IMG/VR virus record: IMGVR_UViG_3300050166_000039 | Coordinates: 18,059 to 82,058 of that record | DNA: 64,000 nt | Reading direction: 5' to 3' (one strand) | DNA from: a virus | Notes under the pieces: generated by a model | What the model was told of the DNA's origin: nothing | Database searches by the model: none | Seen by the model: only the letters and a program-made list of their open reading frames with translations | Translations under genes and position numbers: made by a program | Shown: piece by piece, positions 1-64,000 of the stretch | Layout: the number at the start of each line of letters is the position of its first letter | Numbering within the stretch: the stretch's first letter is position 1

Positions 1-34
1 ACACTCGACCAATTTAAAAAATAAGCCTTTAAAT

Positions 35-60
35 AAACATAATACATATACCGAGTATAA
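35..60 (+). promoter_or_regulatory. Phage-type promoter AAAC-N17-TATAA (first of 18 copies)
   Basis: AAAC 35-38, 17-nt spacer, TATAA 56-60, upstream of the ORF at 87; the same spacing recurs at 17 other gene starts. Confidence 0.7.
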
Positions 61-86
61 TAAACCATAAACATATAGTTCTAATA

Positions 87-1214
87 ATGAAGAATCACCA
101 ACCATGGTACGAGACTAATGATGCGGGTTTTTTCCTTCCGGGTCAATATTTTATTGAGAAGTACGATCAACCAATTAAGTATAATGCTAGCATTTCAGGC
201 TGGGATTTCGACCCCGAGAAATTAAAGCAGTGGCTGATTGAAAACGACTTTGAGCTGCTTCATCACCAGGATTTCTATCATAGCAATTCAAAGTGTTCAG
301 AGGAAGCATACATTAAAGAGTTCAAGGTAGAAACCCCTAGCAATGGTATTGGCTGGGGTGTAGTAGTAGTTAAGTTGGATCCTTTAAATCTTGTGAAATT
401 CAAGAAGATGTTGGATGAGGATGATGATTATTTTACAAAGCCAAATGTTTCAATATACGGCGTCGGCGACAAGATTCACTACGACAAAATTTTCAACTAC
501 ATTGAATCTATTTTAAAGAAGCGCAATCATAGAGAGAACAATATTTCACTTGTGGTCAAAAACGCACACGGTTATGACACAGAATACTTTAAGATGCCAA
601 AGCAGCAACTTGACCTGTCGCTTAATTATGGTGAAGGGTTTATGCCAATTCACGATAAGATCTTAAAGAATCTGAATCAGCAAAATGGAAAGGGCCTAGT
701 ACTGCTTCATGGAGAACCAGGCACTGGAAAGACTCACTACTTAAAATACTTAGCCTCTAAGATTAAGGACAAGAAGGTAATGTTCGTAGCGCCTTATATG
801 GTTGATTTTATTACATCACCGGAGATGACACCCTTCTTAATTGAGAACGCAAACAGTGTCCTATTCATTGAGGACGCAGAACGAGTAATAACAGACAGGA
901 ATTTAGACGGTAACGCAGGTGTCTCAAACATCCTAAACTTAACCGACGGAATTTTAGGAGACATCCTGAATATACAGATTGTGGCAACCTTTAACATGGA
1001 CCACAAGAAACTAGACGAGGCCCTGTTACGCAAAGGTAGACTAATCGCCGAGCACCACTTTGATAAATTATCAGTCAAAGATGCAAACACGTTGATTAAG
1101 AAACTAGGTTATAAGGTGATTGTCGATCAGCCAATGACGCTAACAGAAATCTATAACTTAACAGAGGTTGAGTATAAAACACAGAGAAAAGGTAAATCAA
1201 TAGGCTTTAATTAG
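87..1214 (+). CDS. AAA+ family ATPase
   Basis: Walker A GEPGTGKT, Walker B LFIEDAE, SRH-like ATFN...DEALLRKGR. Confidence 0.85.
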   Translation: MKNHQPWYETNDAGFFLPGQYFIEKYDQPIKYNASISGWDFDPEKLKQWLIENDFELLHHQDFYHSNSKCSEEAYIKEFKVETPSNGIGWGVVVVKLDPLNLVKFKKMLDEDDDYFTKPNVSIYGVGDKIHYDKIFNYIESILKKRNHRENNISLVVKNAHGYDTEYFKMPKQQLDLSLNYGEGFMPIHDKILKNLNQQNGKGLVLLHGEPGTGKTHYLKYLASKIKDKKVMFVAPYMVDFITSPEMTPFLIENANSVLFIEDAERVITDRNLDGNAGVSNILNLTDGILGDILNIQIVATFNMDHKKLDEALLRKGRLIAEHHFDKLSVKDANTLIKKLGYKVIVDQPMTLTEIYNLTEVEYKTQRKGKSIGFN

Positions 1215-1215
1215 A

Positions 1216-2493
1216 ATGTTACAGATACACACACTCAGAGATAATCCAGTATGGGTTAAAGATAAATTATTGTTTAGAAATTTCAAGGACGTTCATTTAG
1301 TTGATCAGATTCTCGAGGCTGACGATCGTAGAAGAATAATTCAGATAGATGTTGAGAGAATGCAAGCCAACATCAATGAGGCCTCAAAGCAGATTGGCGT
1401 GCTGGTGGGCTCTAAGAGACTGGTTGAAGCTGAAGTGCTTAAGACGGTGGTTACTTCTACAAAGGAGGACTTGTCTCACGCGATTGATGAAATTAGAGGC
1501 CTGAACTCTGAGATCCATAGATGGATGGTGTTACTACCAAATCTACCCGATATTACAGTAAACTATGGCACTGGTGCAGAGGAGAATGATGTGATCGAGT
1601 ATTCTTCATTGAATCCATTGGGCATCCAGCCGGGTTTAAGACCTCACTGGGAACTGATTGAAGACTATGAGTTGGTGAGTTTTGAACTGGGTTCTAAGAT
1701 TACAGGCAGAGGTTTTCCAGTGTATATTGGGCAAGGCGCCAGACTGCAAAGAGCCTTAACTCAATACTTCTTAGACTTTAACGTAGATGCGGGCTACACT
1801 GAGTACATTCCACCCTTTATGGTAAATGAGGCCTCTGCCTTTGCAACCGGGCAATTACCAGACAAAGATGGGCAAATGTACCACGCCACCGAAGATAACC
1901 TGTTCTTGATTCCAACTGCCGAGGTGCCAGTTACAAACCTATATAGAGATACCTTATTAAAGGAATGGGAACTGCCAATTAAAATGACAGCCCACTCACC
2001 CTGTTTTCGTAGAGAAGCCGGCTCTTTCGGTAAGGAGGTTAGAGGCTTAAACCGGGTGCATCAATTTGAAAAGGTTGAAATCATTCAGATCGTACACTTT
2101 GAAAAGAGCGAAGCTGCATTGAATGAAATGGTTCAGCATGTTAAAAACCTGTTAGAATCATTGGAGTTACCGTATAGAATTCTACGATTATGTAGCGGTG
2201 ATATGGGTTTCACTTCAGCTATTACATATGACTTTGAAGTCTGGAGCGCAGGCCAAGAGAGATGGTTAGAAGTCAGCTCGGTCTCAAACTTTAAGACCTT
2301 TCAAACAAATAGAATGAAATGTAGATTCAAGGACAAGGACGGCAAGAGTCAGTTACCTCACAGCTTAAATGGTAGCTCCTTAGCCTTACCGAGAATCTTC
2401 GCGGCCTTAATAGAGTTAAATCAAACTGAGGTCGGAATCCGGATTCCAGAGAAGTTAAGACCCTATTTTGGAAAAGACCTGATCGTAAAATAA
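1216..2493 (+). CDS. serS: Seryl-tRNA synthetase
   Basis: N-terminal coiled-coil arm, LIPTAEVP, motif 2 CFRREAGSFG..RGLNRVHQFEKVE, EVSSVSN, motif 3 LNGSSLALPR. Confidence 0.95.
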   Translation: MLQIHTLRDNPVWVKDKLLFRNFKDVHLVDQILEADDRRRIIQIDVERMQANINEASKQIGVLVGSKRLVEAEVLKTVVTSTKEDLSHAIDEIRGLNSEIHRWMVLLPNLPDITVNYGTGAEENDVIEYSSLNPLGIQPGLRPHWELIEDYELVSFELGSKITGRGFPVYIGQGARLQRALTQYFLDFNVDAGYTEYIPPFMVNEASAFATGQLPDKDGQMYHATEDNLFLIPTAEVPVTNLYRDTLLKEWELPIKMTAHSPCFRREAGSFGKEVRGLNRVHQFEKVEIIQIVHFEKSEAALNEMVQHVKNLLESLELPYRILRLCSGDMGFTSAITYDFEVWSAGQERWLEVSSVSNFKTFQTNRMKCRFKDKDGKSQLPHSLNGSSLALPRIFAALIELNQTEVGIRIPEKLRPYFGKDLIVK

Positions 2494-2518
2494 ATTAATT
2501 TTTTTTGAAAATAATTAG

Positions 2519-2558
2519 CCCGAGATTTTTTAGTCTCGGGTTTTTTGTTTATATTTAC
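2519..2558 (+). promoter_or_regulatory. Stem-loop plus host-type early promoter cassette
   Basis: CCCGAGA-N8-TCTCGGG hairpin, T-run, then TATATTTAC (Bacteroidota TAnnTTTG-like -7 box); repeated at 7886, 8437, 43036, 49068. Confidence 0.7.
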
Positions 2559-2578
2559 CTATCTTAAATAATCAAGCA

Positions 2579-3235
2579 ATGAAAATAGTTTTAGAGAAAG
2601 ATCAGAGGTTATTTTTTACCAGTGACACCCACTACAACCACACTAATATCTGTTCAGCGACCACTAATTGGGAAAATGAATCAGGTCGAAATGTTAGAGA
2701 TTTCAGCTCCTTAGCGATAATGAACGCTAACCTGATCGATAATATCAATGGGCTGGTTAGAGAGCAGGACATCTTGATTCACTTAGGTGACTGGAGCTTT
2801 GGAGGCTTTGAGTCCATCGCCGCTTTTAGAAATCAAATTGCGTGTAAGACTATTCACTTGGTCTTAGGCAATCACGACCACCACATCAAGAACAACAAGG
2901 AAGGTATTAAAGACTTGTTTGCTAGCGTTAGCGAGTACAGATACTTAACAGTGGTTGAGCAAGCGAAATCTAAACAGGCTCCAGCAACAAAGCACAGATT
3001 TATCTTGAGTCACTACCCAATTGCAAGCTGGCAAGATATGGGTCAAGGTGTAATGCACTTACACGGTCACGTTCACTTGCCAAATCATTTAAGAGTTGGG
3101 CCGGGTAAAATGATGGATGTTGGAGTTGATGGCAATGGGTTAGTGCCTATCAACTTAGAAGAGGTTCTATCAATCTTAGAACCCAGACCTATCAAAGGCT
3201 TATTAAATTTTGACCATCACTTATTAGAAAACTAA
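2579..3235 (+). CDS. Calcineurin-like metallophosphoesterase
   Basis: Motifs SDTH, HLGD, GNHD, SHYP, HGHVH. Confidence 0.9.
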   Translation: MKIVLEKDQRLFFTSDTHYNHTNICSATTNWENESGRNVRDFSSLAIMNANLIDNINGLVREQDILIHLGDWSFGGFESIAAFRNQIACKTIHLVLGNHDHHIKNNKEGIKDLFASVSEYRYLTVVEQAKSKQAPATKHRFILSHYPIASWQDMGQGVMHLHGHVHLPNHLRVGPGKMMDVGVDGNGLVPINLEEVLSILEPRPIKGLLNFDHHLLEN

Positions 3236-3236
3236 G

Positions 3237-3584
3237 ATGAAAATGAAAAAATTAGAAGCATACAAGCGATTGCTAGCGGATACTTTCCAACTACAATTAA
3301 ACGCAGGAGATTTCTTCTACTATGCATGTGCTCAAGCGCTGAACGTAGTTTCAGAGGACGTTTACTGGGTAGTAGAACATATTAGACAATTTGGCGATGA
3401 AGGCTTATACTCAGCAATGGCGTACATTCAAAATCAAGTGCCTATCCTACCATATCAGACCCAGGATTTCGAAGCCGCGATGAAAGTGTTGGTGGATAGA
3501 AAACAAGAGGTTGAAGGGGACATTGATTGGGATTATCACGGGTATAAAAATGATGGACCCTATCGTACCGTGAATGAAGATTAA
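3237..3584 (+). CDS. Hypothetical protein
   Basis: 115-aa ORF tightly packed in operon. Confidence 0.6.
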   Translation: MKMKKLEAYKRLLADTFQLQLNAGDFFYYACAQALNVVSEDVYWVVEHIRQFGDEGLYSAMAYIQNQVPILPYQTQDFEAAMKVLVDRKQEVEGDIDWDYHGYKNDGPYRTVNED

Positions 3585-3614
3585 ACTAAATTGATTAAAC
3601 GTTTATAAGATATA

Positions 3615-3998
3615 ATGAAAGAATTAATATTAGTTAGAGGATTACCTGGCAGTGGCAAGTCAACCTTCGCCTCAATCTTAAGCGGTTGGGTGTTAGAGGC
3701 AGACATGTATTTTATGCAAGATGGAGAGTATCAGTTTGATGCTGATAAACTATCAAAGGCACATGAATGGTGTCAAGCAGAATGCAAGAGATACATGATA
3801 TCTGAAAAGCCTAAAATCATCGTCTCAAACACTTTTACTCGTGAATGGGAAATGAAAGCCTATAAGGAGATGGCATTTCAGTATGGATATAGAGTTCACA
3901 CTGTCATAGTAGAGAACAGACATGGTGGTGTTAACACTCATAACGTGCCTGACGCTACGTTAGGAAACATGTTAAACCGCTTTGAAATCAAATTATGA
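3615..3998 (+). CDS. P-loop kinase (AAA_33 / polynucleotide-kinase-like)
   Basis: RGLPGSGKST Walker A, EADMYF, VSNTF, HNVP. Confidence 0.8.
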   Translation: MKELILVRGLPGSGKSTFASILSGWVLEADMYFMQDGEYQFDADKLSKAHEWCQAECKRYMISEKPKIIVSNTFTREWEMKAYKEMAFQYGYRVHTVIVENRHGGVNTHNVPDATLGNMLNRFEIKL

Positions 3999-4165
3999 TA
4001 GAACTTATAAAGCAGTTATTATCAAAGTGGGGTTGCATGCATCAATGGCATCCATATCATAGAACAAAGGTTTATGATTGGGCACGAAACGATGAAATGC
4101 CTAATAAGATAGAAGAAACTTGGGTATGTATTAAATGTGGTAAAATTAAAAAAGTAGAACTATGA
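3995..4165 (+). CDS. Small Zn-ribbon-like hypothetical protein (56 aa)
   Basis: Read from sequence: MIELIKQLLSKWGCMHQW...CIKCGKIKKVEL; ATGA overlaps with both neighbours. Confidence 0.55.
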   Translation: MIELIKQLLSKWGCMHQWHPYHRTKVYDWARNDEMPNKIEETWVCIKCGKIKKVEL

Positions 4166-4734
4166 TGACCTACTCGGACGACAATATTGGTAATGTAGTG
4201 TATGACTATATAGAACAAGTGATTGTTGACATAATCAAGAATGATGGTCAAACTCACAGAAAGGTGTTTGATGACACGCTTCAGCTATTCATAGCTAATA
4301 GGGTCGACCATCTACAATTTGTGTTTAGAGATTTAAGAGTGAGTAATTATAATCCAATTAATTATTTGCACGTTAAACCTATGCTATTTACTTTTAGTGA
4401 GAACCCGGTGCTACAAACTCTCGAAACAGAAGTTATTAGTACAGTTTACGAAAATCCGCAATTATATCTAGACACTGATATTGAACGAACTAGAGTGAAA
4501 CGCGTAAAGAAAATGGTTGCCACTGGATGGCGAGGCTTTGGATGGGGCGTCAACGTGGATGAATTTACCGAAGTAGAAACAGTAGAAGGAGGTAATGTAT
4601 TAGATCCCGAAGGGCGTTCAAAAATAAAAGCGCTTCTAGGAATAAAGAAGCACATTGTGCCGGAGTTAGGAGCATACCTAAACAGAACGACAATTTTTAT
4701 TAACTCAACTGACTTTAGGCCAAAGAATTTATAA
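4162..4734 (+). CDS. Hypothetical protein
   Basis: 190-aa ORF in operon. Confidence 0.6.
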   Translation: MMTYSDDNIGNVVYDYIEQVIVDIIKNDGQTHRKVFDDTLQLFIANRVDHLQFVFRDLRVSNYNPINYLHVKPMLFTFSENPVLQTLETEVISTVYENPQLYLDTDIERTRVKRVKKMVATGWRGFGWGVNVDEFTEVETVEGGNVLDPEGRSKIKALLGIKKHIVPELGAYLNRTTIFINSTDFRPKNL

Positions 4735-4737
4735 ATA

Positions 4738-5133
4738 ATGGAAAATGATTTTGGAACATACGAGCAAGCATTAGCTTTGAAGGAGTTAGATTACGATGAA
4801 ATGTGTTTTGGGTTCTACCGAAATCCAAGCGTTGAGTTAATGCGTTGTAGAAATAGAGAGGGTTGGATGGGCAATCAGGTTGTTGCTGCTCCGCTAAAAC
4901 AACAAGTATTTAGATGGTTTAGGGAGAAGTATAACCTAGCTGGTCTTATTCATATAGGTAGTCAAGACTTTTCTTTTAGTATAAACAAAGATGGACATAG
5001 AATTAGTCCTCTGAAAGAATATCTTAACTATAATGGAACCTACGAAGAAGCAGAGAATGCTTGTATTGATAAGTTAATTGAATTAGTTAAACAACAAGAA
5101 AATGATTGCATACGGAACATTAAGGATAACTAA
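4738..5133 (+). CDS. Hypothetical phage protein
   Basis: 131-aa ORF, YEQALALKEL...TYEEAE..CIDKLIE. Confidence 0.6.
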   Translation: MENDFGTYEQALALKELDYDEMCFGFYRNPSVELMRCRNREGWMGNQVVAAPLKQQVFRWFREKYNLAGLIHIGSQDFSFSINKDGHRISPLKEYLNYNGTYEEAENACIDKLIELVKQQENDCIRNIKDN

Positions 5134-5302
5134 CTCAGACACTCTAAATAAGTGGAAGTTATCAGGTAAGTATCAGAATCTTATATCAGAGGGTTACATT
5201 TATGCAGAAGGATGTGGAAGATTTAGGTTAGATATATGCGAATGCCATAAATGCAGATACTATAAACGCAAACAACAAGACAATGATACCAATCCTAAAT
5301 AA
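5102..5302 (+). CDS. Hypothetical protein
   Basis: 66-aa ORF with CECHKC. Confidence 0.5.
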   Translation: MIAYGTLRITNSDTLNKWKLSGKYQNLISEGYIYAEGCGRFRLDICECHKCRYYKRKQQDNDTNPK

Positions 5303-5636
5303 AACATATTACTCCTTTGATGATGGTAAGATTAGACCCAATCGAAGAAGTAGAGTTGTAATAAAAGAAATCATCCCATTTAACGAAATTGACCAGGAAA
5401 CCTTATCCAAATGGGAACAGGAAGTAAGTGAGTGCGATTGGCTATATAGAGAAACAACCGACTACTTCATTAAAGCCGAAGCAAATCAAGAAGATATTGG
5501 AATTGATGAAACATTAATCTTTGTTAGATGTAAAAAAGATGGTTGGTTCAGCCTTGGTTTTTGGGCAGGAAGATTAGACATTGATGGGTCACTTAACTAT
5601 TTTTGTGAAGAAAATTTTAAGGAAACACTTAAATAA
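5283..5636 (+). CDS. Hypothetical protein
   Basis: 117-aa ORF in operon. Confidence 0.6.
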   Translation: MIPILNKTYYSFDDGKIRPNRRSRVVIKEIIPFNEIDQETLSKWEQEVSECDWLYRETTDYFIKAEANQEDIGIDETLIFVRCKKDGWFSLGFWAGRLDIDGSLNYFCEENFKETLK

Positions 5637-5650
5637 TAAAGAACATATAA

Positions 5651-5920
5651 ATGATGGAATCACCCATATCAATCTTAATCCTTATTATATTATTAGCAGG
5701 ATGGTTTTTACCAGTACCGCCAGGAATCTTTGGCGCTTTGCTAGATTATTATATTTTTGGTGGTAAAGAAGAAGAGCAAAGAAAAGAAAGACTATTTGAG
5801 CTATTGCAAAAACTTGAAGATGATGGTACTGACATCCATACCGAGATTAAAAAAGCTAGAAAAGGTGAGAGTAAATACATCACAGTGTGTAATGTCCCAC
5901 GTAAAAAAACAATAAAATGA
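5651..5920 (+). CDS. Hypothetical membrane protein
   Basis: N-terminal hydrophobic segment. Confidence 0.55.
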   Translation: MMESPISILILIILLAGWFLPVPPGIFGALLDYYIFGGKEEEQRKERLFELLQKLEDDGTDIHTEIKKARKGESKYITVCNVPRKKTIK

Positions 5921-6195
5921 AAGTAAAATCCGGAATAAAAAACCTAAACTTTTTTAAGCAAAACGCTAAAGAAAATTATATTACAACACCAATCAGTGTA
6001 CTGCGATATATTTCAGAATTAGAAAAGCAATTAAAGTTAGCTTATACAGAAGAAAGGGTTAAAGACCTTTTATTAGCACAAAGAGGCAATTCTTACGTTG
6101 CAGTTTTAACTAAATGTAGAGATGAAGAGATTGCGACAGCAGCCTCATTAGCACCAGAACCTTGGAATTGGAATAATACAGAAAATAAGATATGA
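5917..6195 (+). CDS. Hypothetical protein
   Basis: 92-aa ORF, overlapping start/stop. Confidence 0.55.
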   Translation: MKVKSGIKNLNFFKQNAKENYITTPISVLRYISELEKQLKLAYTEERVKDLLLAQRGNSYVAVLTKCRDEEIATAASLAPEPWNWNNTENKI

Positions 6196-6866
6196 TTTAC
6201 GCGAGTATTGACATCGAAACCACGGGTATCGATAATGAAAACACACAGACTCTCTCAATCGGTATTGTAGTAGAGGACACTGTAAATGTTAAGCCTCTAG
6301 AAGAACTGCCAACGCTAGAGATTGCGATTATTAGAGAACGCATTGAAGGAGAAATCTTCGCCATCAACATGAATCGGCAACTAATCGCCGACATCTTAGA
6401 ATACAGGTTGGCCAGAACCGATGAGGAGCGCAAGGAGATAGAGACTAGAACTGGTCGTGAATATCTTTATGAAGAGGATGTTACTAAGAGAATCTTTAGG
6501 TTCTTGTTTGATGCAGGCGCTTTAGATGGTAAAATGGACCTGACTGGACATGTAGAAGTTGTAAATGGAAAAACATATCCAGCACTAACTTCAAAAATGA
6601 AGCCTTTCTATTTCAATGCAGCCGGTAAGAACTTCGCCAACTTCGATAACAAATTCTTAGAGCGTTTACCAAGATGGAAGCAGTGTCTTAAAGCTAGGGG
6701 TAGAACCCTGGACCCTTCGGTTTTATACGTTGATTGGCAGAGAGATGACTCAGCGCCGGGTCTGGCTAAATGTAAAGAGCGAGCAGGCTTGGGAGATGTG
6801 GTAACGCACAACGCGATCGATGACGCAATGGATATTGTAATGCTGTTTCGTAAATTTTATAATTAA
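6192..6866 (+). CDS. DEDDh 3'-5' exonuclease (DnaQ/oligoribonuclease-like)
   Basis: SIDIETTG (ExoI), GKNFANFD (ExoII), HNAIDDA (ExoIII). Confidence 0.85.
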   Translation: MIYASIDIETTGIDNENTQTLSIGIVVEDTVNVKPLEELPTLEIAIIRERIEGEIFAINMNRQLIADILEYRLARTDEERKEIETRTGREYLYEEDVTKRIFRFLFDAGALDGKMDLTGHVEVVNGKTYPALTSKMKPFYFNAAGKNFANFDNKFLERLPRWKQCLKARGRTLDPSVLYVDWQRDDSAPGLAKCKERAGLGDVVTHNAIDDAMDIVMLFRKFYN

Positions 6867-6869
6867 GAG

Positions 6870-7094
6870 ATGAAAAAGATAGTTTTAATCAGTGCTGTGC
6901 TGCTATCACTCGTAACCATTTCAGTTTCACAGGTCAAAGAGAAGGGAGCAGTGGTCCAGAAATTCGTAGATGAGCAGGACCGGCTTCATGTGGTAGTGAA
7001 GTTCGCAGACGGCACAGTACAGGATAATATAGTGAGCCGACAAGAGTATACATCAACCAAAGAACTTGAGTTCTATTCAACTACTAGAAGATGA
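6870..7094 (+). CDS. Small secreted protein
   Basis: Signal-peptide-like MKKIVLISAVLLSLVTIS. Confidence 0.55.
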   Translation: MKKIVLISAVLLSLVTISVSQVKEKGAVVQKFVDEQDRLHVVVKFADGTVQDNIVSRQEYTSTKELEFYSTTRR

Positions 7095-7516
7095 GAAAAG
7101 AGAATCAAAATTACATGACTGACCAGGAGTTCGAACAGTTTTTACAGAGTATCGGAGGCTTAAAGAATGGCTATTTCGTAGATAGACCGGCAATTTTAAC
7201 CCCAAGATGCGGAGTTGGCAATGGCTGGTATGGAATTGTAAAGCGCTTGATAGAGGACCTGATTGAATTAGGCTGGAACCGAGAGATTTGCCAGATTAAA
7301 GAGAAGTTCGGTGGATTAAGGTTCTACATTAACGAAGGCTCCGAGGACATTTTTAACCGAATACGATTAGCAGAGGACGCTTCATACTTGACATGTGAAG
7401 AATGTGGAGAGCCAGGCACACCAAGAGCCAGTGGCTGGATTACAACCCTTTGTGACGAGCATGCTGAGGGCAGATTACCGCTTGATCACGCTGTATACCG
7501 CTTGAAAATTGATTAA
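7091..7516 (+). CDS. Conserved phage protein with Zn ribbon
   Basis: QIKEKFGGLRFY, TCEECG...TLCDEH. Confidence 0.65.
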   Translation: MRKENQNYMTDQEFEQFLQSIGGLKNGYFVDRPAILTPRCGVGNGWYGIVKRLIEDLIELGWNREICQIKEKFGGLRFYINEGSEDIFNRIRLAEDASYLTCEECGEPGTPRASGWITTLCDEHAEGRLPLDHAVYRLKID

Positions 7517-7534
7517 CACTTAAATAAAAGTAAT

Positions 7535-7867
7535 ATGAAAGTTGGAGTTGTTGGTACTAGATATTTTGAAAATTATGAAACCCTTAAAAATACGCTAGAT
7601 AAGCTGGAAATAACTTGTATTATCAGTGGCGGAGCAAAGGGTGCAGATACTTTAGCGGAGCTGTACGCAAAAAATAATGGCATTAACACTATCATCCACA
7701 AGCCAGACTGGTCCGTCGGTAAAAAAGGAGCCGCGATTAGAAACGCAAAGATAGTAGAAGACAGCGATATTATAGTTGCATTCTGGGACGGAGACTCGAG
7801 AGGCACTAAAATGACAATGGAGATGGCGAAAAAAGCCGGCAAAGGAGTTGTCTGTATTTTATATTAA
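7535..7867 (+). CDS. SLOG-family (DUF2493/YspA-like) protein
   Basis: VVGTR, IISGGAKGADTLA, IRN..IV, FWDGDSRGT. Confidence 0.8.
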   Translation: MKVGVVGTRYFENYETLKNTLDKLEITCIISGGAKGADTLAELYAKNNGINTIIHKPDWSVGKKGAAIRNAKIVEDSDIIVAFWDGDSRGTKMTMEMAKKAGKGVVCILY

Positions 7868-7885
7868 ACTGTTGAAAATAAATGA

Positions 7886-7925
7886 CCCGAGATTTTTTAA
7901 TCTCGGGCTTTTTGCTTATATTTAC
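7886..7925 (+). promoter_or_regulatory. Stem-loop plus early promoter cassette
   Basis: CCCGAGA-N8-TCTCGGG then TATATTTAC 7917-7925. Confidence 0.7.
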
Positions 7926-7949
7926 AATGTAATTAAATAAACAAACATT

Positions 7950-8117
7950 ATGAGCACATTTTCAAAAAGAATAGAAGATTTAAAATCACGAGGATTTAAA
8001 GAAACTAAAGTAGGAATGACAAATGATAAATACGCTTTCCTATGGTATCAAATAGATACAGATGAAATATCTGATAGCGATTGGGAGGATTACCTCTTGA
8101 AATTAATTAACACTTAA
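7950..8117 (+). CDS. Small hypothetical early protein (55 aa)
   Basis: Read from sequence (MSTFSKRIEDLKSRGF...), directly after the promoter cassette. Confidence 0.55.
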   Translation: MSTFSKRIEDLKSRGFKETKVGMTNDKYAFLWYQIDTDEISDSDWEDYLLKLINT

Positions 8118-8129
8118 ACAAAAAACAAT

Positions 8130-8411
8130 ATGAAAAAATTATTAGCAGTATGGATTGTAACGTTAACAATCATGGCGCTTGAGTATAGCTGCACTGAAAA
8201 TCAGAGCGCTAGAAATTATGGTGGAACAGAAACAGTTCAGTTAGAAGAAGGAGTCCGAGTTGTAAATGTAACCTGGAAAGGAGATGAGCAACTTGGTTCT
8301 TTATGGATTCTCACTAAAAAGGACACTACTACTAAGCCTACAACATATTCATTCAAAGAGAAATCAAATTTTGGTGTAATGGAAGGCACTGTAATTATTA
8401 TAGAAAAATAA
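8130..8411 (+). CDS. Putative lipoprotein
   Basis: Signal peptide ending YSC, then TENQSARNYGG. Confidence 0.6.
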   Translation: MKKLLAVWIVTLTIMALEYSCTENQSARNYGGTETVQLEEGVRVVNVTWKGDEQLGSLWILTKKDTTTKPTTYSFKEKSNFGVMEGTVIIIEK

Positions 8412-8436
8412 ATCTAAATTTATTGAAAATAAATAG

Positions 8437-8476
8437 CCCGAGATTTTTTAGTCTCGGGTTTTTTGCTTATATTTAC
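8437..8476 (+). promoter_or_regulatory. Stem-loop plus early promoter cassette
   Basis: CCCGAGA-N8-TCTCGGG then TATATTTAC 8468-8476. Confidence 0.7.
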
Positions 8477-8495
8477 ATATCAGAATTATAGATAG

Positions 8496-9707
8496 ATGGA
8501 ATTAAACAAAGAAATCTTAGACAAGTACGTAGCCGAGGGTTGGTTAAGCCGACAAGTGCACCCAACCCTGCCTCTCAGCATCTACAATTACACACAAGAG
8601 ACCCAATATGAAAAGTATTGGGATTCAATTACTCTTGCTTGTAGAGGCGTGGTGGTCGACCATGAAACCGGAGAAGTGCTTGTTAGACCGTTTCCTAAGT
8701 TCTTTAACTGGGAAGAGGTAGCAGACCGAGTACCAGTGACAGGAGATTATGTCTACGTACAAGAGAAGATGGATGGCTCCTTAGGAATTCTTTTCTATTA
8801 TGATAGGCGCTTAACTCTCGAAGAGAGGTACAATATCTGGTTCAATAACAACGTTGTCTCAGGCATGGAGCGAAACTTTGACCCGACTAAGTTACCTGAC
8901 TTCAACGACCCTTATTACGAGCCAACACCTGTTACAAGAGGTGAGTGGGTAATGGCAACTCGTGGTAGTTTTACCTCAGAGCAAGCTGTAAAGGGTTTAG
9001 CCATCGCCAAGAGACTATTTAATCTTGACGCCTTTAAGAAGTCAGTGACCTATCTATGTGAAATAATCTACCCCGAGAACAGGATAGTAGTTGATTACAG
9101 TGAGGAGAAACTAGTGTTCTTAGGAGCTTCAATTCCGAGGACAGAGTTAAACTGGACCGTAGCCACAACCATTTTTATTGAATCTGAAATTAAGCCCGAG
9201 TATATTGTAAAGACAGAGCAATACTTTCTGTTTGGTGAGGGCATGTACAACGCCTTGAAAGAGAAGAACCTGGAGAACAAGGAGGGTTATGTGTTACGCT
9301 TTCATCCCAGCAATTTCAGGATGAAGATTAAGTTTGAAGACTATATAAAACTTCACAGAGTGTTGACACAGTGCTCATCCTATGATATCTGGGAAAACTT
9401 AAAACAGTTTGATAAACTACCCAACGAGCTATTAGATAACATCCCCGATGAATTCTATAAGTGGGTAGAAGGGTTAGAAATCTCAATTCGTCTTAACTTT
9501 AATAAGATTAAGATAGAGCATGAAGAGATGGTAAAGAAGGCCAGGGAAGAGTTCACTGAGAAGAGAGACTTTGCCCTATGGGTCAACTCACTGAACAAGG
9601 CCGGAATAAATCACAGTCTCTTATTTGCAATCTGGGACGGAAAGGATGCGGCTCCCTATATCTGGCCGATGGTGAAACCAAGATATGAGAAACCATTTCA
9701 GAAATAA
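8496..9707 (+). CDS. RNA ligase, T4 Rnl1-like
   Basis: CRG, RPFPKFFN, motif I EKMDGSLG, ATRGSF, EGYV, KIKF. Confidence 0.85.
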   Translation: MELNKEILDKYVAEGWLSRQVHPTLPLSIYNYTQETQYEKYWDSITLACRGVVVDHETGEVLVRPFPKFFNWEEVADRVPVTGDYVYVQEKMDGSLGILFYYDRRLTLEERYNIWFNNNVVSGMERNFDPTKLPDFNDPYYEPTPVTRGEWVMATRGSFTSEQAVKGLAIAKRLFNLDAFKKSVTYLCEIIYPENRIVVDYSEEKLVFLGASIPRTELNWTVATTIFIESEIKPEYIVKTEQYFLFGEGMYNALKEKNLENKEGYVLRFHPSNFRMKIKFEDYIKLHRVLTQCSSYDIWENLKQFDKLPNELLDNIPDEFYKWVEGLEISIRLNFNKIKIEHEEMVKKAREEFTEKRDFALWVNSLNKAGINHSLLFAIWDGKDAAPYIWPMVKPRYEKPFQK

Positions 9708-9736
9708 GCATATAATAAAGAAAAATAGAGGTTACT

Positions 9737-10282
9737 ATGGCAACATTACAGCAAATGCAGACAGCAATCAATAAACTGGTAGAAGGAGAAGACTTACCGG
9801 GCTTAGATTTCGATACTGTCGTTGAGAAGATAGTGGGTGAAAAGTATAAGAAGACCTTGGAGGAGATAAAGGACCCCGTAGAGAGAAAGCAGCAATTCAA
9901 TAATATGATTGACTACTATAAGACTGAGGCTCGAACTGAGATTGAGAATAAAATCAATGACGTAAAGATGTGCTATAAGACAGCAAAGGCCCAGATTAAG
10001 AGTATTCAGGCCTCTATTAAAACAGCGACGGCCTCGAACGCAATCCCGGCAGTGATCGTGGCTGGTGCTGGAGCTGCGGCCCCAAATCCATTATATGCTA
10101 TCACTGAAAACTCGAATAAGGTGAATCAACTACTCGGAGCCCTGGAAGCAATCGGTAAGATGCTATACGACCTGTTAAAGTCTGCGTTGGACATTATGTT
10201 TCCAGTGCCTGACGCGGTTATAGACCTAATTAATCTGATTGCAGACATCAAGAACACCATTAAAGCTATTCCGACAGTATAA
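9737..10282 (+). CDS. Hypothetical helical protein
   Basis: 181-aa ORF downstream of an AAAC-N17-TATAA promoter. Confidence 0.6.
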   Translation: MATLQQMQTAINKLVEGEDLPGLDFDTVVEKIVGEKYKKTLEEIKDPVERKQQFNNMIDYYKTEARTEIENKINDVKMCYKTAKAQIKSIQASIKTATASNAIPAVIVAGAGAAAPNPLYAITENSNKVNQLLGALEAIGKMLYDLLKSALDIMFPVPDAVIDLINLIADIKNTIKAIPTV

Positions 10283-10599
10283 TGAAGAAAGAAGCACAAA
10301 TAGTCTCCTACAACATGGGTTATATTAGCCCGCTTGGCAGTTCAGGCATCTTAACATGGTATCCTGAGGTATTAGAGATGTCACTAGCCGACTTTTGTAA
10401 ATTGCTAAGAGATAAAGAGAGCATTGAAACTATATGGGAGCGGGCGATTGACAGTCACATTACGCCATCATCAGCGTGCATCATGTTTAGATACGATGAA
10501 GGTGCATTTTATTGGGAATGGACCGTTAAGATGATTAATGTTAGAGAATATAGAGAGTATTGGGAACTTAAACGCAATAAAAAGTGGAAAGAAAGTTAG
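10282..10599 (+). CDS. Hypothetical protein
   Basis: 105-aa ORF. Confidence 0.55.
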   Translation: MKKEAQIVSYNMGYISPLGSSGILTWYPEVLEMSLADFCKLLRDKESIETIWERAIDSHITPSSACIMFRYDEGAFYWEWTVKMINVREYREYWELKRNKKWKES

Positions 10600-10656
10600 C
10601 AAATATTTTTTTATCTCAGAAATTATAGTTATATTTACCTAACAAACAATAATAAC

Positions 10657-11742
10657 ATGAAAAGAAAATTAGCAAGCATTCAAAAAGTAGCCAGTATTAG
10701 ACCGATTGAAGGTGCTGATGCCATCGAGGTGGCTCGTATCAATAACTGGGATGTTGTAGTGAAAAAGGGAGAGTACAAACCTGGCTATCTATGCGTTTAC
10801 TGTGAGATTGACTCCTTCTTACCAATTAAAGAGGAGTTCGAGTTCTTGCGTAAGAGTTCTTATAAGAAGATGGTAGACCGTGAAGGTTTCTGTTTAAGAA
10901 CAATTAAGTTAAGAGGTCAAATAAGTCAGGGTCTTTTATTGCCGCTGTCAGTTTTAGAAGGAGAAGATGAGATGAAGATTGGCACTTGCACCCAGGAAAA
11001 TGGGATATTGCAGTTAGGACCCTATGATGACGCTCTAGTCATTGAAGAAGGTGTAGATGTGACAGACTTATTAGGTATTGTTAAGTATGAAGCACCAATT
11101 CCGGCCGAGTTAAGCGGATTGGTTAAAGGCTCATTTCCTTCCTTCTTGAGAAAAACCGACGAGGAGCGGGTTCAAAACCTGAGCAAGGAGTACGATGAAT
11201 GGGTAAGAGAGGGTTTGGATTTCTATGTGACCGAGAAATTAGATGGTAGCTCAATTACTTTCTACTTAAAGGATGGAGAGTTTGGTGTCTGCTCTAGAAA
11301 CTTAGACCTATTAGAGACCAAAGAGAACACACTATGGAGAGTGGCCAGAGAAATGAAGATTGAGGAGAAGTTACGGGCCAATGATAACCACAACATGGCT
11401 CTACAAGGAGAGTTGATTGGTGAAGGCATTCAAGGCAACCCTTATAAAATCAAAGGACAGACTGTTAAATTCTTTAACGCTTTCGATATTGATAGACAAG
11501 AGTATTATGGCTTACCGATGTTCCTGGCTCTTTTCCGTCACCAGTTCCAATTAGATACGGTGCCAATCTTGACTAATTTAACAATGAAGTTGCCGGCCAC
11601 CATCGATGAGTGCTTAGCCTTCGCAGACTCTAAATCAGTGCTGAATCCCGGTTTTGACAGAAAAGGAGTTGTATTTAGAACAATGAATCGCAAGATTAGC
11701 TTTAAGGCTATCTCAAATAAATTTTTAATGAACGAAAAATAA
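10657..11742 (+). CDS. RNA ligase, DRB0094/Rnl5 family
   Basis: N-terminal RKLASIQ..PIEGADAIE OB-like domain, LRGQISQGL, KTDEERVQN, motif I TEKLDGSS, QGELIG, SFKAISNKFL. Confidence 0.88.
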   Translation: MKRKLASIQKVASIRPIEGADAIEVARINNWDVVVKKGEYKPGYLCVYCEIDSFLPIKEEFEFLRKSSYKKMVDREGFCLRTIKLRGQISQGLLLPLSVLEGEDEMKIGTCTQENGILQLGPYDDALVIEEGVDVTDLLGIVKYEAPIPAELSGLVKGSFPSFLRKTDEERVQNLSKEYDEWVREGLDFYVTEKLDGSSITFYLKDGEFGVCSRNLDLLETKENTLWRVAREMKIEEKLRANDNHNMALQGELIGEGIQGNPYKIKGQTVKFFNAFDIDRQEYYGLPMFLALFRHQFQLDTVPILTNLTMKLPATIDECLAFADSKSVLNPGFDRKGVVFRTMNRKISFKAISNKFLMNEK

Positions 11743-12011
11743 TGAATCTACTATCCCGATTTAAGAGCTCAGAGAATCCTCGCTACAAAATAGTTGAGTA
11801 TAAGAAAATAAATCATTTTGGTGAAATCACTGACCGCATATACCTTATCTTAGAGAGAAAATGGCGCCTTATCTATGTCTATTTTGAAATAAGAGATAAT
11901 TATAGTTACAGAATGAGATTTGACACCTTAAAGCTGGCAGAGGAATACTTAGCAAAAAAATTGACACCTGAACCAAACGTAGTTGAAACTGTCGTTAAAG
12001 AAATTTTATAG
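11742..12011 (+). CDS. Hypothetical protein
   Basis: 89-aa ORF. Confidence 0.5.
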   Translation: MNLLSRFKSSENPRYKIVEYKKINHFGEITDRIYLILERKWRLIYVYFEIRDNYSYRMRFDTLKLAEEYLAKKLTPEPNVVETVVKEIL

Positions 12012-12014
12012 AAG

Positions 12015-12737
12015 ATGAAACTAGGAGAATTTATCAAGAGCTTTAGTCACAATAATATGATTAGGTTACACTATGATATGGAAAGTGGAACCAAATGCGT
12101 ATTAGGAGATTGGAATAATGTATCAATGGACCATGAGATTCTAAAAGGTAAAGGTAAAAATAGACATTACATCAATAATGAGGTCTTGAGATTGGTCGGC
12201 ATCAATTTCCAAGCAGCCCACACAAGTTACCCTGAAGCACTTAATATTGTTATTGAATATTTAGAGAATCAACCAATCGTCGATGAAGTAGTTGATGGAA
12301 TTGATGTGATGTTTAATGAGATTGAAATTTCGACAAACAAACAATTAGAACGGTTAAAGGCTCATCTTGACAGTCCAGAGGGCAAGGCTTCAATGAGCGC
12401 ATGGGTTAAGAAGTATGCGAACGGCATAGAAGTTAAAGATAGATGGGTTGAGAAGATTAAACTGTATTATGGACAAAACATAGATGTACTAACTGAAAAG
12501 TTAATGGATAAGTATTATTCAGATGAATACAGAGACAGAGAATACTTCAAATGTAAATGTGAACCGAGAGAAACTTTATTGTGGCTATTATTGGATTACG
12601 CTGAATCATACGGTACATCATGTGAAGACGAAAAATATTTTAATGATTTCACAGCTGATGCTTATCAGATAGGGTCTTATGTTATTCAATTAATGATAGG
12701 TCAAGGCTCATGTGTTAGAATTGATAAAGTAGAATAA
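12015..12737 (+). CDS. Hypothetical protein (possibly two fused phage domains)
   Basis: 240-aa ORF. Confidence 0.6.
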   Translation: MKLGEFIKSFSHNNMIRLHYDMESGTKCVLGDWNNVSMDHEILKGKGKNRHYINNEVLRLVGINFQAAHTSYPEALNIVIEYLENQPIVDEVVDGIDVMFNEIEISTNKQLERLKAHLDSPEGKASMSAWVKKYANGIEVKDRWVEKIKLYYGQNIDVLTEKLMDKYYSDEYRDREYFKCKCEPRETLLWLLLDYAESYGTSCEDEKYFNDFTADAYQIGSYVIQLMIGQGSCVRIDKVE

Positions 12738-12907
12738 AATTATTATTAAAATAATACAATTTAACTCTAACCACTACTACTAATTTTAATACGCATAAAT
12801 ATTAACCTGTAAACAACTTATTGTATTTTTTGTATTTTATTAAACAAATTGGTATTTTTTTAATATAACTATAGTTATATAACATATATCATTAAACTTT
12901 ATCAAAG

Positions 12908-13255
12908 ATGAAAAATTACAGTAAGTTTTTAGCAGTTAAAATTATTATCCTAGCGCTCTTTTCATTCAGCGCCTCAGCACATACCGTTAAGGCAGAAGCT
13001 ACATCTACACAAGCAACCGAGACATTGGACTCTTGTATTAAGAAAAAATCTACAAGCGCGAAAGTTGCAGATTCTATCAAGTTTCAACAAGCTATCTCAA
13101 GCGTACCGACCTTATTTGAATTGGCTACAATGTTAGATGTGAATATTGGCGGAGACACAAAACCAGATCAGAGCCCTGAAGTTCTAGAAGCTCAACACAC
13201 ATCAGTAATGAGTCTACGAGAAATGATTACTCTTTATGGCGTTAAAGTGTTGTAA
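12908..13255 (+). CDS. Secreted hypothetical protein
   Basis: Signal peptide ending ASA. Confidence 0.55.
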   Translation: MKNYSKFLAVKIIILALFSFSASAHTVKAEATSTQATETLDSCIKKKSTSAKVADSIKFQQAISSVPTLFELATMLDVNIGGDTKPDQSPEVLEAQHTSVMSLREMITLYGVKVL

Positions 13256-13292
13256 ACCAGCGATATATAAGTTATAAAAATAACTTAAGATC

Positions 13293-13961
13293 ATGAAGCT
13301 TCACCGTAAAATTGGCATCATCAAAACAATCATAATTGTCATCCTGATTGCGATGATTGAAATTGTATTCCTGATGAAAAATGAGACATCTACTAAACAT
13401 CCCGCTATTTCATCAGTTGATTCTATTAGAATAGCACAATCTGCGGTTAAAGGTATTAAGCCACAAATCGTAAAGATTCAAATGATTAAATGGTTAAAGC
13501 CTAAGTCTATCACTAAGGACTCTCTAATTCCAGTTTACACTAAGGTTGATTCTTCATTACTATTAGAAAAATATTACGCGACTAAAGTTTCATACGGTGT
13601 CATTCAAGTTGACCCAGGCTATACTAACGTAATTACGGTCGATAGCATCTCCAGAAACAGAATTTTCAGTAGACGTTCATTCGTACACACTATTAAACCT
13701 AGAAACAATAGAATCAATGTTTTAATAGTTGAAGAGGCCACTAAGGCCCCTATCGTAGAACCAACACCAAAAACCAGAGAGTGGTATGCTGGGTTAGGCA
13801 CCTCAGTTAACGGCTCGGGTTTCAATTCTCTGTATGGTAGTGCCCTGCTTAAAAATAAGAGAAATGAAATCTTTCAGTTAAACCTGGGTATTTCAAATAT
13901 GTCACCACTTGGAGATTATAGACCTTTTATTGGAGCCTCAGCCCACTTTAAGATAAAATAA
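13293..13961 (+). CDS. Membrane-anchored protein with beta-rich C-terminus
   Basis: N-terminal TM helix, C-terminal amphipathic beta strands. Confidence 0.55.
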   Translation: MKLHRKIGIIKTIIIVILIAMIEIVFLMKNETSTKHPAISSVDSIRIAQSAVKGIKPQIVKIQMIKWLKPKSITKDSLIPVYTKVDSSLLLEKYYATKVSYGVIQVDPGYTNVITVDSISRNRIFSRRSFVHTIKPRNNRINVLIVEEATKAPIVEPTPKTREWYAGLGTSVNGSGFNSLYGSALLKNKRNEIFQLNLGISNMSPLGDYRPFIGASAHFKIK

Positions 13962-14025
13962 TCTGCCAAAAATTTTTTATTGTCACTAGAATTGCTTATA
14001 TTTACCTAACTTAAATATAATAAAG

Positions 14026-14274
14026 ATGCCATTTCCTTCAAATTACCCATTGATTAAACCCAGCGCCTTAAAAAAGACTCTCGAGAAATTAGGCCGTGTA
14101 AATGACGCGCAGAACAAGCAGTATAAGCGCTTAAACAGCTTAGGCAAACTAGATGATATTCACTCTGTTCGTGAAGCAAAGGAGAGCATTAATCTAATCC
14201 TAGAACTAGAGGTCAAGAAAGAGGTGTTACTGGACATGGCAACGATATTGGCTTTAGACACTGATAATGATTAA
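14026..14274 (+). CDS. Hypothetical protein
   Basis: 82-aa ORF after TATATTTAC promoter at 13997. Confidence 0.55.
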   Translation: MPFPSNYPLIKPSALKKTLEKLGRVNDAQNKQYKRLNSLGKLDDIHSVREAKESINLILELEVKKEVLLDMATILALDTDND

Positions 14275-14303
14275 AATCTGCACAAGAGCAAGATAAATAG
14301 TTA

Positions 14304-14600
14304 ATGAATCTAGAAAAGCAGATTGAGGCCTATAACAAAACAGCCTTAAAGTATACCGAAGAGAACCTAAGTTTCACTATTCCAGGGGTTCATTTTTCAC
14401 CCGAGGAGGTGCTGCACATCTCAAGTATAGTAACTTCTATCTTAATGACAAGAGATGGCGTGGGTTACCCAGGAGGTGAGGTGGTGAAGGCTATCTTAGA
14501 GGATGACTTACAGAATCCAGCTCTAGAAGATGACACCCTGAGTAAGACGGTGCTTAAATTTTTAGTTCAGGCAAAACAATGGTGTGCAGTTTCATACTAA
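14304..14600 (+). CDS. Hypothetical protein
   Basis: 98-aa ORF. Confidence 0.55.
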   Translation: MNLEKQIEAYNKTALKYTEENLSFTIPGVHFSPEEVLHISSIVTSILMTRDGVGYPGGEVVKAILEDDLQNPALEDDTLSKTVLKFLVQAKQWCAVSY

Positions 14601-14675
14601 AAGTGAAACAAAGCCCAAGTAACGAGTATAAATATAGTAACAAGAGAGTTACTGAGTTCTTTAAAATAATGAAAT

Positions 14676-14760
14676 GCTTCGGTGGTGGAATAGGTAGACA
14701 CGCCAGACTTAAAATCTTGTGGGACTTGCGCCCGTGCTGGTTCGATTCCAGTCCGAAGTA
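14676..14760 (+). tRNA. tRNA-Leu(UAA)
   Basis: Acceptor GCTTCGG/CCGAAGT, anticodon loop CTTAAAA, long variable arm, GTTCGATTC T-loop. Confidence 0.9.
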
Positions 14761-14763
14761 CAG

Positions 14764-14869
14764 TGTAACGACTTAGTGATAAGTGGCGGAACAGACGCTA
14801 AGCATGAAATGGAAACTTGTTGAAGCTCGATAAAGGAGTGGATAAGACACAAACCGCACAGACGTTACA
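14764..14869 (+). ncRNA. Unassigned structured RNA between two tRNAs
   Basis: Closing stem TGTAACG/CGTTACA; inner CTTAGTG/CGCTAAG enclosing GTGGCGGAACAGA. Confidence 0.35.
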
Positions 14870-14885
14870 TCAATTTTTAAAATAT

Positions 14886-14957
14886 GGTTCCATGGTGAAA
14901 GGGATATCACGAGAAGCTTCTACCTTCTAATTTTACGTTCGAATCGTAATGGGACTA
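14886..14957 (+). tRNA. tRNA-Arg(UCU)
   Basis: Acceptor GGTTCCA/TGGGACT, AGAAG-CTTCTAC-CTTCT anticodon arm. Confidence 0.88.
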
Positions 14958-14959
14958 CA

Positions 14960-14989
14960 AAGCTCTATCAGAAATGGTAGAGCTTTTTT
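14960..14989 (+). terminator. Intrinsic terminator
   Basis: AAGCTCTA..TAGAGCTT hairpin plus T-run. Confidence 0.75.
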
Positions 14990-15001
14990 AATTTAAACAG
15001 T

Positions 15002-15376
15002 ATGCAACTATTAGCTACAAAGATTGTTAAAAGAATGGACCTGGGCTCCAACGGAAACCTGTTTGGAGGCCAGTTACTGGCCTGGGTCGATGAGGCAGTG
15101 GCAGCATACGCTATGTTAATTCTTCAAAACCGAGAAATGGTGACCTTGAGTATTGACTCTCTTAAATTCGAGAGAGAAGTAAAAGAGGGAGCTTTACTAC
15201 AAATCAATGCTGGTATAATCAAGACTGGCAACACCTCAGCAACCTTTGCCGTAGTTGTAAATATTTACGACCCAGTGAACGCCTCCATCGAGAGAGTCTT
15301 TAAGACCAACATGACTTTTGTTAGAGTTATTAACGGCAAATCTACGCCAATTAGTAAACAATCAATAGACTCATGA
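15002..15376 (+). CDS. Acyl-CoA thioesterase (hotdog fold, YciA-like)
   Basis: DLGSNGNLFGGQLLAWVDE, GNTS. Confidence 0.85.
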   Translation: MQLLATKIVKRMDLGSNGNLFGGQLLAWVDEAVAAYAMLILQNREMVTLSIDSLKFEREVKEGALLQINAGIIKTGNTSATFAVVVNIYDPVNASIERVFKTNMTFVRVINGKSTPISKQSIDS

Positions 15377-15386
15377 TATAATAAAT

Positions 15387-15578
15387 ATGAAATTAAAACT
15401 ATTAATTTGTAAAATACTCGACCACAAGTACGTCTATAATTTTGGCTGGAGACCAAATCGCTGTAAATGTAGTCGATGTGGCATGAAGTGGAAGACAGCA
15501 CCAAACCCCAATTATATTCCAGGAGAGACTAGCCCCTTATCAGAGGACATAGAAATCTGGGTAGAAGACAACTCATAG
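15387..15578 (+). CDS. DUF1660-like small Zn protein
   Basis: LICKILDHKY...CSRCG. Confidence 0.55.
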   Translation: MKLKLLICKILDHKYVYNFGWRPNRCKCSRCGMKWKTAPNPNYIPGETSPLSEDIEIWVEDNS

Positions 15579-15581
15579 AAG

Positions 15582-15944
15582 ATGAAAAACTTTTTAAACT
15601 TTTTTATAACATTCGCACCGCATCGGATAATTGGTGCATGTATTGGGGTACTGGTCTTCTTCTTAGTGTATGTGTATTTCATTTCAGTAATTTCTACGAC
15701 TATACCGGATAAAGAATTTGTCTTCTATCCTCGCACTTCCACTCCAGTAAATAAGTATAGTAATAAGCAGTATGAGTCTATCTTAGATTCATTAAAGCAC
15801 GAGAATGACTCTCTTCGTAATGAACTTAGAATCTATATAGATGGTTGCGACCACAAGGAGCAGATATACGAAGAAATCATATACGAGTTGCAACACAACC
15901 GAACAAAAAAATCAAACATCATAGGCACTAAAGATTCACTCTAA
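15582..15944 (+). CDS. Membrane protein with coiled coil
   Basis: TM segment followed by coiled coil. Confidence 0.55.
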   Translation: MKNFLNFFITFAPHRIIGACIGVLVFFLVYVYFISVISTTIPDKEFVFYPRTSTPVNKYSNKQYESILDSLKHENDSLRNELRIYIDGCDHKEQIYEEIIYELQHNRTKKSNIIGTKDSL

Positions 15945-15945
15945 T

Positions 15946-17121
15946 ATGAATAACATTGATAAACAGTATCAGGCTTTATTAAAAGATATTCTGGAAAACG
16001 GAGTAAAGAAGGAGGACAGAACAGGAACCGGTACAGTTTCAGTTTTTGGTCGTCAAATTCGTCACAAGATGAGTGAAGGCTTTCCACTGTTAACAACCAA
16101 GAAGATGCCGTTCAAACTGGTTGCGGCCGAGCTGCTATGGTTTCTACGCGGTGACACTAACATTAAGTTCTTATTAGACTATAACTGTCATATTTGGGAT
16201 GGAGATGCGTATAAGAACTTCACTAAACAGGTAAGCGATATTATTGATGGATATAAATGTGGTGATATTATGGGCATGCAATCTCATATTGAAGCCATGT
16301 TTAGTGATTCAGACAAACTTATTCCTTTAACACAAGAAGAATTCATCAACAAAATCAAAACCGATGATAAGTTTGCAACACAATGGGGTGATTTAGGACC
16401 AATCTATGGTAAGCAATGGAGAAAATGGGAAACCGATGACATTGATGCTCCTAGATATGAACACTATAAAAAAGATATAGACCAAATTCAAAACCTAATC
16501 AATGACCTTAAAACAAATCCAGATAGTAGAAGATTAATGGTAAGCGCGTGGAACGTATCAGAGTTAGACCAAATGGTGCTTCCACCCTGTCACTACGGAT
16601 TTCAGGTTTACACGAGAAAGTTAAGTTTTGATGAAAGGTATGCAATCTACTCTAAGAGCTCTAAAACATGGGAAGAAGGAGGTGGTAATGCCTACGGTAA
16701 AATCAGCGGCTTAGACATGATGGATGAAGATAACGTTCCGACAAGAGCTGTCTCTTTAATGTGGAATCAACGAAGTGTTGATACATTCTTGGGTCTTCCT
16801 TTCAATATAGCATCCTATGGTTTACTGTTAGAGATTATAGCCAGAGAAGTCAACATGGTTCCCGAAGAGTTGATTGGTAACTTAGGTGATGTGCACTTAT
16901 ACTCGAATCATCTAGAGCAGGCTAAGATGCAAGCACTTCGCAAGCCTTATAAGTTGCCTACGTTAGAGATTACTGAACGTAATTGGTATCCTCATGAAAA
17001 GGTAAAAGAACACGTAGGAGAGAAAGATTTCAATGATAAAATCATGTCATATAGACCAGACTCTTTTAGTTTAATAGGTTATGATTCACACTCAGGAATC
17101 AAAGCTCCTTTAAGCAATTAA
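15946..17121 (+). CDS. thyA: Thymidylate synthase
   Basis: DRTGTGT, FPLLTTK, ELLWFL, GPIYG, DSRR, LPPCH, QRSVD..LGLPFNIASY, HLYSNH; carries two insertions. Confidence 0.95.
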   Translation: MNNIDKQYQALLKDILENGVKKEDRTGTGTVSVFGRQIRHKMSEGFPLLTTKKMPFKLVAAELLWFLRGDTNIKFLLDYNCHIWDGDAYKNFTKQVSDIIDGYKCGDIMGMQSHIEAMFSDSDKLIPLTQEEFINKIKTDDKFATQWGDLGPIYGKQWRKWETDDIDAPRYEHYKKDIDQIQNLINDLKTNPDSRRLMVSAWNVSELDQMVLPPCHYGFQVYTRKLSFDERYAIYSKSSKTWEEGGGNAYGKISGLDMMDEDNVPTRAVSLMWNQRSVDTFLGLPFNIASYGLLLEIIAREVNMVPEELIGNLGDVHLYSNHLEQAKMQALRKPYKLPTLEITERNWYPHEKVKEHVGEKDFNDKIMSYRPDSFSLIGYDSHSGIKAPLSN

Positions 17122-17239
17122 CAATTAAAAATAAATCTAGTATGAACTATAAGATCGCGGTTGTCATTGGCATTTTAATCATCATCTCGGTGATGATACA
17201 GTTAACTGATAGAAATCAACATAGAAGATACTGATTGAC

Positions 17240-17899
17240 ATGACAAGCTTAGAAAAATTTAAGGAGGCTGGTTGGGTTCATCTAAAAGGTGCGTTGCCGA
17301 TAACAGAGGTTGAAAAGGCCCAGAGAATCACAATTCAGTTAAAGCAGCGTCTTATTGACCTGGGCTTAATAGGTACTGAAAAAGAATTTGGCACGAAAAT
17401 GTACTGGTCTGGGCTAGACATGGCCGGCATGGAGAGCAGAGAGCTGTATGATATGTATACCTCTAGTGCAATGTATGAGATTGCAAGTCTATTTCTAGAG
17501 GCTCAACCCTATCTCTTCAACGATCAGATAGTGGTTAAATTACCGAACGAGAACTTTGAGTTCTCTCCACGCTATGACAATCAGTATGGCCCAGACCCCG
17601 AAGCAGCACTTAAAGGAGATTTTAAGACTATTACGTGCGCTTGGATTCTAGATGACTTTAAGATGTGCAATGGGCCAATTCACTTACAGCATAAACAGAG
17701 TGGAGTATGGAGCACTCCATTACCCAGGGTCGGAGACATGCTGATTTGGGATGGAAATACTGTCCATAAATCTGGGATAAATAAAGATATAAATCCAAGA
17801 AGAATCTGGTTAAACGTTTACTCGACAATAAACATGTCAACGTTAGCTCCAGGCTTCAATAACCTTTATACTGACAAATTCAATGGAAATCTTAGGTAA
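17240..17899 (+). CDS. Phytanoyl-CoA dioxygenase (PhyH)-like 2OG-Fe(II) oxygenase
   Basis: FNDQIVVKLP, AWILDD..NG, GD.LIWDGNTVHKSG.N...RR; the HxD motif reads RYD. Confidence 0.7.
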   Translation: MTSLEKFKEAGWVHLKGALPITEVEKAQRITIQLKQRLIDLGLIGTEKEFGTKMYWSGLDMAGMESRELYDMYTSSAMYEIASLFLEAQPYLFNDQIVVKLPNENFEFSPRYDNQYGPDPEAALKGDFKTITCAWILDDFKMCNGPIHLQHKQSGVWSTPLPRVGDMLIWDGNTVHKSGINKDINPRRIWLNVYSTINMSTLAPGFNNLYTDKFNGNLR

Positions 17900-18470
17900 C
17901 GATATTTTTGTATTCAAAAACGCGGTAACTGGTCAGCTCTTCACTAAGTTAAGAGAGCTGTTTAATACGGCTCCGATTAATAGAGATCAGTTTAAGAAAG
18001 AGCTAGAAGAGAGTCATGTTATTGAGCTGAATCAGGTACTCAAAGAGAAGATAGAAGAGCCTATTTACAAGTACCTATTAGACTTAAAACTGGACTCCAG
18101 ACCCGATCTATTAGATTATAGTGGATGCTTTAACACTGATCTTGAATATTATGAGAAGTATAAAGAGTTTAGAAACTCTTTAAGAGACTCGAATCCAATT
18201 CAGGTTGAAACAGCAATGGCCAGAGAGTTACATAGAGGAAATTTAGTATACTATAGTAATTTCGTAGAATGGAAAGGCCATCTCAATAAATTCGGTATCT
18301 TCGTTAATGTCTCAGAGGGCGGCGAGAACACAACAACCCTAAAGTTTCCTATACAACAACAAGAGTGCACTCTATTACAAGGAGATATTGTAGTTTCACC
18401 CGGAGGTATCACACATCCATACTTAATAGATGTTATTAACGGCAAATTAAAATTCATCCAGGCACTATGA
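17883..18470 (+). CDS. 2OG-oxygenase-fold-like protein (paralog A1)
   Basis: FP.Q...L.QGDIVVSPGGITHPY; paralog of 20104-20697. Confidence 0.5.
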   Translation: MEILGNDIFVFKNAVTGQLFTKLRELFNTAPINRDQFKKELEESHVIELNQVLKEKIEEPIYKYLLDLKLDSRPDLLDYSGCFNTDLEYYEKYKEFRNSLRDSNPIQVETAMARELHRGNLVYYSNFVEWKGHLNKFGIFVNVSEGGENTTTLKFPIQQQECTLLQGDIVVSPGGITHPYLIDVINGKLKFIQAL

Positions 18471-19177
18471 TTTATTCTTACGGCTGTTCTTTTAGCACAG
18501 AGTATGAGGTAGGGAAAGAGGCTTTCTGGCTTAAAAAGCTAGCAGATCACTTAGGTGATCAGTTTGAGGCGTGGGGCACTGGAGGAGGAGAGCATCATGA
18601 AGCATATCATAGACTTCTCTTCTCAATGAGAGACTTTAAAAAAGGAGACTTGGTGATCTTTCAGTTCTCAGATCACCATAGAATAGGCCTGAGACACAAG
18701 AACTATTATATAACAACGGCCGGTGTTAAAAGAGACACACCCGAAGAAACATTGGATAATATAGAGTTTTTAAGAAAGGTGGTGAATATTGATAAGACCG
18801 ATGAGGAATATTTGTCACTCTTTGAGTTTAGTCAGAAATGGGCAAAGCATCAAATATTTCACAGTTACTGGAATGTATGGAACCTTCTTAAATATTTAGA
18901 GAAGACGATCGGAATTAAATTTGTGATAATGGCCCTAGATCAAACATGGGCTAACGTAATTCCAGAGGATCACTACACTAACATACCCTTCTTTCCAATC
19001 GGAAGGGCTATTAAGAATGAAAACTTTACACTATTAGACGGTGCCAAGAACATAGGACTGGACTCTTTTTGTATAGAAAACGGGCTAACCATTTCTGAGA
19101 TAGATGGGCATCCTAACAAAATGGGACATCATGCAATTACAAACATTCTAATTAAACACTTAAAGGAGAATGGATAA
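18467..19177 (+). CDS. SGNH-hydrolase-like protein (paralog B1)
   Basis: YGCSF block I, GTGG block II, DGHP block V. Confidence 0.6.
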   Translation: MIYSYGCSFSTEYEVGKEAFWLKKLADHLGDQFEAWGTGGGEHHEAYHRLLFSMRDFKKGDLVIFQFSDHHRIGLRHKNYYITTAGVKRDTPEETLDNIEFLRKVVNIDKTDEEYLSLFEFSQKWAKHQIFHSYWNVWNLLKYLEKTIGIKFVIMALDQTWANVIPEDHYTNIPFFPIGRAIKNENFTLLDGAKNIGLDSFCIENGLTISEIDGHPNKMGHHAITNILIKHLKENG

Positions 19178-19985
19178 CATTAAATGTATTGTAACGGTGG
19201 GAACTTCTTTCACGGCCGGCGGTGGCTTTGAAGAAAACAATGCGTTGAGACCTATCATGAATAGATGGGAACCCGAGCCATTGCCGACTTCTATGTTTGA
19301 GTGCTCCTGGCCTGGTCAACTTAAGAAACTGATTAAGCCCGAGATTAAAGTTATAAACTTAGGCATGCCTGGAGCCGGCCATGAGTACTTGATAAGAATT
19401 ACAGAGGAATGGATCGCTAATAATCCTGATAAGTATGAGCTAGAGAGAACTCTTTTTTTATTGGAGACCTCAGCTCTAGGAAGAAGTGAGTTTTGGGACG
19501 CGGAGTTAGGGCAACATATTGTATGTAACTGGGAACAGAAAGGAGATAGAATGCACGCATCTCTACACAGCGGTCAATACTGGAAAGATTCACCTGAAAA
19601 AATACAAGCTATTAATAAAAATGAAGACTTAATGTCTGAGTGGCTAACTAAGTTTATTGGCTTTGAACAATTCTTAGAGAAGGCAGAGTCAAGTCAATTT
19701 AATTTCTTTTGCAAGTTAAACTATCTAGGTTACAAATTTGCACATTACGGTACACCTTTCACTAATCCTGTAATAGAAGAGGATCCACTGATTAAATCAA
19801 AGGCTCTATATTTAGAGCATAAAGGTAGAAAATATACTTCTATTCACGAATATCTTGACGCTTCAAAGTTAACGATAACCGATTTTACACATGGTGAGGC
19901 AGTGGACTTTCATGCTAGCTTGAAGGGAAATCTTCACATAGCTCATTTCTATTACGCGCAACTAAAACAGTTATATAATATATGA
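19170..19985 (+). CDS. SGNH-hydrolase-like protein
   Basis: GTSFTAG, NLGMPGAG, DFHAS..GN. Confidence 0.6.
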   Translation: MDNIKCIVTVGTSFTAGGGFEENNALRPIMNRWEPEPLPTSMFECSWPGQLKKLIKPEIKVINLGMPGAGHEYLIRITEEWIANNPDKYELERTLFLLETSALGRSEFWDAELGQHIVCNWEQKGDRMHASLHSGQYWKDSPEKIQAINKNEDLMSEWLTKFIGFEQFLEKAESSQFNFFCKLNYLGYKFAHYGTPFTNPVIEEDPLIKSKALYLEHKGRKYTSIHEYLDASKLTITDFTHGEAVDFHASLKGNLHIAHFYYAQLKQLYNI

Positions 19986-20104
19986 TAAAGAAACTAATTA
20001 ACATGATCAAAACAAAGTGGATCATATACAAAAAGAAACAGGCTTTTAAGAAAGCGATCGGTAAATATAAAAAGCAAGATCCCTTTAATTATAAAAATTT
20101 TTAA
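19982..20104 (+). CDS. Small basic protein (40 aa)
   Basis: Read from sequence: MIKKLINMIK...KKQDPFNYKNF; fills the operon gap exactly. Confidence 0.5.
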   Translation: MIKKLINMIKTKWIIYKKKQAFKKAIGKYKKQDPFNYKNF

Positions 20105-20697
20105 TGGAAATTTTAGATTCTAACATTTTACTATTTAGGAAGGCTGCCACCTCTTCAATAATGAAAATTATTGATAATCACATATCTACTCTACAAGTAA
20201 ATGATAGTTATGCGCAATCACACTTAAACGAGGTTGAAAAGGAAAAGCTAACAAAGTTCTTTAACGAGAAGACAGATCCTGAAATGTTAGATTATTTTCT
20301 AAATTTCAAGGCTGCTAGCAGACCAGATTTGAATTCTTCGATGTGGAAACACTATATTGATGCAGAATGGTTTGACAAAACCAGTGAATTCAGAAACAAA
20401 TTAAGAGAAAATTTTGCAACTAGAATAGGATACGCTGCCGCAAAAATGTTTCATAGATCAAATATTGGGTATGAAGGTGCTAATAATGTAAATATAATAG
20501 GAGAACTAAATAGATTTGCATATCATATTGGGGCAAGCGAAGACGCTTCACATGATTCTGTCATCGTATTTCCTTTACAAAAGATTAGTGTCAAGCTAAA
20601 CAAGGGAGATGTACTTGTTTCACCAGGTTCAATATCACATCCATACGTAATTACGAACGTAATTAACGGCAAATTCAAATTCTTAGAAGCGATATGA
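20104..20697 (+). CDS. 2OG-oxygenase-fold-like protein (paralog A2)
   Basis: KGDVLVSPGSISHPY, INGKFKF shared with 17883-18470. Confidence 0.5.
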   Translation: MEILDSNILLFRKAATSSIMKIIDNHISTLQVNDSYAQSHLNEVEKEKLTKFFNEKTDPEMLDYFLNFKAASRPDLNSSMWKHYIDAEWFDKTSEFRNKLRENFATRIGYAAAKMFHRSNIGYEGANNVNIIGELNRFAYHIGASEDASHDSVIVFPLQKISVKLNKGDVLVSPGSISHPYVITNVINGKFKFLEAI

Positions 20698-21479
20698 TCT
20701 ATTCATACGGATGTTCATTCAGTACTAGACAGTTAGTTGAAGTTGAAGACTTTTGGGTTCATCTACTAGCAAAGCACTATAAGACTCCTTATGAGGCATG
20801 GGGCACAGGAGGAAATGAGTATCATGAAGCATTTCATAGACTTTTAGGTTGTATGCACGAATTCAAGAAGGATGACTTAATCGTCTTTGAATTCACAGAT
20901 CACACTAGAATCGGGGTTACGGTAAACGGAAAGTACATAACGACTGCTATTATAACCAGAGCTACGCCTGATGAAACAATGCAGCATATCAATCATCAGA
21001 GAATCTATAATGGAATAGATAAAGACGATGAGGATTACGCTAGCTTGTATGATTTCTCTAATATATGGGCAGATTCACAGATGTTCTATCATTACTGGAG
21101 AGTCTGGAATCTTTTAACCTATTTACAGGACACGGTCGGAATTCATTTTATACTATTATTCTTAGATCAAACATGGGCTAACGTAATTCCAGAGGACCAT
21201 TATAAGAATATTCCAATGTTTGAACTCAAAAAACCTTACATTGGTTATGAGAATCCAAAATCTAAAATAAGAGATCCGGAGAAAAACATATCCCTGGCTA
21301 AATTCTGTTTTGATAGAGCAGCCACTATTGGAGGCAGTGATAAATATAAAGAAGATGTAAGATGGCATCCAGAAGACGGCCACCCAGATGACATAGGAAA
21401 TAGGCTGTTCACCGAACAGATCATAAATCACATTAACACAAAGTGGGACGAGACTAATCCATATCGTCAATTAAAATAG
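20694..21479 (+). CDS. SGNH-hydrolase-like protein (paralog B2)
   Basis: MIYSYGCSFST, DQTWANVIPEDHY identical to B1, DGHP. Confidence 0.6.
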   Translation: MIYSYGCSFSTRQLVEVEDFWVHLLAKHYKTPYEAWGTGGNEYHEAFHRLLGCMHEFKKDDLIVFEFTDHTRIGVTVNGKYITTAIITRATPDETMQHINHQRIYNGIDKDDEDYASLYDFSNIWADSQMFYHYWRVWNLLTYLQDTVGIHFILLFLDQTWANVIPEDHYKNIPMFELKKPYIGYENPKSKIRDPEKNISLAKFCFDRAATIGGSDKYKEDVRWHPEDGHPDDIGNRLFTEQIINHINTKWDETNPYRQLK

Positions 21480-21487
21480 AATAGAAA

Positions 21488-23173
21488 ATGATTCAGTTAG
21501 GCATTTCAGCTTTTTATCATGATGCAGCGGCCTGTATTGTTAAAAACGGTAAAGTTCTAAGAGCTGTCGAAGAAGAAAGATTCACAGGAGTAAAGCACGA
21601 TCAATCTTTTCCAATTAATTCAATTAATTGGATGCTAGCCGATTTAAACTTAACGATTGAAGACATAGATCAAGTTTGTTGGTACGAGGATCCAGCCCTT
21701 AAAAAAGATAGGGTGATTTCAATCTTTAATCAATTCTTCTTTAAGTCACTATGGAACAGATTTAAGTTTTTAAAGAGACACTCGATAGAAGGAAACATTC
21801 CACAATTATTAAAGCATGAATTAGGATACAATGGAGAAATTAAGTATACTAATCATCATGAAAGTCACGCAGCCTTTTCATATTTTACATCTTCATACAA
21901 TCACGCAGCGGTAGTGTCAATTGATGGCGTTGGAGAATGGGCAACCACCACTATTTATAGAGGCGATGGAGCACAGTTGACAAAGATACTACAGGTTAAT
22001 TTTCCACACTCAATTGGAATGTTATATTCTACAATCACTGCCTTTTTAGGATTTCAACCAAATGAAGGAGAATATAAAGTGATGGGCTTGGCCCCATACG
22101 GAGATCCTACAAAGTATCAGCATCTCCTATTAAACCTAATTAATTTTAGACCAAACGGTAAGTTTGAGATTGATCAAACTCATTTTACATGGGGCTATTC
22201 AGACACCATCATGTTTAAGGAGTCTTTATGTGAATATTTACAACTTCCAGTAAGACTTAAAGGCGAAGAAATAACACAAGACCACAAGGATCTGGCAGTG
22301 GCGCTACAAAAAACTTACGAGACAGTATTCTTACATATCCTGAAAGCAGCGAAGCAGATCACCGGATACGATAACGTATGCTTAAGTGGAGGCTGTGCAT
22401 ATAATGGTGTTGCAAATAATAGAGCGTATGAGGTCTTTAATTCGGTATGGGTTCCCTTTGCTCCTTCGGATTCTGGCTCTTGTATTGGAGCTTGCTTAGC
22501 AAACTATCATGGCCCAAGATGCAACAATACAACACCATACCTGGGTCCTGTATTCGATGACGATGACGCCAAGTCTGCGTTAAAAGCATGGGAAGATCAG
22601 ATTGAATGGACAGAACACGAAGAGGCAGAGCTGATAAGTAAAACTGCTAAAGCAATCAATGCAGGTCATGTGATAGGCTGGTTTCAGGGCCGAATGGAGT
22701 TTGGCGCCAGGGCCTTAGGTAATAGATCTATTCTTGCATCTCCACTAGGAGAAACTACAAAGGCCAGATTGAATCAAGTGATTAAGAAGAGAGAAGGATT
22801 TAGACCCTTTGCGCCTTCATGTGTAGAGAGCGAAGCCGATAAGTTCTTTGAAATCAAGGACACAGTGCCCTACATGAATCAAGTGATGCAGGTTAGATCG
22901 AAATGGAAGATGCCGGCAATTACACACGCTGACGGCTCGGCCAGAGTGCAAACTGTCAATAAGAAGCAGAATGAAAAGTATCATGCGTTGTTAACCGAGT
23001 TAGGCAAGATCTCAGGTTATCCTATCAGCCTAAACACTTCTTTTAATTTTAAGGATCAGACTATTACAATGACACCGTTTCAGGCCATAGAGCGTTTCTT
23101 AGACTGTGACATGGACGTGTTGGTGATTAATAATTTTTACATAGTAAAAAGATCTGAAACTTATTCACTGTAA
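21488..23173 (+). CDS. Carbamoyltransferase (CmcH/NodU family)
   Basis: GISAFYHDAAA, EEERF, HHESHAA, DGVGE, EYKVMGLAPYG, GGCAYN, EFGARALGNRS, RPFAP, NTSFN. Confidence 0.93.
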   Translation: MIQLGISAFYHDAAACIVKNGKVLRAVEEERFTGVKHDQSFPINSINWMLADLNLTIEDIDQVCWYEDPALKKDRVISIFNQFFFKSLWNRFKFLKRHSIEGNIPQLLKHELGYNGEIKYTNHHESHAAFSYFTSSYNHAAVVSIDGVGEWATTTIYRGDGAQLTKILQVNFPHSIGMLYSTITAFLGFQPNEGEYKVMGLAPYGDPTKYQHLLLNLINFRPNGKFEIDQTHFTWGYSDTIMFKESLCEYLQLPVRLKGEEITQDHKDLAVALQKTYETVFLHILKAAKQITGYDNVCLSGGCAYNGVANNRAYEVFNSVWVPFAPSDSGSCIGACLANYHGPRCNNTTPYLGPVFDDDDAKSALKAWEDQIEWTEHEEAELISKTAKAINAGHVIGWFQGRMEFGARALGNRSILASPLGETTKARLNQVIKKREGFRPFAPSCVESEADKFFEIKDTVPYMNQVMQVRSKWKMPAITHADGSARVQTVNKKQNEKYHALLTELGKISGYPISLNTSFNFKDQTITMTPFQAIERFLDCDMDVLVINNFYIVKRSETYSL

Positions 23174-23187
23174 AACGTATAAACTAC

Positions 23188-23622
23188 ATGAAGCACGCAA
23201 TTACATCAATGTATGCTAATCCCATACATCCCGGACACATAGAGTGTCTAAAATTATCAAAGGAACTGGCAGATCATCTTTGGGTCATAGTCAATAATGA
23301 CCATCAGGCACGGTTAAAGAGAGGAGTTGAGTCTTTTCAGGATGAGGATTTCAGAGTCACAGTAGTCAAGTCTATTAGATATGTAGACAATGCAATTATC
23401 TCAATTGATCAGGACGCAACAGTTTGCACTTCTATTGAGCAGGTTCATAATTACATTAAGATTATGGATCCTGAGGCAGAGATCATCTTTACTAAAGGTG
23501 GTGACCGATTCGCTGATGAAATTCCAGAGAAGAAGGTATGTGATAAATTAGGAATTAAGATTGTGGATGGACTGGGCCTTAAAACACATCACTCGAGTCA
23601 AATAGTTAAAATTCAATCATAA
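23188..23622 (+). CDS. Cytidylyltransferase (HIGH-type nucleotidyltransferase)
   Basis: NPIHPGH, VIVNND, KGGDR, SS. Confidence 0.85.
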   Translation: MKHAITSMYANPIHPGHIECLKLSKELADHLWVIVNNDHQARLKRGVESFQDEDFRVTVVKSIRYVDNAIISIDQDATVCTSIEQVHNYIKIMDPEAEIIFTKGGDRFADEIPEKKVCDKLGIKIVDGLGLKTHHSSQIVKIQS

Positions 23623-23822
23623 TGAAAAAGTTATTAGCACTTGCGTTAACACTACTCGCCTTAGAAGGTTGTGTAGTTAGACCAATGAGAATGTATCCAG
23701 TAGGAGGCATCTATATTGGCCGTAGCTCTTATAGAAGAGTGCCAAACTATCATAGATCAAGAACCTATTGGAGCCCGGTTCCAGTAAAGCCAGTTAAACC
23801 CCTTAAACCCAGAAACAGATGA
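23622..23822 (+). CDS. Small lipoprotein
   Basis: Lipobox LEGC after a hydrophobic signal. Confidence 0.55.
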   Translation: MKKLLALALTLLALEGCVVRPMRMYPVGGIYIGRSSYRRVPNYHRSRTYWSPVPVKPVKPLKPRNR

Positions 23823-24274
23823 GAAAATGGTTAGCCAAAAAATTATTAGGTAAAGACTATACGGTTGTTGAAACCAATGTAGCACCCAGAAAAATAGTTA
23901 AGCCTATTCATATAATGATCGACGAGATCTTACAGGAGTTTGATTTCAATAAGGTTCATTATGTAATGCAAGAATTAAACTGGACCTGGGTAAAACAACC
24001 TGTAAACGGATTTAAGTCATTTGAAGACATTGAACATGCAGAGATGGGAGTTCCAAGTCTTGATAGAATTAAGATGGCAGCTGTTGAGAGAATCTGGTCA
24101 GCGATTGACGAGGCACAAAACCCTATAAACTCTGAAAACAGCGAGGATTGTCCATACACATGTTCTTCGGGTGGATTTCAAGCAACTGTTTATAAGGATA
24201 AAGAGGGTCTTATCTCACTTATCGCACTAGAGTTCGTATTGACAGAATGGGACTCAACTTACGAAGAAGATTAA
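23819..24274 (+). CDS. Hypothetical phage protein
   Basis: FDFNKVHYVMQELNWTW...SSGGF. Confidence 0.6.
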   Translation: MRKWLAKKLLGKDYTVVETNVAPRKIVKPIHIMIDEILQEFDFNKVHYVMQELNWTWVKQPVNGFKSFEDIEHAEMGVPSLDRIKMAAVERIWSAIDEAQNPINSENSEDCPYTCSSGGFQATVYKDKEGLISLIALEFVLTEWDSTYEED

Positions 24275-24292
24275 TAATAATATTTATATAAA

Positions 24293-24547
24293 ATGGAAAA
24301 CACGACTTCACCACAAATTGCCTGCATGAAGCTGAAAGATTTAAAAGTCTGGATGAATATGCTACCGAATGAATTTTTAGAATATGATTTAGTAGTAGCT
24401 GCAAATGGAATACAGCCTAGCGGAGTATTCATATATGAAAAAGAATATACTGTTAGAGGATTTGATGTCGACGATGTCGGCAAACAAGTTTTATTTTTGC
24501 ATGCAGCGGACGACAGTAAGGTTAAAAGAAACAAAATTATAATCTAG
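24293..24547 (+). CDS. Hypothetical protein
   Basis: 84-aa ORF. Confidence 0.5.
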   Translation: MENTTSPQIACMKLKDLKVWMNMLPNEFLEYDLVVAANGIQPSGVFIYEKEYTVRGFDVDDVGKQVLFLHAADDSKVKRNKIII

Positions 24548-25699
24548 ATGGAAAATAATAGAAGACCAACTCTTGCATTTGCAACTATGTGCAAAAACGA
24601 AGAGCATATCATAGGTGCGGTGTTAGATGCGGTATCTCCATACATAGATTACTTGGTGGTGGCGGATAATGGTTCTACTGATAGAACTCTTGAAATCGTG
24701 CAAGAGTTTATGGATAGAACTGGAATCCCAGGAGAAATTTACAGAGACGAATGGCATGGTTTTGATAAGAATAAAACCATGATGATGGAATATGTATACG
24801 ATAAAACAGATTACGTATTACACCTAGATGCAGATGACGTACTAGCAGGAGACTTTAGCTTCGCTAATCAGGATACAGGATATGACACGTACTTGATGAC
24901 AATGAAACGTGGTAGTTTTAATTGGAAAGCAACTGTCATTTATAACAATAGACTGAGATGGAAATTCTGTGGAGTAGCTCACACTATCATTAAGTGCCTG
25001 GATAAACCATTCGGTTATAGCATGGGAGATCTTTCTAGTAGAGGTTGGGTTATAGCAGATGGTGTTGGTTCAAGAGCGTTTGATCCAAAAAAATATCTGT
25101 ATGATGCCGAAAGATTACAAAAGCAGTTCTTCGATACTCTTTACAATGATCCAGATGGACTAAACACTCGTTCTGTATTCTATACTGCTCAAAGTTTTAT
25201 GGATTACGGGATGATACAGGAGGCTCTACAGTGGCACTGTCTTTATTTAAAGCTAAAGAATACTTGGATTGAAGAAGAATTTGAGGCTAGAATGAGAATC
25301 TCCAAATGTTTAATGTCTCTTGGCCATGGAAAGGATGAAGTGATTCGACAGATGGATGAAGCAATTAAAATATTCTCAGATAGAGCCGAACCATATTATG
25401 CATTAGGTTATTATCTAAATCAAGTTGGAGATCATGAATTAGCGTATCAATACTTATCTAAAGGAATTAAGTGTTCTCTAGAAAATGCTAAATCAAAGTA
25501 CGTTCTATTCATTGAAGATTATTGTTACGGTATAGGAATGAATGATCAGCTTTCAATCGCTTGTATAGGAACTGGTAGAGTTGAACAAGGCATTGCGTTA
25601 ATCAATGAAATCATAGATGATCCTGTATTTATTGATGATAAGCCTAGATTAACTGAAAATCTTAAAAGACTAAAAGAACTACAAGCAGTAAATGCATAA
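24548..25699 (+). CDS. GT2 glycosyltransferase with TPR C-terminus
   Basis: MCKNEE, DNGSTD, LDADD (DxD), helical TPR-like tail. Confidence 0.85.
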   Translation: MENNRRPTLAFATMCKNEEHIIGAVLDAVSPYIDYLVVADNGSTDRTLEIVQEFMDRTGIPGEIYRDEWHGFDKNKTMMMEYVYDKTDYVLHLDADDVLAGDFSFANQDTGYDTYLMTMKRGSFNWKATVIYNNRLRWKFCGVAHTIIKCLDKPFGYSMGDLSSRGWVIADGVGSRAFDPKKYLYDAERLQKQFFDTLYNDPDGLNTRSVFYTAQSFMDYGMIQEALQWHCLYLKLKNTWIEEEFEARMRISKCLMSLGHGKDEVIRQMDEAIKIFSDRAEPYYALGYYLNQVGDHELAYQYLSKGIKCSLENAKSKYVLFIEDYCYGIGMNDQLSIACIGTGRVEQGIALINEIIDDPVFIDDKPRLTENLKRLKELQAVNA

Positions 25700-26936
25700 T
25701 GTAAATACGTTGATTATCGGCGGCGGCATAACGGGTTTATCCGCCGCTGCTTTTTTGAAAGGAGACTATCTAATCTTGGAAGCCTCTTCTGAATTAGGAG
25801 GATATTGTAAGACTACTATGTCAGGTGATTTCGTGTGGGATCACTCAGGCCACTTTTTTCATTTTAAAGACCATTCTATCAAAGAATGGATGATGGAAAA
25901 TATAGAAACTGAAATAGTGGAAGTTGAAAAGATAACAGACATTAAATATAAAGATTCTATTATAGATTTTCCATTTCAATATAACGTATATCAATTGCCC
26001 GAAGAAGAATTCTTAGATTGTGTTAAAGACGCGTATTTAGCCTCTGCACAAGAAACCAACTACTCGTCATTTAAGGCGATGATTCAAACAACAGTTGGAA
26101 AAGCAATCTGCAACAAATTTTTAATACCGTATAATGAAAAATTATATGCATGCGATCTAAATGAATTGGATGCGAATGCGATGGGAAGATTCTTTCCTAC
26201 CAATATTAATCCTAGTGAACTATTAGAAAGAAATCATGACACTGCACGAACTTCTTCTTACAATAACACTTTTATTTATCCTGTAAATGGAAGTCAAGAA
26301 TTCGTCAATTCAGTTATAAAGAGATTAGATCCTACTAAAATTAAAACCAATGCTAAAGTTATTTCTATTGACGTGGTCAAGAAAACAGTTCAAACCACAA
26401 TTGGAGAATTTAGCTTTAAGAATTTAATCAGCACTTTGCCATATCCGATTCTTCAAGATATGATGGGATTAGATTCATCTAATTTAAGTTTCAATAAGGT
26501 TGCAGTCTTTAACCTGGGCTTTGATAAAGGAACAGATATTAAAACACACTGGAGATATTTTCCAGGCAGTGAAATATTTTATAGAGTTGGATTCTATAAC
26601 AATATCCTGGGAACCGATAAGATGAGTCTTTATGTTGAAATAGGTGCTAAATCAAATCAGGTTCTATCATCAAAGGATGAGCTATTAGAGATTGTGATTA
26701 AGGATCTAAAATCATCAGGCATAATTACTGATCAAACCCTAGTAGATCATCAATATCTAGAGATGAGCCCGGCTTATGTTCATATTACAGAACAGAGTAC
26801 TAAATCGTATTCAGACTGGTGCGAAACTCATAATCAAATGGGAATCTATTCCATAGGCAGATATGGAGCTTGGACGTATTGTTCAATTGAAGACAACATC
26901 ATAGAGGCTAAGAATACTGCTGAAAAAATAGTGTAA
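25692..26936 (+). CDS. FAD-dependent oxidoreductase (UDP-galactopyranose mutase / protoporphyrinogen oxidase-like)
   Basis: IIGGGITGL, GGYC, DHSGHFFH, GRYGAW.Y. Confidence 0.8.
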   Translation: MHNVNTLIIGGGITGLSAAAFLKGDYLILEASSELGGYCKTTMSGDFVWDHSGHFFHFKDHSIKEWMMENIETEIVEVEKITDIKYKDSIIDFPFQYNVYQLPEEEFLDCVKDAYLASAQETNYSSFKAMIQTTVGKAICNKFLIPYNEKLYACDLNELDANAMGRFFPTNINPSELLERNHDTARTSSYNNTFIYPVNGSQEFVNSVIKRLDPTKIKTNAKVISIDVVKKTVQTTIGEFSFKNLISTLPYPILQDMMGLDSSNLSFNKVAVFNLGFDKGTDIKTHWRYFPGSEIFYRVGFYNNILGTDKMSLYVEIGAKSNQVLSSKDELLEIVIKDLKSSGIITDQTLVDHQYLEMSPAYVHITEQSTKSYSDWCETHNQMGIYSIGRYGAWTYCSIEDNIIEAKNTAEKIV

Positions 26937-26995
26937 AACATTTTTATTTGTCAGAAATTTTAGTTAAATTTACTCTATAACCAAACAAAATAAGT

Positions 26996-27373
26996 ATGAA
27001 AGTAAATTTAGATTTAATTACAGGACTTTTTAAGCGCGCTGAAAAAGAAATGGACGCCGAACAAACTCTAATCTACGGTATTGTGGAGAAGATGTGTAGC
27101 AATCAGGATTCAATTTTAGTTGCGGCTCCAGGTCAAGACACAGGACAGTTCTATATTAAGAACGATAATAACGGTTACTTCATCGTCTTATCTGGAAACT
27201 GTGTTAAGATCACAAATAAGGAGTTGTATCTTGTGCGTTATTTCGAGATGAACATGATTAAACCTTTAATCGAGTTAGTAAATCAGCGAATCAGTGAGGA
27301 CTGCAACAAGATTCAAAACAACGTCTTTGTAAGCGAGTTAGATGTCTTACAGAATATTTCAGATTCATTATAG
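26996..27373 (+). CDS. Hypothetical protein
   Basis: 125-aa ORF after a variant early promoter (TAAATTTAC 26965). Confidence 0.6.
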   Translation: MKVNLDLITGLFKRAEKEMDAEQTLIYGIVEKMCSNQDSILVAAPGQDTGQFYIKNDNNGYFIVLSGNCVKITNKELYLVRYFEMNMIKPLIELVNQRISEDCNKIQNNVFVSELDVLQNISDSL

Positions 27374-27444
27374 CACTGAAACAAAACACATATATAAAGT
27401 ATAACAAAAGGAGTTGAGAGACTCTTTTTTAACTTTATCTCTAT

Positions 27445-28317
27445 ATGAACAAAAACATCGGTATTATTGGGCAGGGTTTTGTAGGTAACGCTGTTAATCA
27501 AGGATTAAAGTCTCACTTTAATATTTTAACCTACGACAAATATCAAGCAGATAAGTCTAATTCAACACTCTTAGAAATTGTGAAAGAGTGTCACGTTATT
27601 TTTGTTTGTGTTCCAACGCCAATGAACTCTGAAACAGGAGAGGCTTATACTGGTATAGTTGAATCAGTGATTAAAGATTTAGACTATTTTGCTACTTCGA
27701 TGAATAAACCCACGATTGCAGTCATCAAATCTACCATTCCACCCGGAACAACTCTACGCCTAGATAATTCAACTACCACATTAAGAGTAGCTTTCAACCC
27801 AGAGTTCTTGACAGAGGCCAATGCAGTTAACGATTTCTTAACACAGGATAGAATCATCGTTGGTGCCAATCATGCATCCACAAGTGAATATGTTGCGGAA
27901 TTATATCAGTATGCATTTCCTAATGCTAATATCATCGAACAAGATTCAACCTCAGCCGAGATGGTAAAATATGTCAGCAATTGTTTTCTAGCTGTTAAAG
28001 TTAGCTTTGCAAATGAAATGTATGACCTATGTAAAGCTGAAGGAGCTAACTGGCAAGAAGTAGTTGAAGCAGTTAAGTTGGACAAGAGAATGGGTACCTC
28101 ACACTGGCAGGTTCCAGGACCAGATGGTGATAGAGGATTTGGAGGACATTGTTTCCCTAAAGACATGCAGGCTATTAAATACGTAGCACAGATTAATGGC
28201 TTACAAGTTAGCACTATCGATGGAGCAATCGAAACTAACGAGAGAGTTAGACAAGATAGAGATTGGGAGCAGCAAGAAGGCAGAGCAGTGATAAACTTAC
28301 AGAAAGAATCAATATAA
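27445..28317 (+). CDS. UDP-glucose/GDP-mannose dehydrogenase family protein
   Basis: GQGFVG, CVPTP, IKSTIPPGT, NPEFL, GFGGHCFPKD. Confidence 0.9.
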   Translation: MNKNIGIIGQGFVGNAVNQGLKSHFNILTYDKYQADKSNSTLLEIVKECHVIFVCVPTPMNSETGEAYTGIVESVIKDLDYFATSMNKPTIAVIKSTIPPGTTLRLDNSTTTLRVAFNPEFLTEANAVNDFLTQDRIIVGANHASTSEYVAELYQYAFPNANIIEQDSTSAEMVKYVSNCFLAVKVSFANEMYDLCKAEGANWQEVVEAVKLDKRMGTSHWQVPGPDGDRGFGGHCFPKDMQAIKYVAQINGLQVSTIDGAIETNERVRQDRDWEQQEGRAVINLQKESI

Positions 28318-29174
28318 TGAAAAAGGTATTAGTAACCGGAGGAGCAGGATTCGTAGGCTCTAACTTAATTAAACGTCTAAAACAGTTAGACGATAACATC
28401 GAAATCACCAGCTTAGATAACTACTTTACTGGAAAGCAGGAGAATCACATTGAAGGAGTCAAGTATGTAGTCGGTGCAACATGGGATATAGATGAGCTGT
28501 TAGGAGAAGAAACTTTCGACACTGTCTTTCACTTTGGTGAGTATTCGAGAATCGTAAAGTCTTTTGATGACATTAAGTATGTTGAAAAGACCATTCTATA
28601 CGGTACACCAAAGGTGTTAGAGATGTGTAGAAAGTGGCAGGCTAAATTAATCTATTCTGCTTCTTCTTCGAAGTTTGGGAACGGTGGCAAGGACGAGAAC
28701 CTATCCCCTTACTCTTGGATGAAGTCAAAGATGATTGAATTAATCAAGAACTATTCAGAATGGTATGACTTGAAATACGAGATCTGTTACTTCTTTAATG
28801 TGTATGGCCCTGGTCAAATTATGGCAGGAGATTACGCAACAGTGATAGGTATATTCGAGAGACAGAAAAATGCAGGAGAAGACTTAACGGTTGTTACACC
28901 TGGAACACAAAGCAGAGATTTTACGCACGTATCAGATGTAGTGAATGGTGTTGTTAAAGCAGCGACAAAGGGTTTGCAAGGGGAATGGCACCTAAGAAGC
29001 GGTATAAATGTAACTATCATTGATGTGGCTGAGATGTTTGGCGCCGAATGGAAATTGATTCCAGAGAGAAGAGGCGAGAGATTTACAAGCGAAGAATTTC
29101 CATCAGATACACAAGAGAAGTTAGAATGGAAACCTGAAATGAATTTAATAGATTGGATAAACTCAAGAAAATGA
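28317..29174 (+). CDS. NAD-dependent epimerase/dehydratase
   Basis: VTGGAGFVGS, YSWMK (YxxxK), FNVYGP, RDFTHV; start reassigned to ATG 28317. Confidence 0.9.
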   Translation: MKKVLVTGGAGFVGSNLIKRLKQLDDNIEITSLDNYFTGKQENHIEGVKYVVGATWDIDELLGEETFDTVFHFGEYSRIVKSFDDIKYVEKTILYGTPKVLEMCRKWQAKLIYSASSSKFGNGGKDENLSPYSWMKSKMIELIKNYSEWYDLKYEICYFFNVYGPGQIMAGDYATVIGIFERQKNAGEDLTVVTPGTQSRDFTHVSDVVNGVVKAATKGLQGEWHLRSGINVTIIDVAEMFGAEWKLIPERRGERFTSEEFPSDTQEKLEWKPEMNLIDWINSRK

Positions 29175-29650
29175 AAATAGTAATTGTAGGAAAAGCAGCA
29201 TCAGGCAAGGATTACTTACGCAAGAGAATGATGCAACAAGGAGCGAAGTATGGTGTAAGTTATACCACAAGGCCTCCTAGAGTTAAAGACGGGGAAGTCC
29301 ATGGCGTAGACTACTTATTTACAACTGAAGAGGACTTCTTAGCGATGGTTGAACGTGACGAAATGATAGAGTATCAGCAATTCAATGGCTGGTACTATGG
29401 TATGACAAAAGAAGTGTTTGATCAGTGTGAAGTAATGATTTTAAACGTCGAAGGCCTAGCAATGTTATCTGATGAAATTAGAAAACAATGCTTCGTTATT
29501 TATGTTGACATTGACCAAGAGACCAGAATTGAAAGATTAGGAGCTAGAAAGGATGTAGATGACTTAAAATGGAGAAGGCTTCAGGCTGATGAAGAACAGT
29601 TTAAAAATTTTACAGATTATGATATTAGAATAACAAATCCTGACTTTTAG
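29171..29650 (+). CDS. gmk: Guanylate kinase
   Basis: GKAASGKD, SYTTRPPR..E.HGVDY.F, YYG; start at ATG 29171. Confidence 0.85.
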   Translation: MKIVIVGKAASGKDYLRKRMMQQGAKYGVSYTTRPPRVKDGEVHGVDYLFTTEEDFLAMVERDEMIEYQQFNGWYYGMTKEVFDQCEVMILNVEGLAMLSDEIRKQCFVIYVDIDQETRIERLGARKDVDDLKWRRLQADEEQFKNFTDYDIRITNPDF

Positions 29651-29706
29651 AGCCCGTTTTCATTACATATACAGATATATAAGTAAATAAAAAAAATATA
29701 TTTAAT

Positions 29707-30219
29707 ATGGCATCAGGATTAAGTGTAAGCGGTACAGTGTACTCTGTAGGCGCAACAAGTATATCAACTAATGTGTTAACAGACTCTAATGGTAGAGGCA
29801 TGTACACTAATGCAACACAATACAGATACCCTAGAGTTGGATCTAACATCAGTATGGGTTCACACTACAGAAGTAAAACATTTTATAGATTAACTACAGT
29901 TGGAATGGGAAGTACTAGATTAACAGGTACTGCACAGATCACGGTTAACTGGGGTGTTATCTCGTGGACTACGGGAGCTACTGTAATTACACAAACAAAC
30001 GTTTTAAGAACATGGACTCCAGTTGCAGCCGATGGTTTTCAAGTGTTCATGGATACTGCAACTTCAGGAACAGCAACAGTTAACGTAGATACTCAGCTTT
30101 ATGCAGGTACATGGTCAGGCTGGATGACAGGTATGAACTCCGGTCTTGTTTCAGGAGCTACCAACTACTCATGGGCTGGTTACACTGGAAATAACCAACT
30201 TTACGCAATCTGGACTTAG
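29707..30219 (+). CDS. Gly/Thr/Ser-rich beta protein, possibly virion structural
   Basis: Composition; preceded by a GATATATA motif. Confidence 0.5.
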   Translation: MASGLSVSGTVYSVGATSISTNVLTDSNGRGMYTNATQYRYPRVGSNISMGSHYRSKTFYRLTTVGMGSTRLTGTAQITVNWGVISWTTGATVITQTNVLRTWTPVAADGFQVFMDTATSGTATVNVDTQLYAGTWSGWMTGMNSGLVSGATNYSWAGYTGNNQLYAIWT

Positions 30220-30241
30220 TATTTTTTAACTAAAATTTTAT

Positions 30242-30844
30242 ATGGGATTTATTATTAAAAAGAGTTATTCTAGAGATAACAAAGAGATTACGGAGTTCTA
30301 CGCAAGAATTCAACAATATACAGTTGAAAGATTTCCTGGAACTGCGTACGCAATGGTACAATACTTTATAGATAAAGAAGCAGCTGAAGGCTACACGATG
30401 AAATATGCTAGAAATACGTTTCAGCATGAGATGGAACCCTTAAAGCATGAGAACTTTCCAATCGATATCAGTGAAGACTGTATTATTGGAGGAGAACCCT
30501 TTAAGATGCCTGATCCTATTCACGATGATTTTAGAATCTCTTGCTTTGGATTTTGGTTTCCTTTAGGAGAACCCGCTAAAGTAACCGAAGAACAATATGA
30601 AATGCAGGATTCTACAGTAGAGATGCCGTACGTTGATTTTGACGAGGATGGAAATCCAGTACAAGCAACAAAGACGATACCTTGCAAGAACAGAGTCTTA
30701 GTTAAATCTGAAATAGTTGATCGTCACATTACTAATCACATGCTACCTGAATTTATGGAGAATCCATACGCATTCTTGTACAAGAGATTAAAACCTGAAC
30801 TTGAAAAAATCTTCGGTGAAGGTAGTGTAGTTGACGATTTATAA
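30242..30844 (+). CDS. Hypothetical protein
   Basis: 200-aa ORF. Confidence 0.6.
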   Translation: MGFIIKKSYSRDNKEITEFYARIQQYTVERFPGTAYAMVQYFIDKEAAEGYTMKYARNTFQHEMEPLKHENFPIDISEDCIIGGEPFKMPDPIHDDFRISCFGFWFPLGEPAKVTEEQYEMQDSTVEMPYVDFDEDGNPVQATKTIPCKNRVLVKSEIVDRHITNHMLPEFMENPYAFLYKRLKPELEKIFGEGSVVDDL

Positions 30845-30863
30845 AAAAGTTAAAATATTTTTG

Positions 30864-30889
30864 AAACAAACAGATATATAAGAGTATAA
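30864..30889 (+). promoter_or_regulatory. AAAC-N17-TATAA promoter (with nested GATATATA) driving the tRNA-array leader
   Basis: AAAC 30864-67, TATAA 30885-89, GATATATA 30873-80. Confidence 0.7.
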
Positions 30890-30909
30890 CAGTTAAATAA
30901 AAACTAACA

Positions 30910-31002
30910 ATGCAACAAATTTGCCTACATATTACGAAAAACAATTATTGGTTTAGCAATGAACCGATGACGGTCGATCGTATGCCCGGGCTCCAGAGTT
31001 GA
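30910..31002 (+). CDS. Putative attenuator leader peptide (30 aa) MQQICLHITKNNYWFSNEPMTVDRMPGLQS
   Basis: ATG 21 nt after the promoter, TGA TAA double stop, 19 of 20 amino acids; last codons hold the antiterminator strand CGGGCTC. Confidence 0.75.
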   Translation: MQQICLHITKNNYWFSNEPMTVDRMPGLQS

Positions 31003-31049
31003 TAAGTTTTTTTGTGATTGATTTCACACCGAACATAACTAAGAGCCCG
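30987..31049 (+). promoter_or_regulatory. Antiterminator helix of the attenuator
   Basis: CGGGCTC 30987-93 pairs GAGCCCG 31043-49; AGTT 30997-31000 pairs AACT 31037-40; mutually exclusive with the terminator. Confidence 0.7.
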
Positions 31050-31070
31050 ATTTTTAATCGGGCTTTTTTT
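31044..31070 (+). terminator. Intrinsic terminator (attenuator)
   Basis: AGCCCGAT-TTTTA-ATCGGGCT followed by a T-run. Confidence 0.85.
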
Positions 31071-31085
31071 GTTTCAAAAGTTTAG

Positions 31086-31102
31086 AGTTCTTTGACATAT
31101 TG
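31086..31102 (+). promoter_or_regulatory. boxA-like antitermination element
   Basis: AGTTCTTTGACATATTG; identical at 31580, variants at 34478 and 14655; resembles rrn boxA TGCTCTTTAACA. Confidence 0.65.
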
Positions 31103-31110
31103 GTAAAAAA

Positions 31111-31180
31111 GTACGAGATGGTCTTGGAGGCCAATGGGACTGCAAATCCCATGGAGTTGGTTCGATTCCAACCTTGTACT
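31111..31180 (+). tRNA. tRNA-Cys(GCA)
   Basis: TGGGA-CTGCAAA-TCCCA anticodon arm, GTTCGATTC T-loop, U73. Confidence 0.85.
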
Positions 31181-31261
31181 CTACATCCTGTCTCTACAGA
31201 CACACACATCCGGGAGATGAGCAGGATTACGTCGAATAAAGGAGAAGAATAAGACGATTCT

Positions 31262-31337
31262 GGACTGGTAGCTCAGTTGGTAGAGCACTAGACTGAAGAT
31301 CTAGGTGTCGCAGGTTCAAGCCCTGCTCGGTCCACCA
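31262..31337 (+). tRNA. tRNA-Phe(GAA)
   Basis: CTAGA-CTGAAGA-TCTAG, encoded CCA. Confidence 0.92.
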
Positions 31338-31340
31338 CAT

Positions 31341-31415
31341 TGCGGGATGCGTAGAAAATGGTTATCTCATCGGTCTCATAAGCCGAGGTTCCGGGTTCGA
31401 GTCCCGGTCCCGCAA
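31341..31415 (+). tRNA. tRNA-Met(CAU), initiator-like
   Basis: TGCGGGA/TCCCGCA acceptor, TCGGT-CTCATAA-GCCGA. Confidence 0.82.
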
Positions 31416-31421
31416 CAATAT

Positions 31422-31494
31422 AGAGTAGTATATCAATGGCTAGATTACACGTTTTGGGTGCGTGAGGTTGCAGGTTCGAGTCCTGCCTACTCTA
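31422..31494 (+). tRNA. tRNA-Pro(UGG)
   Basis: CACGT-TTTGGGT-GCGTG, GCAGGTTCGAGTCCTGC. Confidence 0.85.
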
Positions 31495-31551
31495 CTTAAA
31501 AATATTTTAAAAATAATTCAACAAATATTTTTTTTATTCGGGAATTATTGT

Positions 31552-31596
31552 TATATTTACCTATCTTAACAAATAAGATAGTTCTTTGACATATTG
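31552..31596 (+). promoter_or_regulatory. Internal early promoter plus boxA-like element
   Basis: TATATTTAC 31552-60; AGTTCTTTGACATATTG 31580-96. Confidence 0.65.
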
Positions 31597-31606
31597 ATAA
31601 AAACAA

Positions 31607-31679
31607 GCAGGTATCGTATAATGGCTTATTACTCTAGCCTTCCAAGCTGGAGATGAGAGTTCGATTCTCTCTACCTGCT
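31607..31679 (+). tRNA. tRNA-Gly(UCC)
   Basis: CTAGC-CTTCCAA-GCTGG, U73. Confidence 0.9.
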
Positions 31680-31776
31680 CAACGTATTTAGCGCTCCAAC
31701 TTAGGTTGGTAAGCATCCGATAGTAACCTCGGACGGGCAACGTGTTAAATAAGCGGTAAGGAAAAGACGAAAAAAT

Positions 31777-31878
31777 AGTCAGGTGGCGGAATGGTAGACG
31801 CAGCCCTGCACACAGGAACTGAATCGAATATGAGTGCAGCATTTAAGATTTGTACAGGTTCGAATCCTGTCCTGGCTA
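31777..31878 (+). ncRNA. tRNA-Leu-scaffold RNA copy 1 (no canonical anticodon arm)
   Basis: AGTCAGGTGGCGGAATGGTAGACGC...TACAGGTTCGAATCCTGTCCTGGCT around a unique insert. Confidence 0.7.
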
Positions 31879-31999
31879 CGAAGATATACACAAAAGTGTT
31901 GTGAGCAACTCAAATTAGTACGGCATTGACCGAGCGAAGTTTTTAGGTTGTAGAGGCAGTGGAGCGACACCACATATCAACTTATTTAGATTGAATAAT

Positions 32000-32133
32000 A
32001 GTCAGGTGGCGGAATGGTAGACGCAAAAAGCCAACTCGTATGTGGAAGCGAGTCTAAATAATACTATCCCTGGTTCGTGGCTCGCATTAGCGGCTGGCAC
32101 CAAGGCTTACAGGTTCGAATCCTGTCCTGACTA
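32000..32133 (+). ncRNA. tRNA-Leu-scaffold RNA copy 2
   Basis: Same flanks, ~80-nt branched insert. Confidence 0.7.
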
Positions 32134-32198
32134 CGGTGATGTTTGGCAACTACGCTGATTAGATGAAAGTTGTTGACAGTTTGGAAAGACAAACAAAT

Positions 32199-32323
32199 AG
32201 TCAGGTGGCGAAACGGTTAGACGCTAATTGAAGGAATAAAGTTCACGACCTACCATACAGGCTAATGGGACTTCAATTAATAAGGTTGCAAACTTAATAC
32301 CCGTTCGAATCGGGTCCTGACAC
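32199..32323 (+). ncRNA. tRNA-Leu-scaffold RNA copy 3
   Basis: Variant flanks with compensatory T-stem ACCCG/CGGGT, 9-bp stem TAATTGAAG/CTTCAATTA with a large loop, variable arm. Confidence 0.7.
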
Positions 32324-32369
32324 TATGGTTTGGTTAGTACTATACAACGAATAGAGGAAGTACAAATAT

Positions 32370-32496
32370 TGTCAAGAGGCGAGAGGAACACGTCCCGAAA
32401 CATTGATACAAAACTTTCTGACAGAAGAGCAACGGAGTCTCTGCTTTATCAATGTACTGATGGAGACTATCACTGGTTCGAATCCAGTATTGACAA
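32370..32496 (+). ncRNA. tRNA-like RNA with expanded anticodon domain
   Basis: TGTCAA/TTGACA acceptor, ACATTGATA/TATCAATGT stem, variable arm, CTGGTTCGAATCCAG T-arm. Confidence 0.55.
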
Positions 32497-32569
32497 CAAG
32501 GAGTTCCCAATCTCAAGTGCTGGTTAACCCTAAAAAGTTATCCGTATGAGCCCATCAAAATTGGAATTT

Positions 32570-32651
32570 GCCTGTATCGCATAGCGGCAATTGCAAGGCA
32601 CTGTAAATGCCTTCTCGTTTGAGTTCGGAGGTTCGAGTCCTTCTGCAGGCA
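32570..32651 (+). tRNA. tRNA-Tyr(GUA)
   Basis: AGGCA-CTGTAAA-TGCCT, long variable arm. Confidence 0.9.
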
Positions 32652-32708
32652 CGATTAAACAAAAATATTTACGTGAGTATAATTAGTACAACTATTAAAA
32701 TTAAAATT

Positions 32709-32921
32709 ATGACATCTAACGAATTCACTTATTGGTTACAAGGTTTTTTTGAAATTTCAAAAGACGCTAATGTAAAAGAACTTGATGAAGTGCAAACTCA
32801 AATTATCAAAGACCATTTGAAATTAGTTTTTAAAAAAGAAACACCTAATAGAACATGGTCCGATACCGGTAACCATGGAACATGTGGAAGAGCTGGAACA
32901 GTGGACACGTTTGGATTATAA
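32709..32921 (+). CDS. Small hypothetical protein inside the tRNA array
   Basis: MTSNEFTYWLQGFFE...QIIKDHLKLVF; AAAC-N17-TATAA at 32657-82. Confidence 0.65.
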   Translation: MTSNEFTYWLQGFFEISKDANVKELDEVQTQIIKDHLKLVFKKETPNRTWSDTGNHGTCGRAGTVDTFGL

Positions 32922-32924
32922 TTT

Positions 32925-33005
32925 GGGAGTGTTGAGCAACGGTTGCTTAGCAGACTGTAAATCTGTGGTCTTCGGACATTGGCGGTTCGAATCCGTCCAC
33001 TCCCA
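32925..33005 (+). tRNA. tRNA-Tyr(GUA), second copy
   Basis: GCAGA-CTGTAAA-TCTGT, variable arm GTCTTCGGAC. Confidence 0.9.
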
Positions 33006-33157
33006 CAAACAAGGTGACGCTACGGTCGTAAGATTCCGGAATCGAGAAGACAAAAAGCCTAAGTGTACAGATGAGCTCCTACAGCCTTGGACTACTATTA
33101 TTGAATGATACGAGCCCTCAAAGTTCGAAAGGAGTCAGATAGTAGTCAAACTTAAAA

Positions 33158-33257
33158 GTATTAGTAATTCAGTGGTAAGACTGGCGTCCCCTCATGGTTA
33201 AGGGCCTAAAAGCTGGGAATAAGACGATCGCCGTTGGTTCGAGTCCAACCTAATACT
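33158..33257 (+). ncRNA. tRNA-like RNA with expanded anticodon domain
   Basis: GTATTAG/CTAATAC acceptor, CAGTGGTAAGA D-loop, GTTGGTTCGAGTCCAAC T-arm. Confidence 0.55.
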
Positions 33258-33263
33258 TTAAAT

Positions 33264-33334
33264 ACGTCTATGGTGCAATGGTAGCATGCAACTCTCCAAA
33301 AGTTTTGATGTGGGTTCGAATCCTACTAGACGTG
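33264..33334 (+). tRNA. tRNA-Trp(CCA)
   Basis: Loop CTCCAAA, ACGTCTA/TAGACGT acceptor, G73. Confidence 0.88.
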
Positions 33335-33397
33335 CAAATAGTTTTATAGGTCGTTCTGTCCTTGGGTTCTATGAATCAAAAACCCTAAAAAAGGCCA

Positions 33398-33471
33398 GGA
33401 CTCGTAGCGAAGAAGGTTATCGCAGCTCGCTCATAACGAGAAGATCGTAGGTTCGAGCCCTACCGGGTCCA
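33398..33471 (+). tRNA. tRNA with CAU anticodon (Ile2 or elongator Met)
   Basis: CTCG-CTCATAA-CGAG, GGACTCG/CGGGTCC. Confidence 0.85.
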
Positions 33472-33476
33472 CATTT

Positions 33477-33548
33477 GATTCTTTAGGCTAACGGATAAAC
33501 CTCTCGGCTACGAACCGAGCATTGAATGTTCGAATCATTCAGGAATCA
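33477..33548 (+). tRNA. tRNA-Arg(ACG)
   Basis: CTCGG-CTACGAA-CCGAG. Confidence 0.88.
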
Positions 33549-33556
33549 CAATACAT

Positions 33557-33679
33557 GATTGTGTAAGTGTACGGCAGCACTGCCCACCGGTAAATTGGGT
33601 GCCTTTTAAGGCTAGGTTAATTTAAAGATGATGAAGTATCGATCAAGTAGTCATCGTGGTTCGATTCCCCTCACAGTCA
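33557..33679 (+). ncRNA. Degenerate tRNA-like RNA with large central insert
   Basis: GATTGTG/CACAGTC acceptor, AGTG..CACT D-arm, weak GGTTCGATTCC T-arm. Confidence 0.4.
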
Positions 33680-33709
33680 CTGAGAGAAAAGCGGAAAGTA
33701 ATAATTGCG

Positions 33710-33781
33710 CGGCGATTAGTGGATTGGTCACCACACTGGCCACACGGGCCGGGGAAGCAGGTTCGATTCCTGCATTGTCGT
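33710..33781 (+). tRNA. Atypical tRNA-Val(CAC)-like gene
   Basis: CTGGC-CACACGG-GCCGG arm (A33 instead of U33), GCAGGTTCGATTCCTGC. Confidence 0.45.
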
Positions 33782-33971
33782 TATAAAGTGCTGGACGCAG
33801 TAAAAGAAACCGATGAGTAGTAACGTGACAAACATTTAAGTTGCAACTAAAGTGTTTGGTGTAGTTAAGTCTTACATGGATTCGCGGTCTTAGGTAAGAT
33901 GTTTCTTTTACGCTCTTTTTAAAAGTTTTTACGGTGGTTCTGGTTCTTCAAAAACGCTATCACCTCCATCA

Positions 33972-34045
33972 GACTCCGTAGCTCAGTTGGTAGATGCACC
34001 TCACTTTTAATGAGGGGGTCAATGGTTCGAGTCCATTCGGGGTCA
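33972..34045 (+). tRNA. tRNA-Lys(UUU)
   Basis: CCTCA-CTTTTAA-TGAGG. Confidence 0.9.
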
Positions 34046-34150
34046 CAATATGCTTCATGCACAATCTTACGATCTCTCAGTTAAAAGCTGTCGTAAGCGT
34101 AAATCGGCACTCCAATACGTTTGTCAGTTGTGAATTACATGAAGCGCCAT

Positions 34151-34225
34151 GCACCTTTAGCTCAGTTGGTTTAGAGCACTGCTTTTACACAGCAGGGGTC
34201 GGAGGTTCGAATCCTTCAAGGTGCA
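34151..34225 (+). tRNA. tRNA-Val(UAC)
   Basis: CTGCT-TTTACAC-AGCAG. Confidence 0.9.
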
Positions 34226-34234
34226 CTGTGAAAT

Positions 34235-34311
34235 GGTGAGTGTAGCTCAATCGGTAGAGCGCTGGTTTGTGGTGCCAGAGGTAGTGGGATCGTAACCCAT
34301 CATTTACCCCA
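34235..34311 (+). tRNA. tRNA-His(GUG)
   Basis: G-1:C73, CTGGT-TTGTGGT-GCCAG, encoded CCA. Confidence 0.9.
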
Positions 34312-34313
34312 AT

Positions 34314-34398
34314 GGAAGTTTGTCCGAGTGGCTTATGGTGACACTTTGCTAAAGTGTTGGATGTAACAGTCCCACAGGTTCGAATCCTGTAACTTCCT
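34314..34398 (+). tRNA. tRNA-Ser(GCU)
   Basis: ACACT-TTGCTAA-AGTGT, long variable arm. Confidence 0.9.
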
Positions 34399-34449
34399 CA
34401 ATGACAAAAAATAATCGGTAAAAGATTTTTATTTGTCGAAACTTTTAGT

Positions 34450-34494
34450 TATATTTACATATAATTAAAAGATTTAGAGTTCTTTGATGTATTG
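34450..34494 (+). promoter_or_regulatory. Internal early promoter plus boxA-like element
   Basis: TATATTTAC 34450-58; AGTTCTTTGATGTATTG 34478-94. Confidence 0.6.
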
Positions 34495-34508
34495 GTAGAT
34501 TAAAAAAT

Positions 34509-34582
34509 GCTCGTATGGTGGAACTGGAAGACACACCAGATTTAGGCTCTGGGTTTTGTAGGTTCGACTCCTACTATGAGTA
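34509..34582 (+). tRNA. tRNA-Leu(UAG), short variable loop
   Basis: CCAGA-TTTAGGC-TCTGG; no long variable arm. Confidence 0.85.
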
Positions 34583-34709
34583 CAAGAGAGATTAGTGAAG
34601 CTGTAGTGATGAGCTTACGAGGTATAGGTTGGAAAAAAGGTTAGTAGTACGACTTTAAGCCTGCACTCATCATCAGTAACCTTGAAAGACCCGAAGTCTC
34701 TCTTTTTAT

Positions 34710-34783
34710 TACCCTATGGTGTAACGGTAACACAACTGTTTTTGGTGCAGTTATTGGTGGTTCGAATCCATCTAGGGTAACCA
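34710..34783 (+). tRNA. tRNA-Gln(UUG)
   Basis: ACTGT-TTTTGGT-GCAGT, encoded CCA. Confidence 0.9.
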
Positions 34784-34795
34784 TCGTCTATATAC

Positions 34796-34867
34796 TGCGA
34801 CGTAGCTCAGAGGCAGAGCAGGGAGCTGTTAACTCCAAGGTCGGGATTTCGATATTCCCCGTTGCAG
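34796..34867 (+). tRNA. tRNA-Asn(GUU)
   Basis: GGAG-CTGTTAA-CTCC, G73. Confidence 0.85.
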
Positions 34868-34878
34868 CAATTAAATAT

Positions 34879-34954
34879 GCTCCGTTAGGCAAATGGTTAA
34901 GCCGCCTCTCTTTCTAAGAGGAAATTAAGGGTTCGATCCCCTTACGGAGTACCA
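34879..34954 (+). tRNA. tRNA-Glu(UUC)
   Basis: CCTCT-CTTTCTA-AGAGG, encoded CCA; unusual U37. Confidence 0.82.
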
Positions 34955-35218
34955 TGAGTAAGAGATACTCAGCAGTCTTTTATCCAAGACTCATTTAACA
35001 ATGGATAGGGCATGGACTTTTCGCCCTGGATACTAGTCTCATGGGAACAAAGGAACGGGGACACGGTTCCTTCCCAGTAAGTGTTGACTTTTTAAGCGGT
35101 AAGACGCGTTGGGTTTTTGAAAGCAAAAACTGTGAATATCTACTTACTATAATCTCAGGTGAGGAAAGAAGTTCTGAGGTTGGCGAGCTCTTCTATAAAA
35201 AAGCAATCCATCCACCAT

Positions 35219-35303
35219 GGTTAGGTGGCGGAATGGTAGACGCAACGTGGGACCTTCTGTTGGTGCAGCACGATAGATACAGGTTCGAATCCTGTCCTGA
35301 CTA
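35219..35303 (+). ncRNA. tRNA-Leu-scaffold RNA copy 4
   Basis: GGTTAGGTGGCGGAATGGTAGACGC...TACAGGTTCGAATCCTGTCCTGACT; CGTG/CACG stem with a 19-nt loop. Confidence 0.7.
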
Positions 35304-35317
35304 CAAAATAAATTATT

Positions 35318-35515
35318 ATGTTTAAAATAGGAGAAAAGGTAAAATTAACGGGAAATCCATTGGATGAACAATTGGGTGAATTTATCATACCAGGTATTAA
35401 AACAATAACCGATATAAAAGACATTATAAACATTGAATATACTTCTAGACAATGGGTAAAAATATCAGAATATAATGATTGGATAGATTCTAATTGGTTT
35501 AAAAAAATAATATAG
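35318..35515 (+). CDS. Small hypothetical protein inside the tRNA array
   Basis: 65-aa ORF MFKIGEKVKL (SH3/KOW-like start). Confidence 0.55.
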   Translation: MFKIGEKVKLTGNPLDEQLGEFIIPGIKTITDIKDIINIEYTSRQWVKISEYNDWIDSNWFKKII

Positions 35516-35682
35516 TCAGGTGGCGGAATGGTTTAGGTTCACAATATGTGGTAAAACGATGAAAGTTTCCAACCAATGGTAGACGCAACAGTTGCTATCG
35601 GAGAAATTAGGTGGGAAAAGTAATCTAACGACTTTAATGTGAGCTTACCACCCTCGTACAGGTTCGAATCCTGTTCTGACTG
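35514..35682 (+). ncRNA. tRNA-Leu-scaffold RNA copy 5 with extra D-loop insertion
   Basis: Same flanks; AATGGT direct repeat brackets a D-loop insertion; unique central insert. Confidence 0.65.
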
Positions 35683-35685
35683 CAA

Positions 35686-35776
35686 AATAATTAGAGAGAA
35701 TGTGGGTTCGAGTCCCACCTGGTCTATCCGGTGAGGATGGGCCGGTAGTGGAAAGGGATAAAGCACTCTATTTATT
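35686..35776 (+). ncRNA. Circularly permuted tRNA-like module (YrlA Y-RNA-like topology)
   Basis: T-arm GTGGG-TTCGAGT-CCCAC first, then capped acceptor helix CTGGTCTATCC/GGATGGGCCGG, then TA plus D-arm; ends pair (TAGA/TCTA). Confidence 0.55.
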
Positions 35777-36110
35777 AAAGTATTGTATCAAATGTGCAGT
35801 GAAAATTGATGTAGGCATACATTAGTGAGGTGGGTCCGATTCCCGTTTTAATTCCTAACTATGGAGGAAGCCAAGTAACTGAGAACACATTATAGCCGGA
35901 TGGGTTGTGCACCTTGTCTAAGAGACCCTAATAGTTCCTAATAGGTCGGTATGGAACTGATACATAAATTATAGGTTGATTGGGGAATGATTATGTCGAT
36001 AGTTCGAGAGTGAATGCTGACTGACATAATCGGAGTTTAGAAGTATTCACCAGAGTAAAGCCAATCATAAAAGTAGATGTCCACTGAACCATCTTCTACT
36101 TTCCTAAATT

Positions 36111-36183
36111 GCTTCCATAGCTCAATTGGTAGAGCCCTCGATTTGTAATCGAGAGGTTGTTGGTTCGAGTCCAACTGGAAGCT
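36111..36183 (+). tRNA. tRNA-Thr(UGU)
   Basis: CTCGA-TTTGTAA-TCGAG. Confidence 0.92.
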
Positions 36184-36317
36184 CAATGTAATTAACATAA
36201 TGTCCTTAGCGGGAGAGCCTAATATGTTACGGATAATCCTTCGGTGATATGTGATGTGGTAACGTGGAAACAAGAGTAAGAGGATTTGAGTTCCACCTAT
36301 GTTAGTTACATTATTTT

Positions 36318-36463
36318 GGTTCTATAGTTGTTTAGGTCGCCTCCTAAAACAATGAGTGGGCTAACGTGACGGTCAACCGTAAAGGCTCTAAGGTGTACAC
36401 GATAAGGAGTAGTTGGTTGAAGTAAGTGACTTAGCGAGATGGGTTCGATTCCCATTAGAACTG
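36318..36463 (+). ncRNA. tRNA-like RNA (acceptor plus T-arm) with large insert
   Basis: GGTTCTA/TAGAACT, ATGGGTTCGATTCCCAT. Confidence 0.5.
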
Positions 36464-36512
36464 CAAAACATAGGTTTAATTACCCTATGTATGTCAGGTT
36501 CGAAACTGACGA

Positions 36513-36586
36513 TTGATTATGGTGTAAAGGTGCACAGAGACCGTAATTGGAGCTCAGGTTTAAGGTTCGATTCCTTTTTAATCAGC
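36513..36586 (+). ncRNA. tRNA-like RNA without a valid anticodon loop
   Basis: TTGATTA/TAATCAG, GTG..CAC D-arm, AAGGTTCGATTCCTT. Confidence 0.45.
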
Positions 36587-36596
36587 AAACTCAATT

Positions 36597-36669
36597 GGGA
36601 TTGAGGTCAAACGGTTAAGATATCGCACTGTCACTGCGTATGGAGCGGGTTCAACTCCCGTCAGTCCCG
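36597..36669 (+). tRNA. tRNA-Asp(GUC)
   Basis: CGCA-CTGTCAC-TGCG, G73. Confidence 0.88.
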
Positions 36670-36684
36670 CATTAATGTAAAGTT

Positions 36685-37185
36685 ATGAGCACTGAAATGC
36701 ACTTATTTATGAATCCAGCAGAAAACCTAGACCTATTACACCCGGACTATCAGTTAGGGTTCTTTGTGGCTTATCAGATTAAGACTCCGACATTAAGTAT
36801 TGATGCATGTCAAACAGAAAACGTGCACTCAATTTTGTGGGGAGAGAGAAAGGAGTATGATAGGTTGAGCGCAGAAGCAACGGAAAGTTGGTTGTGTAGT
36901 AAATGGAAAAGAAATCAGGAGCCAACTACATGGAAAGCTTTAGAAGAGTATAGAGAACACTTATATGATAAGTACTTACCTGTTAACTTTACAGTTCATC
37001 TACCACTGATTAAGATCACTGACCTGCAACAATTTAAAGAGGGCATCATCTGCTACTTATGGAATCAAGATAATTGCCATTACTCTTTACAGCCAGAAGA
37101 CATTGAATTCAATTTAGATATAGAAGACGGCAGTTCAACTATTAAATTGATTAGAAAGAAACTTAAAACCGAATCGGGTTCGTGA
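36685..37185 (+). CDS. Hypothetical protein
   Basis: 166-aa ORF. Confidence 0.6.
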   Translation: MSTEMHLFMNPAENLDLLHPDYQLGFFVAYQIKTPTLSIDACQTENVHSILWGERKEYDRLSAEATESWLCSKWKRNQEPTTWKALEEYREHLYDKYLPVNFTVHLPLIKITDLQQFKEGIICYLWNQDNCHYSLQPEDIEFNLDIEDGSSTIKLIRKKLKTESGS

Positions 37186-37266
37186 ATAAGAGAGGCCTGC
37201 AACTTGAAATAAAGACAAATCACGTTAAATCTCTCCATTGAAGGTGTCATCGGTGACCTTCTACTC

Positions 37267-37344
37267 AGGCAAGTATCCACCCGATCTGATACGTCGGAGC
37301 AAGGTAACTGGTTGAAAATGTGGGTTCGAATCCCATCTTGCCTA
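37267..37344 (+). tRNA. Atypical tRNA-Ile(GAU)-like gene lacking a canonical D-arm
   Basis: AGGCAAG/CTTGCCT-A, CCGAT-CTGATAC-GTCGG, GTGGGTTCGAATCCCAT. Confidence 0.55.
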
Positions 37345-37359
37345 CTAAATTTTATCAAT

Positions 37360-38448
37360 ATGAAAAGTAATGAGTTCTTGAAGGCATACTTAAATGCCTA
37401 TTCACCGGTTGCACAAGAGACCGAAGGTCAACAAATTTGGGTTGACTACGTAAAACAATTCACCAATGAAGTTAAGGTAGATGCTTATGGCACTGCAGTT
37501 GCCAGAGTTCAAGGTTTTCAACCTATTTTACAACATAGAATGGGTATACCATATAAAGTTGTGATTGAAGCCCATTGTGATGAGATTGCATGGATTGTAA
37601 CTCAAATCGAGAAAGAAGGCTTTATTAGAGTTGCAAGACACGGCGGCTCAGATAACATGATTGCTGCCTCTAAAACTGTCCTAATTCACACCCATAAAGG
37701 GCAGAAAGTACCAGGAGTTTTTGGGCACCCAGCTATTCATACTCGAGATTCACGTGTGGAATTAGGACCTGAGTACCATGAGTTATGGATTGACTTGGGT
37801 GTTGACTCCGATGAGAAGGTATTAGAGCTTGGAGTTGAGGTTGGCAATGTAGTTACTTTCGACGATCAATTTAGTGAACTTGGAGACTACTATGTTGGCA
37901 GGTCATTGGATAATAAGATTGGCGGTTTCATTATCGCAGAGACATTGAGAAGACTCACAGAGCTAAAAATAACCCTACCCTATGATTTATATGTAGTTAA
38001 TTCAGTACAGGAAGAGGTTGGCTTATACGGTGCAAAGATGATTGCCAAATCTTTAAAGGCTGACCTAGCACTGGTGCATGATGTTTGTCATGACACTAAC
38101 ACACCAAAGATGAACAAGGCGAAGGACTCCGATGTGAAAGGCGGTAAAGGCCCAACTCTAGAGTTCACAGCTCAGAACCATAGAATGATCATCTCTAAGT
38201 TAAGAGAGATTGCCGAAGCGTCAGCGATGGACTTACAGTTACAGGTTGGTAGTTATGGTAATGACACTATGGCATTCTTCTTAGAGAATACTCCAACGGC
38301 AATTGTTGCAACACCATTAAAATACATGCACTCAACGTGTGAAATGGCTCACAAGCGAGACGTAGAAAATTGTATTAAATTATTTGTAAAATTTTTATGC
38401 AATATTAAACCAGAATGGATAGATACTGTAAAAGGTGAAACATTCTAA
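37360..38448 (+). CDS. M42 family aminopeptidase
   Basis: EAHCDEI, SLDNKIG, VQEEVGL.GA, GNDT, YMHS; start reassigned to ATG 37360. Confidence 0.88.
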   Translation: MKSNEFLKAYLNAYSPVAQETEGQQIWVDYVKQFTNEVKVDAYGTAVARVQGFQPILQHRMGIPYKVVIEAHCDEIAWIVTQIEKEGFIRVARHGGSDNMIAASKTVLIHTHKGQKVPGVFGHPAIHTRDSRVELGPEYHELWIDLGVDSDEKVLELGVEVGNVVTFDDQFSELGDYYVGRSLDNKIGGFIIAETLRRLTELKITLPYDLYVVNSVQEEVGLYGAKMIAKSLKADLALVHDVCHDTNTPKMNKAKDSDVKGGKGPTLEFTAQNHRMIISKLREIAEASAMDLQLQVGSYGNDTMAFFLENTPTAIVATPLKYMHSTCEMAHKRDVENCIKLFVKFLCNIKPEWIDTVKGETF

Positions 38449-39150
38449 GTGAAATTTCTTATAGCATTTTTATTACTATCATTTAGCATATTAGGGCAGG
38501 ACACTACTAGACACAAGGCCTCAATTATGTTAAATGGTAGTTTTTCCGATATAAACGGGCAGTCTCAGATTGCAGCCAACGTTAATAACTCGTACTCCAT
38601 TACTAGAAAGCATGTAGAAAACTTAACACTGCTTAAGTATCTGTATGTTCTTGAGAACGGCACTGTAATTATCAACGACCTGACCCTTAGAGTTCAGCCC
38701 AGATACTTAAAAAAGAACTGGAGTATCTTTGCATATCATCAATTCTCTAGCATCTTATCCAGAAAAATAGACACCAGATATGAGTTTGCTCTCGGCGGAG
38801 GCCGCTATCTTATCAAGAAGAAAGATTTCTACTCAACCCTGTCCTACGCTACAATCTACGTTAATACTCGTTACAAGTCCAATTTAGATATTGCAAGTCT
38901 TAGACACTCTGGCAGGGTTCAAGTTGGTGGAAATATAGGCCGGATAACTTACGCCTTAGAAGCATTCTATCAGCCTACTTTCCAAGACTTTGATAACTAT
39001 AACTATATGTATGACTTGAAGGTGTCGGTGCCGATTGTAAAGAGACTCTCATTCAATGTCAACTCCTACGGTAACTATGAGTCATTTAACTTAAAAGGGG
39101 TCAGCAACTCGAACGATATTCTGAGCCTAGGCTTCATCTACAATTATTGA
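38449..39150 (+). CDS. Outer-membrane beta-barrel protein (DUF481-like)
   Basis: Signal peptide, alternating amphipathic strands, C-terminal aromatic LGFIYNY. Confidence 0.65.
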   Translation: MKFLIAFLLLSFSILGQDTTRHKASIMLNGSFSDINGQSQIAANVNNSYSITRKHVENLTLLKYLYVLENGTVIINDLTLRVQPRYLKKNWSIFAYHQFSSILSRKIDTRYEFALGGGRYLIKKKDFYSTLSYATIYVNTRYKSNLDIASLRHSGRVQVGGNIGRITYALEAFYQPTFQDFDNYNYMYDLKVSVPIVKRLSFNVNSYGNYESFNLKGVSNSNDILSLGFIYNY

Positions 39151-39311
39151 TATATAAACCATGAAGAAAATGCTTAGCCTATTCTTTCTTGGCTTACTCT
39201 CATTCTTTACAGGGGCTCAAACCGTGCAACATGGCACGGGAAATTGTTGTGCTGAATGTCAGTTAATGAAGGAAGAGACCCAAATCGAACTAGTTGAAGA
39301 AAAGAAAGAAG

Positions 39312-39917
39312 ATGAAAGGTAGAGAAACATTACCCTATTTATTAGACAGAACGGGCTTAATCGGTGCTGAGATTGGCGTTGAGACCGCTGCATTCAGTAA
39401 GTATCTATTAGACACAGGCTTATTCGAGAGACTGTACTCCATTGATCCATGGGCTGCATTAATTCCAGGAGTTACCCAGGATGGCGAGCAGTACTACTCA
39501 GAGAATGCAATGAAGACCTATCTATTAGCAAAGGACACTCTTAGAATGTACGGAGATCAATCCAGGATCCTAAGAACAGAGTCAGGTAAAGCAGTTAAGT
39601 ATTTTGAAGGTGCTGCCTTCGATTTCATCTTCTTAGATGGAGATCATACTACACAAGGAGTTAAGCTGGATCTTGAGACCTGGTGGCCGAAAATTAAAGT
39701 AGGAGGCATGCTAGCCGGTCATGATTATTTTGATGTTGAAATGGACTGTGGTAGTGGAATCATCTCTAACTTTGGAGTGAAGACGGCCGTTGATCGTTTT
39801 GTAGCCGAGAATGGCTTACAGCTCCATATAGTAGAAGAGCCTAATGATGCATTACAATGGCTACCTGAGCAAGAGCTGCCACAATGGGCAAGCTGGTACA
39901 TCTTGAAACAAAAGTAA
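39312..39917 (+). CDS. Class I SAM methyltransferase (Methyltransf_24)
   Basis: GAEIGV, IDPW, DFIFLDGDH, WWPK.K.GG..AGHDY. Confidence 0.85.
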   Translation: MKGRETLPYLLDRTGLIGAEIGVETAAFSKYLLDTGLFERLYSIDPWAALIPGVTQDGEQYYSENAMKTYLLAKDTLRMYGDQSRILRTESGKAVKYFEGAAFDFIFLDGDHTTQGVKLDLETWWPKIKVGGMLAGHDYFDVEMDCGSGIISNFGVKTAVDRFVAENGLQLHIVEEPNDALQWLPEQELPQWASWYILKQK

Positions 39918-39940
39918 ACAGATCAATATAAGTTAAACAG

Positions 39941-40264
39941 ATGGCTAAATGTGATATACATATCTGGAACACAACCGACACTCAACCATGCTGGAAGTGT
40001 GAAGAGCTTAAATACAGTGAACGAAAAAAAGTTATTGATATGGCAAAGGAAACTTGTGTAATGTGTGGCAAAGAAACACCCTATGACATCAACGATCATG
40101 TAGATATGAGATTTGGTTACGTAGATGGTCTGGGTCAAACATGTAAAGATTGTAATAGACTGCATAACATCAATGAAGTTATCATTGAAGTGCCAGGAAA
40201 ATTAATCAGAGATACACCGAACGATCAGGAGTTAGGTGGAAAGATTAGAAGCTTATTAAGCTAA
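39941..40264 (+). CDS. Hypothetical Zn-binding protein
   Basis: CVMCG...GQTCKDC. Confidence 0.55.
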   Translation: MAKCDIHIWNTTDTQPCWKCEELKYSERKKVIDMAKETCVMCGKETPYDINDHVDMRFGYVDGLGQTCKDCNRLHNINEVIIEVPGKLIRDTPNDQELGGKIRSLLS

Positions 40265-40271
40265 ATTAAAT

Positions 40272-40422
40272 TGTAGAGTGGCGAAATTGGCAGACGCGCA
40301 CTTCCTGTCTCGAAGGTGGGGATAACGAAATAAAGTAAGGATATCGGGGTAGACCACCAGCTTGCAAGCGCTATTGTCCTTAACCTAATTGCCCCTTGGT
40401 GGTTCGACTCCACCCTCTACAG
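40272..40422 (+). ncRNA. tRNA-Leu-like scaffold RNA with ~95-nt central insert
   Basis: TGTAGAG/CTCTACA, TGGCGAAATTGGCAGACGC D-arm, GGTGGTTCGACTCCACC T-arm. Confidence 0.6.
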
Positions 40423-40428
40423 CACTGA

Positions 40429-40455
40429 AAGCTAACTCCAAAGGTTAGCTTTCTT
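40429..40455 (+). terminator. Intrinsic terminator
   Basis: AAGCTAAC..GTTAGCTT plus T-rich tail. Confidence 0.6.
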
Positions 40456-40475
40456 CAATTAAAAAAAGCCTAACA

Positions 40476-40991
40476 ATGAATACATTTAAGATGAGCCCAA
40501 AGGGTCTCGCAATGACGAAGGAGTTTGAACAGTTAATGCTTAAACCATATTTGTGTCCGGCCGGAGTTCCCACCATTGGATATGGTTGTACCCGATACGA
40601 GAATGGCAAAGCAGTAACCTTAAAGGATTCACCTGTTACAGAAAAGAGAGCCACTGAGCTCTTATTAAATTCGTTAAAGGAGTACGAGAAGACAGTGAAT
40701 ACTTTTGTTCAAACTAAAATTACGCAGAATCAATTCGATGCTCTGGTTGATTTCTGTTTTAACGTAGGTGTTTCAGCCTTGAAAGCCTCAACCCTGTTAA
40801 AGAAAGTGAATCTATACCCGAATGACCCAACCATTGAGCTTGAATTTTTAAAGTGGTGCAAGGCTGACGGAGCTCACAACGGTAAAGACGATGACGGCGA
40901 TGGAGAAGTAGATGAGAAAGGTGAAAAGCAAGTGCTAAAAGGCCTGTTAAGAAGAAGACAAGCCGAGGCAAAGTTATATTTTTCTAGATAA
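40476..40991 (+). CDS. Endolysin, GH24 lysozyme
   Basis: E..L.PYLCPAGVPTIGYG, QNQFDALVDFCFNVG, GLLRRRQAE. Confidence 0.9.
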   Translation: MNTFKMSPKGLAMTKEFEQLMLKPYLCPAGVPTIGYGCTRYENGKAVTLKDSPVTEKRATELLLNSLKEYEKTVNTFVQTKITQNQFDALVDFCFNVGVSALKASTLLKKVNLYPNDPTIELEFLKWCKADGAHNGKDDDGDGEVDEKGEKQVLKGLLRRRQAEAKLYFSR

Positions 40992-41574
40992 CATCATCGC
41001 TTTCCAGTAAAGTATATGTGAAGGAGTTTCCATGAATTTTGGAAGCTCTTTTACAGATAGACATAAATTCAGCAAAATCTTTTGCTCTTTTAAAAACTTG
41101 ACAGCCTTCACTCCAGTTTTCAACCCAAGTAGATTCAGTTTTAGAATTAGATTTATGGATGTTGATGCCAAATAAACCTGTTTGTGGTTTAACCTCATCA
41201 AATTTAGTATCCTTGTTAGCATCTCTAAAAACGGTTAAGGGCTTAGATTGACAAAGAGCCTCATATTTACCTTTATGCGTTCCTATATAATAGGCACTTC
41301 TATATTGTCCAGGTTTTAGAATAGCAACTCCGATTGGATTAGTTACCATCATCATTGCCTTTGTGCCTGGGTCAGTTGTAATAGCCCATTCAAAATACTT
41401 CCACTCTCCGCCCTCTTTAAAACTAATAGTGATTAGGTCATCGAATAGGTTAGTAACCTTATCGTTAGTCTTTTTATTTCTAATGCCAACTATATTAACG
41501 TCAAGGTCTCCGTTTGTAAACCATTTATAATTCTTCTTAAGCATTGACGCTTCAATCTGTTCTCTAGTGTACAT
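40984..41574 (-). CDS. Putative peptidoglycan enzyme (YkuD/L,D-transpeptidase-like catalytic motif)
   Basis: GINIH....WSEGCQV; the only clear minus-strand gene in the window. Confidence 0.55.
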   Translation of the reverse strand: MYTREQIEASMLKKNYKWFTNGDLDVNIVGIRNKKTNDKVTNLFDDLITISFKEGGEWKYFEWAITTDPGTKAMMMVTNPIGVAILKPGQYRSAYYIGTHKGKYEALCQSKPLTVFRDANKDTKFDEVKPQTGLFGINIHKSNSKTESTWVENWSEGCQVFKRAKDFAEFMSICKRASKIHGNSFTYTLLESDDVI

Positions 41575-41620
41575 TGTAAACTTTTTTCATTTTATCTATA
41601 TAACCACTAAAGCGATCAAA

Positions 41621-42217
41621 ATGGAGGTAAATTTCTCAGATACATTCAAACAAAGCCTTAAACGGGTTTATTGGGAACAGAGTTGGCTGTATAAAGTCTA
41701 TTCTTTTTTTAGAAGAGACCTATGGCAATTCTTCTCGAACATATACCGATTTAGAAAGGTACTATGGTCTCATAGATGGTGGGATTATCATTACACTCTA
41801 GAAGCATTGAAGACCTCTCTTGAGATTATGCAACTCGGCCTGATTGAGAAGGGAATAGAAGAGGACCAGAGCCTAAATAAGAAGATTGAGAAGATAGGCA
41901 GAGCGATTCAGATTATTAATGGTAAGAACGAATTAGATTTCATTGAGCGAGCAGAGGCTGAGTTAGGGCAGATCTTTCACCGGGATTGGCAGTTCGAAGA
42001 CCTGGGTAATGGTACAAGTAGACTAATAGATACGTTTACACCCGAGGAGAAGGAGCACAACCGTAGAGTGTATGATAGAGCAAGTGAAATAGAAAGAGAA
42101 GAGTGGGAAGAGTTATGGCAAATCTTCAAAGGAAAGAATCACAAGCAATGGAACCCCGATGAGATGTCATGGCATGAATGGTTCGATGGTGCAGGCATGG
42201 AGAGCTGGTGGGACTAA
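41621..42217 (+). CDS. Hypothetical protein
   Basis: Start reassigned to ATG 41621, after AAAC-N17-TATAA 41578-41603. Confidence 0.65.
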   Translation: MEVNFSDTFKQSLKRVYWEQSWLYKVYSFFRRDLWQFFSNIYRFRKVLWSHRWWDYHYTLEALKTSLEIMQLGLIEKGIEEDQSLNKKIEKIGRAIQIINGKNELDFIERAEAELGQIFHRDWQFEDLGNGTSRLIDTFTPEEKEHNRRVYDRASEIEREEWEELWQIFKGKNHKQWNPDEMSWHEWFDGAGMESWWD

Positions 42218-42244
42218 GATACATATAAAAAATATAGAATAAAG

Positions 42245-42811
42245 ATGAAACTAATTAAAGACTATGTGACCTGGTTATTTGAGTCTCAACAAGAAGAGGT
42301 CAATGAAGAGAAGCAGGGCTATGATTATGGCTGTGCGATGCTATACTTTGATTTTCCAGAGATGGCAGAACTGCACGATAAGATCGATCCTGAGCACGTG
42401 TTTGTGGACCCGAAAGACCCTAGCTTTGGTCTCGAGACCGAGCCACATTGCACTCTATTATATGGTCTACACGATGATGTAACGACGGAAGTGGTAGAGA
42501 ACGTAATGAAGAACTACGCCTTTGGTAACTGCACGATTCAGAACGCTTCTCTATTTGAGAATGAGAAGTTTGATGTGCTTAAATTTGATGTAGCCGGTGA
42601 TAATTTACATGACTGTAACAAGGAGCTGTGTAAGCTGCCTCACACTACGAATTTTCCAGACTATCACCCACACATGACGGTCGCATACCTGAAACCGGGA
42701 ATGGGAAAAGAGTATGCTGACATGTTTAGAGATAGAATGCACGAGTTGAAGCCTAAATATATCGTCTACTCAAAACCCGATGGCAGTAAAGATAGAATTG
42801 AATTAAGATAA
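42245..42811 (+). CDS. 2H phosphoesterase, Acb1/T4 57B-like (putative anti-CBASS nuclease)
   Basis: Two HxT motifs: PHCTLLYG and YHPHMTVAY. Confidence 0.75.
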   Translation: MKLIKDYVTWLFESQQEEVNEEKQGYDYGCAMLYFDFPEMAELHDKIDPEHVFVDPKDPSFGLETEPHCTLLYGLHDDVTTEVVENVMKNYAFGNCTIQNASLFENEKFDVLKFDVAGDNLHDCNKELCKLPHTTNFPDYHPHMTVAYLKPGMGKEYADMFRDRMHELKPKYIVYSKPDGSKDRIELR

Positions 42812-42812
42812 G

Positions 42813-43010
42813 ATGAGAGTAGGAGACCAATTTAGAACAAATCCTCTAGCGGCTACACCCGGTGGCTCAACGATTCAGATAATTTATAAAGATGGCAGAG
42901 ATATGATCTATGATAAGATTAAGTCTCCGGCGGCTTACATTGCAAAATTAAGTTTAAGCGAGATTAAGCAGCTTTTTATAAATGGTAGAGAGATAAAGAT
43001 TGTAAATTAA
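42813..43010 (+). CDS. Hypothetical protein
   Basis: 65-aa ORF. Confidence 0.55.
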   Translation: MRVGDQFRTNPLAATPGGSTIQIIYKDGRDMIYDKIKSPAAYIAKLSLSEIKQLFINGREIKIVN

Positions 43011-43035
43011 TTGAAACTTTTTTGAAAATAAATGA

Positions 43036-43075
43036 CCCGAGATTTTTTAGTCTCGGGTTTTTTAGTTATATTTAC
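43036..43075 (+). promoter_or_regulatory. Stem-loop plus early promoter cassette
   Basis: CCCGAGA-N8-TCTCGGG, TATATTTAC 43067-75. Confidence 0.7.
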
Positions 43076-43099
43076 CTATAACAATTAAACAAGCACATT

Positions 43100-43534
43100 A
43101 TGAAAAACTCAAACATCATCTTAGCTAACAAAAAAGACATTCATGTAACGAACGTATTAGAAGGATATAACTCTGGTAAGTTTCGCTTTGTGGTTAAATG
43201 TCGCGCAGGTTTCTTAACCGTTTATGATGCTCGTGATTTTGAGAATGAGCGTTACTTTAAGTATCCAGAGACCTTGGTAGCTGACTATAAGAAAAACTCA
43301 TTGATGACAGTTCAATTTCAACCCGAAGGAACTGAATTTTGGTTGACAGTTTTTGCTCGTCAAGGCAAGAAGATTCCAGTGATCGATGAGACTATCTTAG
43401 CTAATCTTACCGTTGGCACTATCAATTCATGCTGGTTAAATACAGCCTTATACAGCCAATCACAGTATCAATTAGTTGAAGCTAAAACCTGGGCAGATAA
43501 AGCCTTTGTACTGAATGAAAAAATAATTGCCTAA
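43100..43534 (+). CDS. Hypothetical early protein
   Basis: 144-aa ORF with its own promoter. Confidence 0.65.
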   Translation: MKNSNIILANKKDIHVTNVLEGYNSGKFRFVVKCRAGFLTVYDARDFENERYFKYPETLVADYKKNSLMTVQFQPEGTEFWLTVFARQGKKIPVIDETILANLTVGTINSCWLNTALYSQSQYQLVEAKTWADKAFVLNEKIIA

Positions 43535-43915
43535 ATATTTTTTTATTTCGGGAATTATAGTTATATTTACCTATAACAATTAAACAAGACGACGATGTTT
43601 CCAATTTTAATTCCAAAAAGTCTCAAACTTAGTAGCACCGGGCCTTCAATCATCACCTTAAATAACTATACGTCATTAAGTGATGATCAGTTCTTTGCGA
43701 AATTAACAGAGACTTGTAACGAAGCCGGCGTCAATACAGCCCTGGGCTATATTGAAAAGTGGAACAACTTTGATTCTTTAAAAGAAGGAGAAAAGGTTAG
43801 ATTTGTAAAAGAAATAGAAGAACCTGAGTATTTTACCTTCAAAGCCCGTTTTAAAAGAGCCTTAAAAATAATTGCCTAAATATTTTTTTATTTCGGCAAT
43901 TATAGTTATATTTAC
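43521..43915 (+). repeat. Direct repeats of the early promoter cassette flanking the ORF at 43595
   Basis: AAATAATTGCCTAAATATTTTTTTATTTCGG.AATTATAGTTATATTTACCTAT at ~43521 and ~43866; both upstream ORFs end KIIA. Confidence 0.75.
43595..43879 (+). CDS. Hypothetical early protein
   Basis: 94-aa ORF. Confidence 0.55.
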   Translation: MFPILIPKSLKLSSTGPSIITLNNYTSLSDDQFFAKLTETCNEAGVNTALGYIEKWNNFDSLKEGEKVRFVKEIEEPEYFTFKARFKRALKIIA

Positions 43916-43935
43916 CTATCTTAAATAATAACAAC

Positions 43936-44166
43936 ATGAGCGAAGAGCAAATCTATAACGAGCAACAAGAGTACAAAGAGTATCAACGTCTAATCAATAC
44001 CGTTGAGAGATTGACTCAAGCCGAATATGAGTTGTGTAAGAGATGGAATCCTGAGGAGGCTTGGAAGTACTTAAACGATATCGGTGACGGTCGTTGGTTA
44101 AACATCAACGTTTACTCCGAGGTAGACAAAGAAGAGTATGATTTACGCAGAGAACATGGCTTTTAA
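43936..44166 (+). CDS. Hypothetical early protein
   Basis: 76-aa acidic ORF. Confidence 0.55.
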   Translation: MSEEQIYNEQQEYKEYQRLINTVERLTQAEYELCKRWNPEEAWKYLNDIGDGRWLNINVYSEVDKEEYDLRREHGF

Positions 44167-44344
44167 ACCAATCTAAAATGAACAAGTTCAAACCTTTTAT
44201 TTTCACAGCGACCGGAGCATTAATGTTGGTTTGCTACACTGTCTTAGATCGCATCTATGGCGTAGAAGTCAGCTTTTCTAAGTATGCTCTATGCGTCATG
44301 GTAATCATTTTCGGGGTCTACTTAAATTCTAATCAAAAATAGTT

Positions 44345-44599
44345 ATGTTAAGCGCAGCAAAATATGTAATCGTCGATGGATTTGCCATCGTCTTCTCCGC
44401 CGGAATCAAACATAGTGATATGGTCAGCTCTAATAAAAAAGCTGAAGGTGCAGGATTTGTAAGATTTTCAACAGAAGTTGATGAATATGGAGAGACCATT
44501 ATCAAGGCAGATGCTTATGGTAAATCTATCTCATTAGGCGTAGAATCACGAGAAAGAGATTCGAGAATTTTAACAATGCAAATTACTAATACGTATTAA
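44345..44599 (+). CDS. Hypothetical phage protein
   Basis: IVFS..IKHSD..GAGF..YGKSISLG. Confidence 0.6.
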   Translation: MLSAAKYVIVDGFAIVFSAGIKHSDMVSSNKKAEGAGFVRFSTEVDEYGETIIKADAYGKSISLGVESRERDSRILTMQITNTY

Positions 44600-44600
44600 T

Positions 44601-44816
44601 ATGTCAAAGAAAACAACTTATACTTTCAGGCCTATTTCATTTCCAAGTATCTTTTTTACCCTACCAACGGCAATGATCGGCTATCAAATTCATGGCAGTG
44701 TATTCTGGTCTATCATCGACTTTCTTTTCTGGCCGCTTGTATGGATAAAATGGTTTATCTATCATGAAGTGACTCTTTCTATCATCAAGGCTGCTTTTAG
44801 CTGGTTCTTAGTGTAA
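44601..44816 (+). CDS. Small membrane protein
   Basis: Hydrophobic 71-aa ORF. Confidence 0.55.
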   Translation: MSKKTTYTFRPISFPSIFFTLPTAMIGYQIHGSVFWSIIDFLFWPLVWIKWFIYHEVTLSIIKAAFSWFLV

Positions 44817-45961
44817 TGAATATGAAAATACCTTTATTCAAAGTTAATGTGTCTGAGGAGGCTATTAGTAGAGTCAGCGAGGTTCTACGAAGTGGCTTTA
44901 TTGGGCAGGGTCAGGTTGTAAATGAATTTGAATCAGAGCTATGCAACTACCTTGGCACCCAGAATGTTTTGACTCTGAATTCTGCGACGGCGGCGGAGCA
45001 TTTAGCCCTACATCTTCTAAAAAAGAAGAGTGCTTGGTGGACGGGAATGGAAGAAGGAGATGAGGTTCTCACAACACCCTTAACGTGCACTGCCACAAAC
45101 TGGCCTATTCTCGCAAACGGATTCAATATTAAATGGGTAGACATTGATCCAGCTACGCTAAACATGGATCTCGATGATTTGGCAAGAAAAATAACAGCAA
45201 AAACCAAGGTGATTGTTGTAGTACATTGGGGTGGCTACCCGATCGACCTAGATCGCTTAAAGCAGATTCAATTAAAGTGCTTTGATCTATACGGGTTTGA
45301 ACCTATTATAATCGAAGACTGTGCACACGCAATGGGAGCTAAATACGATGGCAAGTTAATAGGTTCACATGGAAATATTTGTACTTTTAGTTTACAGGCA
45401 ATCAAGCACGTCACTTCGGGAGATGGCGGAATCTTAACCCTGCCTTATAAGCAGTGGTATGATAGAGCAAAGAAGTTAAGATGGTACGGTATTGACAGAG
45501 ACAGTCCTCGTAGAGATTTTAGATGTGAACCAGACATTGAAGAATGGGGCTTTAAGTTTCACATGAACGATATTAATGCTGCCATTGGAGTTGAAAACTT
45601 TAAACAGAAAGATCAGATCATCGAGAGACACAAACAGAACGCAGCTTACTATGACAAGGAATTACATGAAGTTGCGGGTATCACGCTCTTAGAAAGAAAT
45701 CATAGGGCAGAGGGTTCATTCTGGATTTATAGTCTACTAGTTGAAAACAGAGAAGCATTTCAATTACACATGGAAAAGAAAGGAATCTCAACCTCGCAGG
45801 TTCACCAACGAAATGATCAACACACATGTGTAAAAGAGTTTAGAACCATCTTGCCTAATCTCGACTCGGTTATAGATAAGATAATTTCGATCCCGGTAGG
45901 TTGGTGGGTTACGGATGAAGACAGGAAATATATCGTAAACTCAATAAAAGAAGGTTGGTAA
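44816..45961 (+). CDS. DegT/DnrJ/EryC1/StrS sugar aminotransferase
   Basis: NSATAA, VHWGG, IEDCAHA, FSLQAIKHVTSGDGG (PLP lysine). Confidence 0.92.
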   Translation: MNMKIPLFKVNVSEEAISRVSEVLRSGFIGQGQVVNEFESELCNYLGTQNVLTLNSATAAEHLALHLLKKKSAWWTGMEEGDEVLTTPLTCTATNWPILANGFNIKWVDIDPATLNMDLDDLARKITAKTKVIVVVHWGGYPIDLDRLKQIQLKCFDLYGFEPIIIEDCAHAMGAKYDGKLIGSHGNICTFSLQAIKHVTSGDGGILTLPYKQWYDRAKKLRWYGIDRDSPRRDFRCEPDIEEWGFKFHMNDINAAIGVENFKQKDQIIERHKQNAAYYDKELHEVAGITLLERNHRAEGSFWIYSLLVENREAFQLHMEKKGISTSQVHQRNDQHTCVKEFRTILPNLDSVIDKIISIPVGWWVTDEDRKYIVNSIKEGW

Positions 45962-46518
45962 TGTATCAGAATCCAGAAATAGAGTCTTCTTACAGAGAGA
46001 ACGATTTAGGCAAGATTTTGTATGATCAGGTAATAGAACATAGACCCAAACTCATAGTTGAGTTTGGCTGCTTGTATGGTTACTCAACTGTTGCGATGGC
46101 TATGGCTCTTAGAGATTTAGGAGAAGGTAAGATTATAAGTTATGATCTTTGGGAGTCTTATCCTTTTAAACACTCAACTAGAGATGAAACTGTTAAAAAT
46201 ATTTCTAAGTATGAATTACAGGACTGGGTTGAATTTAAACAAATGAGCTACTATGAATGGTTAGAGAACCCTACTCAATTTGATCTTTTACACCTGGACA
46301 TTTCTAATGATGGAGATACAATACTAATCACCAAGAAAGCTTTACACAATAGATTAAACAATGGATCAAAAATACTATTTGAGGGTGGAAGTGTAGAACG
46401 TGATGAAATCGAGTGGATGAAGGAGTATAATAAAGTTCCATTCAACTCTATAAAGGAAAGAGCGGGTTACACTGTAATTGACAATAGATTTCCTTCAATT
46501 TCAATGCTAAACAATTAA
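45961..46518 (+). CDS. Class I SAM methyltransferase
   Basis: VEFGCLYGYS, YDLW, DLLHLD. Confidence 0.7.
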   Translation: MYQNPEIESSYRENDLGKILYDQVIEHRPKLIVEFGCLYGYSTVAMAMALRDLGEGKIISYDLWESYPFKHSTRDETVKNISKYELQDWVEFKQMSYYEWLENPTQFDLLHLDISNDGDTILITKKALHNRLNNGSKILFEGGSVERDEIEWMKEYNKVPFNSIKERAGYTVIDNRFPSISMLNN

Positions 46519-46519
46519 A

Positions 46520-47626
46520 ATGAAAAAGACTTTAATATTTCCTAAAACACACGGAAGATCTGATTGGAAGAACGTTTCCAAAGAAGGAATAGAAACTATC
46601 ATCTTTACCGGTAATTACTTCGACTCTTCTAGAATGTTGAACGAAAACTTGATTGATAACTTTTTAGAGATTGTAAAATTTGCCAGAGAAAATGACAATG
46701 TAATACTGTTACTAGGAGATCATGATCTACAATACTTAGAAAATCAACCCAAGACACTTGGATACAGGGAAGATGGAGCTCTTCTATTTAGAAATGCAAT
46801 TATTGAAAACACTGATTTGTTCTTAACGGAGTGGACTAAAGATGGAGTTACTTATAAACAACAATCTGCCGAATCACAGGATGGAATCATACCCTTGATA
46901 GAAGAAAAGTACTATATAGATGGTGTAGAATTTCCATTGATCTATAAGATCATAACACAGAACCCATGGATTGAAAAGCCCTATGAATACAATATAGTAG
47001 ATGGTTTTAAGGTTGGTATTTATGCACCTTATATGTTTAATATAGATCAGTCCGTAATAGATGCACAGAAGAGAGTGTTTGACCTATTTAACATTAAAAT
47101 AAATCAGATATTTTGGGAGAAGCAACACGCTGATTTCATGAATCATCTTACTCGTACTGAAAACGTTGATTTCTTTATCTTCTTTGACATTGACTCAATT
47201 CCGCTTAGACCTGATTTTTTAGAATACGTAATTAGAGAAACTGGAAAAGATAAAATCATGGGAGTTGAGCAAGTTTCAGCTCACGTCCCTGGATATGAGT
47301 TTGAACCCTTTGCAGCTCCCGCTTGTTTTATTATATCAAGGGATCTGTATCATAAAATGGGCATGCCTCCCTTTGATGTCACATATCGAGGAGACGATAC
47401 ACAGGAATTAACCTATATTGCCAATGAAACGGGAATTCCGGTTAGATTTATCAGATTTACCCACTGTGAAGAGCTACACTATCATTGGAAATTCAAAGAT
47501 GGTAGGCAGTATGGATTTGGAAATACGTATGAGGATTTAGTGTTCCATAATTTTGAATCCAGGTTCAATGAAAAGTTAAAATACTTCTTTGATAAGTGCG
47601 AAGAGGTGATCGCTAAATACTCATAA
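46520..47626 (+). CDS. Fusion of degenerate metallophosphoesterase and glycosyltransferase-like domain
   Basis: N-terminal KTHG/GNYFD/GDHD; C-terminal FFDIDSIP DxD motif. Confidence 0.55.
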   Translation: MKKTLIFPKTHGRSDWKNVSKEGIETIIFTGNYFDSSRMLNENLIDNFLEIVKFARENDNVILLLGDHDLQYLENQPKTLGYREDGALLFRNAIIENTDLFLTEWTKDGVTYKQQSAESQDGIIPLIEEKYYIDGVEFPLIYKIITQNPWIEKPYEYNIVDGFKVGIYAPYMFNIDQSVIDAQKRVFDLFNIKINQIFWEKQHADFMNHLTRTENVDFFIFFDIDSIPLRPDFLEYVIRETGKDKIMGVEQVSAHVPGYEFEPFAAPACFIISRDLYHKMGMPPFDVTYRGDDTQELTYIANETGIPVRFIRFTHCEELHYHWKFKDGRQYGFGNTYEDLVFHNFESRFNEKLKYFFDKCEEVIAKYS

Positions 47627-47661
47627 AATTAAACTAAATCACATATTCTCATATAATCAAT

Positions 47662-47961
47662 ATGGAACAAGTACACGATAGAATTCATCATGGCAAGATT
47701 CTTCTTGAGGTAGAGAAGGACGGCAAAGTATTTAAGTTGGCTAAGTCAAACATCTCACTGGAGGAGAACCGCTTTCGTAGCGTTTACAGTGCTTTGTCAA
47801 CCAGAGCAAAATATTACGTGATCTGGGGTCAAGTAGGCTCTAAATCTCCAGGAATCACAAAGTTACAGACACCTTCGGGTAAAACACCATCATTTAAGTC
47901 TTGTATGAAGAAGTTCTACGCGATGATAGAATCTTCGGACAAAGTTAACTTTAAAGCATAA
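47662..47961 (+). CDS. Hypothetical protein
   Basis: 99-aa basic ORF. Confidence 0.55.
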   Translation: MEQVHDRIHHGKILLEVEKDGKVFKLAKSNISLEENRFRSVYSALSTRAKYYVIWGQVGSKSPGITKLQTPSGKTPSFKSCMKKFYAMIESSDKVNFKA

Positions 47962-48680
47962 TGAGAATTACTTGTATTTCAGATACCCACACTAAACAGC
48001 GATATATTGAGCCTGCATTTCTTCCAGGCGGAGACTTGTTGATTCACGCTGGTGATTTAATGAACTCAGGACGAGACCCGGTCGATATCGAGGACTTCAT
48101 GTCATGGTTTGACTCACAGACTCAGTATAGAACACAGGTCTTTATCGCTGGAAATCATGATAGACTTTTCGAGTTGCAACCCGATAAAGCACTAGAGATA
48201 GTAGAGGACTATAATAACCCGGTGTATTTACAGGACGAGTCAATGTTATTTATTAACAGTGATTGGGAGCCGGTAAGACTGTATGGTAGCCCATGGCAAC
48301 CCTGGTTTCATAACTGGGCCTTTAACTTGCCAAGAAAAGGCGTAGAGCTAATGTCGAAATGGGAACAGATACCATCAAACACAGATATTCTGATCACTCA
48401 CGGTCCACCGATGGGTTATGGTGACACGTCGGGAGCTCCTTATAATGAACCTAATCTGGGCTGTGAGTTATTGCGAGCCCGGGTTGATGTGATTAAGCCT
48501 AAGATTCACGTCTTTGGTCACATTCACGGAGGTTATGGTTACTACTTCAACGGTCACACTCATTTTATTAACGCTGCTATCTTAGATGAGCGATATAACT
48601 ATACAAATCAACCTATCACGTTTGACTGGAACCCAGAGACAAACGAGCTTAACTTCATAGAGAATGAGAACATTAAGTAG
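47961..48680 (+). CDS. Metallophosphoesterase (MPPED/239FB-like)
   Basis: ISDTH, HAGD, AGNHD, THGPP, FGHIH. Confidence 0.9.
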   Translation: MRITCISDTHTKQRYIEPAFLPGGDLLIHAGDLMNSGRDPVDIEDFMSWFDSQTQYRTQVFIAGNHDRLFELQPDKALEIVEDYNNPVYLQDESMLFINSDWEPVRLYGSPWQPWFHNWAFNLPRKGVELMSKWEQIPSNTDILITHGPPMGYGDTSGAPYNEPNLGCELLRARVDVIKPKIHVFGHIHGGYGYYFNGHTHFINAAILDERYNYTNQPITFDWNPETNELNFIENENIK

Positions 48681-49053
48681 AGAAGATGTTTTAGAGATGA
48701 AACATTTCTTAACGGTCGGAGACCTGTTAAAATTCATTGAAGAGAATCAGATTCCGGTCACAGCTCCGGTAATGATTCAAAGAGTAGAAGACGTTTACTA
48801 TGAAAATCATGACTGGGGAGTCTACTTAAAGAAAGGCGAGCATTATCGAAACTCAGAGAGAATGAATCAACTCATGAATGAGGAGATTGATAGGCGGTTA
48901 AGGGGAGAAGAGCCTAACTTTCCAAAGATTGAGAACCCTGCAAAGTATATTGTCGACAACGATGAAAGCTCGATGGAGCAGTATCATCCAGCCTGGTCGG
49001 GATGTAGATATGGAGATGATACTGATATGTTATTTATAGATCTACATTATTAA
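48664..49053 (+). CDS. Hypothetical protein
   Basis: 129-aa ORF. Confidence 0.6.
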   Translation: MRTLSREDVLEMKHFLTVGDLLKFIEENQIPVTAPVMIQRVEDVYYENHDWGVYLKKGEHYRNSERMNQLMNEEIDRRLRGEEPNFPKIENPAKYIVDNDESSMEQYHPAWSGCRYGDDTDMLFIDLHY

Positions 49054-49067
49054 CTAAAAATAATTAG

Positions 49068-49107
49068 CCCGAGATTTTTTAGTCTCGGGTTTTTTAGTTA
49101 TATTTAC
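49068..49107 (+). promoter_or_regulatory. Stem-loop plus early promoter cassette
   Basis: CCCGAGA-N8-TCTCGGG, TATATTTAC 49099-107. Confidence 0.7.
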
Positions 49108-49127
49108 CTATCTTAAACAATCAATCT

Positions 49128-50426
49128 ATGTTAAACCTTTTACGTCAATTCATCGATGAATCAAATCAAACCAATTCTAACACGGACAAGTTGGACATTA
49201 TTAGAAAATACGCAACTAATCTTGACATTGTTAGGCTATTAAACTACACATATAACCCATTCTTAAGATACAATGTTACGTCCAGCAATTGTAAGAAGCT
49301 TAAAAAAGAGCTTAGCAAGGGATCTAATAGTTACGGCACTTTACCTGAGTTATTGGATGCTCTTAATCTTCGTGCTATTACCGGCCATCGCGCTATATCG
49401 GCTGTTTTGGCCTTCATCGAGGCGAATCAAGAACACGAGGAGTTAATCTATAATGTGATTGATAGAAACTTAAAGACCAGATCAACGGTCTCTATGATTA
49501 ACAAGGTGATCCCTGGTGCGATTCCAACATTTGATGTTGCGTTAGCCAATACCTACGACGAGAAGTCAAAGAAGAAGGTTAAGTTACAAGATGGCTGGTA
49601 TGTTTCTCGTAAACTGGATGGCGTTCGTTGTATTGCAGTGTTGAAAGCCAATGGAGATGTGAACTTCTACTCCAGAGCTGGAAATGAGTTTGAGACCCTA
49701 GGTGTGATTGCCGATGAGCTGAAGCGAGTTCCACAAGACATTGTTCTGGATGGTGAGATCTGTATGATGGACGCTAACGGCAATGAAGATTTTCAGGGTA
49801 TTATCAAGGAGATTAAGCGCAAGGACCACACTATTAAAAGACCTAAATTTATGGTCTTTGATATGTTAACTCATGAGGAGTTCGGCACTCAAACTTCAAC
49901 CAGAACTTTTAAAGAACGTCAAGAGTGGCTACAAGGCTGGTTCGAGAATTACAGTGGTGAGTTTGACTCAATTACACGGCTCGAGCAGGTCTTAATCCAG
50001 GACGAGCAACAACTTCAAGACTCCATGGAGCTGGCAGCCAAGATGAAGTGGGAAGGCTTAATGATCAGAAAAGATGCTCCATATCAGGGTAAAAGATCCG
50101 ATGATATTTTAAAGATTAAGAAGATGCATGACGCTGAGTATGTGGTAGATGATGTAGAGTTTGGCTTTAACAGGGTTATCGTAGAGGGCAAAGAGGTTGA
50201 GGAGGAGATGTTAAGAAACGTATATATAACTCATAAAGGAAACAGGGTTCAAGTTGGTTCTGGTTTCTCACAAGAGGAGCGTAGACTCTACTATAAGAAT
50301 CCAGAGTTGATTGTCGGTAAGACTATTTGCGTTCAATACTTTGAAGAGACACTGAATGAAAAAGGTACGCATTCACTCAGGTTTCCAGTGATAAAAGCAG
50401 TATATGGAGAAAAGAGAACATTTTAG
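49128..50426 (+). CDS. ATP-dependent DNA ligase
   Basis: KLDGVR, LDGEI, FMVFD, EGLMIR, KIK, VGSGFS, SLRFP. Confidence 0.92.
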   Translation: MLNLLRQFIDESNQTNSNTDKLDIIRKYATNLDIVRLLNYTYNPFLRYNVTSSNCKKLKKELSKGSNSYGTLPELLDALNLRAITGHRAISAVLAFIEANQEHEELIYNVIDRNLKTRSTVSMINKVIPGAIPTFDVALANTYDEKSKKKVKLQDGWYVSRKLDGVRCIAVLKANGDVNFYSRAGNEFETLGVIADELKRVPQDIVLDGEICMMDANGNEDFQGIIKEIKRKDHTIKRPKFMVFDMLTHEEFGTQTSTRTFKERQEWLQGWFENYSGEFDSITRLEQVLIQDEQQLQDSMELAAKMKWEGLMIRKDAPYQGKRSDDILKIKKMHDAEYVVDDVEFGFNRVIVEGKEVEEEMLRNVYITHKGNRVQVGSGFSQEERRLYYKNPELIVGKTICVQYFEETLNEKGTHSLRFPVIKAVYGEKRTF

Positions 50427-51087
50427 TGTAAGTATAGCACCTCCGGTAGGAAATGCAGAGATTGGCTATTACTTAAATTGGCTAGGAGAGGAAGGAGATC
50501 TAGGTGTTAAGTTCCTAACTGAAACCGATGACGAGATAGTAGGAGCCCTAGTGTTATGTGGTGGCGCAGATATTGGTGTTAACTTGAAGAGAGACCTGTT
50601 TGAGACCAATCTGATCAAGCAGGCCCTGGACAAGGGTCTACCTATTCTTGGAGTTTGTAGAGGCATGCAGCTCCTGAATCACTATTTCGGCGGCGAGGTC
50701 ACTAGTCTTCACCCCTTTGTGGCCGAGACTCACGCTTCAACACCAGACTATGAGTTTGATGAGGAGCATACTGAGCACCTTAGTCATCATCACCTAGTAG
50801 AGGACATAACTACAATGTATCAGTTTCCAGTTAACTCTAGACATCACCAATACTGCTCTAGGGTTGCAGAAAACTTTAAGGTGACTCACTACTCAATCAC
50901 AGATAACGCACCGATGGATGCTCCAATTCCGGAGGCAATGGTGGACCAGAGCAGAAATATTCTGGGAGTGCAGTGGCATCCTGAAAGACGGGAAGACTGG
51001 CATAACGGTGGACTGAACGAGGCAATCTGGTTTCCTCTATTCTGGTTACAATTCAAATTAAAGCACAATGGCAAAAAGAGCAATTAA
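50404..51087 (+). CDS. Class I glutamine amidotransferase (peptidase C26)
   Basis: CGGADI, GVCRGMQ, VNSRHHQ, GVQWHPE. Confidence 0.88.
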   Translation: MEKREHFSVSIAPPVGNAEIGYYLNWLGEEGDLGVKFLTETDDEIVGALVLCGGADIGVNLKRDLFETNLIKQALDKGLPILGVCRGMQLLNHYFGGEVTSLHPFVAETHASTPDYEFDEEHTEHLSHHHLVEDITTMYQFPVNSRHHQYCSRVAENFKVTHYSITDNAPMDAPIPEAMVDQSRNILGVQWHPERREDWHNGGLNEAIWFPLFWLQFKLKHNGKKSN

Positions 51088-51316
51088 TACGGCAAACTGT
51101 TCTCAGTGTCTAATAGAGTTAGACATAAAAGAGATGTACTTGATACAGCTTCACATGCACAGGAGCCACCCAGAGAAAGGCACCTATAATACTTATTATT
51201 GTAAAGCGTGCACGGAGAAGACGAAGGGCACAGAGTGGCAAATTTCAGTAATTAGAGAGCCTAAGTTACCGAAGCCAGCGAAAGAGAAAAAGAGCGTGAA
51301 ACAAAAAGAAAAGTAG
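51068..51316 (+). CDS. Small Zn-finger protein
   Basis: CSQC...CKAC. Confidence 0.5.
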   Translation: MAKRAINTANCSQCLIELDIKEMYLIQLHMHRSHPEKGTYNTYYCKACTEKTKGTEWQISVIREPKLPKPAKEKKSVKQKEK

Positions 51317-51350
51317 ATATATAAGTTATATTAAAAATAAATAAATTGAT

Positions 51351-51572
51351 ATGTTAACATTAATCATCATTTTAACTGCATTCGTTGCTATCTCTGCGTT
51401 CTTTATCATTAAGAAGCCGGTTGCATCTGACGTAAAGACTACATCTGAAGATGTTAAAGCTGCAGGTTGGATGGACTTAGGTGGCGATCCAAACGCAAAC
51501 AAGTACACTAGCAAAGTAAACGAGTCTCTTCAAGAGAACGACGCTAAGGCTAAGAAAAGTAAAAAGAAGTAA
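51351..51572 (+). CDS. Small membrane protein
   Basis: N-terminal TM helix, basic tail. Confidence 0.55.
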   Translation: MLTLIIILTAFVAISAFFIIKKPVASDVKTTSEDVKAAGWMDLGGDPNANKYTSKVNESLQENDAKAKKSKKK

Positions 51573-51617
51573 TACTTCTTGGGCTGTTAGCTCTAGCCTA
51601 GCTAACAGTTATTTAAT

Positions 51618-51922
51618 GGGGGTATAGCTCAGTTGGCTTAGAGCACCTGCCTTGCACGCAGGGGGTCGTGGGTTGATAAAGAGCCCATTTAAGTAGTGAT
51701 ACTTAAATAAAAACTGGATGAATTGCTGGAAATCTAAGTCAGAAATGATATGACAATCAGCAGCCAAGCTTAAGATACATCTTAAGAAGGTTCAGAGACT
51801 AGTGGAGAAGTAAAGTCTTCTTAATAACCACATTAGCGTCCAGCATCTCATTAGAGATGAAGATATAGTCCGACACTCTTTCGAAAGAAGAGATTAACCG
51901 TAGTCGAATCCCTCTACCTCCA
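51618..51922 (+). tRNA. tRNA-Ala(UGC), intron-containing (exons 51618-51673 and 51904-51922)
   Basis: GGGGGTA/TACCTCC with G3:U70, CCTGC-CTTGCAC-GCAGG; splicing restores GGGTTCGAATCCC. Confidence 0.9.
51674..51903 (+). ncRNA. Group I self-splicing intron (ORF-less, 230 nt) in the tRNA T-loop
   Basis: P AATTGCTGGAAA, Q AATCAGCAG, R GTTCAGAGACTA, S AAGATATAGTCC, P1 GTGGGT/GCCCAT with U.G at the splice site, terminal G 51903. Confidence 0.9.
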
Positions 51923-51924
51923 CT

Positions 51925-51954
51925 AAGGCCTGTGAAATTTCACAGGCCTTTTTT
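51925..51954 (+). terminator. Intrinsic terminator
   Basis: AAGGCCTGTGAA..TTCACAGGCCTT plus T-run. Confidence 0.8.
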
Positions 51955-52013
51955 ATTTTACAATGTATTTAGTTCGATTGCTATATTCTCCACATTTCTT
52001 AGATATATAGAAT

Positions 52014-52784
52014 ATGAAAGAAATTATAAAATGTGATGAGTGTGGTGAAATATTCGACAATAAGAAGATAAAAGCTAACCATGTTAGGTGGAAACACAGA
52101 GATCAATCTGCATATATAATTAAAGCATCTTCTATACTTAAAGATTCTTATAAAAAGAAACATGGGATTATTTTAAAAGAATCTGTGGAATGTTCATGTG
52201 AAACATGCTCTAATATAATTGAGATAGAATATAGAGAAAATAAAAAGAAAAAACATTACTTTTGTTCTAGATCTTGCTCCAATTACAGAGGAAAAAGATC
52301 AATCGAAACTAAACAAAAAATTTCAGAATCTTTAAAACAAAAAAGTACACTAAAAAAATGTAAATGCGAACATTGTTTAAAAGAATTTGAACACAATAGA
52401 CCTAAAAAGTTTTGTTCAACCAATTGCCATACACGATTTAAAAGAAAGGATAAATCAGGACTATCTAATTATAGAGTGGATGCATCATTTAAATTTAATT
52501 TGTCAGATTATCCAGGTGAGTTCGATTTCAGTTTAGTTGAAAAGTACGGATGGTACAGTGCAGCAAATAGAGGCAATAATTTAAACGGTGTTAGTAGAGA
52601 TCACATGGTAAGCGTCAAATATGGATATGATAATAATATTGATCCAAAAATAATTTCTCATCCTGCTAATTGTAAATTAATGAGACATAATAATAACGTT
52701 TCAAAATTATCGAATTGCTCGATTACAATAGAAGAACTTCTAGAAAAAATTAAAGCCTGGGATGAAAAATATGAAACCTTCTAA
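52014..52784 (+). CDS. Free-standing HNH-type homing endonuclease-like protein
   Basis: Zn motifs (CDECG..H, FCSRSC, FCSTNC), NUMOD3-like RSIETKQKISESLK, C-terminal SRDH...HPANC.L....N..K; AT-richer than neighbours. Confidence 0.7.
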   Translation: MKEIIKCDECGEIFDNKKIKANHVRWKHRDQSAYIIKASSILKDSYKKKHGIILKESVECSCETCSNIIEIEYRENKKKKHYFCSRSCSNYRGKRSIETKQKISESLKQKSTLKKCKCEHCLKEFEHNRPKKFCSTNCHTRFKRKDKSGLSNYRVDASFKFNLSDYPGEFDFSLVEKYGWYSAANRGNNLNGVSRDHMVSVKYGYDNNIDPKIISHPANCKLMRHNNNVSKLSNCSITIEELLEKIKAWDEKYETF

Positions 52785-53009
52785 TCTATTCTAGTATAAT
52801 TAATATAAATAATATCATGGAAGACTTAAATAGAACACAAGGCCGAGACCCTAAACGGGTTAAACAACAAGAAGATTACATGGAGGTTATCATGTTAGCC
52901 GCTGTTATTTTTTGCGCAATGTATGCTATTTTTTCAGCATAATCTTGAAACTTTTTTAATTAACCAAGTATAACTATTATAAATTTATTATTCATTTAAC
53001 AAAACAATC

Positions 53010-53174
53010 ATGAAAAAAGTATTAGCATTAGTATCATTAGTAACTTTTATCTCATTAGCTACAGTTTCTTGTGGTTCTAATTCACAAACAGAAACAGCTG
53101 ATTCAACTCAAGTAGACTCAACTCAAACAGATTCTTTAGCGACTGACTCAGTAGCTGTAGACACTACAAAATAG
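53010..53174 (+). CDS. Small lipoprotein with D-S/T repeats (54 aa)
   Basis: Read from sequence: lipobox TVSC then ADSTQVDSTQTDSLATDSVAVDTTK. Confidence 0.7.
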   Translation: MKKVLALVSLVTFISLATVSCGSNSQTETADSTQVDSTQTDSLATDSVAVDTTK

Positions 53175-53275
53175 TTAACCCCATTTTAAAGGATACATTC
53201 AGCAATTTACTCTTCTATAAGGCAAAAAGACGTATCCTGTAAATTATTAAAGAGGTCGTAAGGCTTCTTTAAAAA

Positions 53276-53351
53276 GCGAAAGTAGCTCAGCTGATAGAGC
53301 GACGCCTTGCCAAGGCGTAGGTCGCGAGTTTGATCCTCGTCTTTCGCTCCA
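53276..53351 (+). tRNA. tRNA-Gly(GCC)
   Basis: ACGCC-TTGCCAA-GGCGT, U73, encoded CCA. Confidence 0.9.
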
Positions 53352-53548
53352 GTAGATGGTTTATAGTAGCGTGGATTCAGCGCCTTTGTTACATCTTAAA
53401 AATCAACAAAGTAGGGAATAAGAATCAAGTTTGACAGTGATTATCTTTGAACAACTGTACCACTTTGGCGACCGATCGCCGTTTCCTGGCTAGTGAATAA
53501 AAACTCGTAAAGGCAATGTGCAAAACTGTAACGCACGGCTTAAGTTAG

Positions 53549-53583
53549 AGGGAACCTGTGCACAGGGTTCCCTTTTCTTTTTT
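53549..53583 (+). terminator. Intrinsic terminator
   Basis: AGGGAACC..GGTTCCCT plus T-run. Confidence 0.75.
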
Positions 53584-53635
53584 AGATGAAACAAAGATGT
53601 AATGATACATATAATCTACATAAACTAAATTAATA

Positions 53636-54286
53636 ATGGTAGCAATTAAAACAGCAACACTACAAGACGTTAATCGTTTAGAGCTGATTCCTCAACTCTT
53701 ACAGGCCTATCCTAACGGTAAAGGTGTTGAGATTGGAGTCTTCAAAGGAGAGTTCACTAAACATTTATTAGAGAACTGGCAAGGCACAATGTACCTGGTA
53801 GACCCTTGGAGAGAACTGGATGAGGCAGAGTACGCTGACTCCTCTAACCACAAGAATCATAGTACTGCATATTTAGAAACTATGTCGAGAATCGCAGGTA
53901 ATGAAGACAGGGCATTCATGATCAGAGCCCTGTCAACACAAGCAGCTTCACTGTTCGAGGACAATTCACTGGACTTTGTGTACATTGACGGCAATCATGC
54001 TTACGAGTGGGTTAAAGAAGACCTGGAGACCTGGTGGCCTAAGTTAAAGAAAGGTGGCCTGTTTGCTGGTCACGATTATATTGGAATGGACTGGTATGGT
54101 GACCCTAATTTCTTAGATAACGGTAAGGACAAGCATATTTGGCACTTCAATCATGCAACGCCAGATCAGTTAGAGTACTCAGGAGTTTTTGGAGTTAACC
54201 CGGCCGTCGATGAGTTTGCGGAGCAGAATCGCGTCGAGTTCAAGGTCACCAATGAGTTCTATGGTACTTTCTGGACCATCAAATAA
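53636..54286 (+). CDS. Class I SAM methyltransferase (Methyltransf_24), paralog of 39312
   Basis: GVEIGV, VDPW, DFVYIDGNH, WWPKLKKGGLFAGHDY. Confidence 0.85.
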   Translation: MVAIKTATLQDVNRLELIPQLLQAYPNGKGVEIGVFKGEFTKHLLENWQGTMYLVDPWRELDEAEYADSSNHKNHSTAYLETMSRIAGNEDRAFMIRALSTQAASLFEDNSLDFVYIDGNHAYEWVKEDLETWWPKLKKGGLFAGHDYIGMDWYGDPNFLDNGKDKHIWHFNHATPDQLEYSGVFGVNPAVDEFAEQNRVEFKVTNEFYGTFWTIK

Positions 54287-54315
54287 ACCTTCTTAAAGAA
54301 TTAAGTATAAAGACT

Positions 54316-54786
54316 ATGATCAGAATTATTACATATTGGTATAACTTTATTAAAGAATCGATCCTACTTTATAAGTATCGCAAGGCTTCTCTCTCCATTG
54401 AAACAGAATTGGAGGCAGAGGGCCTGCGTGTTGATTACTTAGGTAGAGTCTATACTGTAATTAACCTACCCGAAGAAGTGTTAGGACAGCAAGAGCTATT
54501 ACAACAATCCTATGTCCTGTCTCAATTATCGCCCATCACCAACATCTTGTTAAAGTATGGGTTAGCCGACTCCTCTTTTCCAGAGATCGTTAAAGTCGAG
54601 GGTACCGCTTCATACCTAATCATTCTATATCCTGAGAGGGATTATGTTGATGGTGAAGTCTTCTTAGTCAACACATTGGTTACTGCCGTTGTGGGTACTG
54701 TGATCTGGGCCGCTGTGAAATGGGTTCCCTGGTTATGGATCTCAAACTCAATTCAAGCCATGTACGCACTCTTACCGAAAGAGTAA
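54316..54786 (+). CDS. Hypothetical membrane protein
   Basis: C-terminal TM segment. Confidence 0.6.
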   Translation: MIRIITYWYNFIKESILLYKYRKASLSIETELEAEGLRVDYLGRVYTVINLPEEVLGQQELLQQSYVLSQLSPITNILLKYGLADSSFPEIVKVEGTASYLIILYPERDYVDGEVFLVNTLVTAVVGTVIWAAVKWVPWLWISNSIQAMYALLPKE

Positions 54787-55529
54787 TGGAGATAGAAGAG
54801 CAGATCAAGAGAATCGAGATCAAGGGCAAGAGACACTACCAGGTCACTAAAGGTGGCATTATCTTGGGTACCTTTCCGTCAGTGACCTCAGTTCTTGGAG
54901 AAACCTCTGACAAATCAGGCTTAGATAAGTGGAGACAGAAAGTCGGTGAGGCCGAGGCAGACAGAATCTCTAAGCTATCAATGAACCGTGGCACCGTCAT
55001 GCACCGCCTAATCGAGCTATATAAGCCTTTAACTGGCTCGAAAGAGGAGAGACTCGAGTCAATTAAGTGGCACCTGAGAAATGATAGGGAGATTAAAAGC
55101 TTTGATGAGGAATACATCTTACAAGGCTTTGAGTTCTTTATGAAGTTCTACACCAATTCAAGTCAATTCTTTGACCGAGTAGAGCAGGTGCTCGCAGCCG
55201 AGAAGTTCCTATGGTCAGTAAAAGGCGGAGGTTACGCTGGTACCGTCGATAACGTGTCTTTACTAACAGATCGTGGAGTTACTGTCATTGACTATAAGAA
55301 CTCAAGAAAGCCGAAGACCGAGGCCTGGATTCAAGACTACTTTATACAGGCCTCAGCCTACACCATTGCATTCTGGGAGAGAACGGGTACGCGGCCCAAA
55401 GGCGTAGAGATTTGGATTGCAAACGAGCAAGAGGCAATACCACAGGTATTCAGCCTAACAGAATCTGATATTAAATTTTACTTTAAGGAGTTTCAAACCA
55501 GATTAGTGCAATATAAGCTACTTCACTGA
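54786..55529 (+). CDS. PD-(D/E)XK exonuclease (phage Cas4-like)
   Basis: PSVTSVL, RGTVMH, AGTVD, IDYKNS, QASAY; start at ATG 54786. Confidence 0.85.
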   Translation: MEIEEQIKRIEIKGKRHYQVTKGGIILGTFPSVTSVLGETSDKSGLDKWRQKVGEAEADRISKLSMNRGTVMHRLIELYKPLTGSKEERLESIKWHLRNDREIKSFDEEYILQGFEFFMKFYTNSSQFFDRVEQVLAAEKFLWSVKGGGYAGTVDNVSLLTDRGVTVIDYKNSRKPKTEAWIQDYFIQASAYTIAFWERTGTRPKGVEIWIANEQEAIPQVFSLTESDIKFYFKEFQTRLVQYKLLH

Positions 55530-55562
55530 AATATATAGATACAACAATAAAAATGTAATATT

Positions 55563-55835
55563 ATGCAAAAGTTAAACGAATTTTTAGCACAACACGCATC
55601 AAAGATAATCATCGTCTTATTAGTTTTAACCTGGTCTAAATCATGCTCAGTTGATTCTGAGTTAACAAAGGTTAAGAAGCACTTAGCTGTGATTGATTCT
55701 CTACCAACTCAAAAGGACCTTAAGATTGAAGGTCTTAAAGCTGAGAAGCGGATGATTCAAGCCACTGACAGAAAAATGTTAGATGTGCAACGTCAATCTC
55801 AAATCGATGAGGAATTAAAGCAGTTAGGAAAGTAA
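55563..55835 (+). CDS. Small membrane/lipoprotein with coiled coil
   Basis: TM helix, KSCS, coiled coil. Confidence 0.55.
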   Translation: MQKLNEFLAQHASKIIIVLLVLTWSKSCSVDSELTKVKKHLAVIDSLPTQKDLKIEGLKAEKRMIQATDRKMLDVQRQSQIDEELKQLGK

Positions 55836-56011
55836 TGCCGATTGAAAAGAAATCAGAGGGCTTCGGTGACACCGTTCAGAAGTTCACTGATGCAACTGGA
55901 ATCTCTAGGGTAGTGAAGGCAATTGCAAAGGTCGCCGGCATTAACGATTGTGGATGCGGAGCCAGACAACAGTCAATGAACAAGGCTTTTCCCTATAAAA
56001 AAAGTAAATAG
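55835..56011 (+). CDS. Small hypothetical protein (58 aa)
   Basis: Read from sequence: GFGDTVQKFTDATGI...DCGCGARQQSMN..FPY. Confidence 0.6.
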   Translation: MPIEKKSEGFGDTVQKFTDATGISRVVKAIAKVAGINDCGCGARQQSMNKAFPYKKSK

Positions 56012-56013
56012 AA

Positions 56014-56790
56014 ATGAATAAAGTTATAATAGACAGATTCGTAATAGGCACCTTTGTTGCCCTATATTTAGCCGTATCTGTCATCTCAACCATACACGTA
56101 GTGGAATTTTTTAGCATGTCTAATCCATATTGGTTAGCAGTGTCTCTTGCAGTTGCCTTTGAGCTAGGAGCAGCCGCTTCTCTAGCATCACTAATCACAC
56201 TGGATAAAATGAACAAGGGACTTGTGTGGGCCCTGTTTATTACAATCACCTTAATGCAAATGCAAGGTAACATGTATTATGCGTTTAAGAACATTACCGA
56301 TTACAAAGAGTGGTCTGAGTTATTTAATCTAATAGAGGAGGACGTTCTATACCAAAAAAGAATCTTAGCCTTTGTATCTGGTGCTATTTTACCTCTAGTG
56401 GCTTTAGGTTTCATTAAGTCTTTAGTAGACTACATCAAACCAGATAAGACTCAACCTCAGAGCATTGAACAGCCTGAGTCAGAGTTAAAGGTTGATCAGG
56501 TTGAAAAAAAAACTAAAGTCGACAGTTTAGAAGGACCTGTTGGGAATAATGGACCCAATGATTCTACGTTACAACCGGTTCTTATTGACGAGCCTATTGA
56601 AGAGGAGTTAGAGATTGATTCAGTTGAGCCTAAAGAAATCATCGAGAACGCAAGAGATCTAAATCAATTTCTAAATGAAACCAATCCATACGTCGGAGGT
56701 CTAATTAATAGACAGCCGTCTAAAAGAACGATTGGAGACGATAATAGACCCACTGGATTTATTCACCCTGACAAGCTAAACAATGCTTAA
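56014..56790 (+). CDS. Multi-pass membrane protein
   Basis: Four hydrophobic helices then an acidic disordered tail. Confidence 0.65.
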   Translation: MNKVIIDRFVIGTFVALYLAVSVISTIHVVEFFSMSNPYWLAVSLAVAFELGAAASLASLITLDKMNKGLVWALFITITLMQMQGNMYYAFKNITDYKEWSELFNLIEEDVLYQKRILAFVSGAILPLVALGFIKSLVDYIKPDKTQPQSIEQPESELKVDQVEKKTKVDSLEGPVGNNGPNDSTLQPVLIDEPIEEELEIDSVEPKEIIENARDLNQFLNETNPYVGGLINRQPSKRTIGDDNRPTGFIHPDKLNNA

Positions 56791-57208
56791 AAGACTTAAA
56801 TTAAACATTCCGAGCCCATATATCAGTAAGCCGATGGATGTTGACACTATGAAAAGGGCTATGGAATACGACTTAGGTGTAGTTCATAGCCTGTATTGTA
56901 TTAAGAATGATGCGAAGGATAAGTTACCTTTCGCTGAGATTGATAGTAAACGCTTTGAGTTGATGGCTCATGTCAGAGTCAGGTTTGCTCTGGTTGGAGA
57001 CGCTAAAGCCCAAGCATGGCAAGTTAAACCCTTCTCTAAACTGTTAAAGATTCAACCCGAATATACATTTATCTGCATTCTAACCTCTAGAAAGCAGAAC
57101 ACTAACATCTACTTTAAAAAGCACGTCACCCGAAATCAAGACCTTGTGTACGACTTAATAGAGGATTCATATCAAGATTTGCAGATTTTACTAGGCTCCT
57201 ACGAGTAA
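56783..57208 (+). CDS. Hypothetical protein
   Basis: 141-aa ORF. Confidence 0.6.
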   Translation: MLKRLKLNIPSPYISKPMDVDTMKRAMEYDLGVVHSLYCIKNDAKDKLPFAEIDSKRFELMAHVRVRFALVGDAKAQAWQVKPFSKLLKIQPEYTFICILTSRKQNTNIYFKKHVTRNQDLVYDLIEDSYQDLQILLGSYE

Positions 57209-57256
57209 ACAAAGCCCTATTAAAGTGTATAAATACTAAAGTTAACTTATACATCT

Positions 57257-59158
57257 ATGATTGGAATTTGGATTGACACAGCTGCTTTGGGTGATACTAT
57301 CGCAGCAATCCCAGCCTGTAAGAAAATTGCGGCTGCATACAGACCCAACGAGCACAAGATTTTATTTACAACCCGACCTGAACTGTTCGAGGGCCATCAA
57401 TGGTTCTCACAGGTCTTTGAATATAATGAGGGCGTGGCAGCTCAATGTAACTCGGTTCATCGTCTATTTTCACCGATTGTTGGTAAATCATATCAATTAG
57501 CAGGCGGCGAGACCATAGAATGGCGCTACTCAAACATGGACATTCGTCAATTTCATGCAGTTTCACAAGGCTTTATGTTACAAGCCGATGAGATGGAGAC
57601 AGACCTATTTGTAGAAAGACAACGCGAGTTAGAAGTTCACGATTATGTTATCATTCATCCAACTTTTACCTGGGCTTCAAGAACCTGGGATGTTGCAAAA
57701 TGGCAAGAGTTAGTGGATAGATTAAACGCTAACGGAATCCCGGTTGTAGCGGTGGGCCGAAGTGGCAAGGAGCAGGGATTCTTTAACGTTGATAAGCCGG
57801 TGATGGACATCAACATTAAGTATGGAGTTAACCTGTTAGATGACCCGGATAATGACGTGGCAGAATTAAGGTGGATGATGAATCATAGAGCGAGAGCAGT
57901 GGTTACAATGGACTCTGGAATTTTACATGTAGCCGGCACCACAGATGTGAATATCATTCAATTAGGCTCCTCAATCGCACCAAAGTTGCGGGCTCCTTGG
58001 AGACAAGGCTCACAGGATTATAAATATGAGTATGTTGGTGGACCCTGCTCATTATTCTGTTCCAGTAACATGCAGTATAACGTACAAGTGCACGGTAGTA
58101 TCCACGGAGTGCCACCACAGGTCCACTGTTTAGAAAATAAGCCCACTTTCGAGTGTCATCCAGTGGTAGACCAAGTGTTTCAGTCAGTGTTAAAGTTGTA
58201 TGAGGATGCGGAGCTGGTGCAAGTTGAGCCGAGTAGAATATGTGTCACTACAATCTACAATGAAGCTTATAGAGAAATGGCTGATATCACAACGCTTAAC
58301 TTTAAGAAGTATTGCCAGATTCACGGCTACTCCTTTGAGCCAGTTCTAATTGAAGATGGCTTAGAGAAGACTCCACATTGGCAAAAAATTAGAGTGGTTA
58401 AAGAGCTATTACAGTCAGGTAAATATGACTGGGTTTTCTTTATAGACCTAGACTGCTTGATTATGAACACTACTATTAAGTTGGAACGTTTCCTGTCCAA
58501 TGAGCACTTTATGATTATCTCAGGTCATGAAGACCAGCCAGACACACCAATCTTAAACTCCGGCGGAACTCATAGCTTAATGACAGCTCAGTTTCTGGTT
58601 AAAAACTGCCCGGAAGCCATTCAATTCTTAGATGATGTTTGGGCTGCGAAAGAGACCGAGGACAAGATTGAGGTCTTTGACTATGAGATGAGACAAGTTA
58701 GATACAGCGCCGATAAGGCTCACTTTAAAGCGGGCATTAAGGTCTTAGCTCCTGATAAATTTAACCGGTTCTGGTATACTACAAGCCCGTTCATGCTGCA
58801 CCACTTTCCAAAAACAAACAACGATGCCTGGAAACCAGGAGACTTTATTGTTCATGTACCGGCCGGCTATGGCAAGAGTCGTATTGAAATGTTAAGTGAC
58901 CTGAACTTTTTTAGTGGTGGTGAATTGGTAGGACACGAGTTTATGGAGGACATGCTACTCCTAGAACCTTACACCGATATGGAGAACATTAAGATTGTAA
59001 CGAAACAGTTAGACGGCGCTCCAATCATGAATTATAACCTACATGAATTAAAGGTTAGGACCAAAATCAAACTATTCTTAAACGAGATTAGAAACAATAT
59101 TAGAGTAGAAGCATATAATGAAAAAGGTGAGCTGATTTCAGTTCAAATTGTATATTAA
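57257..59158 (+). CDS. Bifunctional glycosyltransferase (GT9-like plus GT34-like)
   Basis: LGDTIAAIP, MDSGILHVAG; C-terminal WQKI, FFIDLD, WKPGDFIVH. Confidence 0.75.
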   Translation: MIGIWIDTAALGDTIAAIPACKKIAAAYRPNEHKILFTTRPELFEGHQWFSQVFEYNEGVAAQCNSVHRLFSPIVGKSYQLAGGETIEWRYSNMDIRQFHAVSQGFMLQADEMETDLFVERQRELEVHDYVIIHPTFTWASRTWDVAKWQELVDRLNANGIPVVAVGRSGKEQGFFNVDKPVMDINIKYGVNLLDDPDNDVAELRWMMNHRARAVVTMDSGILHVAGTTDVNIIQLGSSIAPKLRAPWRQGSQDYKYEYVGGPCSLFCSSNMQYNVQVHGSIHGVPPQVHCLENKPTFECHPVVDQVFQSVLKLYEDAELVQVEPSRICVTTIYNEAYREMADITTLNFKKYCQIHGYSFEPVLIEDGLEKTPHWQKIRVVKELLQSGKYDWVFFIDLDCLIMNTTIKLERFLSNEHFMIISGHEDQPDTPILNSGGTHSLMTAQFLVKNCPEAIQFLDDVWAAKETEDKIEVFDYEMRQVRYSADKAHFKAGIKVLAPDKFNRFWYTTSPFMLHHFPKTNNDAWKPGDFIVHVPAGYGKSRIEMLSDLNFFSGGELVGHEFMEDMLLLEPYTDMENIKIVTKQLDGAPIMNYNLHELKVRTKIKLFLNEIRNNIRVEAYNEKGELISVQIVY

Positions 59159-62100
59159 TGAGAGCATTTATTACACATACCACCGAGAACTACGAGCAAG
59201 TGGTTCTGAACCTAGCAAAGAGTATTCAACGATACTCTAACTATCCATTGGTAGTCTATACCATAGATTACGATGGCGGCGCAGAATTACAGGAGCTTGC
59301 AATCTGTAAAAGAATGGACCTGGGCTTACCGATTAGTGCTGAATCAGATTTTGTAGAGAAGAACGGCAATCAGTATGTTAATCGCAGCACTTATAGAACC
59401 TATATGACTCTAGCTGCAAAAATCGATGTGATGATTGACTCCATCGATTCAAAGATAGAGGAGTGGTGTTATGTCGATGCGGACTGTGTTGCAAACACAA
59501 ACATCGATGAGCTGTTCGATTATATGGAGCAGATTAGTGACTATCCTTTGGCAACACTGGGGCCACAGGAGTATGCGATGATGTATCAAGGAGAACAGCT
59601 TATTGGTAACCCATTCTGGAAAGAGGACGGCACCACTGACACTACAGCAACCCTTGAATGGCCTTTAATGGAATTCTTTGGCATGAAGCCAGAGCAGAGA
59701 ACCCCTAATTATAGAACCACTAACATCTTAATTGGTAACGCTGAGTGTAAAGAGTTCTTACAGACTTGGAGAGAGGCTAAGAATACGTTTGCAAAACTAT
59801 TCGATACTTACAGGGTTCTACCTTTTCACGAAGAGACCCTGTTTAATGTCTTAGTGTGGCAGAGAGATGACAAACACTTGCCAATGGTGTATATTAACAT
59901 TGAAGGCTCGAAGACCGTAGAACACTTCTTAGGAGTTGAGAACACCGCATTAAATCGCCTAAGTGACTTCTATACTCTACCTGCGGATAAGAGCCAGATT
60001 AAAGTTTTTCATGGAGAAAAGAGAACTGAAGAGATTGAAAAGGTTTTTGCCCTATTAGGAGTGACTAAGAAGCCTCTAAAGATTTTATTTCTTGCGCCGC
60101 ACTTATCGACAGGTGGCATGCCAGCCTTTCTTCTTCGCAGAATTCAGATGATGAAGAAGTGGACCAATCATGAAATCTTTGTTGTCGAATGGAGCATGTA
60201 TGCTGATTGTTATGTTGTGCAACGTAATGAAATACTTAAGTTGATTCCAGAGGACCACTTTATGTCAATGGGTGGTTTAGGTGAATCAGACGAAACTTTC
60301 TTTGAGAAGAGAGCCAAGATCGTAGATTTATGCTATGAATGGGGCATCGATATTATTCACTTGGATGAGATTCCAGAAGGATTTGATGGCTTCTCACCAT
60401 TTCCTATTGAAATACAGAAGGCCCTATACGCACCAATAAGACCCTGGAAGATTGTTGAAACCTGTCATAACGTTTGGTTCAAGCCAGATGAAATGAAGAA
60501 GATTGAGCCCGATGCGTATGCTACGATCGTTGCTCTACATCAAGAAAAGACTTTCAGAAAGAAGCAGGTCATGACAGAGATGATTCAATTTCCTGCAGAT
60601 TTACACTTTGGTAAACCGACAGAAACCAGAGAAGAGATTCTAACTGAATGGGGCTATAGAACTACTGGCGAATTTCATATCTGCAATATAGGCCTATGGA
60701 CTCGCGGTAAAAATCAAGCTTATGCTCTTGAAATTGCGAGAAGACTATATGAGCTCTATGGTAACACTTATCAATTTCACTTTATTGGAAATCAAGCCTC
60801 TAATTTTGAACACTACTGGAGGCCTCTGATGGAGTCAGTGCCACCTAATTGCCATATCCATGGAGAAAGAGCAGACGGTTATAAGTGGTTGATTGCCAGT
60901 GATGTGATGCTATTTACTTCAACCTGGGAATGTAACCCGATTGTCTTGGCTGAAGCTGCTGCCTATGGCACCAAAACGATGGCCTTTAATATGCCTCAAT
61001 ATGGTGAGCACTGGAAGCATAGAATTACACATTTAAGAGGCGATCTTTTCACAGATGTCGATAATTTAATTAAGCTCGTTGCAACTGAAAGAAACAAGAG
61101 TTTACCTAACGGCCTAGATGGTCATAGATTTGCAACCGAATATGAAAAACTATATATGAAATTAAATCAACTATCTCAATTTAGACATTTTACAGAAGAG
61201 GCCCCTAGCACAAGATACGAGGTTAGGTTTGATAACGGTTGCAAGTTTACTAATTTACATACAGAAGCATGTGACGTTCAATTCTTTAATAATGAAACGG
61301 GTCAACTTGTTTATACTTGTAAAGATTTACAACAAGGTCACTGGGCTAAACCATCTATTAAGTTCTATACGGACTGGAAAGTAGTTGCAACCTGGTCAGA
61401 TCGTGCCATTGAATGGAGACCAGACTTGAGAGAGACTACTTGCATAGTGGACTTTGACTCCTCTAGTTTAGGAGATACACTGGCTTTTATGGAAGTGGTT
61501 AGAGCCTGGAAAGAACAGAAAGAAATTGACAAGGTTTATGTGAAGACGTTTAAGAACTTCTTATTTAACTGGGATGACTATAACATGGATGACATTTATA
61601 GCCTAGAGCCTGGCGCAGCTTTGCCAGAACACGATCACTTATTTCAGTTAGGAGTTCACATGGGAGACCCAGCTAAAGGTGAACCAGCTTGGTATCCTCA
61701 CCTAAACAAGAGAGACTGGAGAGCTCAGTATCTTGGAGACATTGCAGCTGACGCTCTAGGTTTTACTGGTAACGCGGAGTTAAGACCTAGCTTATCTTTT
61801 GTTGATACCAGTAGACCGGTTGAAGAAAAATATGTGGTGATAGGCCTTCACTCTACTGCTCAAGCTAAATACTGGAACAATCCAACGGGTTGGCAAGAGA
61901 TTGTAGATTGGCATAAGCAGAATGGATATAGAGTCTTCATGGCTTCTCATGAAGGCGATGGTTATATGGGCAATCATTATCCAAGTGGAGTAGAGGAGAT
62001 GCCAAAGGATTTACAGAGCGTTGAAAACTGGATTCATCATGCAGAATACTTTATTGGCTTATCAAGTGGTTTAAGCTGGTTGGCATGGGCAGTTGGCGCT

Positions 62101-62334
62101 AAGATTGTCCTAATCAGTGGCTTTACACCCGAAGAGTGCGAGTTTAAGGATAAGACCCTAAGAATTATAGATAAGTCAGTATGCAATTCATGCTGGGAAT
62201 GGGGTCACTTTGATAGAGGTGACTGGAATTGGTGCCCTGCACACAAAGGCACTGAGAAACAATTTGAATGTACTAAAAAGATTACAGGTGCAAGCGTAAT
62301 TAAAGAAATAGAAGAATGGAAAAAATCACAGTAG
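59158..62334 (+). CDS. Multidomain glycosyltransferase (GT-A plus GT4-like plus autotransporter O-heptosyltransferase-like)
   Basis: YVDAD; PHLSTGGMP, ECNPIVLAEA; SSSLGDTLA, STAQAKYWNN, GLSSGLSWLAWA, CNSCW..WCP..FECTK. Confidence 0.75.
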   Translation: MRAFITHTTENYEQVVLNLAKSIQRYSNYPLVVYTIDYDGGAELQELAICKRMDLGLPISAESDFVEKNGNQYVNRSTYRTYMTLAAKIDVMIDSIDSKIEEWCYVDADCVANTNIDELFDYMEQISDYPLATLGPQEYAMMYQGEQLIGNPFWKEDGTTDTTATLEWPLMEFFGMKPEQRTPNYRTTNILIGNAECKEFLQTWREAKNTFAKLFDTYRVLPFHEETLFNVLVWQRDDKHLPMVYINIEGSKTVEHFLGVENTALNRLSDFYTLPADKSQIKVFHGEKRTEEIEKVFALLGVTKKPLKILFLAPHLSTGGMPAFLLRRIQMMKKWTNHEIFVVEWSMYADCYVVQRNEILKLIPEDHFMSMGGLGESDETFFEKRAKIVDLCYEWGIDIIHLDEIPEGFDGFSPFPIEIQKALYAPIRPWKIVETCHNVWFKPDEMKKIEPDAYATIVALHQEKTFRKKQVMTEMIQFPADLHFGKPTETREEILTEWGYRTTGEFHICNIGLWTRGKNQAYALEIARRLYELYGNTYQFHFIGNQASNFEHYWRPLMESVPPNCHIHGERADGYKWLIASDVMLFTSTWECNPIVLAEAAAYGTKTMAFNMPQYGEHWKHRITHLRGDLFTDVDNLIKLVATERNKSLPNGLDGHRFATEYEKLYMKLNQLSQFRHFTEEAPSTRYEVRFDNGCKFTNLHTEACDVQFFNNETGQLVYTCKDLQQGHWAKPSIKFYTDWKVVATWSDRAIEWRPDLRETTCIVDFDSSSLGDTLAFMEVVRAWKEQKEIDKVYVKTFKNFLFNWDDYNMDDIYSLEPGAALPEHDHLFQLGVHMGDPAKGEPAWYPHLNKRDWRAQYLGDIAADALGFTGNAELRPSLSFVDTSRPVEEKYVVIGLHSTAQAKYWNNPTGWQEIVDWHKQNGYRVFMASHEGDGYMGNHYPSGVEEMPKDLQSVENWIHHAEYFIGLSSGLSWLAWAVGAKIVLISGFTPEECEFKDKTLRIIDKSVCNSCWEWGHFDRGDWNWCPAHKGTEKQFECTKKITGASVIKEIEEWKKSQ

Positions 62335-63200
62335 TTACGGGTGGAGCCGGCTTTATTGGCCACCACTTGGTTCATGAATTAGTTGAGGCAGGAAAGAAGG
62401 TTGTAGTGTTAGACAATCTATCAACTGGCCTGATTTCTAGAATACCTGAAGGTGTAGAATTCTATAAGGTCGATGTATCTTCTACCGGCTTTTCTAAGCA
62501 CATAGATTTAAACGGTAGTGTGGATGAAATCTACCATCTAGCAGCTGCAACTTCGGTCGAGGAATCACTAAGAGACCCTGAGAAATATAAGAGAAGCATC
62601 TTAACAGCAACACAAAACATTCTGCAATGGGCTAGAGTGATTGGAGCTAGAAAAGTTGTGATGGCATCAACGGCTGCAGTATATGGTGATCCTATCCTAG
62701 TGCCAACTCATGAAGGAACCAGCTTAAATCCAATGTCAGCATACGCTAAATATAAGTGGAAAGCCGAGGTTGAAATGGCTCTAGCGCATGATGAACAACT
62801 ATCCACTGCATGCCTAAGATTCTTTAATGTCTTTGGTGAAGGTCAGCCAATGGGAGGCAGTTACGCACCAGCGGTTGCCAGATTTCAGAATCAATTTAGA
62901 AAAGGAGAGCAGATTACCGTAACTGGTGACGGTTTGCAGACCAGAGATTACATCTATGTGAAAGATGTAGTGAATGGTTTGATGCTAGCAATGGCAAAGC
63001 AGAATCACTTTATCTTAAACCTGGGCTCTGGAGAAGAACTGTCTATCATAGAGATTGCAAGATCTGTCGATAGTAATATCATTCACATTGAAGCAAGACA
63101 AGAACCTAGAAGATCAAGAGCAGATATAAAAATGGCAGGTCTAGAATTAGGCTGGAGGCCAACTCTAAATGTAATAGAGTGGATTAAACAGAATAAATAA
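62316..63200 (+). CDS. NAD-dependent epimerase/dehydratase (GalE-like)
   Basis: VTGGAGFIG, HLAA, YAKYK, RFFNVFG, GDGLQTRDYIYV. Confidence 0.9.
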   Translation: MEKITVVTGGAGFIGHHLVHELVEAGKKVVVLDNLSTGLISRIPEGVEFYKVDVSSTGFSKHIDLNGSVDEIYHLAAATSVEESLRDPEKYKRSILTATQNILQWARVIGARKVVMASTAAVYGDPILVPTHEGTSLNPMSAYAKYKWKAEVEMALAHDEQLSTACLRFFNVFGEGQPMGGSYAPAVARFQNQFRKGEQITVTGDGLQTRDYIYVKDVVNGLMLAMAKQNHFILNLGSGEELSIIEIARSVDSNIIHIEARQEPRRSRADIKMAGLELGWRPTLNVIEWIKQNK

Positions 63201-63220
63201 CATACATTAAATACAAAGAT

Positions 63221-63613
63221 ATGAAAATTGAAGTTTCAAACGGAGAGATCCTAGATAAGCACACCATCTTAAAGATCAAATTAGAGAATATCAGCGATGA
63301 AGCAAAAAGAGTTAACATTCAAAAAGAGTGGGACACTTTAACTCCATGTGTTGATAAGATTATGTCAGATTCAGAGAATGAAGCCCTGGTTGCCGAAGCA
63401 TATCAGGATCTATTAGAAGTAAATCGCAATCTATGGAAAATAGAGGACGATATTAGAGATTGTGAGAGAGCACAAGATTTTGGTAGTGAGTTTATTAGAT
63501 TGGCAAGAGCAGTTTATTACACTAACGATGACAGAAATTTAGTCAAGAAGCGAATAGATAGTTTAAGTGGTTCAACCTTAACTGAAGAAAAGGGTTACGC
63601 TGCATATAAATAA
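63221..63613 (+). CDS. DUF6165-like protein
   Basis: VSNGEILDK.TILKIK...LWKIEDDIR..ARAVY.TND.R..EEK.Y. Confidence 0.7.
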   Translation: MKIEVSNGEILDKHTILKIKLENISDEAKRVNIQKEWDTLTPCVDKIMSDSENEALVAEAYQDLLEVNRNLWKIEDDIRDCERAQDFGSEFIRLARAVYYTNDDRNLVKKRIDSLSGSTLTEEKGYAAYK

Positions 63614-63642
63614 GTTAGTAGACTCAACATAAATAATGTAGT

Positions 63643-63969
63643 ATGGAAAGCAAACTTGAACAATTTGCATCCCTGTTTAAAGGAATTACGTTTGATATTA
63701 AAATCAAGGACTCGATTGAGGAATTGATAGATGCGCCTGAAGAAAAAGAGGAGCATGTTCAACAACCTGAAACCAGAGAGAAGGCTAAAGTTGAATTAAA
63801 CAGGGCTTTGCAAAGAGCGAAAGCAGATCTAGCCAACGCCAGAAAGTTGTTTAAGCAGGGAAAGATTAGTAACGATGATCTGCTCGAGAATGAGTGGAGA
63901 GTCTATGAATTAAAAGAACAGATAGACCGGATGTACGATGACGACTATCTGGATGAACTAGGAGAATGA
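63643..63969 (+). CDS. Hypothetical coiled-coil protein
   Basis: 108-aa ORF. Confidence 0.55.
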   Translation: MESKLEQFASLFKGITFDIKIKDSIEELIDAPEEKEEHVQQPETREKAKVELNRALQRAKADLANARKLFKQGKISNDDLLENEWRVYELKEQIDRMYDDDYLDELGE

Positions 63970-64000
63970 AACACATTAAACTATTTGAAGAATTTAAGGC
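63966..64000 (+). CDS. Partial ORF beginning MKHIKLFEEFK
   Basis: ATG overlaps the previous stop; runs off the window. Confidence 0.5.
   Translation, partial: MKHIKLFEEFK

Follow-up and report, generated by a model that had tools for sequence, protein, structure and literature searches.

What does a 30-codon open reading frame do when it lies between a promoter and an intrinsic terminator directly ahead of a large phage tRNA array? This question is raised by one short region of the window, i.e. the 64,000-nt stretch of viral DNA analysed here (positions 18,059 to 82,058 of the IMG/VR virus record IMGVR_UViG_3300050166_000039); all coordinates below refer to the window. An earlier note on this DNA had read the arrangement as a leader-peptide attenuator responding to nearly all tRNA species. 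Based on sequence features and on modelling of RNA folds, we consider it about 80% probable that the locus is indeed a leader-peptide attenuator in which the decoding speed of array-cognate codons sets the read-through into the tRNA array. Within this reading, translation of the ORF, the relative timing of ribosome and RNA polymerase, regulated read-through and recruitment of Nus factors are the parts that we infer.

The IMG/VR record comprises 82 kb with an estimated completeness of 31%, contigs of relatives reach up to 319 kb in IMG/VR, and the DNA runs containing the stretch are freshwater metagenomes. Thus, the window represents part of the genome of a large freshwater phage that is uncultured. 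Its host belongs to the Bacteroidota, because an 18-mer boxA element of the phage is identical to the boxA present in the rRNA spacers of Bacteroidota genomes (see below). Nearly all long ORFs of the window are located on the plus strand, and the G+C content is ~39%. Neither near nor distant DNA searches of the public phage genomes in INPHARED returned a relative of the region, and a search of IMG/VR for relatives of the 200-aa protein encoded upstream likewise found none.

The promoter can be read directly from the DNA at positions 30861–30890 of the plus strand, with the -35 element TTGAAA (30861–66) and the -10 element TATAAC (30885–90) separated by an 18-nt spacer, which would place the transcript start near position 30897. 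It belongs to a recurrent class: the motif TGAAAC-N17-TATAA occurs nine times in the window, exclusively on the plus strand and in each case upstream of ORFs or tRNAs, as compared to 0.54 expected copies. The copy concerned here (30862–89) lies 21 nt ahead of an ATG, and this promoter is conserved in the relatives L119, L123 and L126. The ATG opens the leader ORF (30910–31002, plus strand), which comprises 30 codons plus TGA and encodes the peptide MQQICLHITKNNYWFSNEPMTVDRMPGLQS. Hence, the promoter followed by a 30-codon ORF that the earlier note had described is present. A recount of the peptide gave the same result as before, that is 19 distinct amino acids, 18 of which appear within the first 24 codons, with Ala as the only absentee. 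Uniform sampling yields 15.7 distinct amino acids per 30 draws, and when stop-free 30-residue segments are taken from all six frames of the window, only 0.27% reach 19 distinct residues (P = 0.0017 versus ATG-started segments). Among 54 non-redundant leaders collected from IMG/VR (see below), the leader of the window ranks third in diversity (z = 2.7).

Downstream of the leader, the tRNA array extends on the plus strand from tRNA-Cys to tRNA-Asp (31111–36670). It serves 19 amino acids and contains no confident tRNA-Ala, confirming that the amino acid missing from the leader is also the one missing from the array. The tRNA-Ile and tRNA-Asp genes of the array were called at the relaxed ARAGORN threshold only. 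A candidate 'tRNA-Ala' called under very relaxed ARAGORN settings (31802–31879) was rejected; its acceptor stem and D arm are both broken, and its coordinates overlap with those of an aberrant tRNA-like gene. The tRNA-Ala that had been placed at 51.6 kb was recovered there as the 5' part of a tRNA with the anticodon UGC at position 51619, after which a group I intron begins. Between the tRNA genes of the array lie aberrant tRNA-like genes as well as one small ORF.

The codons of the leader follow the anticodons of this array. Under strict wobble rules, array tRNAs read 27 of the 30 leader codons, including all of codons 1–21. The previous claim that codon choice tracks the array holds to this extent and fails for GTC (codon 22), CCC (codon 26) and CTC (codon 28), of which CTC had been listed as array-matched. 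The leader uses codons that are scarce in the genes of the phage; for example, CGT makes up 8% of the Arg codons there and GGG 5% of the Gly codons. As already pointed out in the earlier note, it avoids the common codons TTA and AGA, which provide 41% of the Leu and 70% of the Arg codons in the window's genes, respectively; the tRNA genes for both lie apart from the array, in a small operon at 14.6 kb. Asp, Arg and Gly occur in the leader at codons 23–27 only, i.e. where a stalled ribosome would mask the antiterminator described below.

The intrinsic terminator, i.e. the putative attenuator, spans positions 31041–31073 of the plus strand, 38 nt past the leader stop codon and 44 nt ahead of tRNA-Cys. 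It consists of a 12-bp stem (31041–67) with a 3-nt loop followed by a T run and has a predicted free energy of -15.3 kcal/mol. The strong terminator reported before is thus real, with its stem now placed at 31041–67, and it is kept as GAGCCCGAT..ATCGGGCTTTTTT in L119, L120 and L123. Codons 26–28 of the leader contain the heptamer CGGGCTC (30987–30993, plus strand), hereafter region 2. The complementarity of this heptamer to GAGCCCG (31043–49) in the 5' arm of the terminator, which the earlier note had likewise recorded, is exact and closes an extended antiterminator hairpin (30987–31049, plus strand; -22.3 kcal/mol), with region 2 as the 5' strand and the 5' arm of the terminator held within the hairpin.

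The effect of a ribosome on these alternative structures was modelled by treating the ribosome as an unpaired footprint and folding nascent RNA that ends in the terminator loop (at position 31055). With the A site at any of codons 1–22, or without a ribosome, the antiterminator pairing is predicted to form with a probability of 0.99. This value drops to 0.70 with the A site at codon 23 and to approximately zero from codon 24 through the stop codon. Blocking region 2 therefore abolishes the antiterminator in the folds, as had been anticipated, and the caveat that late stalls may still mask region 2 applies to codons 24–30, codon 23 being intermediate. At equilibrium, the terminator state of the full leader is favoured (-49.3 versus -46.4 kcal/mol), and therefore the switch must be kinetic, as in the classical attenuators. 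No convincing 1:2 (anti-antiterminator) pairing was found in the leader folds: the full fold contains only a weak 4-bp GCCU:GGGC pairing, and a hairpin in the middle of the ORF (30945–70) leaves region 2 unsequestered. As the antiterminator forms with P = 0.99 in the ribosome-free RNA and 1:2 pairing is missing, an untranslated leader should read through. The mid-ORF hairpin (plus strand; 11 bp including three G-U pairs, loop GCAA) appears in the minimum-energy folds, and a similar pairing, TTGGTTT/AAACCGA, is seen in L119; it may possibly serve as an RNA polymerase pause hairpin, as far as the folding model goes. A scan of the locus with Rfam models detected no T-box, and the Trp_leader model RF00513 scored 28.6 bits, i.e. 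under its threshold of 41, with a match (30994–31071) that essentially covers the terminator.

A boxA element, AGTTCTTTGACATATTGG, follows on the plus strand at positions 31086–31103, and tRNA-Cys starts at 31111, so that the boxA-like site preceding the first tRNA noted previously is in place. This 18-mer is letter-for-letter the boxA of the Bacteroidota 16S-23S spacer: 63 of its 81 matches in genomes lie directly 3' of spacer tRNAs (tRNA-Ile plus tRNA-Ala in 59 cases, tRNA-Ala alone in four), and the genomes matched belong mostly to Bacteroidota, most often to Pedobacter, Chitinophagaceae, Mucilaginibacter and Flavobacteriales. By analogy with the established antitermination system of rrn operons, boxA at 31086 probably serves to load host Nus factors onto a polymerase that has cleared the attenuator. 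A second copy, AGTTCTTTGACATATTGA (31580–31597, plus strand), follows a promoter-like stretch and is accompanied by neither a leader ORF nor a terminator. A third copy, AGTTCTTTGATGTATTGG, starts at 34478 behind another internal promoter-like site (TCGAAA-18-TATAAT), the two together occupying positions 34436–34495 of the plus strand ahead of tRNA-Leu(UAG). That internal promoters might bypass the switch had been raised as a caveat, and these promoter-like sites with their boxA copies bear it out: judged from their sequences, the sites at 31580 and 34478 possibly circumvent the attenuator and could feed much of the array.

The following course of events would account for this arrangement. Transcription would begin near 30897, and a ribosome would translate the 30-codon leader. 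If the ribosome has reached codons 24 to stop before the terminator is completed, it would cover CGGGCUC (30987–93) and prevent formation of the antiterminator. In this case, the hairpin at 31041–67 is expected to form and transcription to halt ahead of the tRNAs. If, on the other hand, the ribosome is held at codons 1–22 or has never loaded, CGGGCUC would pair with GAGCCCG (31043–49; -22.3 kcal/mol), allowing polymerase to read through, whereupon boxA at 31086 would probably recruit host Nus factors so that the untranslated array is transcribed processively. Slow reading of any array-matched leader codon would thus probably raise the tRNA output of the phage. Since codons 1–21 are read by array tRNAs and the leader samples all amino acids served by the array, the circuit would provide negative feedback, in which a shortage of any such charged tRNA raises synthesis of the whole set.

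Homologous leaders exist in relatives of the phage. Via a 378-aa protein encoded 6 kb downstream, 56 related loci were found in IMG/VR, and those relatives that carry a large tRNA array at the same place also carry a homologous leader, as detected by nhmmer. The ORF has 35 codons in L119 as well as in L120, L121, L123, L164 and L170, and 31 codons in L126–131 and L173, where it is combined with a different terminator. The leader frame is kept at 61–93% identity of the marker protein despite many amino-acid changes and an indel, and so are the promoter, the ORF length of 30–35 codons and the GGGCTC:GAGCCC pairing. This pattern of conservation, as read from the aligned leaders, fits a sequence that needs translation and pairing rather than a function of the peptide. 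As to the check on relatives proposed in the earlier note, the ORF and its frame are kept, the codons match the arrays across the wider family described below, and near-complete coverage of the amino acids is not universal there. In the close relatives, a Trp-to-Gln change in the leader had seemed to be linked to loss of tRNA-Trp; this candidate was dropped, as relaxed ARAGORN calls a Trp tRNA in L123.

The wider family was surveyed by a search that ignored ORFs. Already in the first loci, each of the 21 sites at which a terminator is followed by a tRNA has an ATG-initiated ORF ending 20–38 nt before the stem. A new sample was then drawn from IMG/VR with tests fixed beforehand, using the ORF-blind pattern GGGTTTTTT, 0–30 nt, GTTCTTTGACA; a scan with a 15-nt boxA returned mostly unrelated contigs and was useful only in combination with a filter for downstream tRNAs. 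In the new sample, 81 of the 82 unique sites have an ATG-initiated ORF of at least 18 codons that ends 19–38 nt before the stem. Among non-redundant phage loci, an ORF ending 20–38 nt before the terminator is present in 53 of 54 cases, as compared to 4.5 in shuffled upstream sequences, and the 54 leaders have a median ORF length of 31 codons and a median gap of 26 nt to the stem. These counts bear on the simplest alternative, namely that the ORF occurs by chance in a spacer between the terminator of an upstream operon and the tRNA array. It is true that short ORFs are common in this A+T-rich DNA, with 52 ORFs of at least 20 codons in 3 kb, and that an RNA-library contig spans the upstream gene into the leader. 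However, the excess over the shuffled sequences, the conservation of the frame in relatives that are not near-identical copies, and the matching statistics for terminator, amino acids and codons reported below argue otherwise and make a chance frame extremely improbable.

If the ORF is part of an attenuator, its tail should fit the terminator with which it is paired. As one measure, pairing probabilities were averaged over the entire 5' arm and compared with those of mononucleotide shuffles; this metric had a high background (p = 0.33 for the window) and was replaced by a test in which duplexes with the own terminator arm are compared with swapped ones. The ORF tails (last 45 nt plus 8 nt) form duplexes of -14.0 kcal/mol with their own terminator arm as compared to -8.8 kcal/mol with swapped arms (z = -17), and in 26 of the 54 cases no other arm among the 54 does better than the own one. 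When the first 45 nt are taken instead, the ORFs show no preference for the own arm. In the window, the duplex with the own arm reaches -15.3 kcal/mol and ranks first among the 54 arms. Hence, at the level of the sequences, region 2 and the terminator co-vary across the family.

This co-variation also speaks against a second alternative, according to which the ORF is a small protein gene whose own terminator insulates the array, the tRNAs being transcribed from other promoters. The gene-like promoter and spacing of the ORF would be in line with such a role, as would the internal promoter-like sites within the array and the observation that an MK start and a His near residue 7 are common to roughly half of the leaders. 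On the other hand, the peptide is very poorly conserved while frame, length and the 20–38 nt gap to the terminator are kept. In addition, only ~20 nt separate the T run from boxA, without a promoter of the phage class, and the composition of the leaders follows the downstream array, as detailed next. We therefore regard a small protein gene as very unlikely.

Do the leaders across the family index their arrays? Amino-acid matching was assessed with 33 clusters of the new sample that have at least five tRNAs. The own leader contains 93.5% of the amino acids served by the array, as compared to 74.7 ± 2.2% after re-pairing of leaders and arrays (0 of 20,000 permutations), bearing in mind that the clusters are phylogenetically non-independent and that many comparison arrays are cut by locus ends. 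Stricter clustering gave z = 7.9 for 31 clusters and p = 0.0012 for seven clusters. At the codon level, the own array can decode 292 of 434 informative leader codons versus 219.5 ± 9.6 expected from the synonymous codon usage of the locus. Moreover, the match depends on position: array-cognate residues account for 73.1% of the sensing zone, i.e. of those ORF positions at which a stall would keep region 2 unmasked, as compared to 56.7% of the residues in the masked tail (odds ratio 2.1, p = 1e-9). Such a positional enrichment is predicted by the attenuation model and not by the readings as a small protein or as a generic response to translation. Together with the in-frame ORF in 53 of 54 loci and the co-variation of ORF tail and terminator, array matching and sensing-zone enrichment lend support to the attenuator interpretation of the earlier note.

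The breadth of the leaders varies along with that of the arrays. The more amino acids an array serves, the more diverse its leader tends to be (rho = 0.69, n = 26); diversity is not high throughout (mean z = +0.67), some leaders being of low diversity where the array is narrow. For instance, an array of 16 tRNAs that serves only A, D, E, L, V and W is preceded by a leader rich in L, D, A, V, E and W, and an array serving G, K, L, P, Q, T and Y by a leader dominated by T, N, Q, K, G, P and Y. Judged by composition, the general feature across the leaders is the match to the own array and not high diversity; the leader of the window is the broad extreme, paired with a 19-amino-acid array.

A third alternative must be weighed at this point. 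The switch might be a general sensor of translation capacity that reports merely the loading and movement of ribosomes, for example when the host is shut off or ribosomes run short, with no regulatory part for codon identity. The predicted read-through of the untranslated leader would suit such a sensor, and so would the leaders of ordinary diversity and the presence in leaders of residues that have no matching tRNA in the array. However, amino acids and codons match the own array beyond what swapped pairs and locus codon usage provide, this match is concentrated in the sensing zone, and narrow arrays are paired with narrow leaders. We thus consider a sensor that is blind to codon identity unlikely, and favour an attenuator that responds to decoding of the array-cognate codons.

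Transcripts of the region were sought among assembled contigs of four freshwater metatranscriptomes (Logan). One RNA-library contig is 100% identical to positions 30827–30984. A second contig of 94% identity covers 30300–31034 and ends 7 nt before the terminator stem. Either may derive from DNA in the libraries, and assembled contigs are blind to transcript ends and to translation, so that they speak neither for nor against the switch. None of the assembled contigs from these four metatranscriptomes spans positions 31041–31097.

How does the proposed switch relate to known systems? Leader-peptide attenuators of enterobacteria include the thr leader with codons for Thr and Ile and the ilvGMEDA leader with codons for Ile, Leu and Val, as well as trpL, hisL, pheL and leuL. 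The phage locus shares with them the succession of a promoter, a short ORF, an antiterminator overlapping both the 3' end of the ORF and the 5' arm of the terminator, and the terminator itself. The proposed signal would also be the same, namely the speed of the ribosome at codons cognate to the product of the operon. In contrast to the enterobacterial attenuators, the phage leader controls tRNA genes rather than biosynthetic enzymes, the phage leaders lack codon runs and instead carry one or two codons each for up to 19–20 amino acids, an rRNA-type boxA follows the terminator, and the system is phage-encoded. Unlike trp, the phage leader has no 1:2 hairpin, so that its untranslated state is predicted to read through.

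Similar to the T-box leaders of Firmicutes, read-through at a terminator/antiterminator switch would be tied to the supply of charged tRNA. A T-box binds one uncharged tRNA species through RNA contacts without translation and controls synthetase or amino-acid genes, whereas the phage leader is proposed to sense via the ribosome and to sample many tRNA species. As in rrn antitermination (boxA, NusB/NusE, rrnTAC) and at lambda nut sites, boxA is located early in a structured untranslated RNA; different from rrn, the phage boxA follows a regulated terminator and precedes tRNA genes, and Nus factors would probably bind to it. Full-text searches of the literature brought up no account of tRNA genes, whether of phages or of bacteria, being controlled by a leader peptide. 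The switch as such is classical attenuation, and what is new is the tRNA-gene target, the indexing by one codon per tRNA species and the link to boxA.

Phage tRNA arrays are usually viewed as supplements for codon usage or as spares against tRNA-cleaving defences. A leader written in the codons of its own operon would link decoding speed directly to tRNA synthesis. The whole system is compact (~210 nt), with its specificity apparently set by codon choice alone, and may potentially be designed as a sensor of tRNA supply. More tentatively, the leader may act as a counter-defence switch, that is a programmable, multiplexed sensor of the tRNA pool at which anticodon nucleases or other attacks on tRNAs stall the leader ribosome and thereby elicit an indexed resupply; we regard this as possible yet doubtful, and host anticodon nucleases as the natural trigger are speculation. 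If the sensor reading is true, each sensor of a phage that carries more than one array would cover its own share of the genetic code, and the leaders could serve as a record of the tRNAs that the phage expects to lose.

The system looks phage-borne, as judged against 406 sampled Bacteroidota genomes. The pattern of terminator tail plus boxA has no match in five host genomes and occurs in six of 401 further sampled Bacteroidota genomes, which is approximately the rate of the reversed control, and none of these six matches lies near tRNAs. Phages also borrow the rRNA boxA of their hosts for tRNA operons, and the system is widespread among them, with at least 120 IMG/VR contigs matching one narrow terminator-plus-boxA pattern.

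The promoter motif TGAAAC-N17-TATAA occurs nine times in the window, as compared to 0.54 copies expected, and all nine copies (positions 14604, 23155, 27377, 30862, 39904, 51297, 52772, 52946 and 53587) are on the plus strand. Judged by its sequence, this class looks sigma-70-like and unlike the TTTG/TAnnTTTG type, which is the promoter type of Bacteroidota. The first copy opens a small tRNA operon (14604-14990) that is separate from the main array and comprises the promoter, a boxA-like element (AGTTCTTTAAAA), tRNA-Leu(UAA), tRNA-Arg(UCU) and a terminator. Its promoter belongs to the same class as that of the leader, and its two tRNAs decode the commonest Leu and Arg codons of the phage, respectively. 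Neither a leader ORF nor an attenuator is present in this operon. A tRNA-like gene with the anticodon UGC (Ala), for which ARAGORN returned no call, is located at 51619-51925. A group I intron (51664-51893; Rfam RF00028, 104 bits) either splits this gene or lies directly behind it, and a terminator comes next at ~51928-51955.

The main array itself contains aberrant tRNA-shaped genes carrying long inserts (31777-31878, 32000-32134, 32199-32323, 32370-32497, 33157-33258, 35219-35304 and 35514-35683), several of which start with AGTCAGGTGGCG and end in a normal T arm. As a set, they reach the Rfam tRNA threshold only in part. In addition, a small protein ORF of ~73 codons (ATG at 32700), which has its own promoter-like site (32656-32921 in total), sits within the array between both tRNA-Tyr genes.

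Inspection of the 54 non-redundant phage leaders revealed a His at residues 3-10 in half of them, most frequently at residue 7 (17/54). The second residue is most often Lys (27/54). Some phage leader ORFs, e.g. MKTRITNIIISTTTISRNGNG..., appear strikingly similar to the leader of the E. coli thr operon, in which Thr/Ile runs are followed by GNG. These thr-leader-like ORFs precede a terminator and boxA in three IMG/VR loci (L372, L299 and L348), whose tRNA arrays run past the locus ends. Moreover, two further phage contigs (L328 and L016) each carry two cassettes composed of leader, terminator and boxA, and each cassette precedes a different tRNA block and encodes a different leader peptide. Among the 81 boxA matches in bacterial genomes, a single one is flanked by tRNAs on both sides. 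It resides on a 780-nt contig in an Algoriphagus bin (L184), where the order is Arg, boxA, Leu, Pro, Met, and this contig is probably a phage fragment that was binned with a bacterial MAG.

Follow-up and report, generated by a model that had tools for sequence, protein, structure and literature searches.

The group I introns described in bacterial tRNA genes, such as those of tRNA-Leu(UAA), tRNA-fMet, tRNA-Ile(CAU) and tRNA-Arg(CCU), all interrupt the anticodon loop, and a survey that distinguished 21 classes of such introns (Williams 2020) limited its search to this loop (bioRxiv 10.1101/2020.01.27.920355). An earlier note on the DNA studied here had likewise taken the anticodon loop as the typical position of bacterial tRNA group I introns, in agreement with this literature. 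In tmRNA, the T-psi-C loop is a known group I insertion site, represented by 883 sequences and divided into four subsites (PMC11915505). According to our reading of the loop numbering used in that study, its subsite position 2, located between loop bases 1 and 2, corresponds to the bond between U54 and U55. The introns published at position 2 of tmRNA belong to Anaerolineae and to one Myxococcota genome, and not to phages (PMC11915505).

An intron that lacks an ORF can be accompanied by a free-standing endonuclease gene, in what is called collaborative or trans homing, as is the case for mobE of phage T4 and the nrdB intron (I-TevIII; PMC2790892). F-CphI and the psbA intron of S-PM2 provide a parallel (PMC6083498), and SegB of T4 is a nuclease whose gene lies in a tRNA cluster (PMC2330249). 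In the literature that we covered, which left aside most subscription journals, no group I intron was found in the T-loop or T-arm of a true tRNA or in that of a phage. Here we analysed a stretch of 64,000 nucleotides of an IMG/VR virus record (hereafter the window), in which a phage tRNA-Ala(UGC) gene very probably harbours a working self-splicing intron in its T-loop that travels with, or makes use of, a neighbouring ORF.

A tRNA-Ala(UGC) gene interrupted in its T-loop

Our results support the host gene as a true decoding tRNA-Ala(UGC), with the insertion located in the T-loop, at the bond joining U54 to U55 (Table 1). When residues 51674-51903 were removed in silico, ARAGORN called a tRNA-Ala(tgc) with the G3:U70 pair and A73. 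This is the identity that the earlier note had given to the gene, and the 230-nt interruption that it had placed between 51673 and 51904 holds at every coordinate. As read from the sequence, exon 1 ends in ...GTGGGT and exon 2 starts with TCGAATCCC. The predicted ligated junction is ...GUGGGU joined to UCGAAUCCCUC in RNA (...GTGGGT joined to TCGAATCCCTC as DNA), and the T-loop of the predicted product is UUCGAAU. The T-stem carries a U50.U64 mismatch in the clade to which the window belongs. The CCA end is not encoded, the bases next after A73 being CTA, and no sigma-70-like promoter was found ahead of the gene.

The insertion lies 17 nt past the intact anticodon arm of exon 1 and is therefore not an anticodon-loop intron. 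With a normal D arm and a UGC anticodon arm, the host gene is not a tmRNA either; moreover, no tmRNA was called in the 82-kb record that contains the window. On the unspliced genomic DNA, ARAGORN reported no tRNA at this position with its intron option on or off, and the Rfam tRNA model produced a truncated match only (32 bits). The gene is thus missed by standard tRNA finders, as had been anticipated, and such genes would be silently dropped by these programs.

Table 1. Features of the interrupted tRNA-Ala locus (positions are those of the window)
Feature	Position	Strand	Description	Basis
tRNA-Ala(UGC) exon 1	51618..51673	+	tRNA positions 1-54; acceptor GGGGGUA, D arm, anticodon arm (UGC 51653-51655), variable loop, T-stem GUGGG, U54	ARAGORN after in-silico splicing; cloverleaf covaries in 4 copies
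Group I intron	51674..51903	+	230 nt, ORF-less, IA-like, extra hairpin between P7 and P3'	RF00028, MFE fold, covariation, RNA contigs
P1	51668-51674 with 51682-51688	+	T-stem 5' strand and U54 (51668-51673) plus U51674 against internal guide	Rfam alignment
P2 hairpin	51689..51706	+	GUGA tetraloop	Rfam, fold, covariation
P3	51714-51720 with 51837-51843	+	encloses P4, P5, P6/P6a and P7.1	
P4	51724-51729 with 51757-51762	+		Rfam, fold, alignment
P5	51738-51741 with 51751-51754	+		Rfam, fold, alignment
P6/P6a	51763-51775 with 51780-51791	+		Rfam, fold, alignment
P7 pseudoknot	51797-51801 with 51866-51870	+	guanosine-binding helix, GACUA with UAGUC	pairing assigned by reading
P7.1	51802-51831	+	extra hairpin between P7 and P3'	Rfam, fold, alignment
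P8	51844-51859	+		Rfam, fold
P9 hairpin	51876-51892	+	followed by 11-nt tail; terminal G (omega G) is 51903	
tRNA-Ala exon 2	51904..51922	+	tRNA positions 55-73; starts TCGAATCCC; UCGAAU (rest of T-loop), T-stem 3' strand, acceptor UACCUCC with U70, discriminator A73	
Intrinsic-terminator-like hairpin and T-run	51925..51960	+	directly 3' of the tRNA; hairpin 51925-51950	
Free-standing ORF	52014..52784	+	256 aa, proposed homing endonuclease; starts 91 bases after the tRNA	

Structure of the intron

Comparison with the Rfam group I model RF00028 confirmed that residues 51674-51903 constitute a complete group I intron, for which self-splicing is predicted. The match extends from 51664 to 51893 and covers the full model (model positions 1-253) with 104 bits and an E-value of 6.5e-26, the curated cut-off being 50 bits; no other RF00028 match is present in the 82-kb record. 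A canonical group I element with a U.G splice pair in P1 and a terminal G had been recognized in the earlier note, which proposed a covariance-model search as a check. The score obtained, the wobble pair U51673.G51683 in the Rfam alignment and G51903 at the 3' end all bear this out.

Each strand of P7 lies within a block that is conserved in the Rfam model, GUUCAgAGACUA and AAGAUAUAGUC, respectively. Minimum free energy folding recovered P1 to P6, P7.1, P8 and P9, with a z-score of -3.8 relative to shuffled sequences, and P10 comprises, by reading, only ~2 bp. The intron is a minimal core in which no ORF, sensor domain or extra aptamer was found. An additional P7.1 stem characterizes subgroup IA of the group I introns, and from its predicted helices the intron can be described as IA-like. 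Since P1 and the 5' strand of the T-stem use the same bases, the T-arm and P1 are mutually exclusive.

Further copies of the split gene and covariation

Three more copies of the split gene were identified, located on a 183-kb IMG/VR contig (L006/L344), a 3.2-kb metagenome contig (L195) and a 149-kb IMG/VR contig (L345). Their introns score 101.2 bits (L006), 98.5 bits (L195) and 103.2 bits (L345) with RF00028, and the same internucleotide bond is interrupted in all four copies. Neither the U.G pair at the 5' splice site nor the terminal G varies among the 4 copies, whereas the 3' tail preceding this G does. Moreover, the exon T is followed by A or G in L006, L195 and L345, which fixes the splice site at the bond between U54 and U55. 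This is the bond named in the earlier note.

Covariation was counted on a four-way alignment of the window, L006, L195 and L345. For the 65 pairs of the intron structure, 96.9% of the cells are paired and 7 pairs have changed on both sides, two in P1, two in P3, two in P7.1 and one in P9, P3 being a core helix. These pairing and covariation values were reached by none of 500 shuffles, and every slid register was far worse. Substitutions in P3 run from U-A through U.G to C-G, and also from C-G to U-A, and the five pairs of P7 are all invariant. The cloverleaf that is formed across the intron also contains 5 pairs changed on both sides, including 49-65 and 51-63 in the T-stem and 6-67 and 7-66 in the acceptor stem, and G3.U70 is invariant in the four copies.

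The T-stem of L345 is AUCGG/CCGAU instead of GUGGG/CCCUC, and its internal guide is altered to match, with two covarying P1 pairs. The same exon bases thus covary with two different partners, which an alternation of P1 and the T-stem would lead one to expect. The compensatory changes across the four copies show selection on both the intron and the tRNA structures.

Intron sequences in RNA libraries

Assembled Logan contigs from four freshwater metatranscriptome runs were aligned to positions 51300-52400. In run X11, a contig of 246 nt matches 51674-51904 with a single mismatch before continuing into GATAAAGAGCC, which corresponds to 51675-51685; at the opposite end of the contig, the alignment breaks off exactly at 51674. 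The 230-nt intron is thus wrapped, with G51903 joined to T51674; the evidence for this junction comes from assembled contigs and comprises only 12 bases beyond the joint, where the mapping rule asks for 31. In run X10, which belongs to a different study, the 3' tail of a variant intron runs into GATAAAGAGCCCAT, giving the same type of junction. A junction at exactly both predicted ends supports an excised circular intron and is otherwise hard to explain. A full-length circle would account for the X11 joint, be it formed by attack of the terminal G on the 5' splice site or by its displacing the added G.

Two additional contigs identical to the window, of 229 nt (X10) and 177 nt (X14), cover exon 1 and the intron. 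DNA can occur in RNA libraries, and these exon-intron contigs are therefore no proof of transcription. Among the contigs of the four runs, none spans the exon-exon joint or covers exon 2 or the ORF. As short modified mature tRNAs assemble poorly, the lack of the exon-exon joint is uninformative either way.

Relatives of the intron in phage genomes

A blastn search with the intron against phage records revealed cores (P3-P9) with 70-78% identity in several phage host genes. Related introns are found in nrdA of Pseudoalteromonas phage J2-1, in the terminase gene of Vibrio phage 1.187.O, in psbA of cyanophages S-SRM01 and S-PM2 and in a gap of the tRNA cluster of enterobacterial jumbo phages. In the jumbo phages (Klebsiella phage Muenster, MT708547, and Escherichia phage Turkey5, PQ471516), the intron interrupts an unannotated tRNA(CAU) behind its position 36, with a core 71-73% identical to that of the window and RF00028 scores of 104 and 95 bits. 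An annotated HNH endonuclease gene follows this intron, directly in Turkey5 and beyond tRNA-Asn in Muenster.

The best match by score, and also by identity among the hits spanning about half of the query, is LR756501, a 735-kb uncultured phage (core 78.5% identical). Its exons read ...CAGGGUU on one side of the intron and CGAAUCCCUG on the other, followed by an acceptor strand with U70, and after in-silico removal of the intron ARAGORN calls a tmRNA. The closest relative among phage records thus interrupts a phage tmRNA within its T-loop. To judge from its exon sequences, the LR756501 intron is apparently located one bond further on, between U55 and C56, and its 3' end is odd in that no G immediately precedes the exon.

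L345 and the window share 93.6% identity in the intron core, 80% and 63% in the exons, 75% in the ORF and ~60% in the flanks. Between the window and the 183-kb relative, whose G+C contents are 38.6% and 31.3%, respectively, the core is 98.7% identical. This similarity of the core above that of its surroundings fits with a recent lateral spread, a very strong constraint, or both.

Screening of IMG/VR with the pattern AGATATAGTC-N(10-40 or 41-70)-GTCRANTCC returned 35 and 29 loci, among which a tRNA was rebuilt by in-silico splicing only on the relative's own contig. The same pattern had at least 120 matches in genome contigs; among the matches listed there was no true case, the few ARAGORN hits being without a group I intron. 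These patterns require one exact P7 motif, and their scope is that of introns carrying it. In a sample of 151 Chloroflexota genomes, group I introns were present in 23S rRNA, in anticodon-loop tRNAs and in protein genes, and none in tmRNA. A 21-nt pattern of the spliced T-arm, extending from the variable loop to the T-loop (without CTC of exon 2), was tried as a query for intron-less alleles and abandoned, as it is common in viral contigs and too unspecific.

The ORF downstream of the tRNA gene

The protein encoded by the neighbouring ORF combines an N-terminal C2H2-like zinc finger and further Cys-pair modules with a C-terminal RDH...HPANC..H..N..K motif, which is HNH-like. Its PHROG matches are phrog_23051 (2.8e-32) and, more weakly, HNH families (1.2e-6 and 4e-4); Pfam assigns no family to it, the HNH-like domain included, and no sequence match was found in the PDB. 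Almost all of its 1083 homologues in the protein collection are unnamed. In an alignment of 44 homologues, the Cys pairs of the N-terminal half are invariant, as are the C-terminal HNH-like motif and residues D196-H197, N219, H225 and N228.

The AlphaFold model of the protein is of high confidence, with a pLDDT of 89. Its fold matches are weak, with VIA-align Z-scores of at most 4.8 in all cases: a C2H2 finger (Z 4.8, rmsd 6.6, 50 aligned), the BrxU nuclease domain (Z 4.1, rmsd 3.7, 84 aligned) and the Gme HNH (Z 3.4, rmsd 5.2, 72 aligned). Foldseek with the whole model returned zinc-finger arrays only (E > 0.07). The ORF is likely, but not proven, to encode an HNH-like nuclease. Kinship to the HNH gene of Turkey5 was considered and discarded, the two being unrelated in sequence. 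An identical copy of the ORF is encoded on a 259-kb contig.

An intact tRNA-Ala directly adjoins the ORF-family gene in 45 of 80 viral loci, upstream in 36 cases (gap 17-94 nt) and just downstream in 9, where the share of Ala among the distinct tRNAs of those 80 loci is ~9%. Among the ORF-family loci examined, the intron is present only in L344 and L345. Most of the ORF-adjacent tRNA-Ala genes being intron-less, the ORF does not need the intron. By its gene neighbourhoods, the family is a tRNA-Ala-associated free-standing gene, and the intron would be an occasional passenger. In distant loci with a GATase neighbour, no tRNA lies close by. We also looked for altered T-loops (e.g. ATCGTAA) as a sign of immunity; they occur in 8/41 ORF-adjacent intron-less tRNA-Ala genes versus 49/522 other tRNAs (p = 0.055), which is not enough to argue for it.

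The ORF located directly behind the intron-split tmRNA of LR756501 has its N-terminal 110 residues in common with the ORF of the window (41% identity, E 1e-17), and its C-terminal domain differs. Such domain shuffling is typical of homing endonucleases.

Proposed mechanism and alternative explanations

In the mechanism that we propose, the 5' strand of the T-stem and U54 would pair with the internal guide in the primary transcript to form P1, and formation of the T-arm would be blocked. Free guanosine would then attack after U54, at the U.G pair, the terminal G51903 would dock, and we infer that in vivo the exons are ligated at the U54/U55 bond. Ligation would restore the loop UUCGAAU and allow the T-arm and the tRNA elbow to fold; after this the ends would presumably be trimmed, CCA added and the T-loop modified, and presumably in this order. 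The released intron would in part become a full-length circle. The ORF product probably cleaves those tRNA-Ala (or tmRNA) genes of co-infecting phages that lack an intron, after which repair would copy both the ORF and the intron. By analogy with the free-standing phage nucleases, the ORF would thus probably spread the intron by homing.

Alternative readings concern the splice site, the function of the intron and its mobility. That splicing occurs between U55 and C56 instead, with the 5' exon ending at 51674 and the 3' exon starting at 51905, appears extremely unlikely. T51674 and T51904 are identical in the window, and cuts at 51673/51904 or 51674/51905 give the same product, which cannot discriminate between the two sites; the T found between G51903 and G51675 at the circle junction is compatible with both, and the related tmRNA intron of LR756501 apparently occupies the U55/C56 bond. 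Yet with such a cut the intron would end in U and not in G, U51674 pairs with A51682 and not with a G, and only the U54/U55 site restores the loop in L006, L195 and L345. The intron could also be decayed and dead for splicing, the split tRNA-Ala then being a pseudogene and the phage relying on the tRNA-Ala of its host, as the U.U mismatch in the T-stem and the short P10 might suggest. This is very improbable in view of a core in which all helices are intact (104 bits), the compensatory changes in intron and tRNA helices among four copies, the circle junction at the exact predicted ends in RNA libraries and the conservation of the element across phages whose flanks are only ~60-67% identical.

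A functional intron might, on the other hand, be retained chiefly for its use to the host gene and less as selfish DNA, either gating the supply of functional tRNA-Ala or hiding the gene or its precursor from a T-arm-directed nuclease, and the ORF would then be unrelated to its spread. Such a role would suit the only tRNA-Ala gene of both long records, a maturation made splicing-dependent by the mutual exclusion of P1 and the T-stem, and an ORF family most members of which adjoin intron-less tRNA-Ala. It is difficult to reconcile with a minimal core devoid of a sensor domain or extra aptamer and with an intron core far more alike between genomes than its surroundings. Sister introns in mutually unrelated genes, such as those of tmRNA, nrdA, terminase, psbA and tRNA(CAU), form the pattern of a mobile element, and we give this explanation very little credit. 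Returning to the self-splicing intron with a homing ORF, it is conceivable, although rather doubtful, that the intron and the zinc-finger nuclease gene make up one composite mobile unit aimed at alanine-type T-arm/acceptor DNA and moving between tRNA-Ala and tmRNA genes of phages, and perhaps of hosts, the nuclease cutting the unsplit tRNA-Ala or tmRNA genes of competitors, the carrier copy being uncuttable and the mature T-loop canonical. If true, this would provide the first worked-out case of cross-homing from tRNA to tmRNA or the reverse, and would offer a route for the origin or spread of tmRNA T-loop introns.

Comparison with described introns and implications

The locus resembles the intron form of tmRNA in having a group I intron in the 7-nt T-loop of a tRNA-like domain with the alanine-identity pair G3:U70, with U at position -1 paired to G and with a terminal G. 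It differs from it by its host, which is here a decoding tRNA with a D arm, an anticodon arm and the anticodon UGC. Sequence kinship to tmRNA introns is established through phage LR756501 only, the comparison set being phage records. As in classical bacterial tRNA introns, P1 is formed from a strand of a tRNA stem, so that folding of the tRNA needs splicing. The T-loop site and the extra stem between P7 and P3' (IA-like) set the intron apart from them; classical tRNA group I introns are of subgroup IC3. We found no precedent for the T-loop site in a decoding tRNA, which in this sense is new. The predicted splicing chemistry is ordinary, and the intron is related to at least one tmRNA intron without belonging to the tmRNA class by its host gene.

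As with mobE and F-CphI, an ORF-less phage intron is accompanied here by a distinct nuclease-like gene that adjoins the split gene, and psbA introns of the S-PM2 type are sequence relatives of the intron of the window. As for SegB of T4, the ORF family resides in a tRNA cluster, where it is tied to tRNA-Ala. Unlike these three nucleases, the ORF of the window has no Pfam family and its nuclease role is putative. The tRNA(CAU) intron of Muenster and Turkey5 is comparable in that it belongs to a related family and lies within a tRNA cluster of a phage, ahead of an HNH gene, whereas its site is the classical anticodon loop and its host is another tRNA.

A T-loop site in a decoding tRNA would define a second class beside anticodon-loop introns. 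Since P1 borrows a T-stem strand, the locus also offers a clean system for following in what order the transcript is spliced, cleaved by RNase P, extended by CCA and modified at T54/psi55. Finally, the sister introns in phage tmRNA and tRNA-Ala, together with nucleases that share a DNA-binding-like module and have different C-termini, connect the T-loop introns of tmRNA with the tRNA clusters of phages and make the origin of these introns testable.

The tRNA-Ala of the phage and its codon usage

The 82-kb IMG/VR record containing the window is estimated to be ~31% complete and carries >22 tRNA genes. When split genes are dropped, a phage with this many tRNAs seems to be without tRNA-Ala. No second tRNA-Ala was called in this record, the extra Rfam tRNA matches being Asp, CAU or tRNA-like RNAs, and no other was called among the 28 tRNAs of the 183-kb relative. 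Of the Ala codons in the long ORFs of the window, GCA, which is read by UGC, is the most frequent. Taken together, this makes the split gene the candidate tRNA-Ala of the phage, a gene whose use depends on splicing; its charging and its role in translation are candidate functions as well.

The earlier note had described Ala as the amino acid absent from both the array and the leader peptide. In the 30-codon ORF at 30910-31002, Ala is indeed the only amino acid missing. The two metagenome runs that contain the whole stretch, and from which it may derive, are of freshwater origin.

Split tRNA and tmRNA genes in other phages

A group I intron inserted after position 36, in the anticodon loop, interrupts a tRNA(CAU) gene of two cultured enterobacterial jumbo phages, Klebsiella phage Muenster and Escherichia phage Turkey5 (104 and 95 bits, respectively). 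This gene is unannotated in both records, which show a bare gap in its place, between tRNA-Ser and tRNA-Asn in Muenster and between tRNA-Ser and an HNH endonuclease gene in Turkey5. The annotated HNH gene of Turkey5 lies directly 3' of the split tRNA(CAU), and in Muenster tRNA-Asn stands between the split gene and the annotated HNH endonuclease gene downstream. The same match was also obtained by blastn in TH47, KP13-7, phiKp_21 and RCIP0023.

The sister intron of LR756501.1 splits the T-loop of a phage tmRNA, for which ARAGORN gives an unusually long tag peptide of 33 aa. The intron tail reads TATTTCA, with no G immediately 5' of the exon CGAAUCC. Judging from this sequence, it seems that the terminal-G rule is unmet here or that the 3' site lies elsewhere.

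Coordinates of split genes, unusual tRNA genes and related features
Feature	Locus	Position	Source
Intron-split tRNA(CAU)	L342	1725-2060	Klebsiella phage Muenster MT708547, ~302825-303160
Intron-split tRNA(CAU)	L343	1750-2060	Escherichia phage Turkey5 PQ471516
tmRNA, T-loop split by sister intron	L005	1454-1720	LR756501.1, 735-kb uncultured phage
Intron-less tRNA-Ala, odd T-loop	L346	2337-2410	
Intron-less tRNA-Ala, odd T-loop	L349	2362-2435	
Intron-less tRNA-Ala, odd T-loop	L353	2385-2457	
Intron-less tRNA-Ala, odd T-loop	L386	2398-2470	
Intron-less tRNA-Ala, odd T-loop	L401	2186-2260	
Intron-less tRNA-Ala, odd T-loop	L409	2279-2353	
Perfect 9-bp hairpin CTGTTAGCT / AGCTAACAG, then TTATTT	window	51581-51613	
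tRNA match, Rfam without ARAGORN call	window	31777-31878	
tRNA match, Rfam without ARAGORN call	window	35219-35303	
tRNA match, Rfam without ARAGORN call	window	31348-31415	

T-loops of intron-less tRNA-Ala genes

In several intron-less tRNA-Ala genes adjacent to the ORF family, UUCGAAU is replaced by the non-canonical T-loops AUCGUAA, AUCGUAC, AGCGUAG or CUCGCAU. This group includes the viral loci L346-L349, whose ORFs are the nearest to that of the window among those with an upstream intron-less tRNA-Ala. Such T-loops occur in 8 of 41 ORF-adjacent intron-less tRNA-Ala genes versus 49 of 522 other tRNAs, an enrichment that is only borderline (p 0.055).

Surroundings of the tRNA-Ala gene and other features

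Between a small ORF (51351-51572) and the 5' end of the window's tRNA-Ala, the hairpin leaves no space for a sigma-70-type promoter, and the tRNA is therefore probably made by read-through or by processing of a longer transcript. One RNA contig begins at 51608.

A 30-codon ORF (window 30910-31002; MQQICLHITKNNYWFSNEPMTVDRMPGLQS), the putative leader peptide of the earlier note, contains 19 of the 20 amino acids, Ala alone being missing. No tRNA-Ala was present among the three Rfam-only tRNA matches of the window, two of which have in common a Leu-type frame with long inserts at the place of the anticodon arm.

At L396, another locus encoding an ORF homologue, positions 1857-1918 match the Rfam 'freshwater-1 RNA' (RF02979, 85 bits); this match lies inside a phage tRNA cluster and overlaps the 5' end of the homologue.
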